From an uncultured Solirubrobacteraceae bacterium (GTDB lineage Bacteria > Actinomycetota > Thermoleophilia > Solirubrobacterales > Solirubrobacteraceae): DNA of 64,000 bases. The translations under genes and the position numbers were made by a program. The notes beneath the pieces were generated by a model. It searched no databases. It worked only from the letters and a program-made list of their open reading frames with translations, and had not been told where the DNA came from. The DNA lies in contig CAZPQW010000007.1 in the NCBI GenBank assembly GCA_964588985.1, positions 1-64,000 of the forward strand, given 5' to 3'. This document shows, piece by piece, positions 1 through 64,000 of the stretch; position 1 is the stretch's first letter; the number at the start of each line of letters is the position of its first letter.

Positions 1-292
1 GGTTGGGGCGCGTGTAGCGCAGGCGCGCGTGCTCGTGCGCCTCCGGGTTGGCGTCCACGCCCACCACGCTCGCGGCGCTGCGGGCAAGCACGTCCGAGCC
101 GTAGCCCTCGCCGCAGGCCATGTCGATCGCGCGCACGCCGCCCAGCTGCGCGGCGATCCACTCGTAGACCACCAGGTGGCGGCGATACCAGTAGTTCTCC
201 TCGGGCACGTCCGGAAGCGTGCGCTCGCCGGTCAGGGCGAGCGGCGGAACGCCGTCCGGCTGGTCGCGCTGCAGATACAGAGTTGTGTTCAC
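1..292 (-). CDS. Class I SAM-dependent methyltransferase, Rv3030-like (5' part only; runs off the left edge)
   Basis: Not in the ORF track. Manual translation from GTG 292 gives ...LALTGERTLPDVPEENYWYRRHLVVYEWIA...AIDMACGEGYGSDVLA...VVGVDANPEAHEHARLRY, with SAM motif I and the TGERT/ENYW N-terminus of the Rv3030 family. Confidence 0.85.
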   Translation of the reverse strand, partial: MNTTLYLQRDQPDGVPPLALTGERTLPDVPEENYWYRRHLVVYEWIAAQLGGVRAIDMACGEGYGSDVLARSAASVVGVDANPEAHEHARLRYTRPN

Positions 293-367
293 AAAACGCC
301 TTTGGTCGGGAGGTTCAAGCCCAGGTGGAAGGCGCGGGCACGGCGCGCGAGTATATGGTGCCGCACC

Positions 368-1273
368 GTGACGCCCACTCTCACCGCCGAGGAGATCCGC
401 GACGCCAACACGCGCTACCACGACGTCGCGGCGGACCACTACGACTCCAAGTGGGGCATCGACTTCGGCGATCTCGGCCTCAGCCAGGTGACCGCAAAGG
501 TGCGCAAGGCGCTCGGCCGGGAGCCCGGCCACTTCGCGCGCTCGCTCGAGATCGGCTCCGGAACCGGCTACTTCACGCTCAACCTGATGCGCGCCGGGCT
601 GATCGGCGAAGCCACCTGCAGCGACATCTCCCCCGGGATGTTGGAGACGCTCGCCGCCAACGCCGAGCGCCTCGGCCTGAACGTCAAGACCGAACCCGCC
701 GACGCCGAGCGCCTGCCGTTCGCGGACAACAGCTTCGACCTCGTGCTCGGCCACGCTGTGCTCCACCACATCCCCGACCTGCAGCAGGCGTTCGTCGAAT
801 TCGAGCGCGTGCTCGCCCCGGGCGGCACGGTGCTGTTCGCCGGGGAGCCCTCGCGCTACGGCGACCGTCTCGCGACCGTGCCCAAGCGCTTCGCCACAAC
901 CGTCGCGCCGCTCTGGCGACGCGCGATCGGCGCGAGCGCCGCGCCGGTGGGCCACGCGCACGACTCCGACGAGGCACTCGAGGGCGTCGTCGACGTGCAC
1001 GCGTTCGCGCCGGGAGAACTGTCGAAGATGGCTCGCACCGCGGGGCTGGAGGACGTTCACGTCCGCGGCGAGGAGCTGCTCGCCAACTGGTTCGGCTGGA
1101 CCAACCGCACGCTGGAGGCCACCGCGATCCCCGAGGAGGTGCCGTGGGGCTGGCGCCTGTATGCGTATCGCGGCTACCTCGCGCTGCAGAAATTCGACAG
1201 CAGGCTGCTGGAGCCACGGCTACCGCCCGCGATCTTCTACAACCTGATGGTCGCAGCGCGCAAGCCCGCCTAA
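368..1273 (+). CDS. Class I SAM-dependent methyltransferase (Rv3038c-like)
   Basis: LEIGSGTG motif I, DAERLPFADNSFDLV, HAVLHHIPD, N-terminal YHDxxAxxYDxKW. Start set at GTG 368 after a TATGGT -10-like hexamer. Confidence 0.85.
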   Translation: MTPTLTAEEIRDANTRYHDVAADHYDSKWGIDFGDLGLSQVTAKVRKALGREPGHFARSLEIGSGTGYFTLNLMRAGLIGEATCSDISPGMLETLAANAERLGLNVKTEPADAERLPFADNSFDLVLGHAVLHHIPDLQQAFVEFERVLAPGGTVLFAGEPSRYGDRLATVPKRFATTVAPLWRRAIGASAAPVGHAHDSDEALEGVVDVHAFAPGELSKMARTAGLEDVHVRGEELLANWFGWTNRTLEATAIPEEVPWGWRLYAYRGYLALQKFDSRLLEPRLPPAIFYNLMVAARKPA

Positions 1274-1282
1274 ACTCGGGAG

Positions 1283-1930
1283 ATGACCGACCCCGAGCGT
1301 CCAACGCGGGGCTTTCCACTGTTCCCACTCGGCATCGTCGCGCTGCCGACCGAGGGCGTGCCGCTGCACATCTTCGAGGACCGCTACCGCAGGATGATCG
1401 AGCACTGTCTGCAGGCGCCGGCCGGATCGCTCGGCAGGCAGTTCGGCATCCTCTGGCTCTCCGAGCAGGAGCTCAAGCCGGTGGGCTGCGCGTGCGACGT
1501 CGAGGACGTGCTCGAGCGCATGGACGACGGCCGCCTGAACATCCTCGCGCGCGGGGTGCGCCCGTTTCGCCTGATCGAGCGCCAGGACGATCTCCCCTAT
1601 CCAGCCGGTGTGGTCGAGTTCCTCAAGGAGTCCGACGAGCAGAGCGACCCGGAAGCGGGGCGCGCGGCGCGCGAGCTCTACCGCAGGCTCGTCAGCGAAG
1701 CGACAGACCGCGAGCTGGAGGACGCGGAGCTCGCGCTGATGGACGCCTACCGCATGGCCGCGACCGTCGAGTTCGACGTCGAGGACAAGCAGGAGCTGCT
1801 CGAGCTGCGCTCCGAGAACGAGCGCCTGCGACTGCTCGCGCGGCTGCTCGGCGAAGCGATCGAACACCTGGAGATGCTCGAGCGCGCGCAGGTTCGCGCG
1901 CTGTCGAACGGCAAGGTCAGGTTCGGATAG
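1283..1930 (+). CDS. LON peptidase substrate-binding (Lon N-terminal) domain protein
   Basis: PLFPL...LP...PLHIFEDRYRRMI, DGRLNILARG, KQELLE...R motifs; no ATPase or protease domain. Confidence 0.85.
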   Translation: MTDPERPTRGFPLFPLGIVALPTEGVPLHIFEDRYRRMIEHCLQAPAGSLGRQFGILWLSEQELKPVGCACDVEDVLERMDDGRLNILARGVRPFRLIERQDDLPYPAGVVEFLKESDEQSDPEAGRAARELYRRLVSEATDRELEDAELALMDAYRMAATVEFDVEDKQELLELRSENERLRLLARLLGEAIEHLEMLERAQVRALSNGKVRFG

Positions 1931-3329
1931 CGCTGGCGAGCCGAGCGAGCTCCGCGAAGCCCTGCTCGACCCCATCCACCAACACATCGAGGTCGGGGGT
2001 GGAGTCACGATCGGCGCTGATCCCGATCACCACGCCGCCGTCGTAGGAGAAGATCGCGATGCCCACCGCGTGCCCGGCGGCGAGCGGAACGATCGGCTGC
2101 AGCTCGCGCAGCGGCGCGCCGAACGCATATAGCGGTTCGCGGGGACCGGGCACGTTGGTGATCGTCAGGTTGAACAGGCGCGTCGCGTAGAGCGAGCGCG
2201 CGATCGGCGCGTGCAGGAACGGCGGGGCGAACGCGGCGAGGTCGAGCGTCGTCGCCGCTCCGAGCGCCGCGTCGGAGGCCTTAAGCCTGCTCGTGCGCTC
2301 CACCACCTCGCGCAGCCGCGCCACGGGATCAGCCTCGGCGACGGGAAGCTCCACGAACAGCGAGCTCACGCGGTTGCCAAGCGCGTACCCCTCGGAGGAC
2401 TCGCGGACGTTCATCGGCACCATCGCGCGCACGCCCCGCACTGGCGGCTCCTCGCCTCGTGAGATGAGCAGCTCGCGCAGACCGGCGGCGCACGCCGCGA
2501 GCAGCACGTCGTTGACCGAGCCGCCGAGCTCGCCGCGGATCGCCTTCACCTCGTCGAGCGTTACGCGCACCACCCGATAGCGGCGGGTGGCGCCGATCGG
2601 AACGTTGATGGACGTGCTGGGCGCGGCCACGATCTCGTCATGCACCAGCAGATCGGCCACGGAGCGCCCCTTGCGCAGCGCCTCGCGCGGGTGCCTTGCC
2701 GCGTTCACGCCGGCGGAGGCCGCGCGGCTGCCCGTCCTCGCGATCTCCGAGACCGCTTCCGGTGGGCGCAGAAACGCCTGCCACGGCGAGTCCGGCGCGT
2801 GCCCCGAGTCTCGCTGCTCCGCGGCGGCGGGGAGCGCGGGCGGCTCGGCGTCGAGCAGCAGGTGCACCACGTCGACAGAGCCCACGCCGTCGACGAGCGC
2901 GTGGTGCGTCTTGGTGACGAGCGCCCAGCGACCGTGCTCGAGCCCCTCCACCAGCACCAGCTCCCACAGCGGGCGGGTGCGGTCGAGGCGGTGTGAGAAG
3001 TAGTCGGCCGCCCACTCGCTCAGCTCGGCGTCGCCGCCTGGCGCTGGCAGCGCGGCTCGGTGCACGTGGTTGCGCAGGTCGAACCGGGGATCGTCCTCCC
3101 AGCGCGGCCACGTCAGCCCGCCCGTGCGCTCCGAGGACAGGCGTTGGGAGTAGCGCGGCAGCAGCGTCAGGCGCGAGGCGATGTTCTCACACACCGCGTC
3201 GAGCGTCGGCACGTCCCCGTGCGGCACCGGGTCGAAGACCATCAGGCCGCCGATGTGCATCGTCGCGCCCTCGTCCATCTGCTCCAGCTCCAGGAACGTC
3301 GCGTCGAGTGCCGTGAGTGAATTGCTCAT
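1917..3329 (-). CDS. Wax ester synthase / diacylglycerol acyltransferase (WS/DGAT)
   Basis: HHALVDGVG catalytic motif, LDATFLELE N-terminus, RLDRTRPLWE, NLTITNVPGP. Confidence 0.93.
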   Translation of the reverse strand: MSNSLTALDATFLELEQMDEGATMHIGGLMVFDPVPHGDVPTLDAVCENIASRLTLLPRYSQRLSSERTGGLTWPRWEDDPRFDLRNHVHRAALPAPGGDAELSEWAADYFSHRLDRTRPLWELVLVEGLEHGRWALVTKTHHALVDGVGSVDVVHLLLDAEPPALPAAAEQRDSGHAPDSPWQAFLRPPEAVSEIARTGSRAASAGVNAARHPREALRKGRSVADLLVHDEIVAAPSTSINVPIGATRRYRVVRVTLDEVKAIRGELGGSVNDVLLAACAAGLRELLISRGEEPPVRGVRAMVPMNVRESSEGYALGNRVSSLFVELPVAEADPVARLREVVERTSRLKASDAALGAATTLDLAAFAPPFLHAPIARSLYATRLFNLTITNVPGPREPLYAFGAPLRELQPIVPLAAGHAVGIAIFSYDGGVVIGISADRDSTPDLDVLVDGVEQGFAELARLASAIRT

Positions 3330-3420
3330 GGCCGCAACCTACGTCGAGGGGCCCCAGGGTGTCATCAGTGACGACGTGCACCGGTCACCGTAGTAACCCG
3401 CAGCGGAGCCTCGCGCAGAT

Positions 3421-4203
3421 CTAGTGCTTGCGCGCGGAGACGAACTGCGCGAGCCCACTCACACGCTGCTCGATGTCGGACAGGCCACGGTCCCGCAGCG
3501 CTCCGGTGAGCTCGTCGCGGGCGAAGATCCGCACCCCGGTGAGGCGACGCACGACCCTGTTGTTCACCTCCGCGGGAAACGGCCCGCGGCTGCAGCTGGA
3601 GAGCAGCGCGACGCGGCCCCCAGGCGCGAGCACGCGAGCGATCTCGTCGATCGCCTTCATCGGCTCCTCGATGAGATACAGCGCCGCGAAGCAGCACACC
3701 GCGTCGAACGCGCCGTCCGCGAACGGGAGCGCACAGGCATCTCCGCGTACGTACGCCACATTGGCGCTCTGCGTGTCGGCGACCGCACGGGCGAGCATCG
3801 TCGCGGAGGCATCGACGCCCACCACCAGGCCGTCGTCGACCGCGAGCGCGAAGTCGCGCGAGAAGTTGCCCGGCCCGCAGGCGACGTCGAGCACGCGCTC
3901 GCCCGGGGCGAGGGTGAGCATCTCGAGCGCGATGCGGTGCTCCTCGGCCGTGTCGGGACCGGTCAAGCCCATCAGCAGCCGCGCGCCGAGCGGGCGCCAC
4001 ATCCGCTCGTAGACGAGCGGCAGCACGCTGCTGACCATCAGCCGCTGCCCGAAGTGCGATCCGGTGGGGTCCTCCTCTCCGAGCAGCTCGATCCAGCCGC
4101 GCTCGACCCGTGGCGCCGCCGGGCGACGATCGGGCTCGAACAGCGCCAGTGCGCGCTCGATCGCCGAAGCGGGCGAGAGGTTGGGGTCGTGGTCAGGAGT
4201 CAT
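3421..4203 (-). CDS. Methyltransferase type 11 (UbiE-like)
   Basis: VLDVACGPG, GVDASATML, GDACALPFADGAFDAV. Confidence 0.85.
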   Translation of the reverse strand: MTPDHDPNLSPASAIERALALFEPDRRPAAPRVERGWIELLGEEDPTGSHFGQRLMVSSVLPLVYERMWRPLGARLLMGLTGPDTAEEHRIALEMLTLAPGERVLDVACGPGNFSRDFALAVDDGLVVGVDASATMLARAVADTQSANVAYVRGDACALPFADGAFDAVCCFAALYLIEEPMKAIDEIARVLAPGGRVALLSSCSRGPFPAEVNNRVVRRLTGVRIFARDELTGALRDRGLSDIEQRVSGLAQFVSARKH

Positions 4204-4213
4204 GGTTGCGCGC

Positions 4214-4627
4214 CTATTCGGGCAGATGGCAGACCTGCTGCGCGGCTTCCACCACGAACAGCTGCAGCTGATGGAGGACGCCTGGCTGGTGCGGTGAGTT
4301 GTCGCTGAAGCGGACCGTGCCGTCTTCGTCGCGTACGTTGTATTCGAACACCGAGCCGGGCGCCGATGGCAGGACGAGGTTGGAGGAGGCGGCTTCCTTG
4401 AGTTCTTCCTGCGTGGCCTTCGCGATCACGAGCTGATGGTCACTCAGTTTGAGCACCGGCCCGCCGTTGCACGTCACGTTGCCTTCTTCGTTGACGAGCA
4501 TCGTCAGGCGCGCGTGCGGAGTGGATCCGCTGCGTTTGACCAGGAACAGGTCGGCCGCCTTGACGCCGCCGCAGCCAGAGGCGAAGACCACGGCCAGCAT
4601 CACCCCGAGCATCGCAACGGGCTTCAC
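4214..4627 (-). CDS. Hypothetical lipoprotein
   Basis: GTG start overlaps the ggt stop (GTGA). Signal MKPVAMLGVMLAVVFASGC ends in a lipobox-like ASGC. Confidence 0.7.
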   Translation of the reverse strand: MKPVAMLGVMLAVVFASGCGGVKAADLFLVKRSGSTPHARLTMLVNEEGNVTCNGGPVLKLSDHQLVIAKATQEELKEAASSNLVLPSAPGSVFEYNVRDEDGTVRFSDNSPHQPGVLHQLQLFVVEAAQQVCHLPE

Positions 4628-6111
4628 GCGTTCACCGCCACACCGCCACGCCGTGGATCGCCCGCGCCGCTCAGGCGCTCGCCGCGACGCATGGCCGCCT
4701 GAACCCCGCCGAAGAACAGGTTGGGCGTGCCGAACCGCACGACGTTCGCATCGGCGTCCAGGCGACTGACGTCGATCCCCGGCTCGGCGAACACCACCCC
4801 GTTTTCCAGGTGCACGCGCGGAGCGTCGACCGCCTCTCGCACCTCCATCTCCCCGTCCACCACTCCGACGATCGTCTGCAGCAGCGCTGAGCGGATGCGG
4901 TTGGAGCCGGCGCTGCCGAGCACCAGCTCGACCTCGCCTTCGCGCATCACCACCGACGGGGCCATCATGCTCGGCATCCTGCGCCCAGCGAGGTGCTGAT
5001 GAAAGCCGAACGGGTTGAGGTCCTCCTCCCCCATCACGTTGTTCAGGTGCAGGCCCGTGCCCGGCACCACGACGCCCGAGCCCTCGCCGTTGGTGCACGT
5101 GACGCTGCACGCGCAGCCGTTGGTGTCGATCGCGGAGATGTGCGTGGTCGAGCCGAGGCGGGCGGCGAGGAAGTCGTCCAGGAAGCCCTCCCGGTCGAGA
5201 CCTTTGAGGAAGTCCGGCGTGCGCTCCGCCTGTGCGGCGCCCATCGCCGAGATCATGTCGCGCAGGCTCGGCGGCGCGGGCCCGCGGTCGAGCAGCGCGA
5301 GCGCGTAGGAGAGCAGCGTGCCGCCCGCGGACGGCGGCGGGTTGGTGAGGATCTCGCGGTCGCGGTAGGCGATCCTTGCGGGCTCGCGCTCGATCGCGCG
5401 GTAGTCGGCGAGGTTCTGTGCCGTGAGCGTGCTGCCGCGCGCGCCCAGCCACTCGCACACCGCGGCCGCGATGTCGCCGCGGTAGAACGGCTCGGCTCCC
5501 TCACTCGCAAGGCGCCGCAGCGCCTCGGCGAGCTCGGGGTTGCGCAGCGTGTCCCCCTCCTGGAGGATGCGCCCGTCGGGCGCCCAGAGGGCGGTGCACT
5601 CGGGCGTCGATTTGAGCAGGTCGGCGAGGATCTTCGCCACGTAGGCCTGCCCGTGGTTGATCTCGACCCCGTCATGCGCGAGCCGCGCGGCCGGCTCGAC
5701 GAGGTCCTCGAGCGACGCGGTGCCCCACCTGCGCATCGCCTCGCACACACCCGCGGGCACGCCGTAGACGCCGCAGGAGGCGGGGCCTATGTGGAACACC
5801 TGCACCGCGTCGCCGAAGGACACCTCCACGCCGTGCAGCTCCACGAGCGAGCCACCGCCGGCGAGGTGCGTCTCGCGGCCGGCGGGCGCCTCGACGAAGA
5901 AGTCGAGCAGCGTCGGCTCCACGCCGCCCCCGGCCACGAGCATGTATCCGCCCGCCCCCAGCCCGGTGAGCAGCGACTCGGCGACGAACGACGTGAGCAT
6001 CGCCGCGACGGCCGCGTCGACCGCGTTGCCGCCTTCGCGCAGCACCCTCGCACCCGCGTGCGCGCTCAGGGGATGCCCCGCCGCGACGACTCCCTTCTCA
6101 GCTGCGCTCAT
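4624..6111 (-). CDS. ggt: Gamma-glutamyltransferase
   Basis: GGNAVDAAVAA, TGLGAGGY, FYRGDIA, nucleophile STTHISAID, SMMAP, LGSAGSNRI, GAGDPRRGG. Confidence 0.92.
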   Translation of the reverse strand: MSAAEKGVVAAGHPLSAHAGARVLREGGNAVDAAVAAMLTSFVAESLLTGLGAGGYMLVAGGGVEPTLLDFFVEAPAGRETHLAGGGSLVELHGVEVSFGDAVQVFHIGPASCGVYGVPAGVCEAMRRWGTASLEDLVEPAARLAHDGVEINHGQAYVAKILADLLKSTPECTALWAPDGRILQEGDTLRNPELAEALRRLASEGAEPFYRGDIAAAVCEWLGARGSTLTAQNLADYRAIEREPARIAYRDREILTNPPPSAGGTLLSYALALLDRGPAPPSLRDMISAMGAAQAERTPDFLKGLDREGFLDDFLAARLGSTTHISAIDTNGCACSVTCTNGEGSGVVVPGTGLHLNNVMGEEDLNPFGFHQHLAGRRMPSMMAPSVVMREGEVELVLGSAGSNRIRSALLQTIVGVVDGEMEVREAVDAPRVHLENGVVFAEPGIDVSRLDADANVVRFGTPNLFFGGVQAAMRRGERLSGAGDPRRGGVAVNA

Positions 6112-6162
6112 TGCAGAGCGATACCACAGCGGGCGCCAACGATGCGGCGCGCGCGATGGGAG

Positions 6163-7596
6163 CTAGAGGTTGGGGAGGAACTCTGGGATCTGCAGATCGT
6201 CCGTGAGGCTGCCGCGGCGCGATACCCGGACTGGCCCGGCGCGCTGCACCTTGACCTCGCCGACGGGCTCTTTGTAGCGGCTGACGCTCTTGCGCCGGCC
6301 CTCGTCGCCGTAGCCGGTGGCGACCACGGTGACCCACACCTGATCGTCGAGCTTTTCGTCGACCATCGCGCCGAAGATGATGTTGGCGTCCGGGTGCGCC
6401 GCCTCAGAGACCGACTTGGCGGCCTCGTTGACCTCCCACAGCGACAGGTTCGCCCCGCCGGTGATCGAAAGCAGGATCGAGCGGGCGCCTTCCATCGATG
6501 TTTCAAGCAGCGGCGATGAGACCGCCTGCTGCGCGGCCTCGACGGCGCGGTTCTCGCCCACGCCCATGCCGATCCCGAGCAGCGCGTTGCCAGCCTCGCT
6601 CATGATGGTGCGCACGTCCGCGAAGTCGAGGTTGATCAGCCCGGGGAGCGTGACCAGATCGGAGATCCCCTGCACTCCCTGGCGCAGCACGTCGTCGGCG
6701 ACACGGAAGGCCTCGACCATCGCGGTCTGCTTGTCGAGCACCGTCAGCAGGCGGTTGTTGGGCACCACGATCAGCGTGTCGACCTCTTCGGCGAGCGCCG
6801 CCACACCGCGCTCTGCCTGGTCGCGGCGGCGCGTGCCCTCGAACCCGAACGGCTTGGTCACGATCGCGACGGTAAGCGCGCCCACCTCGCGGGCGATCCG
6901 TGCAACGACGGGCGCGGCGCCGGTGCCGGTGCCGCCGCCTGCGCCCGCGGTGATGAACACCATGTCCGAGCCCTTGAGCAGAGCCTTCATGCGGTCGTAG
7001 TCCTCCATCGCCGCCTGACGGCCCACGTTTGCGTCCGAGCCTGAGCCGAGCCCGCGCGTGAGCTCCGCGCCGATGTGCAACGTGAGATCGGCGGTCGACT
7101 GCTGCAGCGACTGAACGTCGGTGTTGACGGCGAGGAACTCGATCCCCTCGACCTCAGCCTCGACCATGCGGTTGACTGCGTTGACGCCGCCTCCGCCCAC
7201 GCCGACGACGCGGATGATCGGCTGGCCGCTGCCGGCGCTCGACGGCGCGCGGTAGTCGCGCGGATAGTCGTCCATCGTCGGGCGGGGAGCGGGGCGCTCC
7301 ATCACGTTCTCGGGGATCTCGGAGGAGAACGCGTGGCGCAGCCGCTCCTGCGGGCTGGGGATGCGCACGTCCTCACGCGGCGCCTCGGGCGCGGCGCTCA
7401 GGGCGGGGTGCGGCAGGCCGCTCTCGCGCGGGTGAGCGGGCGCCGACGCCTGCTCGCTTTCCGCGGCGGGCGTGTCGCGTCGGATCTCGACCCGCGGCTC
7501 GCGCCCGTCGATCTCGCCGTCGATGTCTTCGGTCTTGCGGAACAGGGCGGCGAGAGGTCCTTCGCGCATGCTCGCGCGCTTGTTAGCGTTGGCCAT
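6163..7596 (-). CDS. ftsZ: Cell division protein FtsZ with ~125-aa N-terminal extension
   Basis: IRVVGVGGGGVNAVNRM, tubulin signature GGGTGTGAAP, T7 loop PGLINLDFADV, C-terminal peptide DDLQIPEFL. AGGAGG RBS upstream; start overlaps the parA stop. Confidence 0.97.
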   Translation of the reverse strand: MANANKRASMREGPLAALFRKTEDIDGEIDGREPRVEIRRDTPAAESEQASAPAHPRESGLPHPALSAAPEAPREDVRIPSPQERLRHAFSSEIPENVMERPAPRPTMDDYPRDYRAPSSAGSGQPIIRVVGVGGGGVNAVNRMVEAEVEGIEFLAVNTDVQSLQQSTADLTLHIGAELTRGLGSGSDANVGRQAAMEDYDRMKALLKGSDMVFITAGAGGGTGTGAAPVVARIAREVGALTVAIVTKPFGFEGTRRRDQAERGVAALAEEVDTLIVVPNNRLLTVLDKQTAMVEAFRVADDVLRQGVQGISDLVTLPGLINLDFADVRTIMSEAGNALLGIGMGVGENRAVEAAQQAVSSPLLETSMEGARSILLSITGGANLSLWEVNEAAKSVSEAAHPDANIIFGAMVDEKLDDQVWVTVVATGYGDEGRRKSVSRYKEPVGEVKVQRAGPVRVSRRGSLTDDLQIPEFLPNL

Positions 7597-8350
7597 TGGT
7601 GAGAACCTCCTGCGCGAGTTGTCGGTAGGACTGAGCCGCGACTCCGTCCGGCTCGTACTTGAGGACCGACATGCCCTTCACCGGAGCCTCTGCGAAGCGA
7701 ACGGTCTTGCGGATGCGCGACGCGAACACGCGGTCGCCGAAGTTTTCCTCGAGGATCTCGATCGCCTCCTTGGCGTGGATCGTGCGCGAGTCCACCAGCG
7801 TCGGCAGGATGCCCTCGATGTCGACGCCGGGGTTGAGGTTCTCGCGGATCATCGCTAGCGTGTTCTGCAGCTGGATCAACCCGCGCATCGACAGATACTC
7901 GCACTGCACCGGGACGATCACCTTGTCGGCGGCGGTGAGCGCGTTGATCGTCAGCAGGCCCAGGCTGGGCGGCGTGTCGATGCAGATGAAGTCGTAGTCG
8001 TCGAGGATCGGTTCGAAGGCCTTCTGCAGGGAGCGCTCGCGGCCGATCATCGTCGACATCGCGATCTCCGCTCCGGCGAGGTCGATCGATGCGCACGCGA
8101 CGTCGATCTCGCGCTTGCGGACCACCTCGCGGATCGAGACTTTGTGCACGAGCACGTCGTACATCGATTTGTCGAGCGTGTCGGGGTCGATCCCCTGGGA
8201 CATCGTCAGGTTGCCCTGCGGGTCCATGTCGACGCACAGCACGCGGTGGCCCTCCTCCGCGAACGCGGCGGCGAGGTTGAGCGTGGTCGTCGTCTTGGCC
8301 ACCCCGCCCTTCTGGTTGGCGAACGCGATGACCTTGGCCTTGCCTTGCAC
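7583..8350 (-). CDS. parA: ParA/Soj family ATPase
   Basis: Deviant Walker A NQKGGVAKTTT, VDMDPQGNLT, IDTPPSLG, PVQCEYLS, IRKTVRFAEAP. GTG 8350 preceded by GGAG. Confidence 0.95.
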   Translation of the reverse strand: MQGKAKVIAFANQKGGVAKTTTTLNLAAAFAEEGHRVLCVDMDPQGNLTMSQGIDPDTLDKSMYDVLVHKVSIREVVRKREIDVACASIDLAGAEIAMSTMIGRERSLQKAFEPILDDYDFICIDTPPSLGLLTINALTAADKVIVPVQCEYLSMRGLIQLQNTLAMIRENLNPGVDIEGILPTLVDSRTIHAKEAIEILEENFGDRVFASRIRKTVRFAEAPVKGMSVLKYEPDGVAAQSYRQLAQEVLTNGQR

Positions 8351-8439
8351 GGTGGCTCCGATAGTCGATTGCTGGAAAGCCGTCCGGTGGGTATTCGCAT
8401 GACGAGGGCGGATTCCTGCATGGGAACTACGATCCGGAG

Positions 8440-9573
8440 ATGACCAGGACCAAGCGCCCGCCCGCAACGGGGGATCTGTGGGCGCGTTTGGGCGCCAAGC
8501 GCGTGGTGGTGTGCGTGGGTGCGGGGGGCGTTGGCAAGACGACCACCTCCGCCGCGCTCGCGCTGGGACTCGCGGCACGCGGGCGCAAGGTGGCGGTGGT
8601 GACGATCGATCCGGCCAAGCGTCTGGCCTCGGCGCTGGGCCTGGAGGAGCTCGCGAGCGAGCCGGTGCGGATCGAGGCGCAGACGCTCTCGCGAGGGGGC
8701 CTCGAGGTGAAGGGCGAGCTGTGGGCGATGATGCTCGACGCGAAGCGCACGTTCGACGAGATCATCGCGCGCCTCGCGCCCGACGAGCACGCTCGCGAGG
8801 AGATCCTCGCCAATCCCGTCTACCGCGAGCTCTCGACCGCCGTCGCCGGATCGCACGAGCTGAGCGCGATCGCGAAGCTCTACGAGCTGTACGAGGAGCA
8901 CGACTTCGACACGATCGTGCTCGACACGCCGCCGTCGCGCAACGCGCTGGACTTCCTCAACGCGCCGAACCGCCTGCTGGGCTTCCTGGAAGGCCGAGCG
9001 CTGCAGGTGTTCCTCGCGCCCGGAGGGCTGACCGCGCGCCTGTTCGGACGCGGCACGGCATTGGTGTTCGCGATCTTCGCGCGCGTCACCGGCGTGGACA
9101 TGCTCGGCGAGCTGTCGCGGTTCTTTCGCTCGCTCAGCGGCGTCATCGACGGCTTCGGCGAGCAGACGCGAGGTGTGGCCGCGCTGCTGCGCGACGAGCA
9201 CACCACTTTCGCGATCGTCACCTCGCCCGAGGTGGAGCCGGCGCGCGAGGCGCGCTTCATGGCGGAGCAGCTGGCGGCGAACGGAATGGAGGTCGGCGAG
9301 CTGATCGTCAACCGCGTGCACGAGCACGGCCTCGACGGTCACTCGGCGGAGGACGTGGCGAGCCTGCTGGCGCCGAAGCTGGGCGAGGGATTGGCGGGGC
9401 GTGCGGCGAGCAACCTCGCGGACTACGACGTGCTCGTGCGGGGCGACGCCGAGACGATCGAGCGCCTGTCCGGCATGCTGGCGGGCCGCGCGCCGATCCT
9501 GGTCCCCCAGCTAGATGAAGATGTCCAGGATCTCCTCGTTCTGGACAAGATCGCCGAACACCTCTTCGCCTGA
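8440..9573 (+). CDS. ArsA/GET3-family ATPase (Rv3680-like)
   Basis: GAGGVGKTT, TIDPAKRLASALG, MMLDAKRTFD, VLDTPPSRNALDFLNAP. Confidence 0.9.
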   Translation: MTRTKRPPATGDLWARLGAKRVVVCVGAGGVGKTTTSAALALGLAARGRKVAVVTIDPAKRLASALGLEELASEPVRIEAQTLSRGGLEVKGELWAMMLDAKRTFDEIIARLAPDEHAREEILANPVYRELSTAVAGSHELSAIAKLYELYEEHDFDTIVLDTPPSRNALDFLNAPNRLLGFLEGRALQVFLAPGGLTARLFGRGTALVFAIFARVTGVDMLGELSRFFRSLSGVIDGFGEQTRGVAALLRDEHTTFAIVTSPEVEPAREARFMAEQLAANGMEVGELIVNRVHEHGLDGHSAEDVASLLAPKLGEGLAGRAASNLADYDVLVRGDAETIERLSGMLAGRAPILVPQLDEDVQDLLVLDKIAEHLFA

Positions 9574-10899
9574 GGCGGCCGCGACGGGCATCGCCCGTAC
9601 GGTGAGCTCCTCGGGCTGAGGCTCGGGCTCGCGCTCGGGCCCGGATTCGAGCAGGATGCGGTCGGCGAGCGCGACAAGATCGGCTGTGAGGTGCCCGCAG
9701 ATCACGTCGCGCAGCAGGGCGCGCAGATGGTCGGCGATCTCCTTTGCGAGGATCTCTCCGCCGGCGTGCTCGACGACGCTGCCGTCCACCACGGCGCGCT
9801 CGAGCGCGATCGCCTGGAAGGTCCGCTCGGCCAGGTGCGGACGCTCCTCGGCGGTGGCGCACAGCGCCGCGAGGCGCGTGGCGAGCAGTGCGCTGCCGGA
9901 TCCTTCCGGCTCGACCTCGTGTGGTCGTGTGAGCAGCGCTCGCAGGGCAAGCAGGTGGTCGGTGAGGGCTTCGTAGGGGCTCGGCCGCTCGCAGCCGAGC
10001 TCGAAGCGCTGAAGCGCCCACGCGAGCTCGTTGCCGTGCGGCGCGCGCCGTGAGACGAGGTTGCAGAAGCCGCGCAGCTCGTCCTCCTGCTCGACGCCCA
10101 CCACGAGCAGGCCGCGGGGTCGCCCCCCGGCTCCGAGCGCGGTCGCGTTCCACGAGCCGGCGCCCACGCGCACCCAAGCGAGCGCGCCGAGCGTGACGCG
10201 TCCGTCGCCGAACAGGCGCAGCGCGCGCAGCAGATCCTTCAACACCTCGCGTCCGCGCGCGATCGCCTCGCGCGCGTCGTCCTCGTCGAGGGCGAGCACC
10301 ACGACCAGGTGACCGCTGCCGTCCTCTTCGCTCGTCGCGAGCGCGCCCGGGGGCAGCCCCTCGAGCGCGGTCGGCTGGGCGATCGTGAGGCCCTTCGTCA
10401 GAGGGATCTCCGCCGAGCTGACGATCAGTCCGTGCAGGGTCGCCACGAGCGTCACCTCGCTGGAGCTCCCGAGCGTCGACTGCTCGAGTCGATCGAGCGC
10501 CGCCTGCAGGCGCTCGGGGCGCAGCTCGAAGTCGGTCTGCTCGGCGAACACCTCGCGCAGCATCGAGCCGATCGCGGCGCGCACGCCCGCGCTCCCGGAC
10601 GTGCGTCCGATGTCCACGCCGATGCTCGTCAGGTAGCGGTCGAGCCCGTCGAAGCCCGCGAGCAGCGTGGCCGCCTCGGTGTAGCTCGGCAGACGCTCGA
10701 GCGCGATCGCGCGCTCGGCGATGAACTCGCCGGTGAGTGGCTGGTAGCAGTACAGCGCCGGAGTACCGGAGCGCCTGCGCCCGCTCTGCTGGGCGAGTTC
10801 GAATCCGACCTCCGCACCGGCGGCGATCTCGGCGTGGAGGAGCGCGGCCGCGTCCTCCACGAACTGACTCAGGGCTGCTTGAAGCTGGAGTGAACGCAT
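9511..10899 (-). CDS. Hypothetical protein with a possible degenerate Apea-like HEPN C-terminal domain
   Basis: Long ORF with host-like codon bias. C-terminus WALQRFE...ALTDHLLALRALL...LATRLAAL...ERAVVDG resembles the HEPN helical pattern. Confidence 0.65.
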   Translation of the reverse strand: MRSLQLQAALSQFVEDAAALLHAEIAAGAEVGFELAQQSGRRRSGTPALYCYQPLTGEFIAERAIALERLPSYTEAATLLAGFDGLDRYLTSIGVDIGRTSGSAGVRAAIGSMLREVFAEQTDFELRPERLQAALDRLEQSTLGSSSEVTLVATLHGLIVSSAEIPLTKGLTIAQPTALEGLPPGALATSEEDGSGHLVVVLALDEDDAREAIARGREVLKDLLRALRLFGDGRVTLGALAWVRVGAGSWNATALGAGGRPRGLLVVGVEQEDELRGFCNLVSRRAPHGNELAWALQRFELGCERPSPYEALTDHLLALRALLTRPHEVEPEGSGSALLATRLAALCATAEERPHLAERTFQAIALERAVVDGSVVEHAGGEILAKEIADHLRALLRDVICGHLTADLVALADRILLESGPEREPEPQPEELTVRAMPVAAASGEEVFGDLVQNEEILDIFI

Positions 10900-10973
10900 G
10901 GTGCGCTCACTTCGCGATCGCCGCGGACGCTCCTGCCCGGCGCACCCTCTCTTGCAGCTTCAGCGCGAGGATT

Positions 10974-11327
10974 TCAGGCGATGACGAGCGTCTGCGCGTC
11001 AGGCAGATCAGCGCACTCGGCGCCCAACCAATGTTCGCCATAGGCGCGCATGTCGTCCACGATCGGCAGCAGCGCGCGGCCCTTCTCCGTCAGCGCGTAC
11101 TCCACGCGCGGCGGCACCTCTGGGAAGGTGTGGCGCTCGACGATCCCCTCCTCCTCGAGCGCCCGGAGGCGCAGCGAGAGGGTACGCGGGCTGATGCCCG
11201 CCAGCGAGCGTTCCAGCTCGCAGAAGCGCGACGTGCCAGCGGCGAGGTCCCGGACGAGCAGGAGAGTCCACTTGCCGCACACGATCTGCGCGGTCATGCA
11301 CACGGGACAGGTCTCGTCAACGGCCAT
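10974..11327 (-). CDS. HxlR-family winged-helix transcriptional regulator
   Basis: CPV...GKWTLLLVRDL...RFCELERSLAGISPRTLSLRLRALEEEG...PPRVEYALTEKG. Confidence 0.95.
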   Translation of the reverse strand: MAVDETCPVCMTAQIVCGKWTLLLVRDLAAGTSRFCELERSLAGISPRTLSLRLRALEEEGIVERHTFPEVPPRVEYALTEKGRALLPIVDDMRAYGEHWLGAECADLPDAQTLVIA

Positions 11328-11625
11328 TTCAACCGTTACTTTACCAACTGAAGTAGCCGAGAGCGGTCCATCGCGACGCGACGCCGATCGATCCGGCGAT
11401 TCCGGCGAGATCCCTCAACGCGTCTCCATCTCCGCATGAGATTCGGATCTTCGAAACCCCTGCTTGTCGATGGGTTTCTGGACCAACGGACGCTGCCCGC
11501 GAGCATCGACGCGCAGCCATCGCTTGCCGGATGCCCATTCGATTGTTAGACCGTCGCTGCCCGCGCCTGCGGCACACGGGCGGGAGACGGCAGCGCGCCG
11601 CATCACGCGAGAAGAGGAGCCACAC

Positions 11626-12369
11626 ATGCAAAGCAAGGGATCCATGAAGCTGGTGTTTGCCACGGCGCTGGCGTTGACCGCGCTCGCCGCGAGCGTCGCT
11701 CAGGCCACGGAAGGGCCGTTCTTCAAAGTCGAAGGCAAAACCCTGAAAGCCGGAGAAACGCGCGAAGCGCTCGTTACGGTCAAAGAAACGTTCGTTCTCG
11801 AAGCGAAAGTCACGGGCCAGGTGATCACCTGCCAGGGGGTCACGTACTCGAGCCCTTCCTTCGAAGTCTTATCGAGCAAAGTAACCCACCTGCGCGCCTC
11901 GGCGCTTGAATTCTCCAGCTGCACAGTCACCGGCAACGGCACCAAATGTGCCGTGCAGAGCGGGAAAATCACGACGAACCCGGTTGTCGGCACCGCCGGC
12001 TATGCCAACTCGAATCGGACGGGACAGATCCTCGGCCTGATCGAACCTCAGACCGGCAAAAGCTTCGGGGAAATCAAATTCGTGCCCGAAGCTGGCGGCA
12101 GCTGCACCTTCTCGAGCACATCGGCGAGCGGCACCATGATCGGCGAAGCGTTCGTCGCGGGGAAAATGGTCAAGGTTGGAGAAAACGAAATCGAAACCAT
12201 CAAAGGCGAACTCCACTACACCAAATCGAGCAAAGCGATCTGGATCGAAAACGGGACCACGGTGAAAGAAACCAAAGGGCGACTGGAAGCGTTCGGCGCC
12301 ACCGTGACCCTCTCCGGACAGGTCAGCATCGAACTGACCACACATGAAAGATGGGGGATCTTCACCTGA
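11626..12369 (+). CDS. Secreted beta-rich hypothetical protein
   Basis: GAGGAG RBS, Sec signal ending AQA, four Cys, Thr/Gly/Lys/Glu-rich, lower GC than flanks. Confidence 0.8.
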   Translation: MQSKGSMKLVFATALALTALAASVAQATEGPFFKVEGKTLKAGETREALVTVKETFVLEAKVTGQVITCQGVTYSSPSFEVLSSKVTHLRASALEFSSCTVTGNGTKCAVQSGKITTNPVVGTAGYANSNRTGQILGLIEPQTGKSFGEIKFVPEAGGSCTFSSTSASGTMIGEAFVAGKMVKVGENEIETIKGELHYTKSSKAIWIENGTTVKETKGRLEAFGATVTLSGQVSIELTTHERWGIFT

Positions 12370-12403
12370 GAGCCGGGCGGAGCCGCGGCGCTATCCTGGA
12401 TGG

Positions 12404-12529
12404 ATGATTCTCGCGGTCGCCGGTCCGGCAATCATCGGCGTGGTGGTCGCCTGCGCGCTGTTGCTCGCGTGGGCGCTGCTGCGCGTCGAGATGCGCGACG
12501 ACGCCGAGGACGACGCCGATCGGCAGTGA
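12404..12529 (+). CDS. Small single-TM membrane protein (41 aa)
   Basis: MILAVAGPAIIGVVVACALLLAWALLR followed by an acidic tail; TATCCT hexamer 6 nt before ATG. Confidence 0.55.
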   Translation: MILAVAGPAIIGVVVACALLLAWALLRVEMRDDAEDDADRQ

Positions 12530-12533
12530 GCGG

Positions 12534-13697
12534 CTAGGCGACGAGCGAGGAGCTCGTCGGGGGAAGCTGAGATTCGAGGTCGCGGTTGGCCTCCGCGGAG
12601 GCGACGTCCTCCATCGTCGTGCCCCTGCGTCCGTCGGCCTGCATCAGCAGCTTGAAGTCGTGCGGGCTGGAGGCGACGCGCATGGCGTCCTCGAAGGTCA
12701 CGCGACCGGCCTTGACGTGGCCGAACAGAGCCTGGTCGAAGGTCTGCATGCCGTAGTAGGCGCCGGAGGTGATCACCTCGACGAGCTTGCCCGTCTGCGT
12801 GGGGTCGAGGATCATGTCGCGCACTCGGCCAGTCATCCGCAGGATCTCGCACACGGCGACCCGTCCCCCTTCCGCGCCGGGAACCAGGCGCTGGGAGATG
12901 ACGCCCTTGACGGTGCCCGCGATCATGCTGCGAGCCTGGGCGTGCTGGTGGGGCGGGAAGAAGTCCAGGAGCCGGTTGATTGACTCGGTGGCGTCGACGG
13001 TGTGGATCGTCGACAACACCAGGTGGCCGGTCTCGGCGGCCGACAGCGCCGTCTGCACGGTCTCCTCGTCGCGCATCTCCCCCACCAGGATCACGTCCGG
13101 GTCCTGACGCAGCACCCTGCGCAGGGCGCGCTTGAAGGACGCGGTGTCCATGCCGACTTCACGTTGGTTGATCGCGGAGCGCTTGTCCGAGTGCACGAAC
13201 TCGATCGGGTCCTCGATCGTCACGATGTGCTTGCTCATCGTGTTGTTCATGTGGTCGATCATCGCCGCGAGCGTGGTCGACTTTCCGGAGCCGGTCGTGC
13301 CTGTGAGAAGGATGATCCCGCGCTCCTCTTCGGCGAGTTCGCGGATCACCACCGGCAGCGAGAGCTCTTCGATCGTGCTGATGCGGTGGGGGATCGCGCG
13401 GCAGACGAGCGACGTCAGCCCGCGCTGCTGGAAGGCGTTGATCCTGAAGCGCGCGACACCCTCGATTTCATAGGAGAAGTCCACCTCGTGCTCGAGGGAG
13501 AACTCTTCGAGCTTCAGCGGGTCGCTCAGCAGCGTCTTGAGCGCGCCGTTGGTGTCGTCGCTCGTCAGATCGTCCGCGCCCGAGTCGTGCGCGAGGTCGC
13601 CGTGCACGCGGAACAGCGGCGCCGCGCCGACCTTCAGGTGTAGATCCGATCCCTCTTTCGCAACCAGGTCGCGCAGAGCGCTGAGCACATCGAACAT
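12534..13697 (-). CDS. pilT: Type IV pilus retraction ATPase, PilT/PilU family
   Basis: GSDLHLK, GTTGSGKSTT, TIEDPIE, LRQDPDVILVGEMRD, AETGHLVLSTIHT, GMQTFDQAL. Confidence 0.93.
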   Translation of the reverse strand: MFDVLSALRDLVAKEGSDLHLKVGAAPLFRVHGDLAHDSGADDLTSDDTNGALKTLLSDPLKLEEFSLEHEVDFSYEIEGVARFRINAFQQRGLTSLVCRAIPHRISTIEELSLPVVIRELAEEERGIILLTGTTGSGKSTTLAAMIDHMNNTMSKHIVTIEDPIEFVHSDKRSAINQREVGMDTASFKRALRRVLRQDPDVILVGEMRDEETVQTALSAAETGHLVLSTIHTVDATESINRLLDFFPPHQHAQARSMIAGTVKGVISQRLVPGAEGGRVAVCEILRMTGRVRDMILDPTQTGKLVEVITSGAYYGMQTFDQALFGHVKAGRVTFEDAMRVASSPHDFKLLMQADGRRGTTMEDVASAEANRDLESQLPPTSSSLVA

Positions 13698-13704
13698 GCC
13701 CAGC

Positions 13705-13732
13705 TGATCGGCAGCCGCGAGCGAAGCCTTGA
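13705..13732 (-). promoter_or_regulatory. Putative sigma-28 (FliA/WhiG/SigD-type) promoter of pilT
   Basis: Minus strand reads TCAAG-N15-GCCGATCA, ending 7 nt before the pilT ATG. Confidence 0.6.
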
Positions 13733-13757
13733 GTGCGGCCAGGAGCCGTGGACGAAA

Positions 13758-14861
13758 CTAAGCGACGTCGCGGAGCTTCTGGGCCTCCGCGAGCGACTGC
13801 AGCTTCTTCAGCGACTGGTTCTCGATCTGACGGATCCGCTCGCGCGTGACGTTGAACGTGCGGCCGACCTCGTCCAGCGTGCGCGGGTGCTCGCCGCCGA
13901 GGCCGTAGCGCAGCTCCAGCACGCGGCGTTCGCGGTAGGAGAGGTTCTCCAGCGCCTCGCGCAGAGCCTCCTTGGTGAGGATCTCAGCGGCGCGCTCGTA
14001 GGGCGACTCGGCGCGCTCGTCCGCGATGAACTGGCCGAACTCGGACTCCTCCTCGTCTCCCACCGGCTTCTCCAGCGAGACCGGGGCCTGCGCTGAGCGC
14101 TTGATCGAGTCGACCTCCTCGGGGTCGATCCCGGTCACCTCCGCGATCTCGTCGGCGGTGGGCTCGCGGCCGAGCTCGGTCACGAGCTTGCGCTCCGCGC
14201 GGCCGATCTTGTTGAGCTTCTCCACCACGTGCACCGGGATGCGGATCGTGCGCGCCTTGTCGGCGAGCGCGCGGGCGATCGCCTGACGGATCCACCAGGT
14301 CGCGTAAGTGGAGAACTTGAAGCCCTTGCGGTAGTCGAACTTCTCCGCCGCGCGGACGAGGCCGAGCGTGCCCTCCTGGATCAGGTCGAGGAACGGCAGC
14401 CCCTGGTTGCGGTAGTTCTTCGCGATCGACACCACCAGACGCAGGTTCGACTCGACCATCTTCTGCTTCGCGTCGAGATCGCCGCGCTCGATCCGCTTCG
14501 CCAGATCGACCTCCTCCTGGGCGGTCAGCAGGCGCACCTTGCCGATGTCCTTGAGGAACAGCTGCAGCGAGTCCGTCGTCATGTCCGGCTTCAGGTCGAG
14601 CGCCGTTTTGGCTTTGCGCCGGCCGCGCTTGTCGGGCGCACGCTCGACCAGGGAGGCCGCCGCTATCGCGGGGTCGATCTCCTCCACGAGCTCGATCTCC
14701 GATTTCTCGAAGAAGCCGTGCAGCTCCTCGACATCGGACTCGTCCAAGTCGAGCTCGGATACGGCTTTCGTTATCTCCGCGTAGGAGAGAACGCCCACCT
14801 GCTGGCCCTTGGCCAGCAGACCCTTGACCTCATCCAGCTCCTGCAGCTCGACTACTGACAT
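13758..14861 (-). CDS. rpoD: RNA polymerase sigma-70 factor, RpoD/SigA type
   Basis: Region 1.1 [16 protein letters not shown], 1.2 [11 protein letters not shown], region 2 [10 protein letters not shown]...DLIQEG...[12 protein letters not shown], 4.2 TLDEVG...[10 protein letters not shown]. Alternative start at 14873. Confidence 0.9.
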
Positions 14862-15100
14862 TCGTGTTTCCATTTCTTCCGTCGATCGACAACCCGGAGG
14901 CGCCCGCATGGGGGCCCCGCGCATGGCTACGGCTTCTCACAAGCTCTTCCGTCGGACATACGGCCGCAGGCCCGCCGACGTTACATCTCAAAGTCGGTCC
15001 TCCGGCCCCCCATGCTAACGCGTCGCAGCCGATTTCGGACATGTTGTCGGTCGGGTTGCAGGTCTGTGCGGCACTCCCCGCGTTAAGCAATGATGTGCTC

Positions 15101-15601
15101 GTGAGCGTGCCAAGCGAGAGCAACGGCCGGCCGAGCGCCCCCCCTGAGGCCTCGAGCGTCCTTTCCAACCTTCCTCGCACCCGCCCACAGCGCTCGACGC
15201 CTCGCAGGACCGCCGCACGCAAGGCAATGACATCTGGGGCCGCGCAGACCGCCCCAGCTGTGTCCAATGGGCGCGCCGCCACCCCCCGGACCCGGGCCAA
15301 GGCGCCGACAGCCTCCGTCGCCGCGAAGCCGGAGAGGCCCACGCCGAGCCGCAAAGCGGCCGCCAAGCCCCGCGTGCGCAGCTCCCCGAAGCGTGCGTCA
15401 AAGGCCGCGCCGGAGCTCGAGCCGGTGCCGCTGCAGGGCTTCGAGTCCGAAAACGACCGAGCGCGCGGGCCGGTCCATCCCCCAGGCGGAGCCGAGCTCG
15501 TGACCTCCGCGATCGAGGTCATCGGAGAGCTCGCCAAGTCGGGGCTCTCGACCGGTGAGCGGCTGCTCAAAGACGTGCTCTCGCGCCTGCCGCTCTCCTG
15601 A
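15101..15601 (+). CDS. Hypothetical protein, basic Ala/Pro/Arg/Lys-rich with an amphipathic C-terminal helix
   Basis: VLSNLPRTRPQR...KAAAKP...PVHPPGGAELVTSAIEVIGELAKSGL...VLSRLP; start uncertain (GTG 15101 or 15107). Confidence 0.65.
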   Translation: MSVPSESNGRPSAPPEASSVLSNLPRTRPQRSTPRRTAARKAMTSGAAQTAPAVSNGRAATPRTRAKAPTASVAAKPERPTPSRKAAAKPRVRSSPKRASKAAPELEPVPLQGFESENDRARGPVHPPGGAELVTSAIEVIGELAKSGLSTGERLLKDVLSRLPLS

Positions 15602-15635
15602 GTGCTCGCTCGAGACCGTCTGTATACTGCTGCGC

Positions 15636-15778
15636 ACGCCGAGCCGCTGCGGCACTGATCGCGGCGGACGGGGGACCCAATGCGGATCGACGTGATCCGC
15701 GGGGGCGAATCGGCCCATCCAGGGCCGTAGCGCAGCACTTACGTGCAGCGCGAGCCCGTCAGCTCACCCCGTAGGCGT
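15636..15778 (+). ncRNA. c-di-AMP (ydaO/yuaA) riboswitch
   Basis: Hallmark blocks GCCGAG, ACGGGGGACCCA, GGGGGCGAATC, GTAG, CCCGTCAGCTCACCCCGTAGGC. P1 ACGCC (15636-15640) pairs with GGCGT (15774-15778). TATACT -10 at 15623-15628; precedes a cell-wall enzyme. Confidence 0.9.
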
Positions 15779-15786
15779 CGAACACG

Positions 15787-16302
15787 ATGCGATCGAACGT
15801 CAACACAGCTACGACCCTGCTCGCCCTGCTCGCGGGAGCTCTCAGCATGGCCATACCCGCGAGCGCGGCCGCCAGCACCGGTGGCGCCGCCGCGCCGTCG
15901 GGCAAAGTCGCCAGCCAGTCGCCCACCAAGCCGAAGGTTCGCCCGACCGCGCTTGCCACGTGGTTCGGCCCGGGCTTCTACGGCAAGCAGACCGCCTGCG
16001 GACAGACGCTCACCCCGGCGGTCGTCGGCGTCGCCAACCGCACGCTGCCCTGCGGCACCCTCGTGAAGGTCACCTACGGCTCGCACGCGGTGACGCTGCC
16101 GGTGCTCGACCGCGGCCCCTACGGAGGCATCGGCGCCGATTGGGATCTGACGGCTGGAGCGGCCGAAGCGCTCGGCATCGCCGACACCGTCCGCATCCAC
16201 GCGCGCGTTGTCGGCAGCACCCCCAACGTCGCCACCCTCGGGCTTCCACCCAGCTCGCCGACGTCGACCTCCGCCCTCGCGGGCGGAGCTCAGGCCGGCT
16301 GA
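15787..16302 (+). CDS. rlpA: RlpA-family (DPBB) lytic transglycosylase-like secreted protein
   Basis: Signal peptide, then ATWFGPGFYGKQTACG...VANRTLPCGTLVKVTY...VLDRGPY...DLT. Confidence 0.88.
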   Translation: MRSNVNTATTLLALLAGALSMAIPASAAASTGGAAAPSGKVASQSPTKPKVRPTALATWFGPGFYGKQTACGQTLTPAVVGVANRTLPCGTLVKVTYGSHAVTLPVLDRGPYGGIGADWDLTAGAAEALGIADTVRIHARVVGSTPNVATLGLPPSSPTSTSALAGGAQAG

Positions 16303-16312
16303 GAAACCCAGA

Positions 16313-17623
16313 TCAGAGGCTCGCGGGCCCGCTCATGGCGCGTGCGCTCGAGCGCGCCGCGTAGAGCCCGACGTCCGCGTGTGCGGCCAGCATCGGCGCC
16401 TGCAGTCCGTCATCCGGGCAGATCGCGGCCCCAAGCACGACCGCCAATGGCGCCTGTCGATGGCGCACAGCGGAGGACACCGCGCGCGTCAGGCGCTCGG
16501 TGAGCCTGTCGGCGCCCGCACGGTCGGTGTCGAGCGCAAGCAGCCAGTAGCGACCGGGGCTCTCGCACGTCAGCGACCCTGGTCCCACGGCTCGCAGCTC
16601 GTCGGCGAGAACGTCCTGTACGCGCTTGGCCAGCCGCTCGAGCTCCTCTGGCGGCTCGCCGCGGCGGAGGCTGTCGATCTCCACGAGCTCCACGAGCAGC
16701 ACCGCAAACGGACGCCCGTCTTCCTGGAAGCGAGTCAGCTGGTGACCGATCGACCCGATCCAGGCGGCCGGCCCCTCGGCTCCGCGTTCGTCTCGGATCT
16801 CGATTTCCTCCCGCCCCCCCGATGGGAGCACCGGCGGGGACTCGTCCCAGGACAGCGGTCGCTCGTCCACACGTGCCACGGGGGTCACCGGCTGGCCGAC
16901 AGGCACCGAAGGGACAGGCAACACGGGCGGAGACTCATCCCACGACGACGGCCGTTCCTCCGATGGGCGTGAGCCGGGCGGCGTCCGGCGCTCGGCTCGA
17001 GGCTCTCGCGACACCGGTAGCTGAACCTCCGTGTGCTCGTCCACGATCACAGCATCCGCCGGGAACGCATGAGCCGTTTCGCGTGCGTCGCGACCGCTCG
17101 CCGTCGCGACCGCATCGTCGTCGACCGATGGAGCGCCGGCGGGTCCCATCGCCGCCACGGCGGCGGCCAGAGCGGACGAGCAGACATAGCCGAGCCGATC
17201 CGCCGCGTCGGCCACCATCCGCGGAGGTGGAGCGCGGAGCTCTTCGAGCAGCGCCCCCCAGAGCACGCCGCGCAACGCCTCGACCGCGTCGACCGTCGCC
17301 TCGGCATCGTCCGCGCCCGCCATCGATGCCAATCCCAGCGCTTGCGCCGAGCGCTCGCGCCCACTCGAGCCCCCGCGACCGGTCAGTCGATCCAGCTCCA
17401 CGTCCGATTGCAACGCACGAAGCACCTGCGAGCACAGGGCGGGAGCCTCGCGGGAGAGCTCGCCGAGCGGGATGCCCGCGAGACGATCCATGGAGCCGCC
17501 CGCGACGAGGGCGATCGCCCAGCCCCTGGCGAGATCCTCGGCGCGTGCCACCAGCGCGTCCACCGGGAGGTCGGCCACCACCCGCGCGCGTGGCGAGGAG
17601 CGTGATCTGGGAGCGTCGGCCAT
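16313..17623 (-). CDS. Degenerate GGDEF-domain protein with a helical N-terminal domain and repeat-containing linker
   Basis: C-terminal PFAVLLVELVEID...ESPGRYWLL...LGAAICPDDG...LAAHADVGLYAAR follows the GGDEF fold pattern but lacks GG(D/E)EF. Confidence 0.75.
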   Translation of the reverse strand: MADAPRSRSSPRARVVADLPVDALVARAEDLARGWAIALVAGGSMDRLAGIPLGELSREAPALCSQVLRALQSDVELDRLTGRGGSSGRERSAQALGLASMAGADDAEATVDAVEALRGVLWGALLEELRAPPPRMVADAADRLGYVCSSALAAAVAAMGPAGAPSVDDDAVATASGRDARETAHAFPADAVIVDEHTEVQLPVSREPRAERRTPPGSRPSEERPSSWDESPPVLPVPSVPVGQPVTPVARVDERPLSWDESPPVLPSGGREEIEIRDERGAEGPAAWIGSIGHQLTRFQEDGRPFAVLLVELVEIDSLRRGEPPEELERLAKRVQDVLADELRAVGPGSLTCESPGRYWLLALDTDRAGADRLTERLTRAVSSAVRHRQAPLAVVLGAAICPDDGLQAPMLAAHADVGLYAARSSARAMSGPASL

Positions 17624-17712
17624 GTGTGTTGAATATCAGCAAGCGTGGACGCGACCGCCCGTGCCCATCGCCTGGGGATAGCCTGCAGACACGTGCAGAG
17701 GCCAAAGCCGAC

Positions 17713-18402
17713 ATGACGGGCGTCTGGGTCGCCGTCGCCGCTTGCGCGATCCTCCTTGCGGGCTCGGTGCGTCTCCTACTCCTCTCGCGTGCGCGCAGAC
17801 GAGGCGGCGCGCACGAGCGGGCAAGCGTCGCGGGCCTCACCGACTCCACCTCGCTCGATCAGGACACCGGCGCGGTTCGCTCAGTGCAGTGCGCGGACCT
17901 GCTGATCGACGAGGATGCGCTCGAGGAGATCTGGACACCAGCCCACCTAGAGCGTCTGGCTCGGACCTACTGGCGTTTTCTCACGCGTGTCACGCTTGGC
18001 CTGATCCGCGTCCGCTACACCGAGCGGGAGCGATCCGTGGTGCTGCTGATCGCCCCGTTGAAGCTCCTGACCTTCCGGGCGCCCGAATACGAGATCACCC
18101 CCACGCGCGGGATGGTGCGCTGGCGCCTCGAGCGTGGACTGCTCGTGGCCAAGCGCGGCCACGGCGGCGGCCACCTGCAGATCGAGGTGCAGCGAAGCTC
18201 GAGCGAGGACCCCAAGCGTTCGCGTCTACAGGTGGAGGTGGAGGTGGCGAACTTCCATCCCGCCATCGCCTCCGGGCTGGGACGCTGGCTTTACAACGCC
18301 ACCCAATCACGCATCCACGTGATCGTCACGTATGGCTTCCTGCGCTCGCTCGCCCGGCTCGATCTCGCGCAGTCGCGCGTGGGGAGCCTCGACGGCGCAT
18401 AG
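17713..18402 (+). CDS. Conserved-looking hypothetical protein with N-terminal TM anchor
   Basis: N-terminal TM, then GAVRSVQ...LERLARTYWRFL...LYNATQSRIHV; host-like codon use. Confidence 0.7.
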   Translation: MTGVWVAVAACAILLAGSVRLLLLSRARRRGGAHERASVAGLTDSTSLDQDTGAVRSVQCADLLIDEDALEEIWTPAHLERLARTYWRFLTRVTLGLIRVRYTERERSVVLLIAPLKLLTFRAPEYEITPTRGMVRWRLERGLLVAKRGHGGGHLQIEVQRSSSEDPKRSRLQVEVEVANFHPAIASGLGRWLYNATQSRIHVIVTYGFLRSLARLDLAQSRVGSLDGA

Positions 18403-18403
18403 C

Positions 18404-18937
18404 TCACGTGCCCGTGTAGCGCACGTGGCCGGCGCTGTCGACCTCGCGCACCGCGAACGGGTAGCGGCGGGTCTGGCCACGCACGACCGCCGTGCACCGG
18501 AAGACGATCCCTGCCCGCTGCAGCACCTCGGACGGACACGACGCCGTCGCGTGCAGGCGACGCTGGTTGAAGACCGATGCCTCGATCGCCCGCTGAACCC
18601 TTGCGATGTTCAGCACGACCAGCGGCCTGTCATCTTGGTAGCGCACGCGGCCGCTTCCGTCGATCTCGGTGACCGTCACCGGATAGGTGCCCACATCGAG
18701 GTGCGCCGTGCACGTGAACGTGCGGCCCGACTGCTGCGGCACCCGCGACGGACAGCTCACGACCGCGTGGATCTTGCGCTCTTCGAGGATCGACTTCGCG
18801 ATCGCACGCTCGACCGACGCGCTGTTCAGATGCCGCTCGCTCGATCCGCACGCGCTCAAGCCAGCGGCCACGAAGATGGCCGAGACGACGCCCACCGTCA
18901 AGCGCACCCAGCGCGGCGACGAGCCGACCGAGATCAC
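18404..18937 (-). CDS. Lipoprotein with two DUF4333-like domains
   Basis: Lipobox LSAC and two repeats of L-N...VxRAI...SCP...GxxFxC...VxVxExDxxGxVRY; start uncertain (18937 or 18907). Confidence 0.75.
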   Translation of the reverse strand: MISVGSSPRWVRLTVGVVSAIFVAAGLSACGSSERHLNSASVERAIAKSILEERKIHAVVSCPSRVPQQSGRTFTCTAHLDVGTYPVTVTEIDGSGRVRYQDDRPLVVLNIARVQRAIEASVFNQRRLHATASCPSEVLQRAGIVFRCTAVVRGQTRRYPFAVREVDSAGHVRYTGT

Positions 18938-18938
18938 G

Positions 18939-20975
18939 TCAGCCCACGACCGTGATGTAGAGCAGTGCTTTTGCGGCCGGAGCCGTCGTGAACACCACTT
19001 CAACCGATTTCGCGCTAATCGCCTTGACTTTGTAGCTGGCGCTCGGTTCGACTTCGCCCGGTTCTTCCGCTTCGCCTGTCTGGACGGTCACCTCGACGAG
19101 GCGGGTTTCGAGATTGTGTTCGATCACCCATTCTTTTTTCGCCCCGTTGCCCACGATCGCGGCCGAGACCTTTCGTGTGGGTGAGGCCGCGGCGACAGCG
19201 ACCGCGCCTTCTGCGGGTTTCGCGGGCTTCGCGCTCGGCGCGGCGAGCTTCGTCGCGCTCACCGCTCCTTTCTTGATCTTCGCTTCACTCACGGCTTCCG
19301 CCCCCAGCAGCGCTTCGGTGACAGCCAGGAGCTTGATCTTCGCCGTTTCAACCACTTCCGCTCCGAGCTTGGCCGCGGTAACAGCTTCTTTGGCGAGGTC
19401 GACCGTGATGACCGATTCCGCGCCGATCACCCCAGCTTCGCCTTTTTCGCCCTTTTCCCCTTTTTCGCCTTTCGCTCCCGCGGCTCCAGTCGCGCCAGTG
19501 GGGCCTGTCGCACCAGTTGCCCCAGTCGCGCCTTTTTCGCCTTTTTCGCCTTTTTCGCCTTTCGCTCCCGCGGCCCCAGCCGCACCTGTAGCGCCCGTCG
19601 CCCCAGTCGCGCCTTTTTCGCCTTTTTCGCCTTTTTCGCCTTTCGCTCCGGCAGCACCCGTCGCGCCGGTGAGCCCAGTCGCGCCAGTCGCGCCTTTTTC
19701 GCCTTTTTCGCCTTTCGCGCCAGCGGCGCCCGTCGCACCAGTGGCGCCGGTCGCGCCTTTTTCACCGGTCGCACCTTTTTCGCCCGTTGCGCCTTGAGGC
19801 CCTTGCGACCCGGTCGCACCTTGGGATCCTTCTTTGCCTTCAGGGCCGGTGAGCCCCGCTTCGCCCGGCGCGCCCTGTGAGCCGGGCGCACCCTGCGGCC
19901 CTTCTTTGCCTTCCGGACCGACACCTCCCGTCGCGCCTTCTTTGCCTTCAGCTCCGGCAGCGCCCACTTCGCCCCGGACACCCTGCGGGCCTGTCGCACC
20001 CTGGGAGCCTTCTCTGCCTTCCGGACCCGCAGCCCCAGTCGCGCCTTGAGCGCCTTCTTTGCCTTCAGGTCCAGCGGCGCCGGTTTCGCCTTGTACACCC
20101 TGCGGGCCTTCTTTGCCTTCCAGGCCGACGGCACCCGTTTCACCTTTGATGCCCTGAATGCCTTTGGCGCCTTCGATGCCTTCTTTGCCTTCCGGACCGG
20201 TCGCTCCCGTTTGACCTTTCACGCCCTGGAGGCCTCTTGCGCCTTCTTTGCCTTCCGGCCCCTGAGCACCGACCGCACCCTGTGGCCCTTCTGGACCTTC
20301 GGGGCCCGGAGCACCGGTCTGGCCGGGTACGCCCTGAGCGCCGGTCGCGCCCTGCGGCCCTTCTTTGCCTTCGGCGCCGGACGGTCCTTCTTTGCCTTCC
20401 GGCCCCGGCACACCGGCGCCCGGCGGGCCTTCTTTGCCTTCGGGGCCACGCGGGCCTTCTTTGCCCGCAGGTCCAGCGGCGCCGGTTTCGCCTTTGACGC
20501 CCTGGGCTCCAGCGACTCCCTGTTTGCCTTCCGGCCCGGCGGCGCCAACTTTGCCTTCCGCGCCCGCGGCGCCCGTTTCGCCCTTGACGCCCTGCAGACC
20601 GGCCTTTCCTTCAGCGCCGGCAGCCCCCCTGGCGCCTTCCCTGCCTTCGGCGCCTCTTTCGCCCTGCGGGCCCGACGGCCCGGTCGCTCCCTGCGCGCCT
20701 TCCCTGCCCTGCGGCCCGGCAGGTCCTGCCGGCCCCGCGGGACCCGCCGGACCTCGCGCCACCCTGCGAGCACGCTTGGCCTTCGCTGCCGCGGCGCGCC
20801 GCCGTCGGCGGATCGTCGGTTCGGCATGCGAGCTGTCCGCGAGCATCAGGCGTGCGCCGTCGCCGGCGTTCGCGGCAGTCCTCGGCTCGCCGCTGGCGAG
20901 CAGCACTCCAACTCCCATCGAGAACAGGATTGCGAGCGCGCCGATTAGCGAGCGACGTGCGACCGATCGGAACAT
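18939..20975 (-). CDS. Secreted collagen-like protein with a tail-fibre-like C-terminal domain
   Basis: Signal peptide, about 148 Gly-X-Y triplets, 10-residue AVTAAKL-type repeats, terminal IEHNLETRLVEV...VVFTTAP domain. Confidence 0.92.
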   Translation of the reverse strand: MFRSVARRSLIGALAILFSMGVGVLLASGEPRTAANAGDGARLMLADSSHAEPTIRRRRRAAAAKAKRARRVARGPAGPAGPAGPAGPQGREGAQGATGPSGPQGERGAEGREGARGAAGAEGKAGLQGVKGETGAAGAEGKVGAAGPEGKQGVAGAQGVKGETGAAGPAGKEGPRGPEGKEGPPGAGVPGPEGKEGPSGAEGKEGPQGATGAQGVPGQTGAPGPEGPEGPQGAVGAQGPEGKEGARGLQGVKGQTGATGPEGKEGIEGAKGIQGIKGETGAVGLEGKEGPQGVQGETGAAGPEGKEGAQGATGAAGPEGREGSQGATGPQGVRGEVGAAGAEGKEGATGGVGPEGKEGPQGAPGSQGAPGEAGLTGPEGKEGSQGATGSQGPQGATGEKGATGEKGATGATGATGAAGAKGEKGEKGATGATGLTGATGAAGAKGEKGEKGEKGATGATGATGAAGAAGAKGEKGEKGEKGATGATGATGPTGATGAAGAKGEKGEKGEKGEAGVIGAESVITVDLAKEAVTAAKLGAEVVETAKIKLLAVTEALLGAEAVSEAKIKKGAVSATKLAAPSAKPAKPAEGAVAVAAASPTRKVSAAIVGNGAKKEWVIEHNLETRLVEVTVQTGEAEEPGEVEPSASYKVKAISAKSVEVVFTTAPAAKALLYITVVG
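19422..20753 (-). repeat. Gly-X-Y collagen-coding repeat region
   Basis: 9-nt periodicity, e.g. repeated GCCTTTTTC and TTCTTTGCC on the + strand; one GPP-GA-GVP interruption. Confidence 0.95.
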
Positions 20976-21242
20976 GTGAGCTCTTCTTGTTGCAATATTT
21001 GGAAGACGCGAATCGTTTCCAGGGACCGAAACAGACTCGCGCCCCGACGGCCCTAGATACGCGTCGTGTCAAACGACACCTCCCGAGATCCCCCGAAAGT
21101 GTCAAGGATTGCGGGGAACTACTCATGATTTGCGTGAAGCAACCGACCCATGTGACCAGTCCTGATCCACGCGCGTAGAGCCGCGCGCGGAAGCACGAGC
21201 AATGCATTGCGATATTTCGAACGCTGCGTTCGGGAGGCTCGT

Positions 21243-22250
21243 CTAATGTGAGAGGCGCGCGTCGCCGACGGCGCGCAGCTTCGCGCGGTCGTGCGTGGCC
21301 TTTATGCGCCTGATCGTGCCCGAGCGAGAGCGGGTGACGAGCGATTCGGTCGTCGCACCGCCCGCGTGGGGGTAGCGCACGCCCTGCAGCACGTCGCCGT
21401 CGGTGATGCCGGTGGCGGAGAAGAACACATCATCGCCCGCGACCAGATCGTCGCGGTCGAGCACGCGCTCGAGGTCATAGCCAGCGTCGAGCGCGGCCTT
21501 GCGCTCCTCATCGTCGCGCGGCCACAGCCGGCCGAGCAGCTGACCGCCGAGGCACTTCACCGCCGCGGCCGAGATCACGCCCTCCGGCGTGCCGCCGATG
21601 CCCCACAGCAGATCCACCGTCGAGCGCTCGGTAACCGCGAGCAGCGCCGCGGAGACGTCGCCGTGCGCGATCAGTCGCACGCGCCCGCCAGCAGCGCGGA
21701 TCGCCGCTATGCCCTCCTCGTGGCGCGGACGATCGAGCACCACCGCCATAACGTCGCCCACCGGGCAGCCCTTGCGCTCGGCCACAAGCCTCACGGTGTC
21801 GCCGAGCGGACGGTCGAGGTCGAGCAGGTCCGCGATCTCCGGGGCGCCCGCCATCTTCTCCATGTACACGCACGGGCCCGGGTCGAACATCGTCCCGCGC
21901 GCCGACAGCGCGATCACCGCCAGCGCGCTCGGCATGCCGTGCGCGGCGAGCGTCGTGCCCTCAAGCGGGTCGACAGCGATGTCCACCTGCGGCGGTGAGC
22001 CGTCGCCGATCTGCTCGCCGTTGTAGAGCATCGGCGCCTCGTCCTTCTCGCCCTCGCCGATCACCACGATTCCGTCCATCTGTATGGAGTGGAGCATGTA
22101 GCGCATGCCATCCACCGCGGCCTGGTCGGCGGCCTCCTTGTCGCCCATCCCGACCAGCGGCGCGGCCGCGAGCGCGGCCGCCTCCGTCACGCGGACGAGC
22201 TCCAGCGCAAGGTTGCGGTCGGGGAGTTGGGGGGTCGATTCGGTGCTCAC
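21243..22250 (-). CDS. glpX: Fructose-1,6-bisphosphatase class II
   Basis: RNLALELVRVTEAAA, VIGEGEKDEAPMLYNGE, DIAVDPLEGT, YMEK, GIGGTPEGV. Confidence 0.96.
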   Translation of the reverse strand: MSTESTPQLPDRNLALELVRVTEAAALAAAPLVGMGDKEAADQAAVDGMRYMLHSIQMDGIVVIGEGEKDEAPMLYNGEQIGDGSPPQVDIAVDPLEGTTLAAHGMPSALAVIALSARGTMFDPGPCVYMEKMAGAPEIADLLDLDRPLGDTVRLVAERKGCPVGDVMAVVLDRPRHEEGIAAIRAAGGRVRLIAHGDVSAALLAVTERSTVDLLWGIGGTPEGVISAAAVKCLGGQLLGRLWPRDDEERKAALDAGYDLERVLDRDDLVAGDDVFFSATGITDGDVLQGVRYPHAGGATTESLVTRSRSGTIRRIKATHDRAKLRAVGDARLSH

Positions 22251-22297
22251 GGACGCATGAAACCTATACCAGCGGGCGCTGCCACTACGATCGTGGC

Positions 22298-23953
22298 GTG
22301 AGCGACCCCAACCTGACCGTCACGGCCCGCGTTCCCGCCTCGCTCACCCCCCTCCTCCAGGAGAGCCTCGTACTCGCCGCGGAGCAACAGGTCGAGCGGC
22401 GGCTGCGTGAAGGCAACGCCACGCTGTGGGCGCCCCCAGGCACGCCAGAGGTGGCAAACCGCCTCGGCTGGCTCACGATCGCCGAGCGGATGCTCGCGGA
22501 GCTCGCCGAGGTGGAGGCGTTCGCCGCGGACGTCCGCGAGCAGGGTTTCCAGGATGTGGTGCTGCTGGGCATGGGCGGCTCCTCACTCGCGCCGGAGGTC
22601 CTGCGCCGCTCCTTCGGCGCGCGCGCCGGCGAGCCTCGCCTGCACGTCCTGGACTCCACCGACGCGGAGGACATCCGGGCGGTGCACGACGCGGTCGACC
22701 CACTGCGGACGCTGTTCGTAGTCTCCTCCAAGTCGGGGGGCACGATCGAGCCGCTTTCGTTGTTCGCGCACTTCTGGTCGACCGTGGAAGACGGCGGGCA
22801 CTTCGTCGCGATCACCGACCCCGGCTCGGGTCTCGAGCAGCTCGCGCGCGAGCACGGGTTCCGCAGGATCTTCGCCGGCGACCCCAACATCGGTGGGCGC
22901 TACAGCGCGCTGTCCGCGTTCGGCATCGTGCCCGCCGCGTTGACCGGAGTGGACGTGCGCGCCCTGCTGAGCGGCGCGAGCGGAGCGTGGGAGACTGCGC
23001 TCTCGACCGTCGACGACGCGCAGGAGCCGGCGCCCGCGCAGCAGACCGCGGCGGTGTGGCTGGGAGCGGCGCTCAGCGCGCTCGCGCGCGCCGGGCGCGA
23101 CAAGCTCACGTTCGTCATCGCCGAGTCGCTGCCCGGCCTCGGCCTGTGGCTCGAGCAGCTCGTCGCCGAGTCCACCGGCAAGCACGGCACCGGCATCCTC
23201 CCCGTCGCGGACGAGCCGCTCGGCGAGCCCGCCGTGTACGGCGAGGACCGCGTGTTCGCCTACCTCCCCGACCTCGGCGCCCCAGACCCCGCCCTCGATG
23301 CGCGCGTGTCCGCGCTCGCGCAGGCGGGACATCCCGTGATCACGATCCCCACTCGCGGCCCGGGCGACCTCGGGCGCGTGTTCCTCCTCGCCGAGCTCGC
23401 GGTGGCCGTGGCCGGCTGGGGCCTATCCATAAATCCATATGACCAGCCCAACGTGCAACAGGCCAAGGATGCGACCAAGCGCGTGTTGGACGACTACGAA
23501 GCCAAGCACGAGCTTCCGGCAGTGGACGGTGCGCAGGAGACCGCGCTCCGTGCCCTGCTGCTCGACGGCGCCCCGCCGGACTACGTTGCGATCATGGCCT
23601 ACCTGAAGCCCTCGCCCGAGTTCGACGAGGCCGCCGGGGAGCTGCGCGCGGCGATCCGCGAGCGCACCAAGACCACGACCACGTTCGGCTACGGCCCGCG
23701 GTTCCTGCACTCCACCGGCCAGTTCCACAAGGGCGGCCCGCGCACCGGGCGCTTCCTGCAGCTGGTTCACGACGGACCGGATGACGTGGAGATACCGGGC
23801 GCGTCGTACACCTTCACAACGCTCAAGAACGCGCAGGCGATCGGCGACCTGAACACGCTGCGCGACAACGGACTGCCCGCGGAGCGAGTGCGACTCGAAG
23901 GCGATGATCCTGTGAGCGCCCTGCGCGCTCTCACCGCAACCCTCAAGGAGTAA
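22298..23953 (+). CDS. pgi: Glucose-6-phosphate isomerase (SIS type, like the Pgi half of Tal-Pgi fusions)
   Basis: RLGWL, GMGGSSL, SSKSGGTIE, IGGRYSALS, EQLVAESTGK, NPYDQPNVQQAK, GPRFLHSTGQFHKGG. Confidence 0.9.
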   Translation: MSDPNLTVTARVPASLTPLLQESLVLAAEQQVERRLREGNATLWAPPGTPEVANRLGWLTIAERMLAELAEVEAFAADVREQGFQDVVLLGMGGSSLAPEVLRRSFGARAGEPRLHVLDSTDAEDIRAVHDAVDPLRTLFVVSSKSGGTIEPLSLFAHFWSTVEDGGHFVAITDPGSGLEQLAREHGFRRIFAGDPNIGGRYSALSAFGIVPAALTGVDVRALLSGASGAWETALSTVDDAQEPAPAQQTAAVWLGAALSALARAGRDKLTFVIAESLPGLGLWLEQLVAESTGKHGTGILPVADEPLGEPAVYGEDRVFAYLPDLGAPDPALDARVSALAQAGHPVITIPTRGPGDLGRVFLLAELAVAVAGWGLSINPYDQPNVQQAKDATKRVLDDYEAKHELPAVDGAQETALRALLLDGAPPDYVAIMAYLKPSPEFDEAAGELRAAIRERTKTTTTFGYGPRFLHSTGQFHKGGPRTGRFLQLVHDGPDDVEIPGASYTFTTLKNAQAIGDLNTLRDNGLPAERVRLEGDDPVSALRALTATLKE

Positions 23954-23955
23954 AA

Positions 23956-24921
23956 GTGACGCAGATCGGCTTCGTCGGGCTGGGCAAGATGGGCGGGAAC
24001 ATGGTTCACCGCATCCGCCGCGACTCCGATCACGAGGTCGTCGCGTTCGACTTCGACGAGAAGGCCGTAAAGCTCGCCGTCAAAAACGGCGCCTCCGGCG
24101 CGAGCACGCTCAAAGACCTCGTCAAGCAGCTGCAGGCGCCGCGGATCGTGTGGATCATGGTCCCCGCGGGCGCGCCCACGCAGGAAACCGTCGACAAGCT
24201 CGCCAAGCTGCTCGACCGCGGCGACACGATCGTCGACGGCGGCAACTCCAAGTGGACCGACGACAAGCGCCGAGCTACGGAACTGAAGAAGGCTGGCATC
24301 GACTACGTCGATGTGGGCACCAGCGGCGGCGTCTGGGGCCTCGAGGTCGGCTACTGCATGATGGTCGGCGGACCGCCCAAAGCGGTCAAACGCCTCGCGC
24401 CGATCCTCGACGTGCTCGCCCCCGAGACCAATGAGCAGAGCCTCGCCGCGATCGGCCCGCGCGGCTGGCTGCGCTTCGGCAACTCCGGCGCGGGGCACTA
24501 CGTGAAGATGGTCCACAACGGCGTCGAGTACGGGCTCATGCAGGCCTACGCAGAGGGCTTCGACCTGTTCGACAAGTGCGAGTACGAGCTCGACAACGCC
24601 AAGATCGCGCACCTGTGGGGACAGGGCTCGGTCGTGCGCTCATGGCTGTGCGAACTCGCCGCGCGAGCCTTCGAGGCCGACGGCAACGACCTCAGCTCGC
24701 TCGAGGGCTACACCGAGGACTCCGGCGAGGGACGCTGGACGATCGAGGACGCCACCGCCCGCGACGTGCCCACCCCCGTCATCACCGCGTCGCTCTACGC
24801 CCGCTTTCGCTCGCGCGGCAACGGCGACTTCGCCGACCGCGTGCTCTCCGCGCTGCGCAACCAGTTCGGCGGCCACGCCGTCAAGAGCGCGCCGGGCGCC
24901 AAACGCGGCGGAGGACGCTGA
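23956..24921 (+). CDS. gnd: 6-phosphogluconate dehydrogenase, decarboxylating (short type)
   Basis: GLGKMG, VDGGNS, DVGTSGGVWG, GHYVKMVHNGVEYG, DSGEGRWT, RNQFGGH. Confidence 0.96.
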   Translation: MTQIGFVGLGKMGGNMVHRIRRDSDHEVVAFDFDEKAVKLAVKNGASGASTLKDLVKQLQAPRIVWIMVPAGAPTQETVDKLAKLLDRGDTIVDGGNSKWTDDKRRATELKKAGIDYVDVGTSGGVWGLEVGYCMMVGGPPKAVKRLAPILDVLAPETNEQSLAAIGPRGWLRFGNSGAGHYVKMVHNGVEYGLMQAYAEGFDLFDKCEYELDNAKIAHLWGQGSVVRSWLCELAARAFEADGNDLSSLEGYTEDSGEGRWTIEDATARDVPTPVITASLYARFRSRGNGDFADRVLSALRNQFGGHAVKSAPGAKRGGGR

Positions 24922-24923
24922 CG

Positions 24924-26486
24924 GTGGCCGTCTCAGCCGGGCGGCCCACCAGTGAGCCGGTGCCCGAGAACCCTCTCGTCGCCGGCCTCGAGCGCATTCC
25001 GGTCGCGCCCACCTCGCTCGTCATCTTCGGCGCCACCGGCGACCTCGCCAGGCGCAAACTGCTGCCCGCGCTCTACAACCTCGCCCACGAGGGCGCCCTG
25101 CCCGGCCGCTTTCACCTCATTGGGGTCTCGCGCAAAGAAAAAGAGCACGAGGACTACCGCGAGGAGTGCGAGCAGGCGATCCGCCGTTTCTCCCGGCGCA
25201 CGCCCGACGACGCCGTCCTGGAGAGCCTGCTCGAAAACGTCTGCTACGTCCCCGGCACGTTCGACGACCCGTCCGTCTACAGCGAGCTCGGCAAGATGCT
25301 CGACAAATGCGAGAAGCAGGCCGGCGAGCCGCTCAACCGCGCCTTCTACCTCTCCACCGCGCCCACGTTCTTCCCCGTGATCGTCGAGCAGCTCGGCAAG
25401 TCGAAGCTCGCGCACCACGAGCACGGCGAGGTCCGCCTGATCATCGAGAAGCCGTTCGGCACCACGCTCGAAGAGGCGCGCGAGCTCAACCGCGAGGTGC
25501 TCGCCACCTTCGACGAGACCCAGGTGTTCCGCATCGACCACTACCTAGGCAAGGAGACCGTCCAGAACATGATGGCGTTCCGGTTCGCCAACGGCATGTT
25601 CGAGCCGCTGTGGAACCGCAATTACATCGACTCCGTCCAGATCACCGCCGCCGAGGATCTCGGCATCGGCTCCCGCGCCGACTACTACGACAGCGCCGGC
25701 GCGCTGCGCGACCTGATCCAGAACCACATGCTGCAGCTGCTCTGCCACGTCGCGATGGAGCCGCCCGTGAGCTTCACCGCCGAAGAGGTCCGCAACGAGA
25801 AGGTCAAGGTGCTGCAGTCGATACCCGAGCCCACCGCCGCCGAGATACCCGACATGTCGCTGCGCGCGCAATACTCCGCCGGACACGCCGGCGGTGACGA
25901 CGTCCCCGGCTACCTCGAAGAGGAGGGCGTGCCCGAGGGCTCTGTCACCGAGACCTACGCCGCGCTGCGCCTCGAAGTCGACAACTGGCGCTGGGCGGGC
26001 GTGCCTTTCTACCTGCGCACCGGCAAGCGCCTCGCGCGCAAGATCACCGAGATCGCCGTCACGCTCAAGCCCGTCCCGCACCTCGCCTTCAGCCAGGACG
26101 GCTCGCTCGGCGTGCAGCCCAACCAGCTCGTTCTCACCCTCCAGCCCAACGAGGGCGTATCGCTCAGCCTCGGCGCGAAGATCCCCGGCACGCGCATGAT
26201 CATCCGCCCCGTGCAGATGGAGTTCCAGTACGGCACCGCGTTCCTCTCGCAATCCCCGGAGGCCTACGAGCGGCTGATCACCGACGCGATGCGCGGCGAC
26301 GCGACGCTCTTCACGCGTAACGACGAGGTCGAGGCGCAGTGGCGCATCTGCGACCCGATCGTCAAAGCGTGGGAGCCCGCCGACGGCCAGTCGCTCGTCT
26401 CCGTCGCCAGCTACGTCGCCGGCTCGCAGGGCCCCAAGGAGGCCGACGACCTGCTGCGCGAGGGCGACCGCTGGCGCGCGATCTGA
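24924..26486 (+). CDS. zwf: Glucose-6-phosphate 1-dehydrogenase
   Basis: IFGATGDLARRKL, IEKPFG, RIDHYLGKE, RWAGVPFYLRTGK. Confidence 0.96.
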   Translation: MAVSAGRPTSEPVPENPLVAGLERIPVAPTSLVIFGATGDLARRKLLPALYNLAHEGALPGRFHLIGVSRKEKEHEDYREECEQAIRRFSRRTPDDAVLESLLENVCYVPGTFDDPSVYSELGKMLDKCEKQAGEPLNRAFYLSTAPTFFPVIVEQLGKSKLAHHEHGEVRLIIEKPFGTTLEEARELNREVLATFDETQVFRIDHYLGKETVQNMMAFRFANGMFEPLWNRNYIDSVQITAAEDLGIGSRADYYDSAGALRDLIQNHMLQLLCHVAMEPPVSFTAEEVRNEKVKVLQSIPEPTAAEIPDMSLRAQYSAGHAGGDDVPGYLEEEGVPEGSVTETYAALRLEVDNWRWAGVPFYLRTGKRLARKITEIAVTLKPVPHLAFSQDGSLGVQPNQLVLTLQPNEGVSLSLGAKIPGTRMIIRPVQMEFQYGTAFLSQSPEAYERLITDAMRGDATLFTRNDEVEAQWRICDPIVKAWEPADGQSLVSVASYVAGSQGPKEADDLLREGDRWRAI

Positions 26487-27562
26487 TGAGCGGCGGAGCG
26501 CGCAGCGACGCGGTCTGGAGCGAGCAGGGCACCACGCCCGACGCGATCGAAGCGGCGCTGCGCAAGCTGCTCCACGACATCCACGCCGAAAACGGCGACT
26601 ACGTCCCCGCACGCGTGCTCAACATGATCGCGTTCGTCGACCGCGAGTGGAGCGGCGAGATCGCCAACCGCCTGCGGGGAGTCGGCCGCTACCACGCGTC
26701 GCGCACCGTCGTGCTCGCCTATGAGCCCGGCCGCGAGCGACTCGACGCGCGCGTCATGATCGCCTCCGACGACGAGCCCAAGCCGGGCGAGCTCGCGCTG
26801 CTGCACGAGACCGTCGTCGTCGAACTCGGCGACCGTCACCTCGACGACCTGCTCACCATCGCCGACCCGCTCGTCGTCACCGACCTGCCCACGCTGCTGT
26901 GGTCGCCCCACGGCCACCACGACATCGTCACCGAGCTGCTCGCGCTCTCACAGGCCGTGCTGGTCGACTCCGTCGATGAGCCGAGCAGCCGCGACGCGCT
27001 CGACCGCGCGTGCACGCTCAGTGGCCAGGCCTACGTCGTCGACCTCGCGTGGCTGCGCACCACCCCCTGGCGCGAGCGCGTCGCCGCGAGCTTCGACCCG
27101 CCGCCCCGCCGCGCCGAACTCGCCGAGATCAGCGGCGTCACCGTCCGCCACCACCCCGAGTCCACAGCCGCCGCGATGCTCCTCGCGGGATGGCTCTCAT
27201 CGCGCCTCGGTTGGAGGCCTGAGCCGCTCAAGGCCGATGGCGACGCGCTCGTCGGCACCGCCGAGGCGCACGAACGGGACGTGAAGCTGCGCCTCGAGGC
27301 CGCACCGGAGCTACAGGTGCGCGGGCTCGAGGACGTCACGCTCGAGACCTCCACCGGACGCAGCCTGCTGCTCGGCCGCGGACCCGGCGGCCTGCACGCG
27401 CGCTCACGCGACGCTCAAGGGCGGGAGCGCGAGTGGACGATCGCCGGAGCCTCGCGCGGCGAGCAGGGCGTGCTCGGCGAGGGCATCCGCCAGGCGCTGC
27501 TGCGCGACCCCACCTACGTGCCCGCGCTCACCGCCGCCAGGGCCATGCTCACACCGGCGTGA
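26486..27562 (+). CDS. opcA: Glucose-6-phosphate dehydrogenase assembly protein OpcA
   Basis: ARVLN, DLPTLLW, DLAWLRTTPWRE, LLAGWLSSRLGW; TGATG coupling to zwf. Confidence 0.88.
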   Translation: MSGGARSDAVWSEQGTTPDAIEAALRKLLHDIHAENGDYVPARVLNMIAFVDREWSGEIANRLRGVGRYHASRTVVLAYEPGRERLDARVMIASDDEPKPGELALLHETVVVELGDRHLDDLLTIADPLVVTDLPTLLWSPHGHHDIVTELLALSQAVLVDSVDEPSSRDALDRACTLSGQAYVVDLAWLRTTPWRERVAASFDPPPRRAELAEISGVTVRHHPESTAAAMLLAGWLSSRLGWRPEPLKADGDALVGTAEAHERDVKLRLEAAPELQVRGLEDVTLETSTGRSLLLGRGPGGLHARSRDAQGREREWTIAGASRGEQGVLGEGIRQALLRDPTYVPALTAARAMLTPA

Positions 27563-28296
27563 CGCGACTCACCACCTGCCTCGACGCCGAGACCGTCGCC
27601 GCACGCGCCGCCGCGCACGTCACGCGCGAACTCGCACGCGCACGCGCGCAGCGAGGGGTCGCGCACCTCGCGCTCAGCGGCGGCACCACGCCGGGGCGCA
27701 CCTTCGAGCTGCTCGCCGCCGAGCCATCGATGGAGTGGGACGGCGTGGAGATCTGGTTCGCCGACGAGCGCTGCGTCGCACCCGACGACGAGGAGAGCAA
27801 CTACCGCCTCGCCGTCGAAACGCTCATCGGCCCCGCCGGCATACCGCCCGAGCGAGTGCACCGCATGGAGGGCGAGCGCGGACCGCACGACGGCGCGAGG
27901 CGCTACGCCCAAGCGCTCGCGGAGCGGCTTCCCGCAGACCCCGCCTCCTCCGCGCCGCCGGCACTCGATGTCGTGGTGCTCGGCATCGGTCCCGACGGTC
28001 ACGTCGCGTCGCTGTTTCCCGGGGCGGGCACGCTCGATGCCGGCGATGAGGCGATCTGCCTCGGCGTCGAGGACTCCCCCAAGCCGCCGCCCGAGCGGAT
28101 CACGCTCAGCCTCGCGATGCTGCGCGCCGCGCGCGGCTGCCTGCTGCTGGCCACGGGCGCGAGCAAGGCAGACGCGGTCAACGCGATGCTCGGCGAGCCC
28201 ACCCGCCACGTGCCCGCGAGCCTCCTCAGGCGCCCACGACTCACCGTGATCGTGGACGACGCCGCAGCGCCCGACGGCCCACAGCCGCAGCCGTGA
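27559..28296 (+). CDS. pgl: 6-phosphogluconolactonase
   Basis: ALSGGTTP, ADERCV...SNY, LGIGPDGHVASLFP, PKPPPERITLSL. Confidence 0.95.
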   Translation: MTRLTTCLDAETVAARAAAHVTRELARARAQRGVAHLALSGGTTPGRTFELLAAEPSMEWDGVEIWFADERCVAPDDEESNYRLAVETLIGPAGIPPERVHRMEGERGPHDGARRYAQALAERLPADPASSAPPALDVVVLGIGPDGHVASLFPGAGTLDAGDEAICLGVEDSPKPPPERITLSLAMLRAARGCLLLATGASKADAVNAMLGEPTRHVPASLLRRPRLTVIVDDAAAPDGPQPQP

Positions 28297-28889
28297 CCGC
28301 AGCGGCCAGTGCAGGCGACGGCACGCTCCAGCTCGTGCTCGTGCGCCACGCCGAGACGGAGTGGAGCCGCGACGGACGCCACACCGGGCGCACCGACATC
28401 CCGCTCACCGACGCCGGCCGCGCCGCCGCGGCGAGCCTGCCCGAGCGCCTGCGCGCGTGGAGCTTCGCGAGGGTGCTCGTCAGCCCGTCCACCCGCGCGC
28501 GCGAAACCTGTGACCTCGCTGGGTTCGGCGCGCAGGCGGAGATGCGCGAGAGCCTGCTCGAGTGGGACTACGGCGACTACGAGGGACTCACCACGCCTGA
28601 GATCCGCACCGCCCGCCCGGACTGGTATCAGTGGCGCGACGGCTGCCCCGGCGGCGAGGACGCGGCCGCCGTCGGCGCGCGAGCCGATGCGGTGCTCGCG
28701 GAGCTGAGCGGGACGCAGGGGACCGTCGCGATCTTCTCTCACGGCCACATGCTGCGCGTGCTCGGCGCGCGCTGGATCGGGCTCGGGCCCGAGCAGGGTG
28801 GCCGCCTGGGGTTGTCAACAGGCGCGATCTGCGTCCTCGGATACGAGCGACAAACGTCAATCCTGTCTGGCTGGAACCTTCTACAGTGA
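28293..28889 (+). CDS. Histidine phosphatase family protein
   Basis: LVRHAETEWS...HTGRTDIPLT, EWDYGDYEG, FSHGH. Confidence 0.92.
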   Translation: MTAAASAGDGTLQLVLVRHAETEWSRDGRHTGRTDIPLTDAGRAAAASLPERLRAWSFARVLVSPSTRARETCDLAGFGAQAEMRESLLEWDYGDYEGLTTPEIRTARPDWYQWRDGCPGGEDAAAVGARADAVLAELSGTQGTVAIFSHGHMLRVLGARWIGLGPEQGGRLGLSTGAICVLGYERQTSILSGWNLLQ

Positions 28890-28906
28890 GGCAGCACAGC
28901 CAGCCC

Positions 28907-30037
28907 ATGGCAGTCCGCGCGGAAAAGACCAGCCCTCTCTCCCCCGACGCCGAGCAGGTGCTCGTGGCGATGGATGCGGCACGCGAGCGTACCCTCGCAC
29001 TCGTCGCCGCGCTCAGCGACGAGGAGCTCGAGCGCGTGCACTCGCCGATCATGAGCCCGCTCGTGTGGGACCTCGGCCACATCGCCGCCTACGAGGACCT
29101 GTGGATCGCCCACCGTCACGGTGGCCTCGAGCTGCTGCGCCCGGATCTCGCGAGCCTGTATGACGCGTTCGAGACGCCGCGCGCGATCCGCGGCGAGATC
29201 GAGGCGCTCGGCCCCGAGCAGGCGCGCGAGTACATGGCCGCCGTGCGCGAGCGCACCGTCGAGACGCTCGCCCACCGCGGCGTTGGCGACGGCGTGCTCT
29301 GCGAGATGGTCCTGCGCCACGAGCTCCAGCACTCCGAGACGATGCGCCAGACGATGGCGATCGCGGGGCTGCTGCCGGCCGGGGAGCCGCCGCGGTTCGC
29401 GCCTGACGCACCAGATGGATGGATAGAGGTTCCCGCCGGCACGTTCGAGATGGGCGCCGACGGGGAAGGGTTCGCGTATGACAACGAGCGACCCCGCCAC
29501 ACCGTCGAGCTGCCCGCCTACCGAATCGCGCGGCGGCCCGTGAGCAACGCCAGCTGGATGCGCTTCAGCGAGGGGGGCGGCTACGAACGGCGCGAGTGGT
29601 GGTCGGACGAGGGCTGGGCGTGGAAGGAGGAGCACGACATCACCCATCATCCGAGCATGACGGCGGGCCATCCGGAGGCGCCCGCATGTCACGTCTCGTG
29701 GTTCGAGGCCGACGCCTTCGCCCGCGCGCACGATGCGCGACTGCCCACCGAGGCCGAGTGGGAGAGGGCGGCGACCTGGACCCACGAGGGACCTGACGCG
29801 CTGGCGACCGTCGGAGCCGTCTGGGAGTGGACGGGATCGCACTTCCACGGCTACCCGGGCTTCGAGCCCTACCCGTATCGCGAGTATTCGCAGGTGTTCT
29901 TCGGCGAGCGCTACCGCGTGCTGCGCGGCGGCTCGTGGGCTACCCACCCACGCGTCGCGAGCCGAACTTTTCGCAACTGGGACCTGCCACAGCGACGCCA
30001 GATCTTCTCCGGCGTTCGCCTTGCAAAGGAGGCCTGA
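28907..30037 (+). CDS. egtB: Ergothioneine sulfoxide synthase EgtB (DinB_2 + FGE-sulfatase)
   Basis: SPIMSPLVWDLGHIA, iron motif HELQHSE, DNERPRH, RLPTEAEWE, FRNWDLPQRRQIFSG. Confidence 0.88.
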   Translation: MAVRAEKTSPLSPDAEQVLVAMDAARERTLALVAALSDEELERVHSPIMSPLVWDLGHIAAYEDLWIAHRHGGLELLRPDLASLYDAFETPRAIRGEIEALGPEQAREYMAAVRERTVETLAHRGVGDGVLCEMVLRHELQHSETMRQTMAIAGLLPAGEPPRFAPDAPDGWIEVPAGTFEMGADGEGFAYDNERPRHTVELPAYRIARRPVSNASWMRFSEGGGYERREWWSDEGWAWKEEHDITHHPSMTAGHPEAPACHVSWFEADAFARAHDARLPTEAEWERAATWTHEGPDALATVGAVWEWTGSHFHGYPGFEPYPYREYSQVFFGERYRVLRGGSWATHPRVASRTFRNWDLPQRRQIFSGVRLAKEA

Positions 30038-31041
30038 TGGAGCCATCCGCATCACAGCAGTGCGCCGAGGCGCCCGCGATCCGCATCGACTCGCATCTCG
30101 ACGGCGCCTCGGAACGCTCACTGGCCGACGACGTGCTCGACGGCCTCACGCGGCCGTTCAAGGAGCTGCCGCCCAAGCACTTCTACGACGCGCGCGGGGC
30201 GGAGCTTTTCGACCGGATCTGCGAGCTGCCCGAGTACTACCCCACGCGCGCCGAGCGCGCGATCCTCGAGCAGAGCTCAGATGCGATCGCCGAGCTCACC
30301 GGGGCGGTCGAGCTGGTGGAGCTCGGCTCCGGAACCGCGGCCAAGACGCGCGTGCTGCTCGACGCCCTGCACAGCGCCGGCACGCTCGAGCGATACGTGC
30401 CCGTCGACGTCACCGAGTCCATGGTGCGCGACTGCGCCGAGGAGCTCACCGACGAGTACCCGGGGCTGCGCGTGCACGGCGTGATCGGCGACTTCGAGCG
30501 CCACCTGCAGCACGTCCCGCCGCGGATCGGACCCCGGATCGTGGCGTTCCTCGGCGGCACCATCGGCAACTTCCCCCCCGGCAGCCGTCGGCGGGTGCTG
30601 CGCGAGATAGCCCGTCTGCTCGGACCCGGCGACCATCTGCTGATGGGCACCGACCTCGTCAAGGATCCCCACGTGCTCGAGGCCGCCTACGACGACTCCC
30701 AGGGCGTCACCGCGGAGTTCAACCGCAACGTCCTGCGCGTGGTAAATCGCGAGCTGCGAGCGGACTTCGACCCGGAGGACTTCGACCACGTCGCGCTGTT
30801 CGACCGCGAGAACGAGTGGATCGAGATGCGCCTGCGCGCACGGCGCGAGCACACCACCGTCGTGCAGGAGCTCGACCTGTCGGTGCACTTCGACGCCGGC
30901 GAGGAGCTGCGCACCGAGATCAGCGCCAAGTTCACGCCCGCGCGCCTCGAAGGAGATCTCGACGCGGCGGGTCTCGAGCTCGTGCGCTGGCTCACCGATC
31001 CGGAGGAGCAGTTCGCGCTGACGTTGTCGCGCATCAGCTAA
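30037..31041 (+). CDS. egtD: L-histidine N-alpha-trimethyltransferase EgtD
   Basis: KELPPKHFYDARG..LF..ICELPEYYPTRAE, ELGSG, FLGGTIGN, AYDDSQGVTAEFN, TEISAKF. Confidence 0.95.
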   Translation: MEPSASQQCAEAPAIRIDSHLDGASERSLADDVLDGLTRPFKELPPKHFYDARGAELFDRICELPEYYPTRAERAILEQSSDAIAELTGAVELVELGSGTAAKTRVLLDALHSAGTLERYVPVDVTESMVRDCAEELTDEYPGLRVHGVIGDFERHLQHVPPRIGPRIVAFLGGTIGNFPPGSRRRVLREIARLLGPGDHLLMGTDLVKDPHVLEAAYDDSQGVTAEFNRNVLRVVNRELRADFDPEDFDHVALFDRENEWIEMRLRARREHTTVVQELDLSVHFDAGEELRTEISAKFTPARLEGDLDAAGLELVRWLTDPEEQFALTLSRIS

Positions 31042-31077
31042 CGCTATACAGCGCCATACCTCGCTATACTTGTATGG
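31042..31077 (+). promoter_or_regulatory. TA promoter/operator: three phased CGC(T/C)ATAC repeats, an inverted half-site and TATACT -10
   Basis: CGCTATAC 31042, CGCCATAC 31052, CGCTATAC 31062 (10-bp spacing); GTATGG 31072-31077 is the inverse of CCATAC. Confidence 0.7.
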
Positions 31078-31079
31078 AT

Positions 31080-31505
31080 ATGGCTACGTCTCCAAGCAAG
31101 CGAAGCGTCGCGTTTCGCTTCGACCCGATCACCGTCGCACGCCTGAAGCAACGTGCGCGGGATACCCACGCTCCGCAGACCGCACTGGCTGAGCGCTACA
31201 TCGAAGAGGGCATTCGTCACGACGAACACCCGCTCATCCACTTTCGCGACGGCGAGGCAGGCAGACGGCCTGCCCTTCTGGGCACACGGCTGGACGTCGC
31301 AGAGGTGATGAGCACGATCAGGCAGAACGGCAACTCCGTGGCAGACGCAGCCGACTATCTGGAGACGCCAGTGGAACACGTCGAGGCCTGCTTGAACTAC
31401 TACGCCGACTACAAGGACGAGATCGACGACTGGATCGAGCGATCTAACGCTATTGCCCAGCGCGAGCGCGAGCGTTGGGAGCGCCGCCAGCAGGCGCTTG
31501 CGTGA
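31080..31505 (+). CDS. DUF433-containing antitoxin with an N-terminal RHH-like region
   Basis: SVAFRF...RYIEEG (RHH-like), then HPLIHFRDG..GRRPALLGTRLDV...VEACLNYYADYKDEID; alternative ATG 31074. Confidence 0.85.
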   Translation: MATSPSKRSVAFRFDPITVARLKQRARDTHAPQTALAERYIEEGIRHDEHPLIHFRDGEAGRRPALLGTRLDVAEVMSTIRQNGNSVADAADYLETPVEHVEACLNYYADYKDEIDDWIERSNAIAQRERERWERRQQALA

Positions 31506-31867
31506 GGCTGCTGCTGGACGAGATGATCTCCCCCCGCATCGCTCGCGAGCTGCGAGAGATCGGGCATGACGTCCAGGCTGTCAAGAAGGATCGACCGGAC
31601 CTGGTCGGCCGCAGCGACCGCGAGCTGGTCCGCCTGATGGCAGCCGAGGGTCGCGTCATCGTCACCAACGACATCGCGGCCTTCCAGGCGATCCACGCCC
31701 AGCTGATGGGCGCGGGCGGCGAGCATCACGGGATGGTCTTCACCTTCGACGCGACGATGCCGCGCTCCAAGAGGTCGATCTCTCAATGGGTGACAACGTT
31801 GGGCGAACTGATCGAGAGCTACAACGACGGAGACGCGCTGCGCAACCAGGTCCACCATCTGCCCTGA
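31502..31867 (+). CDS. DUF5615 PIN-like toxin (VapC45-like)
   Basis: MRLLLDEMI...LREIGHDV...SDREL...[11 protein letters not shown]...HHG; GTGA overlap with the antitoxin. Confidence 0.85.
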
Positions 31868-31907
31868 GACGAGTGCGCGACACCAGCGATCCACTAGGCT
31901 CCCGCCC

Positions 31908-32669
31908 ATGCAGATCGAGGGCTCGGGAGCGATAGTCGTAGGCGGGGCCTCCGGGCTCGGCGAGGCGACCGTCCGCGCGCTGCACGCCGGTGGCGCGGTG
32001 GTCACGATCGCAGACGTAAACGTCGAGAAAGGCACGGCGCTCGCCACTGAGCTCGGCCTGGAGTTCGTCTCCTGCGACGTGCGCGAGGAGACCCAGGTCC
32101 AGGCGGCCGTCGAGAAGGCCGCCGCAGCGGACGGTGGGCTCCGCATCGCGGTCTGCTGCGCCGGCACGGGCTGGGCCCAGAAGGTCGCCGGGTCGAAGGG
32201 CCCGCACCCGCTGCTCCCGTTCGAGACGATCATCTCGATCAACCTCATCGGCACGTTCAACGTGCTCCGCTTCGCGTCCTTCGCGATGATCCCCAACGAG
32301 CCACTGACGGACGGCGAGCGCGGGGTGTGCGTCAACACCGCCTCGATCGCTGCGTTCGACGGCCAGGTCGGGCAGATCTCCTACTCCGCGTCCAAGGGCG
32401 GTGTCGTGGCGATGACGCTGCCGGCCGCGCGCGACCTCGCCCAATACGGGATCAGGGTCAACACGATCGCGCCCGGCCTGTTCGACACGCCGCTGCTCGC
32501 GGCGCTGCCGGAAGAGGCCCGCCTGAAGCTCGGCGCGGGCGTCCCCTTCCCGCAGCGCCTCGGCCAGCCCGCGGAGTACGCGCAGCTGGCCTGTCAGATC
32601 GTGGAGAACCGCATGCTCAACGGCGAGACGATCCGGCTCGACGGCGCGCTGCGGATGCCGCCGCGCTGA
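31908..32669 (+). CDS. SDR oxidoreductase, 3-hydroxyacyl-CoA dehydrogenase type II
   Basis: [53 protein letters not shown]. Confidence 0.93.
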
Positions 32670-32688
32670 CGGACGCCGCGCGCGACGC

Positions 32689-33117
32689 CTACGCGCCGGC
32701 GGGGACCCCGAGACGCTCGAGCACCTCGTCGCGGTCGGTGCCGTGAGCTTCCAGCACGCGTGAGAAGTGCTCGCCGTAGACGTCCATCACAGCCAGCAGC
32801 AGCTCGACCGTGGTGACGCCAGCGCTATCGCGGTCCGCGGCCACATCCATCGCTCGCCTGCTGACCTCCACGATCACGTCGCCGTTCGGAACGCCGACCG
32901 AGCCGCTCGATTGTCCCGCCCCGCTGTCGGGCACCTGCACGAGCGACTCCTCGCTCACGCCGAGCGCCTGCAGGGCGATCCCCACCTCTCCGTGCAGGCG
33001 CAGCACGCGCAGCCACCGTTCGGCCTGCTCCTCAGGCGAGCGGGCGAACGGCATCGCCGTCGATGCGATCGCCAGCACGATTTCCGCGTCGGGGGCCAGT
33101 GCTCGCGTGCCGTTCAT
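32689..33117 (-). CDS. Hypothetical protein with Clp N-terminal-repeat-like helices
   Basis: ATGA overlap with the PP2C stop; AMDVAADR...VTTVELLLAV...RVLEAHGTDRDEV resembles a Clp_N repeat. Confidence 0.65.
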   Translation of the reverse strand: MNGTRALAPDAEIVLAIASTAMPFARSPEEQAERWLRVLRLHGEVGIALQALGVSEESLVQVPDSGAGQSSGSVGVPNGDVIVEVSRRAMDVAADRDSAGVTTVELLLAVMDVYGEHFSRVLEAHGTDRDEVLERLGVPAGA

Positions 33118-35057
33118 CGCGACACCCCCACAGCCGCCTGACGGCTCGCGCGCCGAGCCGGCAGATATGCGAGATTGTCGCGCTGCACCGTTACCTCCGG
33201 CGCACCGTCGCCGAGGCGCAACCGCAGGATCACGCTGCCGGCGCCCCCCGCCGCGTCGCGCGCCTCGCTCACCACGTCCGCGACCTCGTTCGAGTGCACC
33301 CCGCAGGCGAGCAGGAAGTCCTCGGTACGTCCACTCGCAGCCTCCTCGCGGTCGATCTCCAGCTCCTCCACCAGCACACGCGGCGCATCGCTTTCGCCCT
33401 CCACGCTCAGCACGCACGCGGCCATGTCGTCAGGGCGCCTGTCCGCCTGCGCGGCCACCCGGTCGAGCAGATCCGACGCGGTCGCTCCGTGCCCCAGGCC
33501 GGCGAGTGCCTCCACCAGCCGCGCCTCGCCGAACAGCTCGCCGCCGACGCGCGCCTCGGTGACGCCGTCAGTGTGGAAGCACATCCGGGCGCGACCGGGT
33601 AGCGACAGCACCGTCTGACGTGTACCCGTCCTCCTGCCCACGCCGAGCGGCGGCGCCGAGCAAGCCGTGACCGAAGCGAGCGGCGGCGCACCGGCCTGAG
33701 AGCCGAGCACCACCGGCGGCGGATGCCCGGCACACGAGTACACCAGCGTGCGCTCGCTTGGCTGATAGGTGGCGACCACCACGGTCGCGAAGGACTCGCC
33801 CAGCTGGCGCTCGAGCACGTCCCCCGCGGTCTGCACCGCTCCGCGCGGCGAGAGGCCCGCCTCCAGATAGGCGCGCAGCGTGAAACGCACGAGCGCCGTG
33901 TGCGGGAGCGCCTCGCGGCCGTGCCCCGAGACGTCGCCGAGGAGGATCGCGATACGGCCGTCCTCGAGCGCGAACACGTCATAGAAGTCTCCGCCCGCGC
34001 CCGGTCCCGCCGCCGGACGATAGGCCGCCGAGGTCGCCACCGGGCCCACTCGCGCCGGCAGCACGGGCAGAAGCGCTGTCTGCAGCAGACCAACGTCCTC
34101 GAGCAACTGCTCCCGCTGGCGCTCCAGTCGCCTCGTGCGCGCCGCCGCGAGACGCGTGCGCAGTCCCATCGTCGCCGCGAGCGCCAGCAGCAGGCCGATG
34201 AGCACCCGCACGGGCACCGGCACCACCGCCACGATTCTCGTGATCGTGCGCGTCAGCGGGGAGAGGCGCGTGGCCGAGGCGATGTGACGGGGCAGCGCGG
34301 ATGGCTGTGGCGTGTGGACGACGCGTGATGGCGTGACCGCGAGCGCGACCGGCGTGAGGGTGCCCGCCGGGGAGACACGCGGCTTGGTGCCCGCACGCGG
34401 AGCTCGGTTCCTTGGGTGTCGAGCGTGCGCCGGCTGGCGCGCGACACCCGTCACCGCGGGTGGGGCCGAGCTCGCGACCGATGGGGGGCTCGCCACCTGA
34501 GGAGCCACCACTGTCGGTGAGGCCTGTGCGACCGCCGATTGAGTGGGAGCGGTTGTCGTCGCGGTTGCCGCCACTGCGGACCCTGCGGATTTGTGGGCTT
34601 CTCCGCCGGCCTCGGCCCGGTGGTGTCTCGTGCGTGCACCGGCGCGATCGTGCCCATGCCCGCGACCGCTCGGGCTGCGTCGCGCGTCCGGCTGCGTCGC
34701 CGCGGGCTGTTGGCTGGCGCCGGCCTGTTGTTCGCCGGCTTCCCCCTGTTCGCCACCGGCCTGCTGCCCGCCTGCTTCCTGCTGTTCACCGACTTCGCGA
34801 TCGTGGCGTCCCCCCTGGTGCGAATGCTGCCCGCGTGAGCGCCCCTGGCGCCCGTCGGTGCCCTGCGACTCTTGGGCCTGCTGGGGTGGCTGGCTCGTCT
34901 GAGGCGGCTGGCTCGTCTGCGTGGTCTGCGTCTGCGCTGGTTGGCTCGTGCGCGAATGCCCACCGCGGCCGCGATCGGCGCGAGCCCCCGCAAGCGGAGC
35001 GAGCAACAGCGCCGTCGCAAGACAGCCGGCGATCGCCGGACCGACGAGCAGGCGCAC
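33114..35057 (-). CDS. Membrane-bound SpoIIE/PP2C phosphatase with a long low-complexity extracytoplasmic region
   Basis: Signal peptide, Q/H/G/P/T/A-rich tract, TM, then GGDFYD, LGDVSGHG, AGHPPP, TDGVTEAR, DDMA. Confidence 0.88.
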   Translation of the reverse strand: MRLLVGPAIAGCLATALLLAPLAGARADRGRGGHSRTSQPAQTQTTQTSQPPQTSQPPQQAQESQGTDGRQGRSRGQHSHQGGRHDREVGEQQEAGGQQAGGEQGEAGEQQAGASQQPAATQPDARRSPSGRGHGHDRAGARTRHHRAEAGGEAHKSAGSAVAATATTTAPTQSAVAQASPTVVAPQVASPPSVASSAPPAVTGVARQPAHARHPRNRAPRAGTKPRVSPAGTLTPVALAVTPSRVVHTPQPSALPRHIASATRLSPLTRTITRIVAVVPVPVRVLIGLLLALAATMGLRTRLAAARTRRLERQREQLLEDVGLLQTALLPVLPARVGPVATSAAYRPAAGPGAGGDFYDVFALEDGRIAILLGDVSGHGREALPHTALVRFTLRAYLEAGLSPRGAVQTAGDVLERQLGESFATVVVATYQPSERTLVYSCAGHPPPVVLGSQAGAPPLASVTACSAPPLGVGRRTGTRQTVLSLPGRARMCFHTDGVTEARVGGELFGEARLVEALAGLGHGATASDLLDRVAAQADRRPDDMAACVLSVEGESDAPRVLVEELEIDREEAASGRTEDFLLACGVHSNEVADVVSEARDAAGGAGSVILRLRLGDGAPEVTVQRDNLAYLPARRASRQAAVGVSR

Positions 35058-35060
35058 CCG

Positions 35061-35468
35061 TCAGCCGACTTCCGCCGAGCGATCCCGAACGTGACCGAGC
35101 GCCAGCTCGAGTGTGGGGAAGATCGCAAACACGCCGTCCATGCCTGAGAGCTCGAAGATTTTCGACACGGCGTCGCCGCCGCAGACGATCGCCAGCCGCG
35201 CGTCCGAAGCCAGGCTCCGGTTGACGCCGACGAGCACCCCGAGTGCGGTCGAATCCATGAAGCTCGCTCGCGAGAGGTCCACCACGAAACGGGTGCGACC
35301 GGCGGCGAGCGCGTCGACGAGGGTCCACTTCAGGCGCGGCGCCGTCGCGAGATCGAGCTCTCCCTCGATCGCCATCACACTGCAGTGCTCGTCGAGATCG
35401 CGCTGCGCGATCGAGAACGGCACGATGGAAGGCGGCGTGAGGCTGGACGTGTCGAGTCGGCTGAGCAT
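35061..35468 (-). CDS. STAS-domain anti-sigma factor antagonist
   Basis: IEGELDLATAPRL...VVDLSRASFMDSTALGVL...IFELSGM; phospho-Ser motif DS present; AGGAG RBS. Confidence 0.92.
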   Translation of the reverse strand: MLSRLDTSSLTPPSIVPFSIAQRDLDEHCSVMAIEGELDLATAPRLKWTLVDALAAGRTRFVVDLSRASFMDSTALGVLVGVNRSLASDARLAIVCGGDAVSKIFELSGMDGVFAIFPTLELALGHVRDRSAEVG

Positions 35469-35598
35469 CGAGGGGCTCCTAACGTTGCGCGCTGAGGGAT
35501 GCGCTAAGTCCGCAATCTGCACTTCGGCCGAATGCGGACGGACGGAAACCGACACGGCGGATGATCGAACGAGCGTCCACGAGTACGATGCGTCCCGG

Positions 35599-36669
35599 AT
35601 GGGTGCGCTGGGACCGTTGATCCACGATGACAGCCCACGCGCCGCCCGAGCTTGGCGTCGCGTGCGCGGTGTGGCCGCAGTTGCGGTCGCGCTCGTGCTC
35701 GTCACGGCGCTCTCCCCTGTGCTGCTCCTCGTCGCGGCGCTCGTCGACCTTGCGCTGTGGCTACGAGCCCGCAAGCCGTGGATGGCGGTGCGGCTGATCG
35801 CGATGATGTGGTGGTTTCTCGTGGGCGAGACCTGGGCGCTGCTGGGACTGCTGGCGATCTGGGTGGCCTCGCGGGGTCGCGACAGCGCCCGCCGGCGCGA
35901 CCGCGTGTATCGCATCAAGCGGCTCTGGCTGCGCAGTCATCTCGCCGGGATCCGCGCCCTGTTCGGCCTGCGCTTCGAGATCGAGGGGCTCGAGCTCGCC
36001 GGCCCCGGCCCCGTGATCGTGCTGATCCGCCACGCGAGCATCATCGACAACGCGCTTCCCGACGCGATCCTCGGCCACGCCCACGGTCTCGGCTTCCGCT
36101 TCATCATCAAGCGCGAGCTGCAGATGCTCCCCACGATCGACGTCGGCGGGCGCTGGGTGCCGACGCTGTTCGTGCGTCGCGGATCGGGCGACACCGAGAC
36201 CGAGCTCGAGCGGATGCGCGCGCTCACCGTCGACATGTCGGCCGGCGACGGCCTGCTGATCTATCCCGAGGGCACCCGCTCCACGCCGGAGAAGCTCGCG
36301 CGCGCGAAGGCGATCATCGCCGAGCGCCAGCCCGAGATCGCGCCGCTGGCAGAGGGGCTGCGGAACCTGCTACCGCCACGGCTTGGCGGCACCCTGCTGC
36401 TGCTCGAATCGGCGCGCGACGCGGATGTGGTCATCTTCGGCCACGTCGGCCTGGACGGCTTCGAGTACGTCAGCGACATCTGGTCGGGCGGCCTGGTGGG
36501 CACGACCGTCCACCTGAAGTTCTGGCGGTTCCCGGCCGCGGAGGTGCCGAGCGATCGCGAGGAGCTGATCGCGTGGCTGTATGAGCGCTGGCAGGAGCTC
36601 GACGACTGGGTTGGCGAGATGCGCTCGCTGAGCCCCGCCGCCGAGCCTGCCCTGTCGTCCTCTACTTGA
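35599..36669 (+). CDS. PlsC-family (1-acylglycerol-3-phosphate) acyltransferase
   Basis: HASIID (HX4D), FVRRG, IYPEGTR, N-terminal TM helices. Confidence 0.87.
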   Translation: MGALGPLIHDDSPRAARAWRRVRGVAAVAVALVLVTALSPVLLLVAALVDLALWLRARKPWMAVRLIAMMWWFLVGETWALLGLLAIWVASRGRDSARRRDRVYRIKRLWLRSHLAGIRALFGLRFEIEGLELAGPGPVIVLIRHASIIDNALPDAILGHAHGLGFRFIIKRELQMLPTIDVGGRWVPTLFVRRGSGDTETELERMRALTVDMSAGDGLLIYPEGTRSTPEKLARAKAIIAERQPEIAPLAEGLRNLLPPRLGGTLLLLESARDADVVIFGHVGLDGFEYVSDIWSGGLVGTTVHLKFWRFPAAEVPSDREELIAWLYERWQELDDWVGEMRSLSPAAEPALSSST

Positions 36670-37855
36670 GGCGTTCCACCAACATCGCCATGCCCATGCC
36701 GCCGGCGACGCACATCGACTCGATGCCGAACGTACCGTCCTTGGCCTCGAGGCCGTTGAGCAGCGTGGTCATGATGCGCGCGCCGGTCATCCCGAACGGG
36801 TGACCGAGGGCGATCGCCCCGCCGAACGGGTTGAGCTTCTCCTCGTCGATGCCGAGCTTTTCCTTGCACGGCACGATCTGCGCGGCGAACGCCTCGTTGA
36901 TCTCGACGATGTCGATGTCGCTCATCGCCATGCCCGTGTTCTTCAGCAGCTGCTCGATCGCGGGGATCGGGCCGACGCCCATCACCTCGGGGCGGATCGC
37001 CACGACCGTCGAGGCGACGATGCGCGCTTTGGGAGCGATGCCGAGCTCCTTGGCGCGTTCCTCTGAGGTCACGAGCAGCGCGGCGGCGCCGTCGTTCAAC
37101 GGACACGCGTTACCAGCCGTCACGGTGCCGTCAGGCCTGAACGCGGGCTTCAGCGCGGCGAGCTTCTCGAGCGTCGTGCCCGCACGCGGGCCGTCGTCCT
37201 TGGTGACGACCTGCTCGGGCACGTCGATCTCGTTGCCTTCGCGGTCCTTGTCCTTGTGCGCGGGGGCGGTGACGGGCACGATCTCCTTGTCGAAGTGGCC
37301 CGACTCCTGAGACGCGACCGCGCGGTTCTGGGAGATCACGGCCCATTCGTCCTGGGCCTCACGGCTGACGCCGTACTCGTCCGCGACGTTCTCCGCGGTC
37401 AGGCCCATGGGGATGTACACGTTGTAGAGCGAGCCCTCGGAGCCGTCGAGCTGTTTGTGGAATTCCCACGGGGCGCCCTGGTTCGCGCGCGAGACCGCCT
37501 CGATGCCGGCGGCGATGTAGGTGTCTCCCTCGCCGGCCTTGATCGCGTGGAAGGCCATCCTCGTGGTCTGCAGCGAGGACGCGCAGAAGCGGTTGACGGT
37601 CGTGCCCGGGACGTGGAAGTCGATGCCCGCGAGCAGCGCCGCGTTGCGGCCGATGTTGTAGCCCGACTCGCCCTCGGCGAAGCCGCAGCCCATCATCACG
37701 TCCACGATCGAGCTCGACTCCAGCTGCGGGTTGCGCTCCAGCAGCGCTTTCAGCGGGATGGCCGCGAGGTCGTCGGCGCGAACCGATTTGAGCGACCCCT
37801 TGACGGCCCGCCCGATGGGCGTGCGGATGGCGTCGACGATCACAGCTTCAGGCAT
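36662..37855 (-). CDS. fadA: Acetyl-CoA C-acyltransferase (thiolase)
   Basis: NRFCASSL, NEAFA, GGAIALGHPFG, MCVAGGMG. Confidence 0.93.
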   Translation of the reverse strand: MPEAVIVDAIRTPIGRAVKGSLKSVRADDLAAIPLKALLERNPQLESSSIVDVMMGCGFAEGESGYNIGRNAALLAGIDFHVPGTTVNRFCASSLQTTRMAFHAIKAGEGDTYIAAGIEAVSRANQGAPWEFHKQLDGSEGSLYNVYIPMGLTAENVADEYGVSREAQDEWAVISQNRAVASQESGHFDKEIVPVTAPAHKDKDREGNEIDVPEQVVTKDDGPRAGTTLEKLAALKPAFRPDGTVTAGNACPLNDGAAALLVTSEERAKELGIAPKARIVASTVVAIRPEVMGVGPIPAIEQLLKNTGMAMSDIDIVEINEAFAAQIVPCKEKLGIDEEKLNPFGGAIALGHPFGMTGARIMTTLLNGLEAKDGTFGIESMCVAGGMGMAMLVERLK

Positions 37856-37939
37856 GTGGGACTCTCTCCTTGGTTGTTTGGCCCCCGCGGCGAGCCGCCG
37901 GCGGGTGGCGGGAGGTGGGCAATCCTACGGGATCGACGG

Positions 37940-38995
37940 TCAGTCGAGGCTGTCGTAACCCCAGAGGGTCACCAGGTCGCGGCCCAGATACTCGCTCAGC
38001 GCCACCACCTCTCCCTTGGAGCGCCGACGCAGCTCGACCATGAACTTCTCGTCCGGTTCGTTCGGAGCGCGGTAGGCCACGCGGCGCCACTGCGTCTTGA
38101 ATGCGGTGCTGCCGGCCAGCTTGGACGTGAGCGCGTTCACGGTGCGCCCCAGCGGGCCGGCCGCGTCCGGATTGGTGCGCGCGGTGCGGGCCGCGTTGGC
38201 GAGGTGGTGCAGCTGTGGCGAGCGGATCGCCTTCACCGGTTTCGTGTCCAGCGTGTCGAGCTCGACGGTGTCGTCCACGTCGAGGAAGCGCAGCACCCTG
38301 CGCAGCGTCTCCTCGTTGTCGCGCCGGTAGTCGTCGTAGATCAGCGTCAGCACGTTCTCCGCTCCGAACACGTCGTGGTAGCGGCGCAGCTGCTCGGCGT
38401 AGCGCACGTGCTCGGAGTACAGAAGCGCGTCAGGGTGATGGCTTCGACGCGGAATCCGCTTGCCTTCGCGCCTGGCCTGCTCGAGCCCGATCGCCTTCTG
38501 GAAGTCGCGCTCGTCCTCCACGTTGCTGGAGACCATCTGCAGGTGGAACGAGCGCAGGAAGCTCGCCGGCTCGCGCAGGATCGCGATGATGCGCGCGTCG
38601 GGCTGCACCTCGGCGATGCCGCGGGGCGCGTCGAGTGAGCGAATGTACTGCGGCGAGGCCTCACCCACGAGCTCGTCGGCGTCCGCGCCCGCGAACAGCG
38701 AGAGATAGCCGTCGAGCGTGTGCTGCGGCTTCGGCGTCGCCTTGCCCACCTCGAAGCGGGAGCGCAGATCGGTGTTGAAGTACCGCGGCTCCTTGACGTC
38801 GCACATGAAGATCTGCGGATGCTCTTTGAGCATGTAGTAGAGCGCCGTGGTGCCGCACTTGGCGTGGCCGACGATGAAGAAGTCAGGCACGCGTTTGCCC
38901 GACACGTACGTCGCGGACCCCTTCTCCCGCACCGGCACCGCCCCCTCGACAGCACCGGTTGAGCTGTCGGACTCGCCCCGTTCTGACACTGTCAT
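37940..38995 (-). CDS. PAPS-dependent sulfotransferase
   Basis: 5'-PSB PDFFIVGHAKCGTTAL, KEPRYF, GEASPQY, 3'-PB ILREPASFLRS. Confidence 0.9.
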   Translation of the reverse strand: MTVSERGESDSSTGAVEGAVPVREKGSATYVSGKRVPDFFIVGHAKCGTTALYYMLKEHPQIFMCDVKEPRYFNTDLRSRFEVGKATPKPQHTLDGYLSLFAGADADELVGEASPQYIRSLDAPRGIAEVQPDARIIAILREPASFLRSFHLQMVSSNVEDERDFQKAIGLEQARREGKRIPRRSHHPDALLYSEHVRYAEQLRRYHDVFGAENVLTLIYDDYRRDNEETLRRVLRFLDVDDTVELDTLDTKPVKAIRSPQLHHLANAARTARTNPDAAGPLGRTVNALTSKLAGSTAFKTQWRRVAYRAPNEPDEKFMVELRRRSKGEVVALSEYLGRDLVTLWGYDSLD

Positions 38996-39048
38996 CCCCC
39001 GAAAGTATAGGGCCGAACGCCGCTGGTCGGAACGCTTTTACGAGTGCG

Positions 39049-39699
39049 TCACAGGTCCAGGCGACTGACGCCCAGCTCGTCGAAGCCAACGTGGTGGGCG
39101 AGCTCGTGGCGCACGGTGCGCGTGACCTGGTCACGCAGCAGATCGGGGTCGTGGCCGAAGTCGCGGCGCAGCGTGTCGCGGAAGATCACGATGCGGTCGT
39201 GCGTGTTGTCCCGCGTCGCCCCGTCGCCCTGGTAAAGGCCGTAGGCGCCTGCGCGCCGTCCACCGTTCGAGATCACCACCGCCACGTGCGAGAGCGCGTT
39301 GCGCAGCAGGTCCGGCAGATCGTCGAGCGCATCGCGGACGAGCTCTTCGAAGTCGGAGTCGTCGAGCGGGTCGAGCTCCATGAAGTCGCTTTCTTCGGGG
39401 TCCACCGCGAGCCCTTCGCGCGCGAGATGCTCCGATTGGCGGACGATCTCTTCGAACTCCGCCTCGGACTCGGGGTCGCGCCAGTTGGCCATGCGCACCG
39501 CCACGAACGCGACGCTGCCCATCAGCGCCGCCGCCACGATCACGCCGAGCGCGATGTCCTCGAGCGCCCTGACCACGCCGATCGAGCTGAAGCCCTGTGC
39601 GACCACCAGCGTCACCAGCCCCAGCGACATCGCGATCGCCGAGGCGAACGCGACACGGCGGATGTGGCTCGAGGGTCCGGGAGGCTGGGGCTCGCGCAT
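39049..39699 (-). CDS. Zincin-like metallopeptidase (DUF1025) with two N-terminal TM helices
   Basis: ALDDLP, YGLYQG, DRIVIFR, TVRHELAHHVG (HExxH). Confidence 0.85.
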   Translation of the reverse strand: MREPQPPGPSSHIRRVAFASAIAMSLGLVTLVVAQGFSSIGVVRALEDIALGVIVAAALMGSVAFVAVRMANWRDPESEAEFEEIVRQSEHLAREGLAVDPEESDFMELDPLDDSDFEELVRDALDDLPDLLRNALSHVAVVISNGGRRAGAYGLYQGDGATRDNTHDRIVIFRDTLRRDFGHDPDLLRDQVTRTVRHELAHHVGFDELGVSRLDL

Positions 39700-39716
39700 C
39701 GCCGGCCTGTGGAGTC

Positions 39717-40862
39717 CTACTTCAACGTGCGGGCGATCACGAGACGCTGGATCTCGTTCGTGCCCTCGTAGATCTGTGTGATCTTCGCGTCTCGCATCAT
39801 TCGCTCCACCGGGTACTCCTTGACGTAACCGTAGCCGCCGAGCACCTGGACCGCCTCGACAGTCACCGCCATCGCCGTGTCCGAGCAGTACACCTTGGCC
39901 ATCGATGAGTACTTTCCGCGCAGTGGATGGCCCTGATCGGCCATCGCGCACGCCTTGTACAGCAGCTCCCGCGCGGCGGCCGTCTGTGTTTCCATATCGG
40001 CCAGCTTGAACTGGATTCCCTGGAACTCGTTGATCGCCTTGCCGAACTGACGGCGCTCGCGCGCGTACGCCACCGCGTAGTCGGTCGCGCCCTGGGCGAT
40101 GCCCACAGCCTGCGCGGCGGCGCCGAGGCGCGTGCGCTCGAGCGTGCCGAGCGCGACGGACAGGCCCTTGCCGACCTCGCCGATCATGTTCTCCTGCGGC
40201 ACGCGCACCTCGTCGAAGATCGGCTGGCCGGTGGGCGAGGCGCGGATGCCGAGCTTGTGCTCGAGCTTGCCCACGCTGAAGCCCGGGCGGTCGGCCTCCA
40301 CCACGAACGCGCTCAACCGTCGGGTCTCGCGGTCGGTGACGGCGAACACGATGTAGAAGTCCGCCACGCCGAGATTGGAGATCCAGTTCTTGGTGCCGTT
40401 GATCACCCACTCATCGCCGTCCCTGACCGCCGTCGTCTTCATCCCGGCGGGATCGGAGCCCGCCTCGGGCTCGGAGAGGGCGAACGCGGGGCTCCACTCG
40501 CCGGTGGCGCACTTCGGCAGGAAGCGCTCCTTCAGCTCGTCGCTGCCGAACAGCTGGATCGGCAGCGTGCCGAGCTCCTGCACCATCAGGATCAGCGCGC
40601 ACGCCGCGTCGACCTTCGCGATCTCCTCGACCGCCATGTTCAGCATCAGCGTGCCCGTGCCCATCCCGCCGTACTCGGTCGGGAACGGCAGGCCGAGGAT
40701 GTCCTGCTCGGCCAGCAGCTTGCGCACATCCCAGGGGTACTCCGCGTTCTCGTCGATCTCGCTCGACCGCGGCGCGATCTTCTCGCGCGCGATCTGCCCG
40801 ATCGTGGCGCAGAAGTCGAGGTGCTCCTGGGGGATCGTGTAGACGTCGCTCACAGCCTGCAT
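39717..40862 (-). CDS. Acyl-CoA dehydrogenase
   Basis: FALSEPEAGSD, NGTKNWISN, RRQFGK, GGYGY, IYEGTNEIQR. Confidence 0.95.
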   Translation of the reverse strand: MQAVSDVYTIPQEHLDFCATIGQIAREKIAPRSSEIDENAEYPWDVRKLLAEQDILGLPFPTEYGGMGTGTLMLNMAVEEIAKVDAACALILMVQELGTLPIQLFGSDELKERFLPKCATGEWSPAFALSEPEAGSDPAGMKTTAVRDGDEWVINGTKNWISNLGVADFYIVFAVTDRETRRLSAFVVEADRPGFSVGKLEHKLGIRASPTGQPIFDEVRVPQENMIGEVGKGLSVALGTLERTRLGAAAQAVGIAQGATDYAVAYARERRQFGKAINEFQGIQFKLADMETQTAAARELLYKACAMADQGHPLRGKYSSMAKVYCSDTAMAVTVEAVQVLGGYGYVKEYPVERMMRDAKITQIYEGTNEIQRLVIARTLK

Positions 40863-40929
40863 TGGCGTGATCCTAGTGATGCGGGGTTCGCGACGCGCCG
40901 TTGTGCTCGGCGCATGGCGCCGGCCGACC

Positions 40930-40955
40930 GTTTGAGTCCCTACTCCCGTGGGTAA
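40930..40955 (+). promoter_or_regulatory. Putative SigB/SigF-type stress promoter
   Basis: GTTT-N16-GGGTAA ending 10 nt before ATG 40966. Confidence 0.6.
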
Positions 40956-40965
40956 TCAACCCGAC

Positions 40966-41202
40966 ATGCCCCTTGGAACCTCGATATTTCTCGTCGCAGT
41001 AGGCGCGATCCTGCGCTACGCGGTCACCGCCACTGTCTCTGGGATCTCACTCCCCACGATCGGCGTGATCCTCATGATCGTCGGAGTCGCGGGACTCGTG
41101 CTCGCGATCCTCTACATGCTTGCGTGGAGCCCCCGCCGCGGCCAGGTGGTCAGCGAGCGAGTGGTCGAACGCGATCCCTACCGGGAACCGCCCGTCCTCT
41201 AA
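40966..41202 (+). CDS. Small two-TM membrane protein (DUF6458-like)
   Basis: LGTSIFLVAVGAILRYAV...IGVILMIVGVAGL. Confidence 0.8.
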   Translation: MPLGTSIFLVAVGAILRYAVTATVSGISLPTIGVILMIVGVAGLVLAILYMLAWSPRRGQVVSERVVERDPYREPPVL

Positions 41203-41228
41203 GGCCCACCGCTACGCTGATGCTCGAG

Positions 41229-41588
41229 ATGAGCGACGGCGAGCAGGCACAGGACGAGATCGACGTCGACCCCGAGCGGGTCGCCGACTGGCTGGAGCAG
41301 GACCCGAGCCTGCAGGTGATCGACGTGCGCGAGCCCTACGAGCGCGAGGCCGGTCACATCGCCGGCACGCGGCACATCCAGCTCGTCAACCTCACCGGCG
41401 AGGCGAGCACCGTCGCGCGCGAGCATCCCGTCGTCTTCTACTGCCGAGTCGGCGCGCGCTCGCAGATGGCCGCGCAGGCGTTCCGCGCGGCTGGCTACGA
41501 CGCCTACACGATGGCCGGCGGGCTGAAGCGGTGGGCCGAGCAGGGGCTGCCGCTGGAGCCGAAGGGCGGCAGCGTCGCGGCGCACTGA
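41229..41588 (+). CDS. Rhodanese-like domain protein
   Basis: VIDVREPYE..AGHIAG, YCRVGARS, MAGGLKRW; alternative ATG 41220. Confidence 0.9.
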   Translation: MSDGEQAQDEIDVDPERVADWLEQDPSLQVIDVREPYEREAGHIAGTRHIQLVNLTGEASTVAREHPVVFYCRVGARSQMAAQAFRAAGYDAYTMAGGLKRWAEQGLPLEPKGGSVAAH

Positions 41589-41597
41589 GGTGTCAAC

Positions 41598-42782
41598 CTA
41601 AAGCAGTTGCGGTTCCAGCTCGGCACGCGCCATCTCAAAAGGATCGACCGTCGAACGCGCCGGCCGCGTTTCGCGCACTTTCACCCTCAGGTCGACCACC
41701 ACAGCCATAGGTAGGTAGTAGCGACCACGGCCTTGCCCAACGGCCTCGAGGAGCTTGGCGTCGACTATCGCCTTCAGGTCTCGGCTCGCTGTGAGGTCGG
41801 ATATCTCCTCGCCGAGGGTTTCGTCGACCAACCTCCTGTACGTGGCGTTACGTAGCCGAATGCCGTAGGCGGCGTCATAGAGCGCTACAGCTGCGCGCTC
41901 GGGGAGGCCGTTCTCGGCCGCAAGCTTGGAAGCCGACACCCACAATCCCTCCGCCTCCTCGATGCGCCTAAGGTGGGTCATCGCCTGGTGGTAATGCGCG
42001 GTGAGGCAGAACCGAATCCAGAGTTCGGTGCTGCCAGAGGGGTTCCAGGAACCCCTCCCGACCTCAGCCAGAACGTCGTAGTACGCCTGCGTATTACGAC
42101 CGAGATACTCCTCGATGCTGGAGAACACGGGCGCAACGATCTGCTCTCGCGCGAGAACCAGTGTTTGCAACGCTCTCGCCATACGCCCGTTGCCGTCGCG
42201 GTATGGATGAACCATCACGAGATTGAGGTGGGCGACGGCAGCACGAACCAGAACGGGAGCTCGGCTCTCCTCGAGCTCTTTGATCGTGGAATCGATCAAT
42301 GCGGGAATACGGTCTGCGTCCGGGCCTTCGTAGACGATCTGGCCGGTCTCGTCGTTGCGGACGTAGATGTCCCCGGGCCGCCAGCGACCTGGGCTCTTGC
42401 TCAGGTCGTGCTTGATCATCATGAAGTGGAGCGCCTTGAGCAGACCTTCATCGACCTCTGGCGCCGTCTCGTCTTGGGCGACCTGCAGAACGTACGTCAT
42501 CGCATCTCGATAGCCAGCGAGCGCGAGTCGCGTCTCCTCGTCCGCATCGAGCGTGGGCTCATCGTCAACAGCCGCGAGGACGTCATCGAGGCTCGCGTTG
42601 TAGCCCTCAATGCTGTTGGAGCCCTGAACTGCACGGGCGAATGCCATGCGTCTGAGGCTCCCAGACCAACGCTTCGGCTCGGCCACGCGAAAGCGAAGCT
42701 GCTGCCTGGCCTCGTCGATGAGGGCCAGGACACGCATCTCAAGGGGCCCGCACTCGGGGGTTTTGAAGACCGACTCGGCCAT
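41598..42782 (-). CDS. Fic family protein (Fic domain + C-terminal wHTH)
   Basis: HPYRDGNGRMAR catalytic motif, SNSIEG N-terminal inhibitory-type motif, TASRDLKAIV...GRGRYY wHTH; GC and codon use differ from neighbours. Confidence 0.93.
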   Translation of the reverse strand: MAESVFKTPECGPLEMRVLALIDEARQQLRFRVAEPKRWSGSLRRMAFARAVQGSNSIEGYNASLDDVLAAVDDEPTLDADEETRLALAGYRDAMTYVLQVAQDETAPEVDEGLLKALHFMMIKHDLSKSPGRWRPGDIYVRNDETGQIVYEGPDADRIPALIDSTIKELEESRAPVLVRAAVAHLNLVMVHPYRDGNGRMARALQTLVLAREQIVAPVFSSIEEYLGRNTQAYYDVLAEVGRGSWNPSGSTELWIRFCLTAHYHQAMTHLRRIEEAEGLWVSASKLAAENGLPERAAVALYDAAYGIRLRNATYRRLVDETLGEEISDLTASRDLKAIVDAKLLEAVGQGRGRYYLPMAVVVDLRVKVRETRPARSTVDPFEMARAELEPQLL

Positions 42783-42801
42783 GATAGGTTCAATCTATCA
42801 T
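42781..42801. promoter_or_regulatory. Near-perfect 21-bp palindrome over the fic promoter/start (putative autoregulatory operator)
   Basis: ATGATAG-GTTCAAT-CTATCAT; contains a minus-strand TAGATT -10-like hexamer. Confidence 0.6.
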
Positions 42802-42827
42802 TCCATCATGCAGCTCCTCGCTCCTTC

Positions 42828-44246
42828 CTACTGCACCAGATGCGAGTTTTCGCGGTAGTGCTCGATCCCGATCGGCGACCCGAATGGGTTGAAGTGCACG
42901 GCCTTCAGCAGCGGAGTCACCTCGGGGCCAAACGCGAGCAGGATGTACACGCCGACGGCGAGTAGGCAGACCGTCAGCCGCCGGCGCTCGGCGAGGGCGG
43001 CGAACGGGAGGATCCACGCGATGTACCAGGGCGCGAACCAGCTGGTCGTCATCCACACCACGAACAGGCTCGCGCCGGCCAGCGCGATCCAGTCCCTGCC
43101 GGGCCGGCTCGCGGAGACCGCGGCATAGAGCACGAACCCGCCCGCGAGCACGGTCAGGACGGTGCGCAGCGTGTCCGTCTCGCCGCCCTGCCCGAGCGCC
43201 CACCCGAGCAGGTTCGCGGGACCGATGCCCGTGACGAGCTTGGTCTGCGGGCCAACACCGGGTACGTGCAGGCCAAACGCCACCAGGCTCGCCAACCCCA
43301 GCGTCGCGATCGCGATCGCGAATCCGGTCACGAACGCGCGCCGCCGCGGAGCGATCGCGAAGGCGATCGGAATCGCCACGGCGGCCGAGGCCTTCACACC
43401 GGCGGCCGCGACGAACGCGCCGGCCGCGAGACACTCCCGGGCAATGCGGGCGCGCAGCAGCGGCAGCCGGACACTCGGGGAGCCGGCGCGCGCTCGGATC
43501 AGCAGATGAACGCCGAGCACCAGCGGCAGAACCATCAGCACGTCGTTGTGGTCCGCGCCGATCCCCCACACGAGCACGATCGGATTCAGACCGACAAGCA
43601 GTAGCGCGCGGACGGGATCGCGGCCGAGGATCTGCGCGGAGCGCCACACGAGCGCCAGGACGGAGAGGCTCGCAAGGAGGAGGATCGCCTTCAGCGTCCA
43701 AAAGGCGCCCGCCACGCCGAGCGGCACGAGCAGATACGTCAAAAGGGTGAAGATCGGCCCGTAAGGGGACACCAGCCAGTGCCAGTTGCTGAGCGTGAAA
43801 GTCGCGTCGTTCTGCGGCTCGAGCATCGGCACCGTGGTGTAGGGGTTGAGGTGGTGCACGACCCCCATGCGCCCGTAGTTGATGTAGTTGAACACGTCGG
43901 TGTACTGCAGCGGCGGAGCGAGCAGGAACGCGAGGTGAATCGCGAGGATCGCGCCGATCACCCAGCGCAAACGGAGCTTCCCGGAGAGCGCGACGGCCGT
44001 CACGTACGCGAGGTACATCGTGCCGAGGAACACCGTCACCCATGTGTGCACGGCGTGTTCGCCAAGCGCCCGCCCCGGCCACAGGCCCCTCAGCGGCCCT
44101 GCCATCCACGCGGGGAAGTACAGCGCGTTGCTCGTGGGCACCATGAAGGTCGGGTGAGCGGCCGTCAGCGCAACCAGCATCACGCCCGGCACGACCAGGC
44201 CGAGCAGCGCAACAGCAGCGAGAACCCCGAGCAGTTTTCGATACAC
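42828..44246 (-). CDS. GT-C membrane glycosyltransferase, MptA/MptB (GT87)-like, paralog 1
   Basis: Polytopic; PPLQYTDVFNYINYGRM, NPY, SPYGP, GLNPIV, HND. Confidence 0.8.
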   Translation of the reverse strand: MYRKLLGVLAAVALLGLVVPGVMLVALTAAHPTFMVPTSNALYFPAWMAGPLRGLWPGRALGEHAVHTWVTVFLGTMYLAYVTAVALSGKLRLRWVIGAILAIHLAFLLAPPLQYTDVFNYINYGRMGVVHHLNPYTTVPMLEPQNDATFTLSNWHWLVSPYGPIFTLLTYLLVPLGVAGAFWTLKAILLLASLSVLALVWRSAQILGRDPVRALLLVGLNPIVLVWGIGADHNDVLMVLPLVLGVHLLIRARAGSPSVRLPLLRARIARECLAAGAFVAAAGVKASAAVAIPIAFAIAPRRRAFVTGFAIAIATLGLASLVAFGLHVPGVGPQTKLVTGIGPANLLGWALGQGGETDTLRTVLTVLAGGFVLYAAVSASRPGRDWIALAGASLFVVWMTTSWFAPWYIAWILPFAALAERRRLTVCLLAVGVYILLAFGPEVTPLLKAVHFNPFGSPIGIEHYRENSHLVQ

Positions 44247-44261
44247 GCGTCGAAGAACCCG

Positions 44262-45686
44262 CTACTGGGCGCCGAGGTAGTTGAAGTAGCGCACCTCTTC
44301 GCGGCCGAGGCGATCGGCTCGCGGGTGGAAATGGAGCGCGTCCTCGATCTCCGCGAGACTCGGGCTGCAGGCGATCAGCGCGTAGAGGGTGTAGAGGAGC
44401 AGCAGTCGGCGCCAGCGCCTGGTGGCGACGAGCGCCGCGAACGGCAGCGCCCACAGCACGTACCACGGCGCGCTCCAGCCGAGGGTGAAGATCAGCGCGA
44501 TCGCCGCGACGCATCCGCACTCGAACGCGTCCATCGGGCGTTTCAGCGCGCGCGCCGCCGACATCAGGATCACGATCGCCGCGAGGCCCGTGAGCGCCGT
44601 CCGCAGCCCAGAGGTCGCGCCGCCCAGGCCGAGCACGATTCCGAGCAGGTTGGGCAGCCCCTCAGGCGAGACGAGTTTGCTCTGCGCACTGACGCCTCCG
44701 AGATGCGGGCCGAACGCGAGCAGACTCACGCCGACGAGCAGGACCGCGGCGGTGCCCATCCCGACCAGCAGCGGACGACGACGGGGCGCGATCGCGAGCG
44801 CCAGCGGCAGGAAGATCACGGCCGGCGACTTGATCCCCACGGCCGCCACGAGCATCGCGCCCGCTGCCAGCTCCGGACCGAACAGGCCTGTGCGAGAGGG
44901 CGCAGACGCCTCTCGCTCCTGCCCGACCATCTCGCCCCGTAAGCGAGGAACAAGCAGCAGGTAGATCGCCGCGAACACCAGCAGCATCATCATGAAGTCG
45001 TTGTGCTCGCCGCCGAGGCCCCACACGATCACGATCGGATTGAGCCCCACGAGCGCCACCGCGAGCTGGGGCGAACGGCCGAGCAGTCGCGCCAAGCGCC
45101 ACACCAGGGCCAGCAGCCCCAGGCTGCACAGGCCCATGATGATCTTCAGCGCCCAGAACGAGCCGGCGACGCCGAGGGGAACGAGTGCGTAGGTGATGAG
45201 CGTGAACAGCTGCCCATAGGGCGAGCGCAGGTAGTGCCAGTTGCTGATCGCGTACGCCGGATCGTCGTGCGGCTCGTACAGCGGCAGCGTCGAGTAAGGG
45301 TTCAGGTGGTGGACGACACCCATGCGGCCGTAGTTGATGTAGTTGAACACGTCGGTGTACTCGAGCGGCGGCGAGAGCAGGAACGTCAGCTGCACCGCGA
45401 AGATCGCGCCCACGATCCACCCCGGATGCATCTTCGGTGCACCGCGCAGCACCAGCAGGTACGCCACGAACAGCAGTCCGAACGCCACGGTCACCATGCG
45501 CTCGACGGTGCGCGTGCGCGGGATCGTCGCCGGCCACAGTCCCCTCAACGGACCGGACATCCACGCGGGGTAGCTCCTAGAGATGGCCGTCGGGCTGAGG
45601 ATGCTGGCGCCGTGCGCTGCAAACGCCACGAGCGCCACGCACAACAGCACCAGCGCGAACAGCGGCAAGAGCCTCGCGACCGCCAC
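44262..45686 (-). CDS. GT-C membrane glycosyltransferase, MptA/MptB-like, paralog 2 (start uncertain)
   Basis: PPLEYTDVFNYINYGRM, SPYGQ, GLNPIV, GGEHND, PWY. Confidence 0.78.
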   Translation of the reverse strand: MAVARLLPLFALVLLCVALVAFAAHGASILSPTAISRSYPAWMSGPLRGLWPATIPRTRTVERMVTVAFGLLFVAYLLVLRGAPKMHPGWIVGAIFAVQLTFLLSPPLEYTDVFNYINYGRMGVVHHLNPYSTLPLYEPHDDPAYAISNWHYLRSPYGQLFTLITYALVPLGVAGSFWALKIIMGLCSLGLLALVWRLARLLGRSPQLAVALVGLNPIVIVWGLGGEHNDFMMMLLVFAAIYLLLVPRLRGEMVGQEREASAPSRTGLFGPELAAGAMLVAAVGIKSPAVIFLPLALAIAPRRRPLLVGMGTAAVLLVGVSLLAFGPHLGGVSAQSKLVSPEGLPNLLGIVLGLGGATSGLRTALTGLAAIVILMSAARALKRPMDAFECGCVAAIALIFTLGWSAPWYVLWALPFAALVATRRWRRLLLLYTLYALIACSPSLAEIEDALHFHPRADRLGREEVRYFNYLGAQ

Positions 45687-45748
45687 CGCCTGGGAGCGCC
45701 AGTGTGGGCTGGAGGACCGCTCGACGGGCTCGTGACCGACTCGGACGG

Positions 45749-48055
45749 CTACGGCGCCGCCGTCTGCTGCGGCTGAGGAGAGTATCCCGGGTGAACGTGG
45801 CACGTTGGTGGTGGGTATCCCGCCATGATCGGGGCTGCCGGGATGTGCGTCAGGGACCCGTAGGCCCGTGAGGTGAGCGTCGCCGCCTGCACCTGGACGC
45901 TGTCTGCGGCCGGGACCGGCACCGTCGCAACGAACTGTACCGTGCTCGCGCCACCCGACAGCTGCAGTCGATGCGTGATTTCGGCGCTTCCCGCCGCTGT
46001 CGCGACGCGCTGCTCGGTGCCGTCGGGGAAGCGCGCGATCACCGTCCCGAACGCCGGTTCCAGGCCCGTGAGGCCGACCGTGAGCGTCGCCGTGACAGGC
46101 TGCGAGCGCGACCCGCCGCTGAGCGTGAGACCGGCGCTCGTGCATCTCACGCGCAGCGGATACAGCGTGGCCCTTCGCACTTCGCCCTGGGCGCGTTCTC
46201 CGAGCGTGCGCTTCAGCCGCGCGAGATACGGGCGCAGGTCGAAGAACCACAGGTCTCCTGCTCGGCTGACGAGCGGCTGCTCGCCGAGTTGGGTGTGCAG
46301 CGCGCTGCGCAGTACCGCCGGTGAGACCCGATAGCCGCTCGGCTCGATCACCAGCCCGTCGAAGCCGCTCAGCGAGGCGGCGGCGAGGGCGAGGGCGAGC
46401 GGCTTCGCCGCTAGTTCGCTCTCCCAGTCCTGGGGTCTGCCCTTCGCCACGCCGTAGCTCCAGCGCAGCGACGTCGAGGTGATGTAGCCGCGCGTCTCCT
46501 CATAGGTGGTGCCGAAGTTGGGGCTCGCGAAGCCGACCGCGGACAGCGGCGCTCCGTAGCCCTCGGGGAACGGAACGTAGGGCAGCTCGAACACAGACCC
46601 GTTCGCCCCCAGGCGTGCCTGCACCTGGTCGAAGAAGGCGCTGTCGCTGCGGTACTCCGCGGCCGACGCGTGGAACTTCGGAACGAAGTCCGAGCTCGTC
46701 TCGTCGAGCACGCCCACGACGAGCAGCCCAACGATCGCGATCGTGGGCCAGTGCGTCCCTCTTCGCCGGCGCGCGAGCCAGCGCAGGCCGGCTTGGGTCA
46801 GGCATGCCGCCGCGAGCAGCGAGAAGAACGCGATGAACAGCGACATGCGGTTCCAGCCGCGCACGTCAGGTGTGAGGAAGTACGCCAGCAGCGAGGAGAA
46901 CCCGCCGATGGACGCGATCAGCAGCGACAGGAGCACGCCGAGCGCCGCCGGCCGATAGAGACGGGAACCCGCCAGCAGCGTTCCCGCGCCGAGCAGAGCG
47001 GCGAGCGCGCCGGCGAGCAGCCACACGAACCCCACGTCGCCGACGCTCCCGAGCGTCTCGTAGCACTGCTCGCAGTAGCTCGAGGAGCCGGCCTTGGCGT
47101 ATTCGCCGTTGAGGTCGCTCAGCAGCGGGAGGCGGTGGCCCTGTACGGGCAGGAGCAGCTGGGCTGGCTTCAGCCCGAGCAGTTCGGTGTCTGTGAGGCT
47201 GCGCGCGATCGACTGGTTCGCGCCGTGTTCGGCGCGATAGACGAGGCTCGGGGAGAGGTTCGCCACGAGCACCACGCCGATCAGCAGCACGCAGCCGAGC
47301 GCGCTCGTCACCGCCGCTCTTCCGGTGCGCGCGACCAGCGCCACCAGCGCACCGGCGGACAGGAGCACGAGCGCGAACGCCGCGTAGTAGAGGCCCGAGG
47401 ACGCGATCATCACGCACAGCAGCACCGTTCGCGCCGTGCGCCACGACAGCCACGCGAGCGCCCCGCTTGCCGGCGAGGCTCGCCGCTGGAAGCGCGCCTC
47501 CCCCAGGAAGGTGCACAGGAACAGATACGCGGACAGCGGGACGGAGTAGTACGCCGACAGCGTCAGCTGCGACTCGTTGCGGTAGAAGTGGTAGGGGAGC
47601 AGTGCGAACAGCACCGCCGCGACGGCCGCGGGCGCGGCCGCGACTTCGAGCTTGCGCATCACCAGGAAGGCGCTCGCCGCGGCGAGCGGGAACGTGAGCA
47701 GGTAGAACAGGTTGTCGATCAGCGCGGGGTTCGAGCTGAACAGCGCCAGCACGCGGATGATCGCGAAGTTGAGGTTGTCCGCCCCCTGCGGGAAGTCCGC
47801 CAGCTGTTGCCCGAACGGCGCGCCGAGACTCGACCCGGCTTCGAACCAGCCGTGACGGATCACGCTCCTGATCAGCATCAGATAGAACTTCGTGTCGTCG
47901 AGCTGCGCGTAGCGAAATGGCAGCGCGAGGTCGGCCTGCCACAGCTTCATGGCCCAGCCGGCAGCCACCAGCGTCAGCATTGCGACCACGGCCGCCTCTG
48001 CCCAGAGACGGCGAGGAGTCGAGGAGCGATTGCCTGCGGTGCCTCCTCGGCGCAC
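45749..48055 (-). CDS. Large polytopic membrane protein, probably GT-C/YfhO-like
   Basis: Many TM segments, early acidic loop (QLDDTKF), LGAPFG, RGWNRMS, VFELPYVPFPE, LRWSYG, extracellular beta-rich C-terminus. Confidence 0.65.
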   Translation of the reverse strand: MRRGGTAGNRSSTPRRLWAEAAVVAMLTLVAAGWAMKLWQADLALPFRYAQLDDTKFYLMLIRSVIRHGWFEAGSSLGAPFGQQLADFPQGADNLNFAIIRVLALFSSNPALIDNLFYLLTFPLAAASAFLVMRKLEVAAAPAAVAAVLFALLPYHFYRNESQLTLSAYYSVPLSAYLFLCTFLGEARFQRRASPASGALAWLSWRTARTVLLCVMIASSGLYYAAFALVLLSAGALVALVARTGRAAVTSALGCVLLIGVVLVANLSPSLVYRAEHGANQSIARSLTDTELLGLKPAQLLLPVQGHRLPLLSDLNGEYAKAGSSSYCEQCYETLGSVGDVGFVWLLAGALAALLGAGTLLAGSRLYRPAALGVLLSLLIASIGGFSSLLAYFLTPDVRGWNRMSLFIAFFSLLAAACLTQAGLRWLARRRRGTHWPTIAIVGLLVVGVLDETSSDFVPKFHASAAEYRSDSAFFDQVQARLGANGSVFELPYVPFPEGYGAPLSAVGFASPNFGTTYEETRGYITSTSLRWSYGVAKGRPQDWESELAAKPLALALAAASLSGFDGLVIEPSGYRVSPAVLRSALHTQLGEQPLVSRAGDLWFFDLRPYLARLKRTLGERAQGEVRRATLYPLRVRCTSAGLTLSGGSRSQPVTATLTVGLTGLEPAFGTVIARFPDGTEQRVATAAGSAEITHRLQLSGGASTVQFVATVPVPAADSVQVQAATLTSRAYGSLTHIPAAPIMAGYPPPTCHVHPGYSPQPQQTAAP

Positions 48056-48157
48056 GATCTCCTGACCCTATCGGTTCGCCTCGACGGCTCGCCGCGGACC
48101 TATCATGGCTTCGCGGCACATCGCCGCGCACAACGACCCGACGGGAGAAGAGCGCAA

Positions 48158-48592
48158 ATGGAGGCTTCCACGGAGTACCCCGGCGTGACCCGGGGCGAGG
48201 GCTACGCAGTCGCGCATCTGGAGGACCTCGGCGACGGTCCGGGGTTTCGCAAGGTGCGCAAGGGACTCGACGTCACAGCGTTCGGCGTGAACGCGATCGT
48301 GCTCCCGCCGGGCATCGAAACGGGCTTTCATTACCACGACCTCCAGGAGGAGCTCTACTTCGTGCACGCCGGCACGATCGAGATGGAGTTCGGGGACGGC
48401 TCCGTGCAACGCCTGCACGCGGGCGGTCTTGCACGCGTGGACGCCGCGACACTTCGCAAGATCCGCAACGTCGGCGACGTGGACGCTGTCTACCTGTGCG
48501 CGGGCGGCAAGGATGGATACATCGGTCGCGACGGGCGCGTGCGGCCCGGCGAGGAGGAGCGTGTGAAAGCGATGCACGACCTCTCCAAATGA
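48158..48592 (+). CDS. Cupin domain protein
   Basis: HYHDLQEELYFVHAG cupin motif; TATCAT -10 at 48101. Confidence 0.88.
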   Translation: MEASTEYPGVTRGEGYAVAHLEDLGDGPGFRKVRKGLDVTAFGVNAIVLPPGIETGFHYHDLQEELYFVHAGTIEMEFGDGSVQRLHAGGLARVDAATLRKIRNVGDVDAVYLCAGGKDGYIGRDGRVRPGEEERVKAMHDLSK

Positions 48593-48607
48593 GCGGCGGC
48601 GAGCGCG

Positions 48608-49042
48608 GTGAGCGAGGCTGAGGATTCCCAGCGGCTGCTGCGCGTCGCGGGCGGTCCGACGATCCCGCTCGCCGAGATCGTCCTGCGCACGAGCCGCTCG
48701 TCGGGGCCCGGGGGCCAGCACGCGAATGTGACCGCCTCGCGCGTGGAAGCGGTCTTCGACGTGACCGCCTCCCCCTCGCTGAGCGAGCCCCAACGCGAGC
48801 GGCTGCTGGCGCGAGTCGGGCCGCGGGTCGTCGCGGTCGCACAGGACGAGCGCTCCCAGACGCGCAACCGCGAACTGGCGCTCAAGCGGCTCGCCGAGCG
48901 CGTCTCACGTGGGCTCGCGGTGCCCCGCAGCCGCCGCCCCACACGCCCGACCGCGGCCTCGCGCAAACGTCGCCTGCAGGAGAAGCGCCAGACGTCACGG
49001 CGCAAGCTCGACCGTCGCCCGCCGTCGGCGGACAGCGACTAG
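48608..49042 (+). CDS. arfB: Alternative ribosome rescue peptidyl-tRNA hydrolase ArfB
   Basis: SRSSGPGGQHAN, RSQTRNRELA, basic tail RRPTRPT..SRKRRLQEKR. Confidence 0.94.
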   Translation: MSEAEDSQRLLRVAGGPTIPLAEIVLRTSRSSGPGGQHANVTASRVEAVFDVTASPSLSEPQRERLLARVGPRVVAVAQDERSQTRNRELALKRLAERVSRGLAVPRSRRPTRPTAASRKRRLQEKRQTSRRKLDRRPPSADSD

Positions 49043-50577
49043 TTCAGCAGCTCCTTGATGTAGCGCTGGTGCAGGCGCCCCACGGGCGTGTCTTCGGGAT
49101 GGAAGCCGATCGCGCTCCACAGCAGGCTGGACGCGGGCGCCCACGCGACGATCAGATAGGCCCCGGCCACGAGCACCGCCGCGCGCAGCCTGCGCGAGCT
49201 CGACAGCGCCGCAAGCGGCAGCGCCCACATCACGTACCACGGCAACACCCAGCTGAGCGTGAACACCAGCGCCACGCTCGCCCAGCCTGAAGCGGTGATC
49301 GCGTCCCGTCGACGCCACGCGAGCCTGCAGCAGAGCAGCATCACAATCGCCAGCGCGACCGTCATGACCGTGCGCAGCCCGTTCGTCTCACCGCCCTGCC
49401 CGATCGCGAGGCCGATCAGGTTCGGGACGCTCTCGTTGCTCACAACGTGGCTCTGAGTACTCAGATCGGGGATGTGCAGTCCGAACGCGAGCAGGCTGAC
49501 AGCGCCTACCACCACGCCGGCCGCGACCATGCCCAGCACGACCTGGATCAGTGCTCGCGGCGCGCGCAGCAGGCTCACCAGCACGACCGGGATCAGCACT
49601 CCACCCGAGGCCTTGATCGCGGCGGCGAGCACGAAGGCGGCGCCGGCGCCCATCTCGAGAGGCACGAGCGGCAGCAGCCAGCCGAGCATTCCTGTCGGCC
49701 GGTGCTCTGCGCGGTCCTCTCGCCCGGGCCGGGCGCGCAGCAGCAGGTAGAAGCCGAGCATGATGCACAGGATCATCAGCGCGTCGTTGTGGTCGCCCCC
49801 CAGCCCCCACACGAGCACGATCGGGTTCAACCCCACCAGCACGACGGCGGCCAGCGGGTCGCGACCCAGCAGGCGAGCGCACTTCCACACCAGCGCGATC
49901 GTCCCGAGGCTCGCGGCGGCGAGGAGGAGCTTCAGCGCCCAGAAGGATCCTGCCACGCCCAGGGGCACCACGACGAAGGTGAGCATCGTGAACAGCGGCC
50001 CGTAGGGGCTGCGCAGCTCGTGCCAGTTGCTGAGCCCGTAGCTCGGATCGTTGTGCGGCTCGAGGATCGGGATCGTGGTGTACGGGTTGAGGTTGTGCAC
50101 GACCTCCATGCGCCCGTAGTTGATGTAGTTGAACACATCCGTCAGCGTCAGCGGCGGCGAGAGCACGAAGATTACGTGCACCACGAGGATCGCGCCGAGC
50201 ACCCAGCGGACAGGCAGCTCCGGCGTGCAGCGCAGCAGCACCAGGTAGCTCAAGTACATCAGCACGATCGAGCCTGTGACCCAGTATTTGAGCGTCGTGC
50301 CGCTACTCGTCATGCTCGGCAGCAGACCTCCCAGCGGACCCGCCATCCAGCGCGGGAAGTAATCCGCGTGCGTCGTCGAGGCGAGCCAGCTCGGGCGATC
50401 GGCCGCCATCACGACCACCAGCAGGCTCAGCGCCACCATCGCCGCCATCGCGATCGCGCCGACTTTCGTGCGCGTGCTCGCGTCCCTCCACGCGCCGGTG
50501 CGTCCCCGCCACGGCCAGCGGCGCGCGCCGGGGAGAGATGTGTCCTGGAGCGGGATGGTCGTGGCGTCGCCCGGCAT
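49039..50577 (-). CDS. GT-C membrane glycosyltransferase, MptA/MptB-like, paralog 3
   Basis: PPLTLTDVFNYINYGRM, SPYGP, GLNPIV, GGDHND, LPWY. Confidence 0.8.
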   Translation of the reverse strand: MPGDATTIPLQDTSLPGARRWPWRGRTGAWRDASTRTKVGAIAMAAMVALSLLVVVMAADRPSWLASTTHADYFPRWMAGPLGGLLPSMTSSGTTLKYWVTGSIVLMYLSYLVLLRCTPELPVRWVLGAILVVHVIFVLSPPLTLTDVFNYINYGRMEVVHNLNPYTTIPILEPHNDPSYGLSNWHELRSPYGPLFTMLTFVVVPLGVAGSFWALKLLLAAASLGTIALVWKCARLLGRDPLAAVVLVGLNPIVLVWGLGGDHNDALMILCIMLGFYLLLRARPGREDRAEHRPTGMLGWLLPLVPLEMGAGAAFVLAAAIKASGGVLIPVVLVSLLRAPRALIQVVLGMVAAGVVVGAVSLLAFGLHIPDLSTQSHVVSNESVPNLIGLAIGQGGETNGLRTVMTVALAIVMLLCCRLAWRRRDAITASGWASVALVFTLSWVLPWYVMWALPLAALSSSRRLRAAVLVAGAYLIVAWAPASSLLWSAIGFHPEDTPVGRLHQRYIKELLN

Positions 50578-50608
50578 GCTCAGCTGGGCGGACAGTATCC
50601 CGCGGGAT

Positions 50609-50639
50609 AAAAAAAGAGAGCCCGCCGAGGCGGGCTCTC
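50609..50639 (-). terminator. Rho-independent terminator of the cold-shock gene
   Basis: GAGAGCCCGCC/GGCGGGCTCTC inverted repeat (50616-50639) followed by 7 U on the minus strand. Confidence 0.9.
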
Positions 50640-50664
50640 GCAGAGCCGAACTACGCTCGTCCGC

Positions 50665-50868
50665 TTAGATCGTCTGGACGTTGACAGCCTTGGGGCCCTT
50701 GTCGCCCTGCTCCGGGTCGTAGGAGACCTTTGCGCCCTCCTGCAGCGAGCGGTAACCCTCGCCGTTGATTCCGGTGTGATGGACGAAGAGGTCCTTGTCG
50801 CCGTCGTCAGGGGTGATGAAACCAAAACCCTTGTCGTCGCTGAACCACTTTACGGTGCCAGTTGGCAT
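50665..50868 (-). CDS. csp: Cold-shock protein
   Basis: [15 protein letters not shown] (RNP1), DLFVHH (RNP2); GGAGGAG RBS; ~100-nt leader after a TACGGT hexamer. Confidence 0.97.
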
Positions 50869-51079
50869 TTGTACTCCTCCACGGTATGTGCGTGCTGCTA
50901 CGCGGAGGATGCTTTAGAGCTTCGACCTGCGAGCGCTTGCACTACTTTCGCCGGTCTTATCCGCCGGCCATTCCGGACGACCGTAGCACGTAAACGGGCC
51001 TGTGTGTTGTGGAGTTGTTGCGGCTTTGTGCCTAGCGTCCAATCGCCTACACAACGCCGCCGCGGCTAGGGTGAGGCCC

Positions 51080-51898
51080 ATGGACGCCCCATCGGAGCCC
51101 AATCCGAGCGCGGCGAGCGACGCGCCACTGCGACTCGAGCGTCTGCTGCCGCCGGGAGAGCCCGCCACGATCCCCGAGATCGTGCGGGAGATGGGGCTGT
51201 GGGACCGCGCGCCGTCTCCGTCTGAGCGTCCGCACGTGATGCTCAACATGATCTCGAGCGTCGACGGGCGAGCAACCGTGAGCGGACGCTCGGGGCCGCT
51301 CAGCGACACGGCCGACCGCAAGCTCTTCCACGGTCTGCGCACCGCCGTGGACGCGATCCTGGTGGGAGCGGGCACCGCACGCGTCGAGCGCTACGGCCGG
51401 CTGATCCCCGAGCAGGCGCGGCGGGATCTGCGCCGCGAGCACGGCCTGCCCGAGGAGCCGCTCGCGTGCATCGTGTCCGCGAGCCTCGACCTCGGCGAGG
51501 ACATACCTCTGCTCGGAGAGGGCGATGCGCGCGTCGCGATCCTGACGCCTTCCACCGCGAGCCTGCCCGACATGCCGGCGCAGGTGGACTACGTGCGCAC
51601 CGGTCCCGAGGGGCCGCTGAACCTGAGCGAGGCGCTGGCCGAGCTTGGAGAGCGCTTCGGCGTGCAGTCGGTGCTGTGCGAGGGCGGTCCGCACCTCGCG
51701 AGCGAACTGCTCCACGCGGGGCTGGTCGACGAAGTGTTCCTGTCGCTCTCGCCGACGCTCACCGGAGGAGACCCCGCGAAGGGACCGGCGCTTCGAATCC
51801 TCGCGGGGGTCGAGGTCGAGCCGCCGGTCGCACTCACGCTGCTCGGAGTGCTCCGCAGCGAGTCGAGCCTGTTCCTGCGCTACGCCGTGGACGCCTGA
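51080..51898 (+). CDS. RibD C-terminal / dihydrofolate reductase family protein
   Basis: NMISSVDG, DAILVGAGTAR.E.Y, LCEGGPHL, LVDEVFLSLSP. Confidence 0.9.
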   Translation: MDAPSEPNPSAASDAPLRLERLLPPGEPATIPEIVREMGLWDRAPSPSERPHVMLNMISSVDGRATVSGRSGPLSDTADRKLFHGLRTAVDAILVGAGTARVERYGRLIPEQARRDLRREHGLPEEPLACIVSASLDLGEDIPLLGEGDARVAILTPSTASLPDMPAQVDYVRTGPEGPLNLSEALAELGERFGVQSVLCEGGPHLASELLHAGLVDEVFLSLSPTLTGGDPAKGPALRILAGVEVEPPVALTLLGVLRSESSLFLRYAVDA

Positions 51899-52827
51899 GA
51901 GCGCGTCTCGCGCGAGACGACGCTCAGCAGCTCACTCGCCAGCTGACGGCCCTGGGTCGCAACCAGCGGCGTGGCCGCGATCAGCACCACCACCTCCTCC
52001 CCGTCGAGCTCCTCGAGCGTGATCCGCGGCGCGCGACGCAGCGGCGTCTGCAGCGAGCGCTCGAGCACCTCCTGCAGGTCGCCCGGAGTCATCCCCGCGC
52101 GCAGACGCGCGCGCAGGTTGACAGCCTCGGGCTCGCGCAGCGGCAGCACCGCGACGTTCAGCACCACGCTGTTGGGCACCATCATCGAGTCCTCGCCCGT
52201 GGCGAACGTCGTGTACAGCAGCCCCAGCGAGCTCACCGTCCCCTCGATCTGGCCCGCGAGCGGACCGCCCTGCAGCCGCACGCGCTCGCCCACGCGAAAT
52301 GGACGCGCGCTCAGGAGCACCGTGCCCGCGATCAGGTTGCCGAGCGTCTGCTGCGCGGCGAGGCCCACGATCACCGCGGTGAACGCGCCGCCCAGCGCCA
52401 GTTCTCCGGCGCCGATGCCCGCCACGCTGAGCGCCACCACGAACGCGAGCACGACCGTAGCCAGGCGGATCACGAACCCGACCGTCCCCGCGGTGGCCGG
52501 GTCCAGGCGCCTGAACAGCGCCGGGCCGAGCCCGCGGCCCATGTCGCGCGCGATCGCCCAGCCGAGGATCATCAGCGCGAGGACCGTCGCGACCCTGATG
52601 GGCGTGTCGAGCGCTCGTTCGAGCATCTTGTGAGCCGGTTCGTGGGTGTGCGGATCGGCCGCCACCTGCGTGCCGAACAGGCTCACGCGGTTGTCGTAGA
52701 TGAGGACGATGCCGACGAACAACGGCACGAGCACGAGCGCCTCCAGCCGCGCGCGCTTGACCACGCGCGGGCTTATCTGGCGCAGCAGTCCGACCTCCTG
52801 CCAGGCGTGGCTGCGGGTCTCGAACAT
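51880..52827 (-). CDS. mscS: Small-conductance mechanosensitive channel
   Basis: GLAAQQTLGNLIAG, RPFRVGERV, MVPNS; alternative start 52854. Confidence 0.9.
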   Translation of the reverse strand: MFETRSHAWQEVGLLRQISPRVVKRARLEALVLVPLFVGIVLIYDNRVSLFGTQVAADPHTHEPAHKMLERALDTPIRVATVLALMILGWAIARDMGRGLGPALFRRLDPATAGTVGFVIRLATVVLAFVVALSVAGIGAGELALGGAFTAVIVGLAAQQTLGNLIAGTVLLSARPFRVGERVRLQGGPLAGQIEGTVSSLGLLYTTFATGEDSMMVPNSVVLNVAVLPLREPEAVNLRARLRAGMTPGDLQEVLERSLQTPLRRAPRITLEELDGEEVVVLIAATPLVATQGRQLASELLSVVSRETRSQASTA

Positions 52828-52909
52828 CTTCGACGGTGTCTTACGCGCGGGCATCAGCTGTCAATGATGGTGCACGACGCCGAGAACGCCGGCTGATCGC
52901 TTGCGTGCT

Positions 52910-53827
52910 CTACGACTGCGTGTAGGCGATCATCGCGACGCCGAACAGCATGCAGTAGATCGCGAACGGCGTGAGCGTCTTGGTCTTGAAGTAGCCGACC
53001 AGGAAGCGGACCGTGAAGACCGCGGTCACAGCGGCGACAGCACAGGCGACGGCCGCCTGTCCGCGCACCCCGTCGCCGAGGTGGCCGAGCAGGTCGGGCA
53101 TCTTGAAGATCGACGCCGCGAGGATGATCGGCGTTGCGAGCAGGAACGCGAAGCGCGCCGAGTCGCTGTGGTCGAGCCCGCGCGCAAGGCCGGTCCCCAT
53201 GGTGATCCCGTCGCGGCTGATCCCCGCGACCAGCGCCGTCGACTGGGCGACGCCCACGACGAGCGCCTCGCGGTATTCGAGCGTCGCCAGCTCGCGCGCG
53301 CCGTCTGGCTTCGCGCCTTCGCGCAGCGCCAGTTCGCGCACCTCCGCGCGACGGCGGAAGCGCTCGGCGGCGATCAGCACCATGCCGTTGACCGTCAGGA
53401 AGATCGCCGCGATTTCGGGCTTCGCGGTGAGCGTGCGCAGCTGGTGCTCGAAGATCAGGCCGAACAGCCCCGCCGGGATGCTCGCGACGATGATCAGCCA
53501 CGCGAGACGCTCGTCGGCGGTCTCCGCTTTGCGCGTGGAGAGGGTGTGGAAGAACGCTGTGACGATCTTCACCCAGTCGCGCCAGTAGTAGGCGAGCAGG
53601 CCGAGCGCGCTGCCGAGGTGAAGCGTGACGACGAACGCCAGCCAGAAGGACTCCGACTTCGACTGCGCGTCCACCAGCGCGTTCCAGCCGAACAGCGTCG
53701 GGAACAGCACCGTGTGCCCGAGGCTCGAGATCGGGAACAGCTCCGTCACGCCCTGCAGGAAGCCAAGCACGATCGCCTGGAAGTAGGTGACGGCCGAGCC
53801 GAGGGGAACCGCGTGGAGTATCGACAT
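52910..53827 (-). CDS. uppP: Undecaprenyl-diphosphate phosphatase
   Basis: LGFLQGVTELFPISSLGH, LHLGSA, GISRDG, FAFLLATP. Confidence 0.94.
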   Translation of the reverse strand: MSILHAVPLGSAVTYFQAIVLGFLQGVTELFPISSLGHTVLFPTLFGWNALVDAQSKSESFWLAFVVTLHLGSALGLLAYYWRDWVKIVTAFFHTLSTRKAETADERLAWLIIVASIPAGLFGLIFEHQLRTLTAKPEIAAIFLTVNGMVLIAAERFRRRAEVRELALREGAKPDGARELATLEYREALVVGVAQSTALVAGISRDGITMGTGLARGLDHSDSARFAFLLATPIILAASIFKMPDLLGHLGDGVRGQAAVACAVAAVTAVFTVRFLVGYFKTKTLTPFAIYCMLFGVAMIAYTQS

Positions 53828-53883
53828 AGCGGAACAGCCTATTGGGTGTCTCTGTCTCGCGCCCAACGCGTACCCTCCCGTCA

Positions 53884-55014
53884 ATGCACGCCGATGCCCA
53901 GCGGATCGAGCCGTCGCTCGTGCAGATCGCGCAGGAGTGGGGACGGATCGGCTGCATCGGCTTCGGCGGGCCGCCCGCGCACATCGTGCTGCTGCGCGAG
54001 CTGTGTGTCACGCGGCGCGCGTGGCTCAGCGACGTGCAGTTCGAGCGCGCGGTCGCCGCCACCAACATCCTCCCCGGCCCCGCCTCCACGCAGCTGGCGA
54101 TCTACTGCGCGTGGCGTCTGCGGGGCGTTCGCGGCGCGCTGCTAGGGGGAGCTGGCTTCATCCTCCCCGGACTGATCGCGATCATCGCGCTGTCGGTGCT
54201 CTTCCTCTCGGGCTCTCCGCCGGCGTGGCTGCGCGGCGCGGGCATGGGCGCGGGCGCGGCGGTCGCCGCGGTGGCTGTGCGCGCCGGCCTGGGCGTCGCC
54301 GGCCCGATCTGGAGATCGGCGAGCGGCGAGCGGCGCGTGGGCGTGCTCGCCTACGGGCTCGCCGGCGCCGTCGCATCGGCGCTCGCGGGACCGCTGCTGG
54401 TGCTCGTGCTGATCGCATGCGGGGCGGTCGAGCTGACGCGCGAGCGGCTCGTCGCTCGAACCCCTACGGCACACGCCTCGCTGCTGCCGGCGCTCGTGTG
54501 GACCGCGCTGAAGGTCGGCGCGCTCGCGTTCGGAGGCGGCTTCGTGATTGTGCCGCTGATGCAGTCCGACGCCGTCGGCACCTACCACTGGATGAGCCAC
54601 GGCCAGTTCCTCAACGCCGTCGCGCTCGGGCAGGTCACACCCGGCCCGCTCACACAGACGGTCGCCGTGGTGGGCTACGCCGCGGCGGGCCTGCCGGGCG
54701 CGCTGCTGGCGGCGGCGGTCGCGTTCGCGCCCTCCTTCTCCTTCGTCCTGCTCGGCGCCGCGCGCTTCGAGCGGATGCTCGTCGATGAGCGCGTGCGGGG
54801 CTTCCTCGCCGGTGCCGCGCCGGCCGCCGCCGGGGCGATCGTGGGAGCCGCGGTACCGCTCGCCTCCGCGCTCAGCCAGACGTGGCAGTACCCGCTGTTG
54901 GCAGCGGCTGCCGTCGCGCTGCTCGTGCTGCGCCGGAGCGTCGTCCCCACGCTGCTGCTCGCCGGCTGTGTCGGCGTGGTGGCCGCGCTCGTCGGCGCGC
55001 CGATCCCGCACTGA
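53884..55014 (+). CDS. chrA: Chromate efflux transporter (long-chain CHR)
   Basis: GFGGPPAHI, LPGPASTQLA, AFGGG, GQVTPGP. Confidence 0.92.
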   Translation: MHADAQRIEPSLVQIAQEWGRIGCIGFGGPPAHIVLLRELCVTRRAWLSDVQFERAVAATNILPGPASTQLAIYCAWRLRGVRGALLGGAGFILPGLIAIIALSVLFLSGSPPAWLRGAGMGAGAAVAAVAVRAGLGVAGPIWRSASGERRVGVLAYGLAGAVASALAGPLLVLVLIACGAVELTRERLVARTPTAHASLLPALVWTALKVGALAFGGGFVIVPLMQSDAVGTYHWMSHGQFLNAVALGQVTPGPLTQTVAVVGYAAAGLPGALLAAAVAFAPSFSFVLLGAARFERMLVDERVRGFLAGAAPAAAGAIVGAAVPLASALSQTWQYPLLAAAAVALLVLRRSVVPTLLLAGCVGVVAALVGAPIPH

Positions 55015-55128
55015 GCACCGCGCCACACGGCGCAGTCGGGAACACCCGCGCGGATCTTCACCGTCGCTTCACACGATCGTTGCTGCTTGGTCACAAAAAA
55101 CCGCCCTTTGCAGGGAATTCTGACTGAT

Positions 55129-57528
55129 ATGAACGGACGAGGAACGACAACGCAAACGCAGCAACCAACGACACGCGTGGACATGCACTGCCACTCCACC
55201 GCGTCACAGGAGTCACGGCTCGGTGTGCAGCGCGCCGTCGGACTGCCAGAGTGCGCGACGCCTCCGCTGGAGGTCTACGAGCTGGCCAAGCGCCGAGGCA
55301 TGGATTTCGTGACCATCACCGACCACGACACGATCGCAGGAGTCCTCGAGATCGCCGACCGTCCCGACGTGTTCGTCTCGGTCGAGCTGACCGCGCACTT
55401 CCGCGGCGAGCCTCAGGCGGTTCACGTGCTCTGCTACGGCATCACGCCGGAGGATCACGAGTGGCTGCAGGCGCACCGCGGCGACGTGGAGCTGTGCGCG
55501 GCGTACATGCACGAGCGCGAGATCGCGTGCGCGCTCGCCCACCCCTACTACACGGTCGCAGCGCCGCTGAGCGCCCGCCACCGCCGCCGCCTGGCGGAGC
55601 TGTTCGGCGTGTGGGAGATCCGCAACGGCGCTCGCGCGCGCGAGCTCAACCGACCCGCGGCGACGTACGTGGCCACGCGCGACGGCGTCGGCATCGGCGG
55701 CAGCGACGACCACGCGGGCGTGGACATCGGGCGCACGTACACCGAAGCGCCAGCGGCGAGCACGCCCGAGGAGTTCCTCGCGCACATGCGCGCGGGAGAT
55801 GTGGTCGCGCGCGGCGCGCAGGGCAGCGCGGCCAAGTGGGCGCACGCGGCGATCGCGCTCGCGGCCCGCTCGCTCGAGCAGGGCCCGAACGCGGAGGTGA
55901 GCACCGGGCGCCCGGATCCGCAGCGGGTGATGACGATGCTGCACCGGCTGCTGAGGGAGGGCGACCTGCGCGAGAGCTCCAACACGGCCGGCGGGGCGGT
56001 CTCGCCCGAGGACGCGCGCTGCCTGCTGCGCGCGTGGCTCGCGGCGGTGGAGCTCGACCACCTCGACGCCGCCGGTCTGATCGCGCTGATGCAGGAGGAG
56101 TCCTTCAGCCACTCGGGGCTCTACCGGCGTGCGTGCCGTCTACACGAGCGCAAGCTGCGCGCCGCGGTGGACGTCGCGGTGAGCGCGGCGACCGGGGAGG
56201 CGGACGTGATGAGCGCCGCGGAGGGCCTGTTCGAGGCGTGCATCGCCGCGATCCCCTACGCGCCCGCCACCGCGTTCCTCGCGGGCGAGCAGGCGAAGCT
56301 CGCCGCGATCCCCTACTCCGGCCCACAGCGCATCGGCGCGGGCCCAAGCGTCGGGGCGCAGCGCCGCGAGGACGGCGAGACGCCGCGGGTGGCGATCCTC
56401 GCGGACGGCATCGGCTCGACGCACGGCGTCACTCGCACGATCGAGGAGATCCGCCAGCGCGGAGTGCCGGGCTTCGAGATCGAGGTCGTCGGCACCGACC
56501 CGGAGGTCGACCGGCGCCTGTCCGCGGTGGCGGAGATCGACGTCCCCTTCTACCCGGGGCTGCGGATCGGCGTCCCGAGCCTGCCCGGTGCGGTGCAGAC
56601 GCTCGCGGACGGCTGCTTCGACGCGATCCACGTGTGCTCGCCCGGACCGGCGGGAGTGGCGGGCGCGCTCGTAGCCCGCGCGCTCGGACTGCCACTTGTC
56701 GGCAGCTACCACACGGAGCTCACCGCGTACGCGGGCCTGCGCTCCGGGGAGCGTCGCGTGGCGGATGCGATGGCGATGGCGGTCGCGGCGTTCTACGGCG
56801 CGTGCGACGTGGTCCTCTCCCCCAGCGCCGCCGCCGACGCCGCACTCGCGTCGATCGGGATGGCTCCCGAGCGGGTGCTGCGCTGGGACCGCGGCGTGGA
56901 CACTTCGCGCTTCCGCCCCGCCCTGCGCGACTCGGCGCTGCGTAGGGACACCGAGGAGATCACGGTGATGTACTCGGGCCGGATCACGCGCGAGAAGGGC
57001 ATCGACCTGCTCGCCGACGCGTTCCTGCTCGCCCGCGCGTGCGACCCGCGGCTGCGCCTGCAGCTGGCCGGCGGCGGACCCGAGGAGGAGCGTGTGCGCG
57101 AGCGCCTCGGCGAGAGCGCGCGCTTCCTCGGCTGGCTGGAGGGCGATGAGCTCGCGCAGGCGTACGCGGGCGCGGACATCTTCCTGTTCACGAGCTCCAC
57201 CGACACGTTCGGCCAGGTGATCCTCGAGGCGCAGGCGAGCGGGCTGCCGGTGATCGCGGTCGCCGAGGGCGGTCCGCTGTCGCTCATCGATCACCGTACG
57301 AGCGGGCTGCTGTGCCGCCCCGACGCGGCGCGTCTCGCGGCCACGCTGCTCGAGCTGGCCGACTCGCCGCTGCTGCGCGAGCACCTCTCCCGCGGCGCGC
57401 TTCGCGCGGTGGCGCAGCGCACGTGGGAGCGCACGCTCGAGCGCCTCGCGGACGGCTACCAGCACGTGCTCGGCGGATCGGGATCCCAGCAATCTCCAGG
57501 CGCCGAGCTGCGCGAGCGCGCGGCGTAG
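55129..57528 (+). CDS. PHP phosphoesterase domain - GT4 glycosyltransferase fusion
   Basis: N-terminal DMHCHS, TITDHDT, AHP, GGSDDHAG; C-terminal HGVTRT, GSYHTE, RGVD, GRITREKG, TDTFGQVILEAQASGLPV. Confidence 0.9.
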   Translation: MNGRGTTTQTQQPTTRVDMHCHSTASQESRLGVQRAVGLPECATPPLEVYELAKRRGMDFVTITDHDTIAGVLEIADRPDVFVSVELTAHFRGEPQAVHVLCYGITPEDHEWLQAHRGDVELCAAYMHEREIACALAHPYYTVAAPLSARHRRRLAELFGVWEIRNGARARELNRPAATYVATRDGVGIGGSDDHAGVDIGRTYTEAPAASTPEEFLAHMRAGDVVARGAQGSAAKWAHAAIALAARSLEQGPNAEVSTGRPDPQRVMTMLHRLLREGDLRESSNTAGGAVSPEDARCLLRAWLAAVELDHLDAAGLIALMQEESFSHSGLYRRACRLHERKLRAAVDVAVSAATGEADVMSAAEGLFEACIAAIPYAPATAFLAGEQAKLAAIPYSGPQRIGAGPSVGAQRREDGETPRVAILADGIGSTHGVTRTIEEIRQRGVPGFEIEVVGTDPEVDRRLSAVAEIDVPFYPGLRIGVPSLPGAVQTLADGCFDAIHVCSPGPAGVAGALVARALGLPLVGSYHTELTAYAGLRSGERRVADAMAMAVAAFYGACDVVLSPSAAADAALASIGMAPERVLRWDRGVDTSRFRPALRDSALRRDTEEITVMYSGRITREKGIDLLADAFLLARACDPRLRLQLAGGGPEEERVRERLGESARFLGWLEGDELAQAYAGADIFLFTSSTDTFGQVILEAQASGLPVIAVAEGGPLSLIDHRTSGLLCRPDAARLAATLLELADSPLLREHLSRGALRAVAQRTWERTLERLADGYQHVLGGSGSQQSPGAELRERAA

Positions 57529-57533
57529 AGATC

Positions 57534-58307
57534 GTGCCCGCGCGCTGCCCCACCGACTCCGGGCGAACGATCGCGGTCGCGCTGCACGGGATCGAGCCGG
57601 CCACGTACGAACGCTGCGCGGTGATCCGCGACTGGCTCGAAGACCACGGCGTGGGCCGCGTGACGCTGCTTGTGATCCCCGCACGCGATCTGCACCCGGT
57701 CGGTGAGCGCGCGCCGGAGATGGTGGACTGGTTGAGCGAGCGCCGCCGCACGGGCGACTCGATCGCCCAGCACGGCTTTCAGCACGTGCGCGCACGTCAC
57801 GGGTCCTACGCGCAGCAGATGCTCGCGCGCGCCCCAGGACATCGCAGCGGCGAGTTCGTGGGGCTCGACCTCGAGGAGACGCGGCGAGCTGTGCACGCCG
57901 GCTGGCGTGTGCTCAAGCTCGCGGGCATCGAGCCGGACGGGTTCGTCGCGCCCTCCTACGCGTACACCGCGGCGCTGCGCCACACGCTCGGACAGCGCTT
58001 CAGCTGGTGGGCGGGGCTGCTGCGCGTGCACCGCGCCCAGGACGCTCTCGCCGCGGACCCCGAGTTCATGGACCACTCCCACGTCGGCCTCGCGCCCGCA
58101 TGGAGCCTCGCCTCGGGCGGACCGTTCGGTCGCCTACTCTCACCGCCGCTCCTGCGGATCGGCTCGTTGCTGCCGACGAGCACGCTGCGCCTGGACATCC
58201 ACCCCGACGACCTGCGGCACCCGCATCACATGATGGCCCTCGAGTGGGTGCTCGGGCGGGTGGGCTCGCGACGCGCGGTCACCTACCGCGAGCTCGCGGG
58301 CGTCTGA
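57534..58307 (+). CDS. DUF2334 / NodB-like polysaccharide deacetylase family protein
   Basis: VALHGIEP, TLLVIP, IAQHGFQH, GEF, GFVAPSY, RLDIHPDD. Confidence 0.8.
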   Translation: MPARCPTDSGRTIAVALHGIEPATYERCAVIRDWLEDHGVGRVTLLVIPARDLHPVGERAPEMVDWLSERRRTGDSIAQHGFQHVRARHGSYAQQMLARAPGHRSGEFVGLDLEETRRAVHAGWRVLKLAGIEPDGFVAPSYAYTAALRHTLGQRFSWWAGLLRVHRAQDALAADPEFMDHSHVGLAPAWSLASGGPFGRLLSPPLLRIGSLLPTSTLRLDIHPDDLRHPHHMMALEWVLGRVGSRRAVTYRELAGV

Positions 58308-58321
58308 CCCTAGAACCTAAA

Positions 58322-59707
58322 TCAGTTCTTCGCCGCGGTGAACATCGCGGGTTCGAACGACTTCACCGCGGGCAGCGCGGCGTAGCCGAGGTGCTGCAGG
58401 CCGAACAGGTCCTCGATCGTGCGCAGAAGCGAGAAATGGTTGAAGGGTTCCTGGTTGGTGGCGCCGCCTTTGACGTACGGGGAGAGCAGCAGCGCTCCCA
58501 CCGTGCCGCCGCCGCGCGGCGTCAGGCTGGTGGTGGCGGGGAGGTTGGGGAACCGCGGCTGGCCGCAGCAGGAGCTCGAGTCGGTGAACGCGCCGCTCGA
58601 GGGCGCCTCGTCGACGGTTACGACGATCAGGCCGTCCTGCTTGTAGGCCTTAGACGCCGTGATCTCCGGGACGACCTTCTGCAGGAACGCGTCCGCCGGA
58701 CTGAGGCCCGCGGGCGCTCCGGCCGTGCACGGAGTGGGGTTCCCGTCGTGGCAGCGGTCGGGGACGATGTAGGAGAGGCTCGGCGTGCGCTTCGCGTTTC
58801 CGAGGTCCGTCTTCAGCCGATCGAGGCCGACGTCGTCCGCGGCGCAGGACGCCGTGAGCGACTGGAAGTACACGAGCGGGTTGCGGAACGTCGCGTATGC
58901 ACCGGTGCTCGCGCCTTGAGCGGACGTCGGGTCGGGCTGTCCGAGCGCAGGGTGCGCGCACGCGCCGGCCGAGGCGCCCGCTTCGTCGATCCCCTCCACA
59001 TACGCTCGCCAGCTGAGGTGCTTGGCGACGAGCTGCCCGGGGAGCGTCTGTGTGGATGACGGGTACACGCAGCCGTTGCCCTGCACCTGTTCGGAGGCGC
59101 CGGCGCTCGCCGGTTCGATCGCGGTGTACGTGGCGCAGTTGGCGGTCGTTTCGGTCGTCGGTCCCTGGCCGCTGAGCAGCGCGATCTCGTTGGCGAGCTC
59201 CTCGTGGGCGACGGCGTCGTAGCGGACCAGCAGCTCGCCCTTGTGCTCGAGCGTGTGTGCCAGGTAGTGCGCTGAGGATTCGGGTCCGAACACGGCCGCG
59301 TAGGGCTGGTCGGAGAGCGCGATCACGAACACGTGCTTGATCGCGGGGAGCTTCGTCGCCGGGGTGCCCGGCGACGGCTTGCTCGATTCTTCTTCGCCGC
59401 TCGATTTGCCGTTCGAGCTCGGCGATTTCGTGGCGGCTTTCTTCGGCGACGGCGTTTCCGCGGTGGGCGTCGGTTCGGCTTCGGATTCGGGCGGTTCGCT
59501 GGCGGATTCCGACGACGGGGTCGAGCTGGGCGTGCTCGACCCCGGTGTGGCGGCCGGGCTCACCACCTTCACGATCGGCGCGACCGACGCCGCGAGCGCG
59601 TACTCAGACTGCCTCGTCGCGCGCCCGATCAGCACGCCAAATCCCAGGAACACCAATACGAGGAACGCCGAGACCTTGGGCGATGGCAGTCTCAGCCCGA
59701 AGCTCAT
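58322..59707 (-). CDS. Membrane-anchored phosphoesterase (SapM/acid phosphatase-like), apparently degenerate
   Basis: TM, S/P/E/K-rich linker, IKHVFVI, SWRAYVE, RNP..YF, PDRCHDG, TVDE, NHFSLLRTIEDLFGL. Confidence 0.8.
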   Translation of the reverse strand: MSFGLRLPSPKVSAFLVLVFLGFGVLIGRATRQSEYALAASVAPIVKVVSPAATPGSSTPSSTPSSESASEPPESEAEPTPTAETPSPKKAATKSPSSNGKSSGEEESSKPSPGTPATKLPAIKHVFVIALSDQPYAAVFGPESSAHYLAHTLEHKGELLVRYDAVAHEELANEIALLSGQGPTTETTANCATYTAIEPASAGASEQVQGNGCVYPSSTQTLPGQLVAKHLSWRAYVEGIDEAGASAGACAHPALGQPDPTSAQGASTGAYATFRNPLVYFQSLTASCAADDVGLDRLKTDLGNAKRTPSLSYIVPDRCHDGNPTPCTAGAPAGLSPADAFLQKVVPEITASKAYKQDGLIVVTVDEAPSSGAFTDSSSCCGQPRFPNLPATTSLTPRGGGTVGALLLSPYVKGGATNQEPFNHFSLLRTIEDLFGLQHLGYAALPAVKSFEPAMFTAAKN

Positions 59708-59715
59708 GTGCGGCC

Positions 59716-60174
59716 CTAGTCGTCCGAGCTGTGCGCCGGCGAGGCGAGCAGCGCGTCCATGACGGCCGTCGTGTCCTCGCTCGCGACGAGCGCAGCGCTG
59801 GGGATCCGCTCCATGAGCGTCGCGCCGCACTGCCAGCAGAAGACCGCGCCGCGACTGTGGGGAGCGGCGCAGTGCGGGCAGTTGCCCGCCACACCGCCCT
59901 CCTCCATCCGCAGCAGCCGTTCCACCTCCGCCAGTTCGCCGTCGCGCTCCTGCAGCGCTGCCGCACGGCGCACCAGCACGTCGAGTCGGAAGTGGTCACG
60001 AATCGCCATCTCGTAGGCGAGTCCGCCGAGATCCCAGTGCATCTCACGAACCTGGTCGGCGAGCGTGTCGCGCCTGCGCTGCAGGTCCGAGTGCCCCGTC
60101 GGCTCGCTCACAAGCGAAGCGGGCGGGTTCGTCCTGCCGCCGTCTCTGCCGATCGCTTCGCCAAAGCTGCTCAT
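59716..60174 (-). CDS. Coiled-coil + zinc-ribbon protein
   Basis: DLGGLAYEMAIRDHFRLD, CPHCAAP...FCWQCG. Confidence 0.8.
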   Translation of the reverse strand: MSSFGEAIGRDGGRTNPPASLVSEPTGHSDLQRRRDTLADQVREMHWDLGGLAYEMAIRDHFRLDVLVRRAAALQERDGELAEVERLLRMEEGGVAGNCPHCAAPHSRGAVFCWQCGATLMERIPSAALVASEDTTAVMDALLASPAHSSDD

Positions 60175-60178
60175 GGGT

Positions 60179-61042
60179 CTAACCGGTCGAGACGACGTCG
60201 GGGAGATTCTTGGATTTTTCCTCATAGCTCTTGCCTTTGGCGCCTTTCAGACCTTCGAGCACCGACGGCGGAGCGGGTTTGCTCTCGTTCGATCCGACGC
60301 CGCCGGAGGAACCGCCCGTGGAGCCTTCCGCCGAGCTGTGGTTGGACACCGAGATCACCTTCGCCCCCGGAAATCTCTTCTTCAGTCCGGCGAGCGCTTT
60401 CGTCGCTTCGGCCCGCTTGTGGTAGACGCCCGAGTAGATCGCGTAGCTGCCGGCGGTGAGGCTGCTGAATTCTTCGGTCTTCAGCGCGCCGACCGCTTTC
60501 GCGCCCTTCCCGGTGGCGGAGGTCTTGGCGGCCTGCACGGCACTGACCGTGGTTCCCGCTTCTGGGAGCGTCTGCAGCTGCACGGTGAAGCCACTGGTGG
60601 ATGACGGCCAGTCTCCGGTGAACGACGCTTCGCTCGACCCGGTGCTCCCGCCCGTGCCGGTCGTGCCCGCGACCGTGACCACCTGGGGCGTGGGCGCCGC
60701 GGCGGGCTTGGTGTTGCCGGAACGTCCGATCAGGATGCCGACTCCCATCGCCAGCAGGAGAACGCCGACGCCCGCGATCACGGCCAGCGTGTTGGCGCTG
60801 TCGCGCGTCTCTCGCGGCGGCTCGGATCCGGGAGGTCGCGGCGGTGTGGCCGGAGGGGATGTCGCCGTCTCCCCGCCGGGCGCCGCGCTCGGCGCGAAGC
60901 TGCTCGTGGGAGCTCGACGCTCGCCGCACTCCAGGCAGTAGCGCTGGTCGCTCGCCATCGGCGCGCCGCAGCTTGCGCACTGACCTGCACGCGCTGCTAT
61001 CGGCATTGAGCTGGCGATCGATTCGGTGGACAGTGCCATCAC
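60179..61042 (-). CDS. Zinc-ribbon + TM + SPOR-like domain protein
   Basis: CASCGAP..DQRYCLECG, one TM, GFTVQL...YAIYSGVY...ATKAL (SPOR-like). Confidence 0.75.
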   Translation of the reverse strand: MMALSTESIASSMPIAARAGQCASCGAPMASDQRYCLECGERRAPTSSFAPSAAPGGETATSPPATPPRPPGSEPPRETRDSANTLAVIAGVGVLLLAMGVGILIGRSGNTKPAAAPTPQVVTVAGTTGTGGSTGSSEASFTGDWPSSTSGFTVQLQTLPEAGTTVSAVQAAKTSATGKGAKAVGALKTEEFSSLTAGSYAIYSGVYHKRAEATKALAGLKKRFPGAKVISVSNHSSAEGSTGGSSGGVGSNESKPAPPSVLEGLKGAKGKSYEEKSKNLPDVVSTG

Positions 61043-61175
61043 CTTCGTCTTGCGATTCGAGCCGCGCGGCGCGATTGCGCACGGGTGGCTGTCAGCGACG
61101 TTGCGCTGCGGGTCCTATGGTCGATCCCACGGCGCGCACAGGCGTGATGATTTTGTGAAGAGCCCGCTGCCGCTT

Positions 61176-61391
61176 CTACGCCGCGAGGCTGCCACTGGAC
61201 AGCGATGCACCGTCGCGGCCGATGCCCATCTCGGCGCGAGCGGAAATCGCAACGGGCCCAGCCTGCTCCCACGCAGCCGATACGTCCTCGGGCTGTGCGA
61301 GGTCGCCCAAACGCGCGGCCGCGCACAGCCCGGTTGCCAGCCAGAGGACGAGCATCCAAGCGGAGACTACGAGCAGCAGGGTCATGGTCAT
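61176..61391 (-). CDS. Small membrane protein
   Basis: Hydrophobic N-terminus followed by GLCAAARLGD. Confidence 0.55.
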   Translation of the reverse strand: MTMTLLLVVSAWMLVLWLATGLCAAARLGDLAQPEDVSAAWEQAGPVAISARAEMGIGRDGASLSSGSLAA

Positions 61392-61645
61392 TGGAGGGAG
61401 CTCCGAGTTGCTGGGTGGGCGAGTTCCTCACTAAAGATATCAGGTTTATCGTTGACCACCCTCATCTGCATGGCCCAGCCCGCAAGACGCGGCCGTTCCC
61501 GGCGTGACGTACGCTTCGCGAACACCGCATCGAAACGATGTCAACCGGGTTACACAGATAAGCCCCACGAGCACGTGGCCGCGAAGTCGCGGCCTGTGAG
61601 CACTCAAAGCATGCGGGCACAAGCGAGACAAGGAGGGACTCCGAC

Positions 61646-62695
61646 ATGAGCAGGCAGATCGGTTCACGCAGGGCCCTGGGCGCGATGCTCGTGGCAAGCA
61701 TGGCGCTGATGCTCGCGCTGCCCGCCGGCTCGCAGGCCATCACGGCCAAAACGCACGTCTCCACGGGCCCGGCGACTCACCTGCGCGGCGCCACCGGCCT
61801 GCTCACCGGCCAGGTCTTTCCCCAGGGCGTCGAAACCAGCTACTACTTCCAATACGGGGTCACGACCGCGTATGGCTCGCAGACACCGACCCTCGTGGCC
61901 GGCAGCGGCACAGTCAAGGTCGCGGTGGGCCAGCCCGTCGCGGGACTGATACCGGGAACCACCTACCACTTCAGGCTGGTGGGGCTCGCTGGCGGCCTCA
62001 CGATCACCGGACGCGACAAGACGTTCGTCGCCGGCGGCACAGCGAAGACGAGGCTCGTGTTCCGGCTCGCCAAGCCCGCCGCTCCTGACGTGTTCGGCAG
62101 CCCGGCGCTGATCAGCGGGACGCTGTCTGGCCTGGGCAACGCCAACCAGCCGATCGCGCTGCAGGCGAGCCCCTACCCGTACCTGGAACCGTTTGTGAAC
62201 ATCGGCGCTCCGGGCACCACCAACTCGGTCGGAGCGTTCTCGTTCCGCGTCAGCAACCTCACGATCGGCACCCAGTTCCGCGTGGTCACGCTCGGGAAGC
62301 TGCCGGTATACAGCCCGGTGGTGACCGAGGAGGTGGCGCCGAAGGTGACCCTGCACGTGCGCGCAACCAAACGCCCCGGGTTCGTGCGCTTCTACGGGGT
62401 GGTCTCCCCCGCCAAGGTTGGAGCGCCGATCCTGTTCCAGCTGCAGAAGGCGACCAGGCCACACGGCGCCTTGGAAATCTCCACGAGATACGTGACGGCG
62501 TCCAGCACCGTGCTCAAGCGCGGCGGCGTCACGTTCTCGCGCTTCAGCGCGGTAGTGGAAATCCAGCACGCCGGCCGCTATCGGGCGATGATCAAGCTGA
62601 GCAAGGGCGCGCTGGTGTCCGGCGCGAGCAACGGCGTCGTGCTGCACAACACGGTCCCCACTCACAAGCGGAGCAAACGCAAGAAGAAAGGCTAG
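61646..62695 (+). CDS. Secreted protein with Fn3/Ig-like beta domains and a basic C-terminal tail
   Basis: AGGAGG RBS, signal peptide, ATGLLTGQV.P...YYFQYG.T..YG...GLIPGTTYHFRLV, tail KRSKRKKKG. Confidence 0.82.
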   Translation: MSRQIGSRRALGAMLVASMALMLALPAGSQAITAKTHVSTGPATHLRGATGLLTGQVFPQGVETSYYFQYGVTTAYGSQTPTLVAGSGTVKVAVGQPVAGLIPGTTYHFRLVGLAGGLTITGRDKTFVAGGTAKTRLVFRLAKPAAPDVFGSPALISGTLSGLGNANQPIALQASPYPYLEPFVNIGAPGTTNSVGAFSFRVSNLTIGTQFRVVTLGKLPVYSPVVTEEVAPKVTLHVRATKRPGFVRFYGVVSPAKVGAPILFQLQKATRPHGALEISTRYVTASSTVLKRGGVTFSRFSAVVEIQHAGRYRAMIKLSKGALVSGASNGVVLHNTVPTHKRSKRKKKG

Positions 62696-62711
62696 GAGCG
62701 AGGCCGACTGG

Positions 62712-64000
62712 TCAGCCGGCGAGCAGGCCGCGGGCGACGAGCAGGTCCATCACGCGCTCGACCTCCTCCTCGACCGTTTCGCGCGAGCTGCCCAGCACGA
62801 GATCCGGTTCGGAGGGCGCCTCATATGGCGCGCCGACACCCGTCAGGCCCGCCAGCTCGCCCGATCGCGCCCGCGCGTAGAGACCCTTCGGGTCACGCTC
62901 CTCGCACAGCTCCAGCGGCGCGTCCACGTGGATCTCGAGGAAGCCCAGGTCGTCGGCCGAGTGCAGCGCCGCGGCCGCCTCGCGGTCGGCCGCGTAGGGG
63001 CTCACTAGGCTGACGAGCGCGATCGTGCCGGACTCCGCCAGCAGCCTCGCCACATGCGCGGTGCGCCGCACGTTCTCCGTGCGCGCGTGCTCATCGAAGC
63101 CGAGGTCGCCGTTGAGACCATGGCGGAGGTTATCCCCGTCGAGCAGGAACGCCGGCTGACCCGCTTCGATCAGGCGCTCCTCCACGGCCGCCGCGACGGT
63201 CGACTTGCCCGCCCCCGGCAGGCCGGTGAACCACAGCGTCGCGCCGCCGTGTCCGAGCGCGCTCCAGCGCCGCTCGCGCGTCATCCGCGTTCCCTGCCAG
63301 CGCACGTTCGGGCTGCGCTCTGTCTTCGGTTCCGCCCCGCTGCCCTCCACCTCCGTGTCGAGGACCACGCCCGCCGCGACCGTTTCGTTGGTCGCCTCGT
63401 CGATCACGATCAGGCTCCCGGTCACGCGGTTGCGCCGGTAGGAGTCGAACACCAGGGGCGCGCTCAGCTGCAGGTGCACCCGTCCGAGGTCGTTCAGCTC
63501 GAGCGTCGTCGCGCCCTCGTCGCGACGCAGGGTCTCCACGTCGATCTTGTAGCGGACGTCGACCGCGCCGACCATCGCGGTACGCGTGGTGTGCTTGACG
63601 ATGTAGCGCCTGCGCGGGCTCAGCGGGTGCTCGGACATCCAGCACAGCAGGCACTCGAAGCTGTTCGACACCGTCGGCTGGTTCTGGGTACGCACGATCA
63701 CGCTGCCGCGGCCCACGTCGATGTCGTCGGCCAGCCGCAGCGCGACCGACATCGGCGGGAACGCCTCCTCGACCGGCCCGTCGAACGTGTCGATCGAGGC
63801 GATCGTCGTGTGCTGGCCGCTCGGCAGCACGACCACGTCGTCGCCGGGGCGCATCACGCCGCCGGCCACCTGACCAGCGTAGGCGCGGTAGTCCGCGACG
63901 CTCGAGGCGGGCGGACGGATCACCCACTGCACCGGAAAGCGCACGTCGATCAGGTTGCGATCGGAGGCGATGTGCACGTGCTCGAGGTGGTAGAGCAGCG
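62712..64000 (-). CDS. cysNC: Bifunctional sulfate adenylyltransferase subunit 1 / APS kinase (3' part; runs off the right edge)
   Basis: RFPVQWVIRP, DYRAYAGQV, TGSLIVID (CysN C-terminal), WFTGLPGAGKST, LDGDNLRHGL, RDPKGLY (CysC). Confidence 0.95.
   Translation of the reverse strand, partial: LLYHLEHVHIASDRNLIDVRFPVQWVIRPPASSVADYRAYAGQVAGGVMRPGDDVVVLPSGQHTTIASIDTFDGPVEEAFPPMSVALRLADDIDVGRGSVIVRTQNQPTVSNSFECLLCWMSEHPLSPRRRYIVKHTTRTAMVGAVDVRYKIDVETLRRDEGATTLELNDLGRVHLQLSAPLVFDSYRRNRVTGSLIVIDEATNETVAAGVVLDTEVEGSGAEPKTERSPNVRWQGTRMTRERRWSALGHGGATLWFTGLPGAGKSTVAAAVEERLIEAGQPAFLLDGDNLRHGLNGDLGFDEHARTENVRRTAHVARLLAESGTIALVSLVSPYAADREAAAALHSADDLGFLEIHVDAPLELCEERDPKGLYARARSGELAGLTGVGAPYEAPSEPDLVLGSSRETVEEEVERVMDLLVARGLLAG

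Follow-up and report, generated by a model that had tools for sequence, protein, structure and literature searches.

A conserved parA-ftsZ2 gene pair in Thermoleophilia with a candidate ParA-partner peptide at the tip of a second FtsZ

Introduction

The choice of the division site in Actinomycetota is an old open question. To our knowledge, Min and Noc are absent from this phylum, and no partner is agreed on for its second ParA (PldP/ParA2/Rv1708). The locus described here puts the question in a specific form. In a window of 64,000 nucleotides, which is the whole stretch of DNA that was analysed (contig CAZPQW010000007.1 of an uncultured soil bacterium of the Solirubrobacteraceae), a parA-like gene overlaps a gene for an FtsZ with a long N-terminal extension. 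Does this extension carry the partner peptide of the ATPase? The pair, parA-ftsZ2, offers a case in which the likely partner peptide sits on FtsZ itself, and it suggests a direct link between a ParA ATPase and an FtsZ filament that is apparently undescribed. The class referred to throughout is Thermoleophilia, assigned from the NCBI names of close protein matches.

The parA-ftsZ2 Locus

Both genes lie on the minus strand, and their features are as follows.

7583-8350, minus strand: parA-like ATPase gene, 255 aa, GTG start, stop codon included
8291-8311, minus strand: ParA deviant Walker A, KGGVAKT, from the sequence
8210-8230, minus strand: ParA motif 2, DMDPQGN, from the sequence
7781-7792, minus strand: ParA DSRT, from the sequence
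7694-7708, minus strand: ParA KTVRF, from the sequence
7606-7611, minus strand: ribosome-binding site AGGAGG, 9 nt upstream of the ATG of ftsZ2 (7596), by direct sequence reading
7583-7596, minus strand: overlap of parA stop and ftsZ2 start, 14 nt, translational coupling
6163-7596, minus strand: ftsZ2, second FtsZ paralogue, 477 aa, stop codon included
7531-7581, minus strand: head peptide K6-T22, KRASMREGPLAALFRKT, candidate ParA-partner motif
7222-7530, minus strand: linker, residues 23-125, Pro/Glu/Arg/Ala-rich, variable, predicted disordered
7291-7359, minus strand: short conserved linker motif PSPQERLRHAFSSEIPENVMERP, residues 80-102, order-specific
6313-7215, minus strand: FtsZ GTPase core and C-terminal domain, residues 128-428, from profile matches and AlphaFold2
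6919-6939, minus strand: ftsZ2 G-box GGGTGTG, residues 220-226, from the sequence
6613-6633, minus strand: ftsZ2 T7 loop NLDFADV, residues 322-328, from the sequence
6166-6201, minus strand: FtsZ2 C-terminal conserved peptide DDLQIPEFLPNL, pattern D-x-[DE]-[VI]-P-E-F

The GTG start of parA was picked to agree with 25 orthologues. A preliminary description of this DNA had given the coordinates of the two genes, the 14-nt overlap, the AGGAGG, the FtsZ motifs and an N-terminal extension of about 125 residues, all of which were reproduced from the sequence. Its remark that no parB lies nearby holds for the whole contig, where no ParB_N match is found; the two matches in the genome are on contigs C13 and C3. 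The classical soj-parB pair is separate, on C13, and the ParB of the genome begins with the classical motif.

Contigs from soil RNA libraries of two studies, from relatives 90-95% alike, span the parA/ftsZ2 junction (7559-7676 and 7564-7715). They are not counted as expression, since DNA carry-over is possible and contigs cannot show a transcript.

A Second FtsZ Paralogue with an N-Terminal Tether

The ftsZ of the window had been described as lacking dcw neighbours, which is correct for this copy. It is not correct for the genome, in which a 369-aa ftsZ ends a murE-murF-mraY-ftsW-murG-murC-murB-ftsQ cluster on contig C6. The window copy is consequently not the only ftsZ of its genome but the second paralogue of the whole class. 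A second ftsZ was found in 19/19 class genomes tested (one of them split at contig ends), and 54 of the 56 other Actinomycetota have one ftsZ only. In the FtsZ tree, the headed proteins form a single split (SH-aLRT 98), on the opposite side of which the headless FtsZ of the class groups with FtsZ from outside the class. Thus, ftsZ2 neither follows ftsQ nor is orthologous with the other actinobacterial FtsZ, the two marks of a dcw FtsZ. As a dcw ftsZ exists elsewhere in the genome, any reading in terms of Z-ring positioning must run via FtsZ2.

FtsZ2 is an intact FtsZ paralogue and, as judged from its sequence, is predicted to be competent for polymerisation. It scores 415.7 bits on TIGR00065 in a profile search (cut-off 295.2), with a Tubulin domain (PF00091, E 1e-44, residues 128-287) and an FtsZ_C domain (PF12327, E 1.8e-32, residues 336-428). 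The G-box and the T7 loop are invariant in 26 orthologues, and the C-terminal pattern D-x-[DE]-[VI]-P-E-F is conserved within the order. AlphaFold2 models the core (residues 128-430) with block-mean pLDDT of 78-97 and with the order of strands and helices expected for the FtsZ fold.

The 125-residue extension is, by prediction, a disordered tether. Its linker, which differs in length and sequence from locus to locus, has mostly pLDDT <50, and in the AlphaFold2 model the extension is not docked on the core. The head is modelled at low confidence, with a short helix predicted at residues 16-20. In the linker, a helix is predicted at residues 82-91 (pLDDT 52-66), and the motif PSPQERLRHAFSSEIPENVMERP is kept in families f1-f6 and missing from the short-linker families f7, f8 and f11.

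Conservation of the Head Peptide and of Its Linkage to parA

The head was found in 48 of 50 order-level loci, the remaining two (L030, L037) being cut by contig ends. All 48 loci are distinct in DNA. Ten of the 17 head codons always keep their residue while using 2-5 synonymous codons, and pairwise differences in the head codons are 8212 synonymous vs 1765 non-synonymous. Purifying selection acts strongly on the head peptide K6-T22, in which R7, S9, M10, L15, L18, F19 and T22 show no variation among 26 sequences from across the class. The selection on these codons indicates that the upstream ATG is the real start of ftsZ2, and it rules out a start near residue 110-125 as well as one at Met99 or Met108. 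The expectation that about the first 25 residues would be conserved and the linker variable was borne out by the locus alignments.

Stand-alone small proteins made of the head were also considered. There are 813 short matches, and the 35 that were inspected all consist of the head followed by an out-of-frame Arg/Pro-rich sequence, for which reason the 35 are taken as frameshifted or truncated ftsZ2 calls. One further candidate, P0085, is a ParA that reads through into the head and is probably due to an assembly indel.

Beyond the order, FtsZ carries the head in 19/20 loci of seven further families (20/20 in the order loci), and a diverged head was seen in 5/5 f10 genomes that the head profile had not picked up. 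Outside the class, the head profile gave just five weak partial matches in 279 genomes, a search that underestimates distant relatives because the profile missed the RRASLPGA peptides discussed below through their different spacing. A same-strand parA lies immediately upstream in 27/30 genus and order loci, the other three being cut by contig ends, and in 20/20 order loci. The extension had been expected to co-occur with an upstream parA, and in all 26 class loci in which the starts could be located, the end of parA overlaps the beginning of ftsZ2, by 4-71 nt. The pair parA-ftsZ2 is therefore a two-gene module conserved across the class Thermoleophilia of Actinomycetota.

The Linked ParA ATPase

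The ATPase matches PF13614 (AAA_31) with E 5e-61 and 206 bits. Its match to the MipZ profile PF09140 is weak (50.5 bits), that to minD_bact reaches 55 bits for a cut-off of 212.9, and its C-terminus (...QEVLTNGQR, by sequence reading) lacks the amphipathic tail that marks a MinD. Nor does it belong to a Soj-ParB pair, as the gene downstream is ftsZ2 and not parB. The closest solved structures are a mycobacterial orphan ParA (4PFS/5IHP/5IF9, E 7e-59) and the ParA of Myxococcus xanthus (8RAY, E 4e-57).

The residues that define a deviant Walker A ATPase (K14, K19, D41, D43, N47) are present. N47 is kept in 25/25 FtsZ2-linked ParAs and is absent from the ParA2 clade. Residues were mapped onto the M. 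xanthus ParA as given in the available text of PMC12462528. By this mapping, the catalytic D41, D43 and N47 are retained, as are Y64, D65 and D90 and the hydrophobic pocket (I96, L130, L132, I135, M167, L172). R218 aligns with the DNA-binding arginine R238 of M. xanthus, and orthologues have Arg (16/25) or Lys (9/25) here. By contrast, E117 of M. xanthus, which contacts the arginine of ParB, is Ala in the window ParA. Pocket position 97 is Ala in 25/25 FtsZ2-linked ParAs vs Glu in 11/12 Soj, and such a clade-specific position fits a dedicated partner. Altogether, the window ParA looks, from its residues, able to bind a ParB-like peptide.

[quoted passage not shown] In the head, L15, L18 and F19 match i+4, i+7 and i+8, but M10 is one residue too far upstream; the head of family f8 is without the Pro, so that it is the exception in M10 spacing relative to the ParB motif. 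R11 of the head adjoins M10, whereas the ParB motif has its Arg/Lys two residues after. Variants of the head were also set against the pocket residues of ParA. The changes track lineages (L167 in f10, Q167 in f7) and are inseparable from relatedness. When a ParA dimer, FtsZ2(1-40) and two ATP were modelled as a complex, ipSAE was 0.00 and 0.01 in runs that had no controls, and this prediction carries no weight either way.

In the ParA tree, the FtsZ2-linked proteins form their own clade (support 99). The small-partner (ParA2) clade also has support of 99, and the ParB-partnered ParAs form a separate clade (96). The FtsZ2-linked clade lies outside the clade with RRASLPGA partners and joins (91, unstarred) a fourth actinobacterial clade, whose small partners are different ones. 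As it is not nested among the RRASLPGA-partner ParAs, peptide and ATPase were perhaps not inherited as one orthologous pair.

Homology with Small ParA2-Linked Proteins

The closest ParAs from outside the class are 45-52% identical to the window ParA (42% for the Soj of the genome itself). In 19 of the 24 loci at the best of these matches, the downstream overlapping gene encodes a protein of 114-192 aa that starts RRASLPGA[DE]ELFRxT. A start of the form RRxSLPGAxELFRxT behind ParA2/Rv1708-type parA genes, which the preliminary description had brought up, is thus real. The FtsZ2 head aligns to the N-terminus of these proteins (hhalign E 2.2e-4 over 25 columns, with a probability of only 45%), and ftsZ2 has both the start R-[RK]-A-S-[LM]...L-F-R-x-T and the same position relative to parA as the small-protein gene. 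At the level of sequence, these comparisons show that the FtsZ2 head is homologous to the peptide with which the small ParA2-linked proteins begin.

The window ParA is itself not a member of the ParA2/PldP/Rv1708 clade, as seen both in the ParA tree and in the position of scpA, which lies elsewhere in the genome and does not adjoin parA-ftsZ2. In Streptomyces, the small gene stands between the parA-like gene (parA2) and scpA-scpB, at what the available text of PMC4255298 describes as the ParA2/SCO1772 locus.

At least 590 small-protein loci were found. The proteins are an unannotated family without a Pfam or NCBIfam model: searches of both with five of them gave nothing, and the family profile had no match among PDB sequences. 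They have a confident C-terminal helical domain and no FtsZ domain. Foldseek with a small protein returned nothing at E <= 0.001; its top row is the pCXC100 centromere-binding protein, of ribbon-helix-helix type (E 0.69), a match that is not significant, so that a ribbon-helix-helix reading is a suggestion only. Against the genome of the window, the small-protein profile gave no match at E <= 1, an empty answer that shows little. The family is a candidate for the ParA2 partner in Streptomyces and many other genera.

Proposed Mechanism and Alternatives

The head is probably a ParA-partner peptide that is now carried by an FtsZ paralogue. That an activator peptide is fused to FtsZ had been proposed in the preliminary description; the head, the linker, the parA linkage and the RRxSLPGAxELFRxT motif stand, and the ftsZ is not the only one of its genome. 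In the mechanism put forward here, the tip of the disordered tether of FtsZ2 would have acquired the N-terminal peptide of a small protein encoded behind a ParA2/PldP-type ATPase. [quoted passage not shown] FtsZ2 filaments, alone or mixed with FtsZ1, would display many heads. ATP turnover by ParA might consequently set where these filaments lie with respect to the nucleoid, either positioning them or keeping them off, with no separate adaptor. Binding of the head by ParA, stimulation of the ATPase and the direction of the effect are what we infer here. The full reading, in which Thermoleophilia have an adaptor-free system of ParA and FtsZ2 filaments that arose when the ParA-activating peptide of a small partner moved onto a duplicated FtsZ, is given a probability of about 0.45. 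If it is true, the same peptide would also mark out the protein that partners PldP/ParA2 in Streptomyces and relatives.

It is also conceivable, though unlikely, that the operon link is real and the head has a binding partner other than ParA, for example FtsZ1, SepF, a protease adaptor or, through the invariant Ser and Thr, a kinase/FHA partner. The action of ParA on FtsZ2 would in that case be indirect, or would involve ParB/ScpA as well, as for mycobacterial Rv1708, for which interactions with ParB and ScpA are reported in the available text of PMC10482377. The loss of the E117 equivalent fits this, and a ParB-like contact of hydrophobic nature only would leave the invariant S9 and T22 unaccounted for. 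Nevertheless, the same peptide begins the gene in partner position behind the closest ParAs outside the class. Its occurrence on two unrelated proteins, one an FtsZ and the other small and helical, points to the neighbouring ATPase as their common partner and is otherwise hard to explain.

Quite improbable is an action of head and tether in cis or between FtsZ subunits (auto-inhibition, bundling or co-assembly with FtsZ1), with the parA link reflecting only co-regulation. A conserved N-terminal FtsZ peptide is needed for normal polymerisation in heterocyst-forming cyanobacteria, as stated in the available text of PMC6175996, and in the order the linker holds a further conserved motif besides the head. 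However, this leaves unexplained why the peptide is shared with small ParA2-linked proteins that have no FtsZ domain, and the undocked extension in the AlphaFold2 model is weak evidence in the same direction. Least probable is a membrane-targeting amphipathic helix serving as FtsZ2's own anchor: the basic residues mixed with Leu and Phe and the helix predicted at residues 16-20 would suit it, but the hydrophobic run is only about five residues long, seven positions, Ser, Thr and Arg among them, do not vary across the class where membrane-targeting helices usually keep amphipathic character and not exact sequence, FtsZ2 retains the usual C-terminal peptide, and SepF is encoded in the genome.

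Relation to Known Systems

The reading of the head as a ParA-partner peptide brings parA-ftsZ2 closest to ParABS. As in ParB, the peptide occupies the very N-terminal end of a disordered region and has a basic residue ahead of G-x-L-x-x-L-[FI]; ftsZ2 lies directly behind parA and overlaps it, and the ParA retains its pocket, catalytic residues and DNA-binding Arg. On the other hand, the peptide is carried here by FtsZ2 and not by a CTPase clamp bound to parS, its spacing is off by one residue, the E117 equivalent is Ala, and the module has no ParB or parS of its own.

Other P-loop ATPases of the ParA/MinD type are known to act on FtsZ through different routes. MinD binds the membrane and works via MinC and MinE, MipZ, which is ParB-dependent, is a direct inhibitor of FtsZ, and the activator in PomX is an N-terminal peptide. 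Like the proposed system, MinCDE and the MipZ of Caulobacter (available text of PMC7229837) control the site of FtsZ assembly. The likeness extends to PomXYZ of M. xanthus, where the available text of PMC7993993 describes a nucleoid-associated ParA/MinD ATPase that positions FtsZ and is stimulated by a partner protein. Nevertheless, PomZ works via the separate PomX and PomY, and the FtsZ there has no activator peptide.

The ParA2/SCO1772 protein, PldP of Corynebacterium glutamicum and Rv1708/MSMEG_3743 are the closest ParAs outside the class, and there too a downstream overlapping gene starts with the homologous peptide. The difference is that the peptide is then on the 114-192 aa protein, followed by scpA-scpB, and here on FtsZ2. 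This lineage is tied to septum placement in the available parts of PMC4255298 and PMC10482377. The partners that the latter names for Rv1708, in the same parts, are ParB and ScpA and not the small downstream protein, and the partner of PldP is stated as unidentified in the available text of bioRxiv 10.1101/2025.07.02.662783. A literature search, which covered text outside supplementary gene lists, found no description of a ParA-linked FtsZ paralogue or of the small ParA2-linked protein; the name ParH was likewise not found in it.

Finally, a Haloferax cell contains two FtsZ proteins, FtsZ1 and FtsZ2, that split their roles between them, and cyanobacterial FtsZ has a conserved N-terminal peptide (available text of PMC6175996). 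Judging by the abstracts, neither has an overlapping ParA gene or a motif like that of a ParA partner. With respect to the former, parA-ftsZ2 would provide a bacterial case in which two FtsZ paralogues probably differ in role.

The parA-ftsZ2 pair

The window encodes an FtsZ (FtsZ2) directly behind a parA-family gene, and the two reading frames overlap by 14 nt:

7583-8350 (-): parA-family gene, 255 aa, GTG start
6163-7596 (-): ftsZ2, 477 aa, ATG start
7606-7611 (-): AGGAGG ahead of the ftsZ2 ATG, read in the sequence

The ftsZ2 product scores 415.7 bits against the curated ftsZ model (cut-off 295.2), has both Pfam domains and keeps the G-box, the T7 loop and the C-terminal D-x-x-I-P-E-F-L peptide. 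Its core begins at residue 127. Residues 1-125 comprise a head, K6-T22 (KRASMREGPLAALFRKT), followed by a Pro/Glu/Arg/Ala-rich linker. In an AlphaFold2 model built on a 26-sequence alignment, the core is modelled with confidence; residues 1-125 are mostly below pLDDT 50, with short helices solely at 16-20 and 82-91. In the ParA, the Walker A is of the deviant type, motif 2 is present, and the DSRT and KTVRF elements resemble those of Soj. The preliminary description of a parA followed by an extended ftsZ was thus correct.

Conservation of the head

The long form of FtsZ occurs throughout 61 relatives found by protein search (one order, six families), and alignments to them often start at residue 1-5, even with the linker unaligned. 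Within the order, 48 of 50 loci (L008-L057) carry the head; the other two, L030 and L037, are truncated where their contigs end. The 48 head-coding stretches are all distinct in DNA and specify just 18 peptides. Ten of the 17 codons are invariant in residue despite 2-5 synonymous codons, Ser9 is encoded by both Ser codon families, and pairwise differences number 8212 synonymous vs 1765 non-synonymous. Because the head codons vary synonymously while the residues stay, a start of ftsZ2 at Met99 or Met108 is excluded.

At the level of the class, whose label, Thermoleophilia, we infer partly from Solirubrobacteraceae NCBI names on close protein matches, the head profile matches 127 of 151 genomes. 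Five genomes of family f10 missed by this profile have a diverged head, KRSS[MIL]K[DNS]SGLxxLF, on an FtsZ2 behind ParA. In seven further families, the head lies on an FtsZ directly behind ParA at 19 of 20 loci, the exception (L084) being a weak profile match within another ORF. Residues R7, S9, M10, L15, L18, F19 and T22 are invariant in 26 class-wide sequences, and linker length ranges from ~35 to >200 residues across loci; a conserved head on a variable linker, as proposed beforehand, is thus borne out. Outside the class, the profile finds five weak partial matches among 279 genomes.

In L084 the head-like peptide (GRASMSEGLAALFRPTE) maps within a 458-aa ORF or close to its start (L084 3115-4491 (-), f10 genome G098). 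This ORF lacks any Pfam match and does not encode an FtsZ. The motif may have a second carrier here, or the match may be due to chance (E 2.3e-4 per genome).

Within the order, the linker has a second conserved motif, PSPQERLRHAFSSEIPENVMERP, at FtsZ2 residues 80-102 (window 7291-7359 (-)), which short-linker families lack. It is accompanied by LPHPAL (7399-7416) and TMDDYxRDY (7252-7278) in families f1-f6 only. Many short public calls of ftsZ2 (entries P0121-P0233) are broken in the GC-rich linker, and in P0085 parA is read through into the head. These broken calls, which would mislead automatic annotation of the extension, are probably assembly indels.

Two ftsZ genes per genome

The window copy is not the only ftsZ of its genome, a point the preliminary description had left to be checked. 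The ftsZ model matches two places in the 3.41-Mb assembly, the second being a 369-aa gene without extension (FtsZ1) at the end of a textbook murE-murF-mraY-ftsW-murG-murC-murB-ftsQ-ftsZ cluster on contig C6. With the same model, exactly two matches above cut-off are found in 18 of 19 class genomes, and the nineteenth (G087) has one whole ftsZ plus two fragments at contig ends. Outside the class, 54 of 56 Actinomycetota have a single ftsZ; in G238 the gene is split at contig ends, and G245 (family f40) is the sole double-ftsZ genome among the 56, with a tandem pair (G245:C63:10965-13453).

A quick maximum-likelihood tree was built from 57 FtsZ cores (25 headed, 9 headless from the class, 23 from outside) at a chosen subset of loci, with L070 left out by a pattern filter. 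In this unrooted tree, headed FtsZ forms one side of a branch (SH-aLRT 98), and headless class FtsZ groups with other actinobacterial FtsZ (support 98).

The upstream ParA

At 27 of 30 loci, ftsZ2 is immediately preceded on its own strand by a ParA-like ORF, the remaining three being cut by contig ends; so it is at all 20 loci of a second, order-level set. The suspected co-occurrence of extension and upstream parA therefore holds in both. The parA stop and ftsZ2 start overlap by 4-71 nt, typically 14, in the 26 loci with both starts placed by script; L047 and L086 failed the start rule and are outside this count.

The genome has a separate classical soj-parB pair beside rsmG/jag/yidC, whose ParB has the usual G-x-G-R-G-L-S-A-I-L motif at its start. 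A third ParA-like ATPase (KGGTGKT), highly divergent and long-branched, is encoded at G000:C12:88373-89086 (L108), in the window's own genome, and on G065:C4 (L264); downstream of these two genes there is no recognisable partner gene.

Residues of the window ParA were matched to those of M. xanthus ParA by the 8RAY alignment, and their roles taken from PMC12462528. By this mapping, the residues of the hydrophobic ParB pocket are conserved (I96, L130, L132, I135, M167, L172), as are three of the four positions that surround the ParB arginine (Y64, D65, D90). The fourth, M. xanthus E117, is Ala97; this position is Ala in 25/25 FtsZ2-linked ParAs, Glu in 11/12 Soj and other residues in other clades. 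By alignment, catalytic D41, D43 and N47 and DNA-binding R218 are also kept, in contrast to the ParA2 clade, where N47 is lost.

In a 68-row ParA tree (L133, L266 and L274, with no ParA past the filter, left out), separate clades correspond to the partners ParB (96), small protein (99) and FtsZ2 (99). Since the FtsZ2-partnered and small-protein-partnered ParAs are separate, the window ParA is, on sequence grounds, a relative of ParA2 that lies outside the ParA2 clade. The FtsZ2-partnered clade groups (support 91) with a fourth, actinobacterial clade (L265, L267, L271, L147, L269, L279, L275, L277; families f14, f20, f23) whose small partners are different again. The small downstream ORFs of this fourth clade are its own, some with G-K-x-A-L-F-S-like peptides.

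A small protein with a similar N-terminus

The window ParA is 45-52% identical to ParAs of other Actinomycetota vs 42% to its own Soj. At 19 of 24 loci around the best out-of-class matches, the parA stop is overlapped by a gene for a protein of 114-192 aa, which starts (M/V)xRRASLPGA[DE]ELFRxT; beyond this peptide, the linker varies and the C-terminal domain is conserved. The RRxSLPGAxELFRxT start of small genes behind actinobacterial parA, put forward in the preliminary description, is thus real. Three of the 19 loci are from genomes flagged unpublished, and the result is independent of them. Aligned profile to profile, the head and this N-terminus give E 2.2e-4 and a probability of 45%.

Small-protein family
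L125-L146, L149-L228: between ParA2-type parA and scpA, other Actinomycetota

At least 590 genes of this kind turned up in a scan of named genomes. Streptomyces accounts for all of the top 80, a consequence of the Streptomyces-type sequence in the first row of the query. The ParA2/SCO1772 locus of one complete Streptomyces chromosome reads alanine dehydrogenase, parA-like gene, small-protein gene, scpA, scpB. A review equates ParA2/SCO1772 with PldP and describes it as possessed by all actinobacteria (PMC4255298). No Pfam or NCBIfam model matched the small protein. Its C-terminal 60 residues have a confident helical fold in the predicted structure, for which Foldseek returned nothing significant, the best row being a ribbon-helix-helix centromere-binding protein. 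According to a 2025 preprint, the PldP partner 'has yet to be identified' and ParB gives PldP no stimulation (bioRxiv 10.1101/2025.07.02.662783). In a 2023 study, ParB and ScpA are reported as interaction partners of Rv1708, which is also reported to influence septation (PMC10482377). This unannotated family could supply the missing partner of PldP/ParA2.

A possible role for the head

The head can be read as a handle for the neighbouring ParA: FtsZ2 and the small protein, which are otherwise unrelated, have the peptide in common, the gene for each occupies the partner slot beside related ParA ATPases, and the peptide resembles the ParB motif. We give this sequence-based reading a probability of roughly 60%, and it is the simplest way to explain why an N-terminal peptide on a flexible tether is invariant. 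Many handles on each FtsZ2 polymer would meet ParA dimers bound to the nucleoid. In effect, FtsZ2 might be placed (and FtsZ1 too, via co-assembly), held off the nucleoid, or ParA might be brought to the septum.

The head might instead bind a partner other than ParA, which is unlikely beside the partner-slot position of both carriers. An action of the head in cis or between FtsZ subunits seems improbable; the AlphaFold2 model, which does not dock the extension on the core, speaks weakly against it. That the head is a membrane anchor is more improbable still.

With ParA as the partner, the parA-ftsZ2 module falls within the ParA/MinD positioning theme and is not a separate kind of system. Full-text literature searches found neither an FtsZ paralogue linked to ParA nor the small protein described.

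Neighbouring genes

Three further genes flank the pair in the window:

8440-9573 (+): ArsA/Get3-type ATPase gene, divergent from parA
9511-10899 (-): 462-aa ORF without Pfam match
4624-6111 (-): gamma-glutamyltranspeptidase gene, after ftsZ2

The model nearest to the ATPase is mycobacterial BagB (298 bits, under the cut-off of 521). A P-loop ORF occupies the same divergent site in 18 of 20 order-level loci and in family f13, and is absent from f7-f12. About 60 nt at the 3' end of the 462-aa ORF are shared with the end of the BagB-like gene. A gamma-glutamyltranspeptidase gene also follows ftsZ2 in a family f7 genome (L070), and synteny therefore extends past the order.
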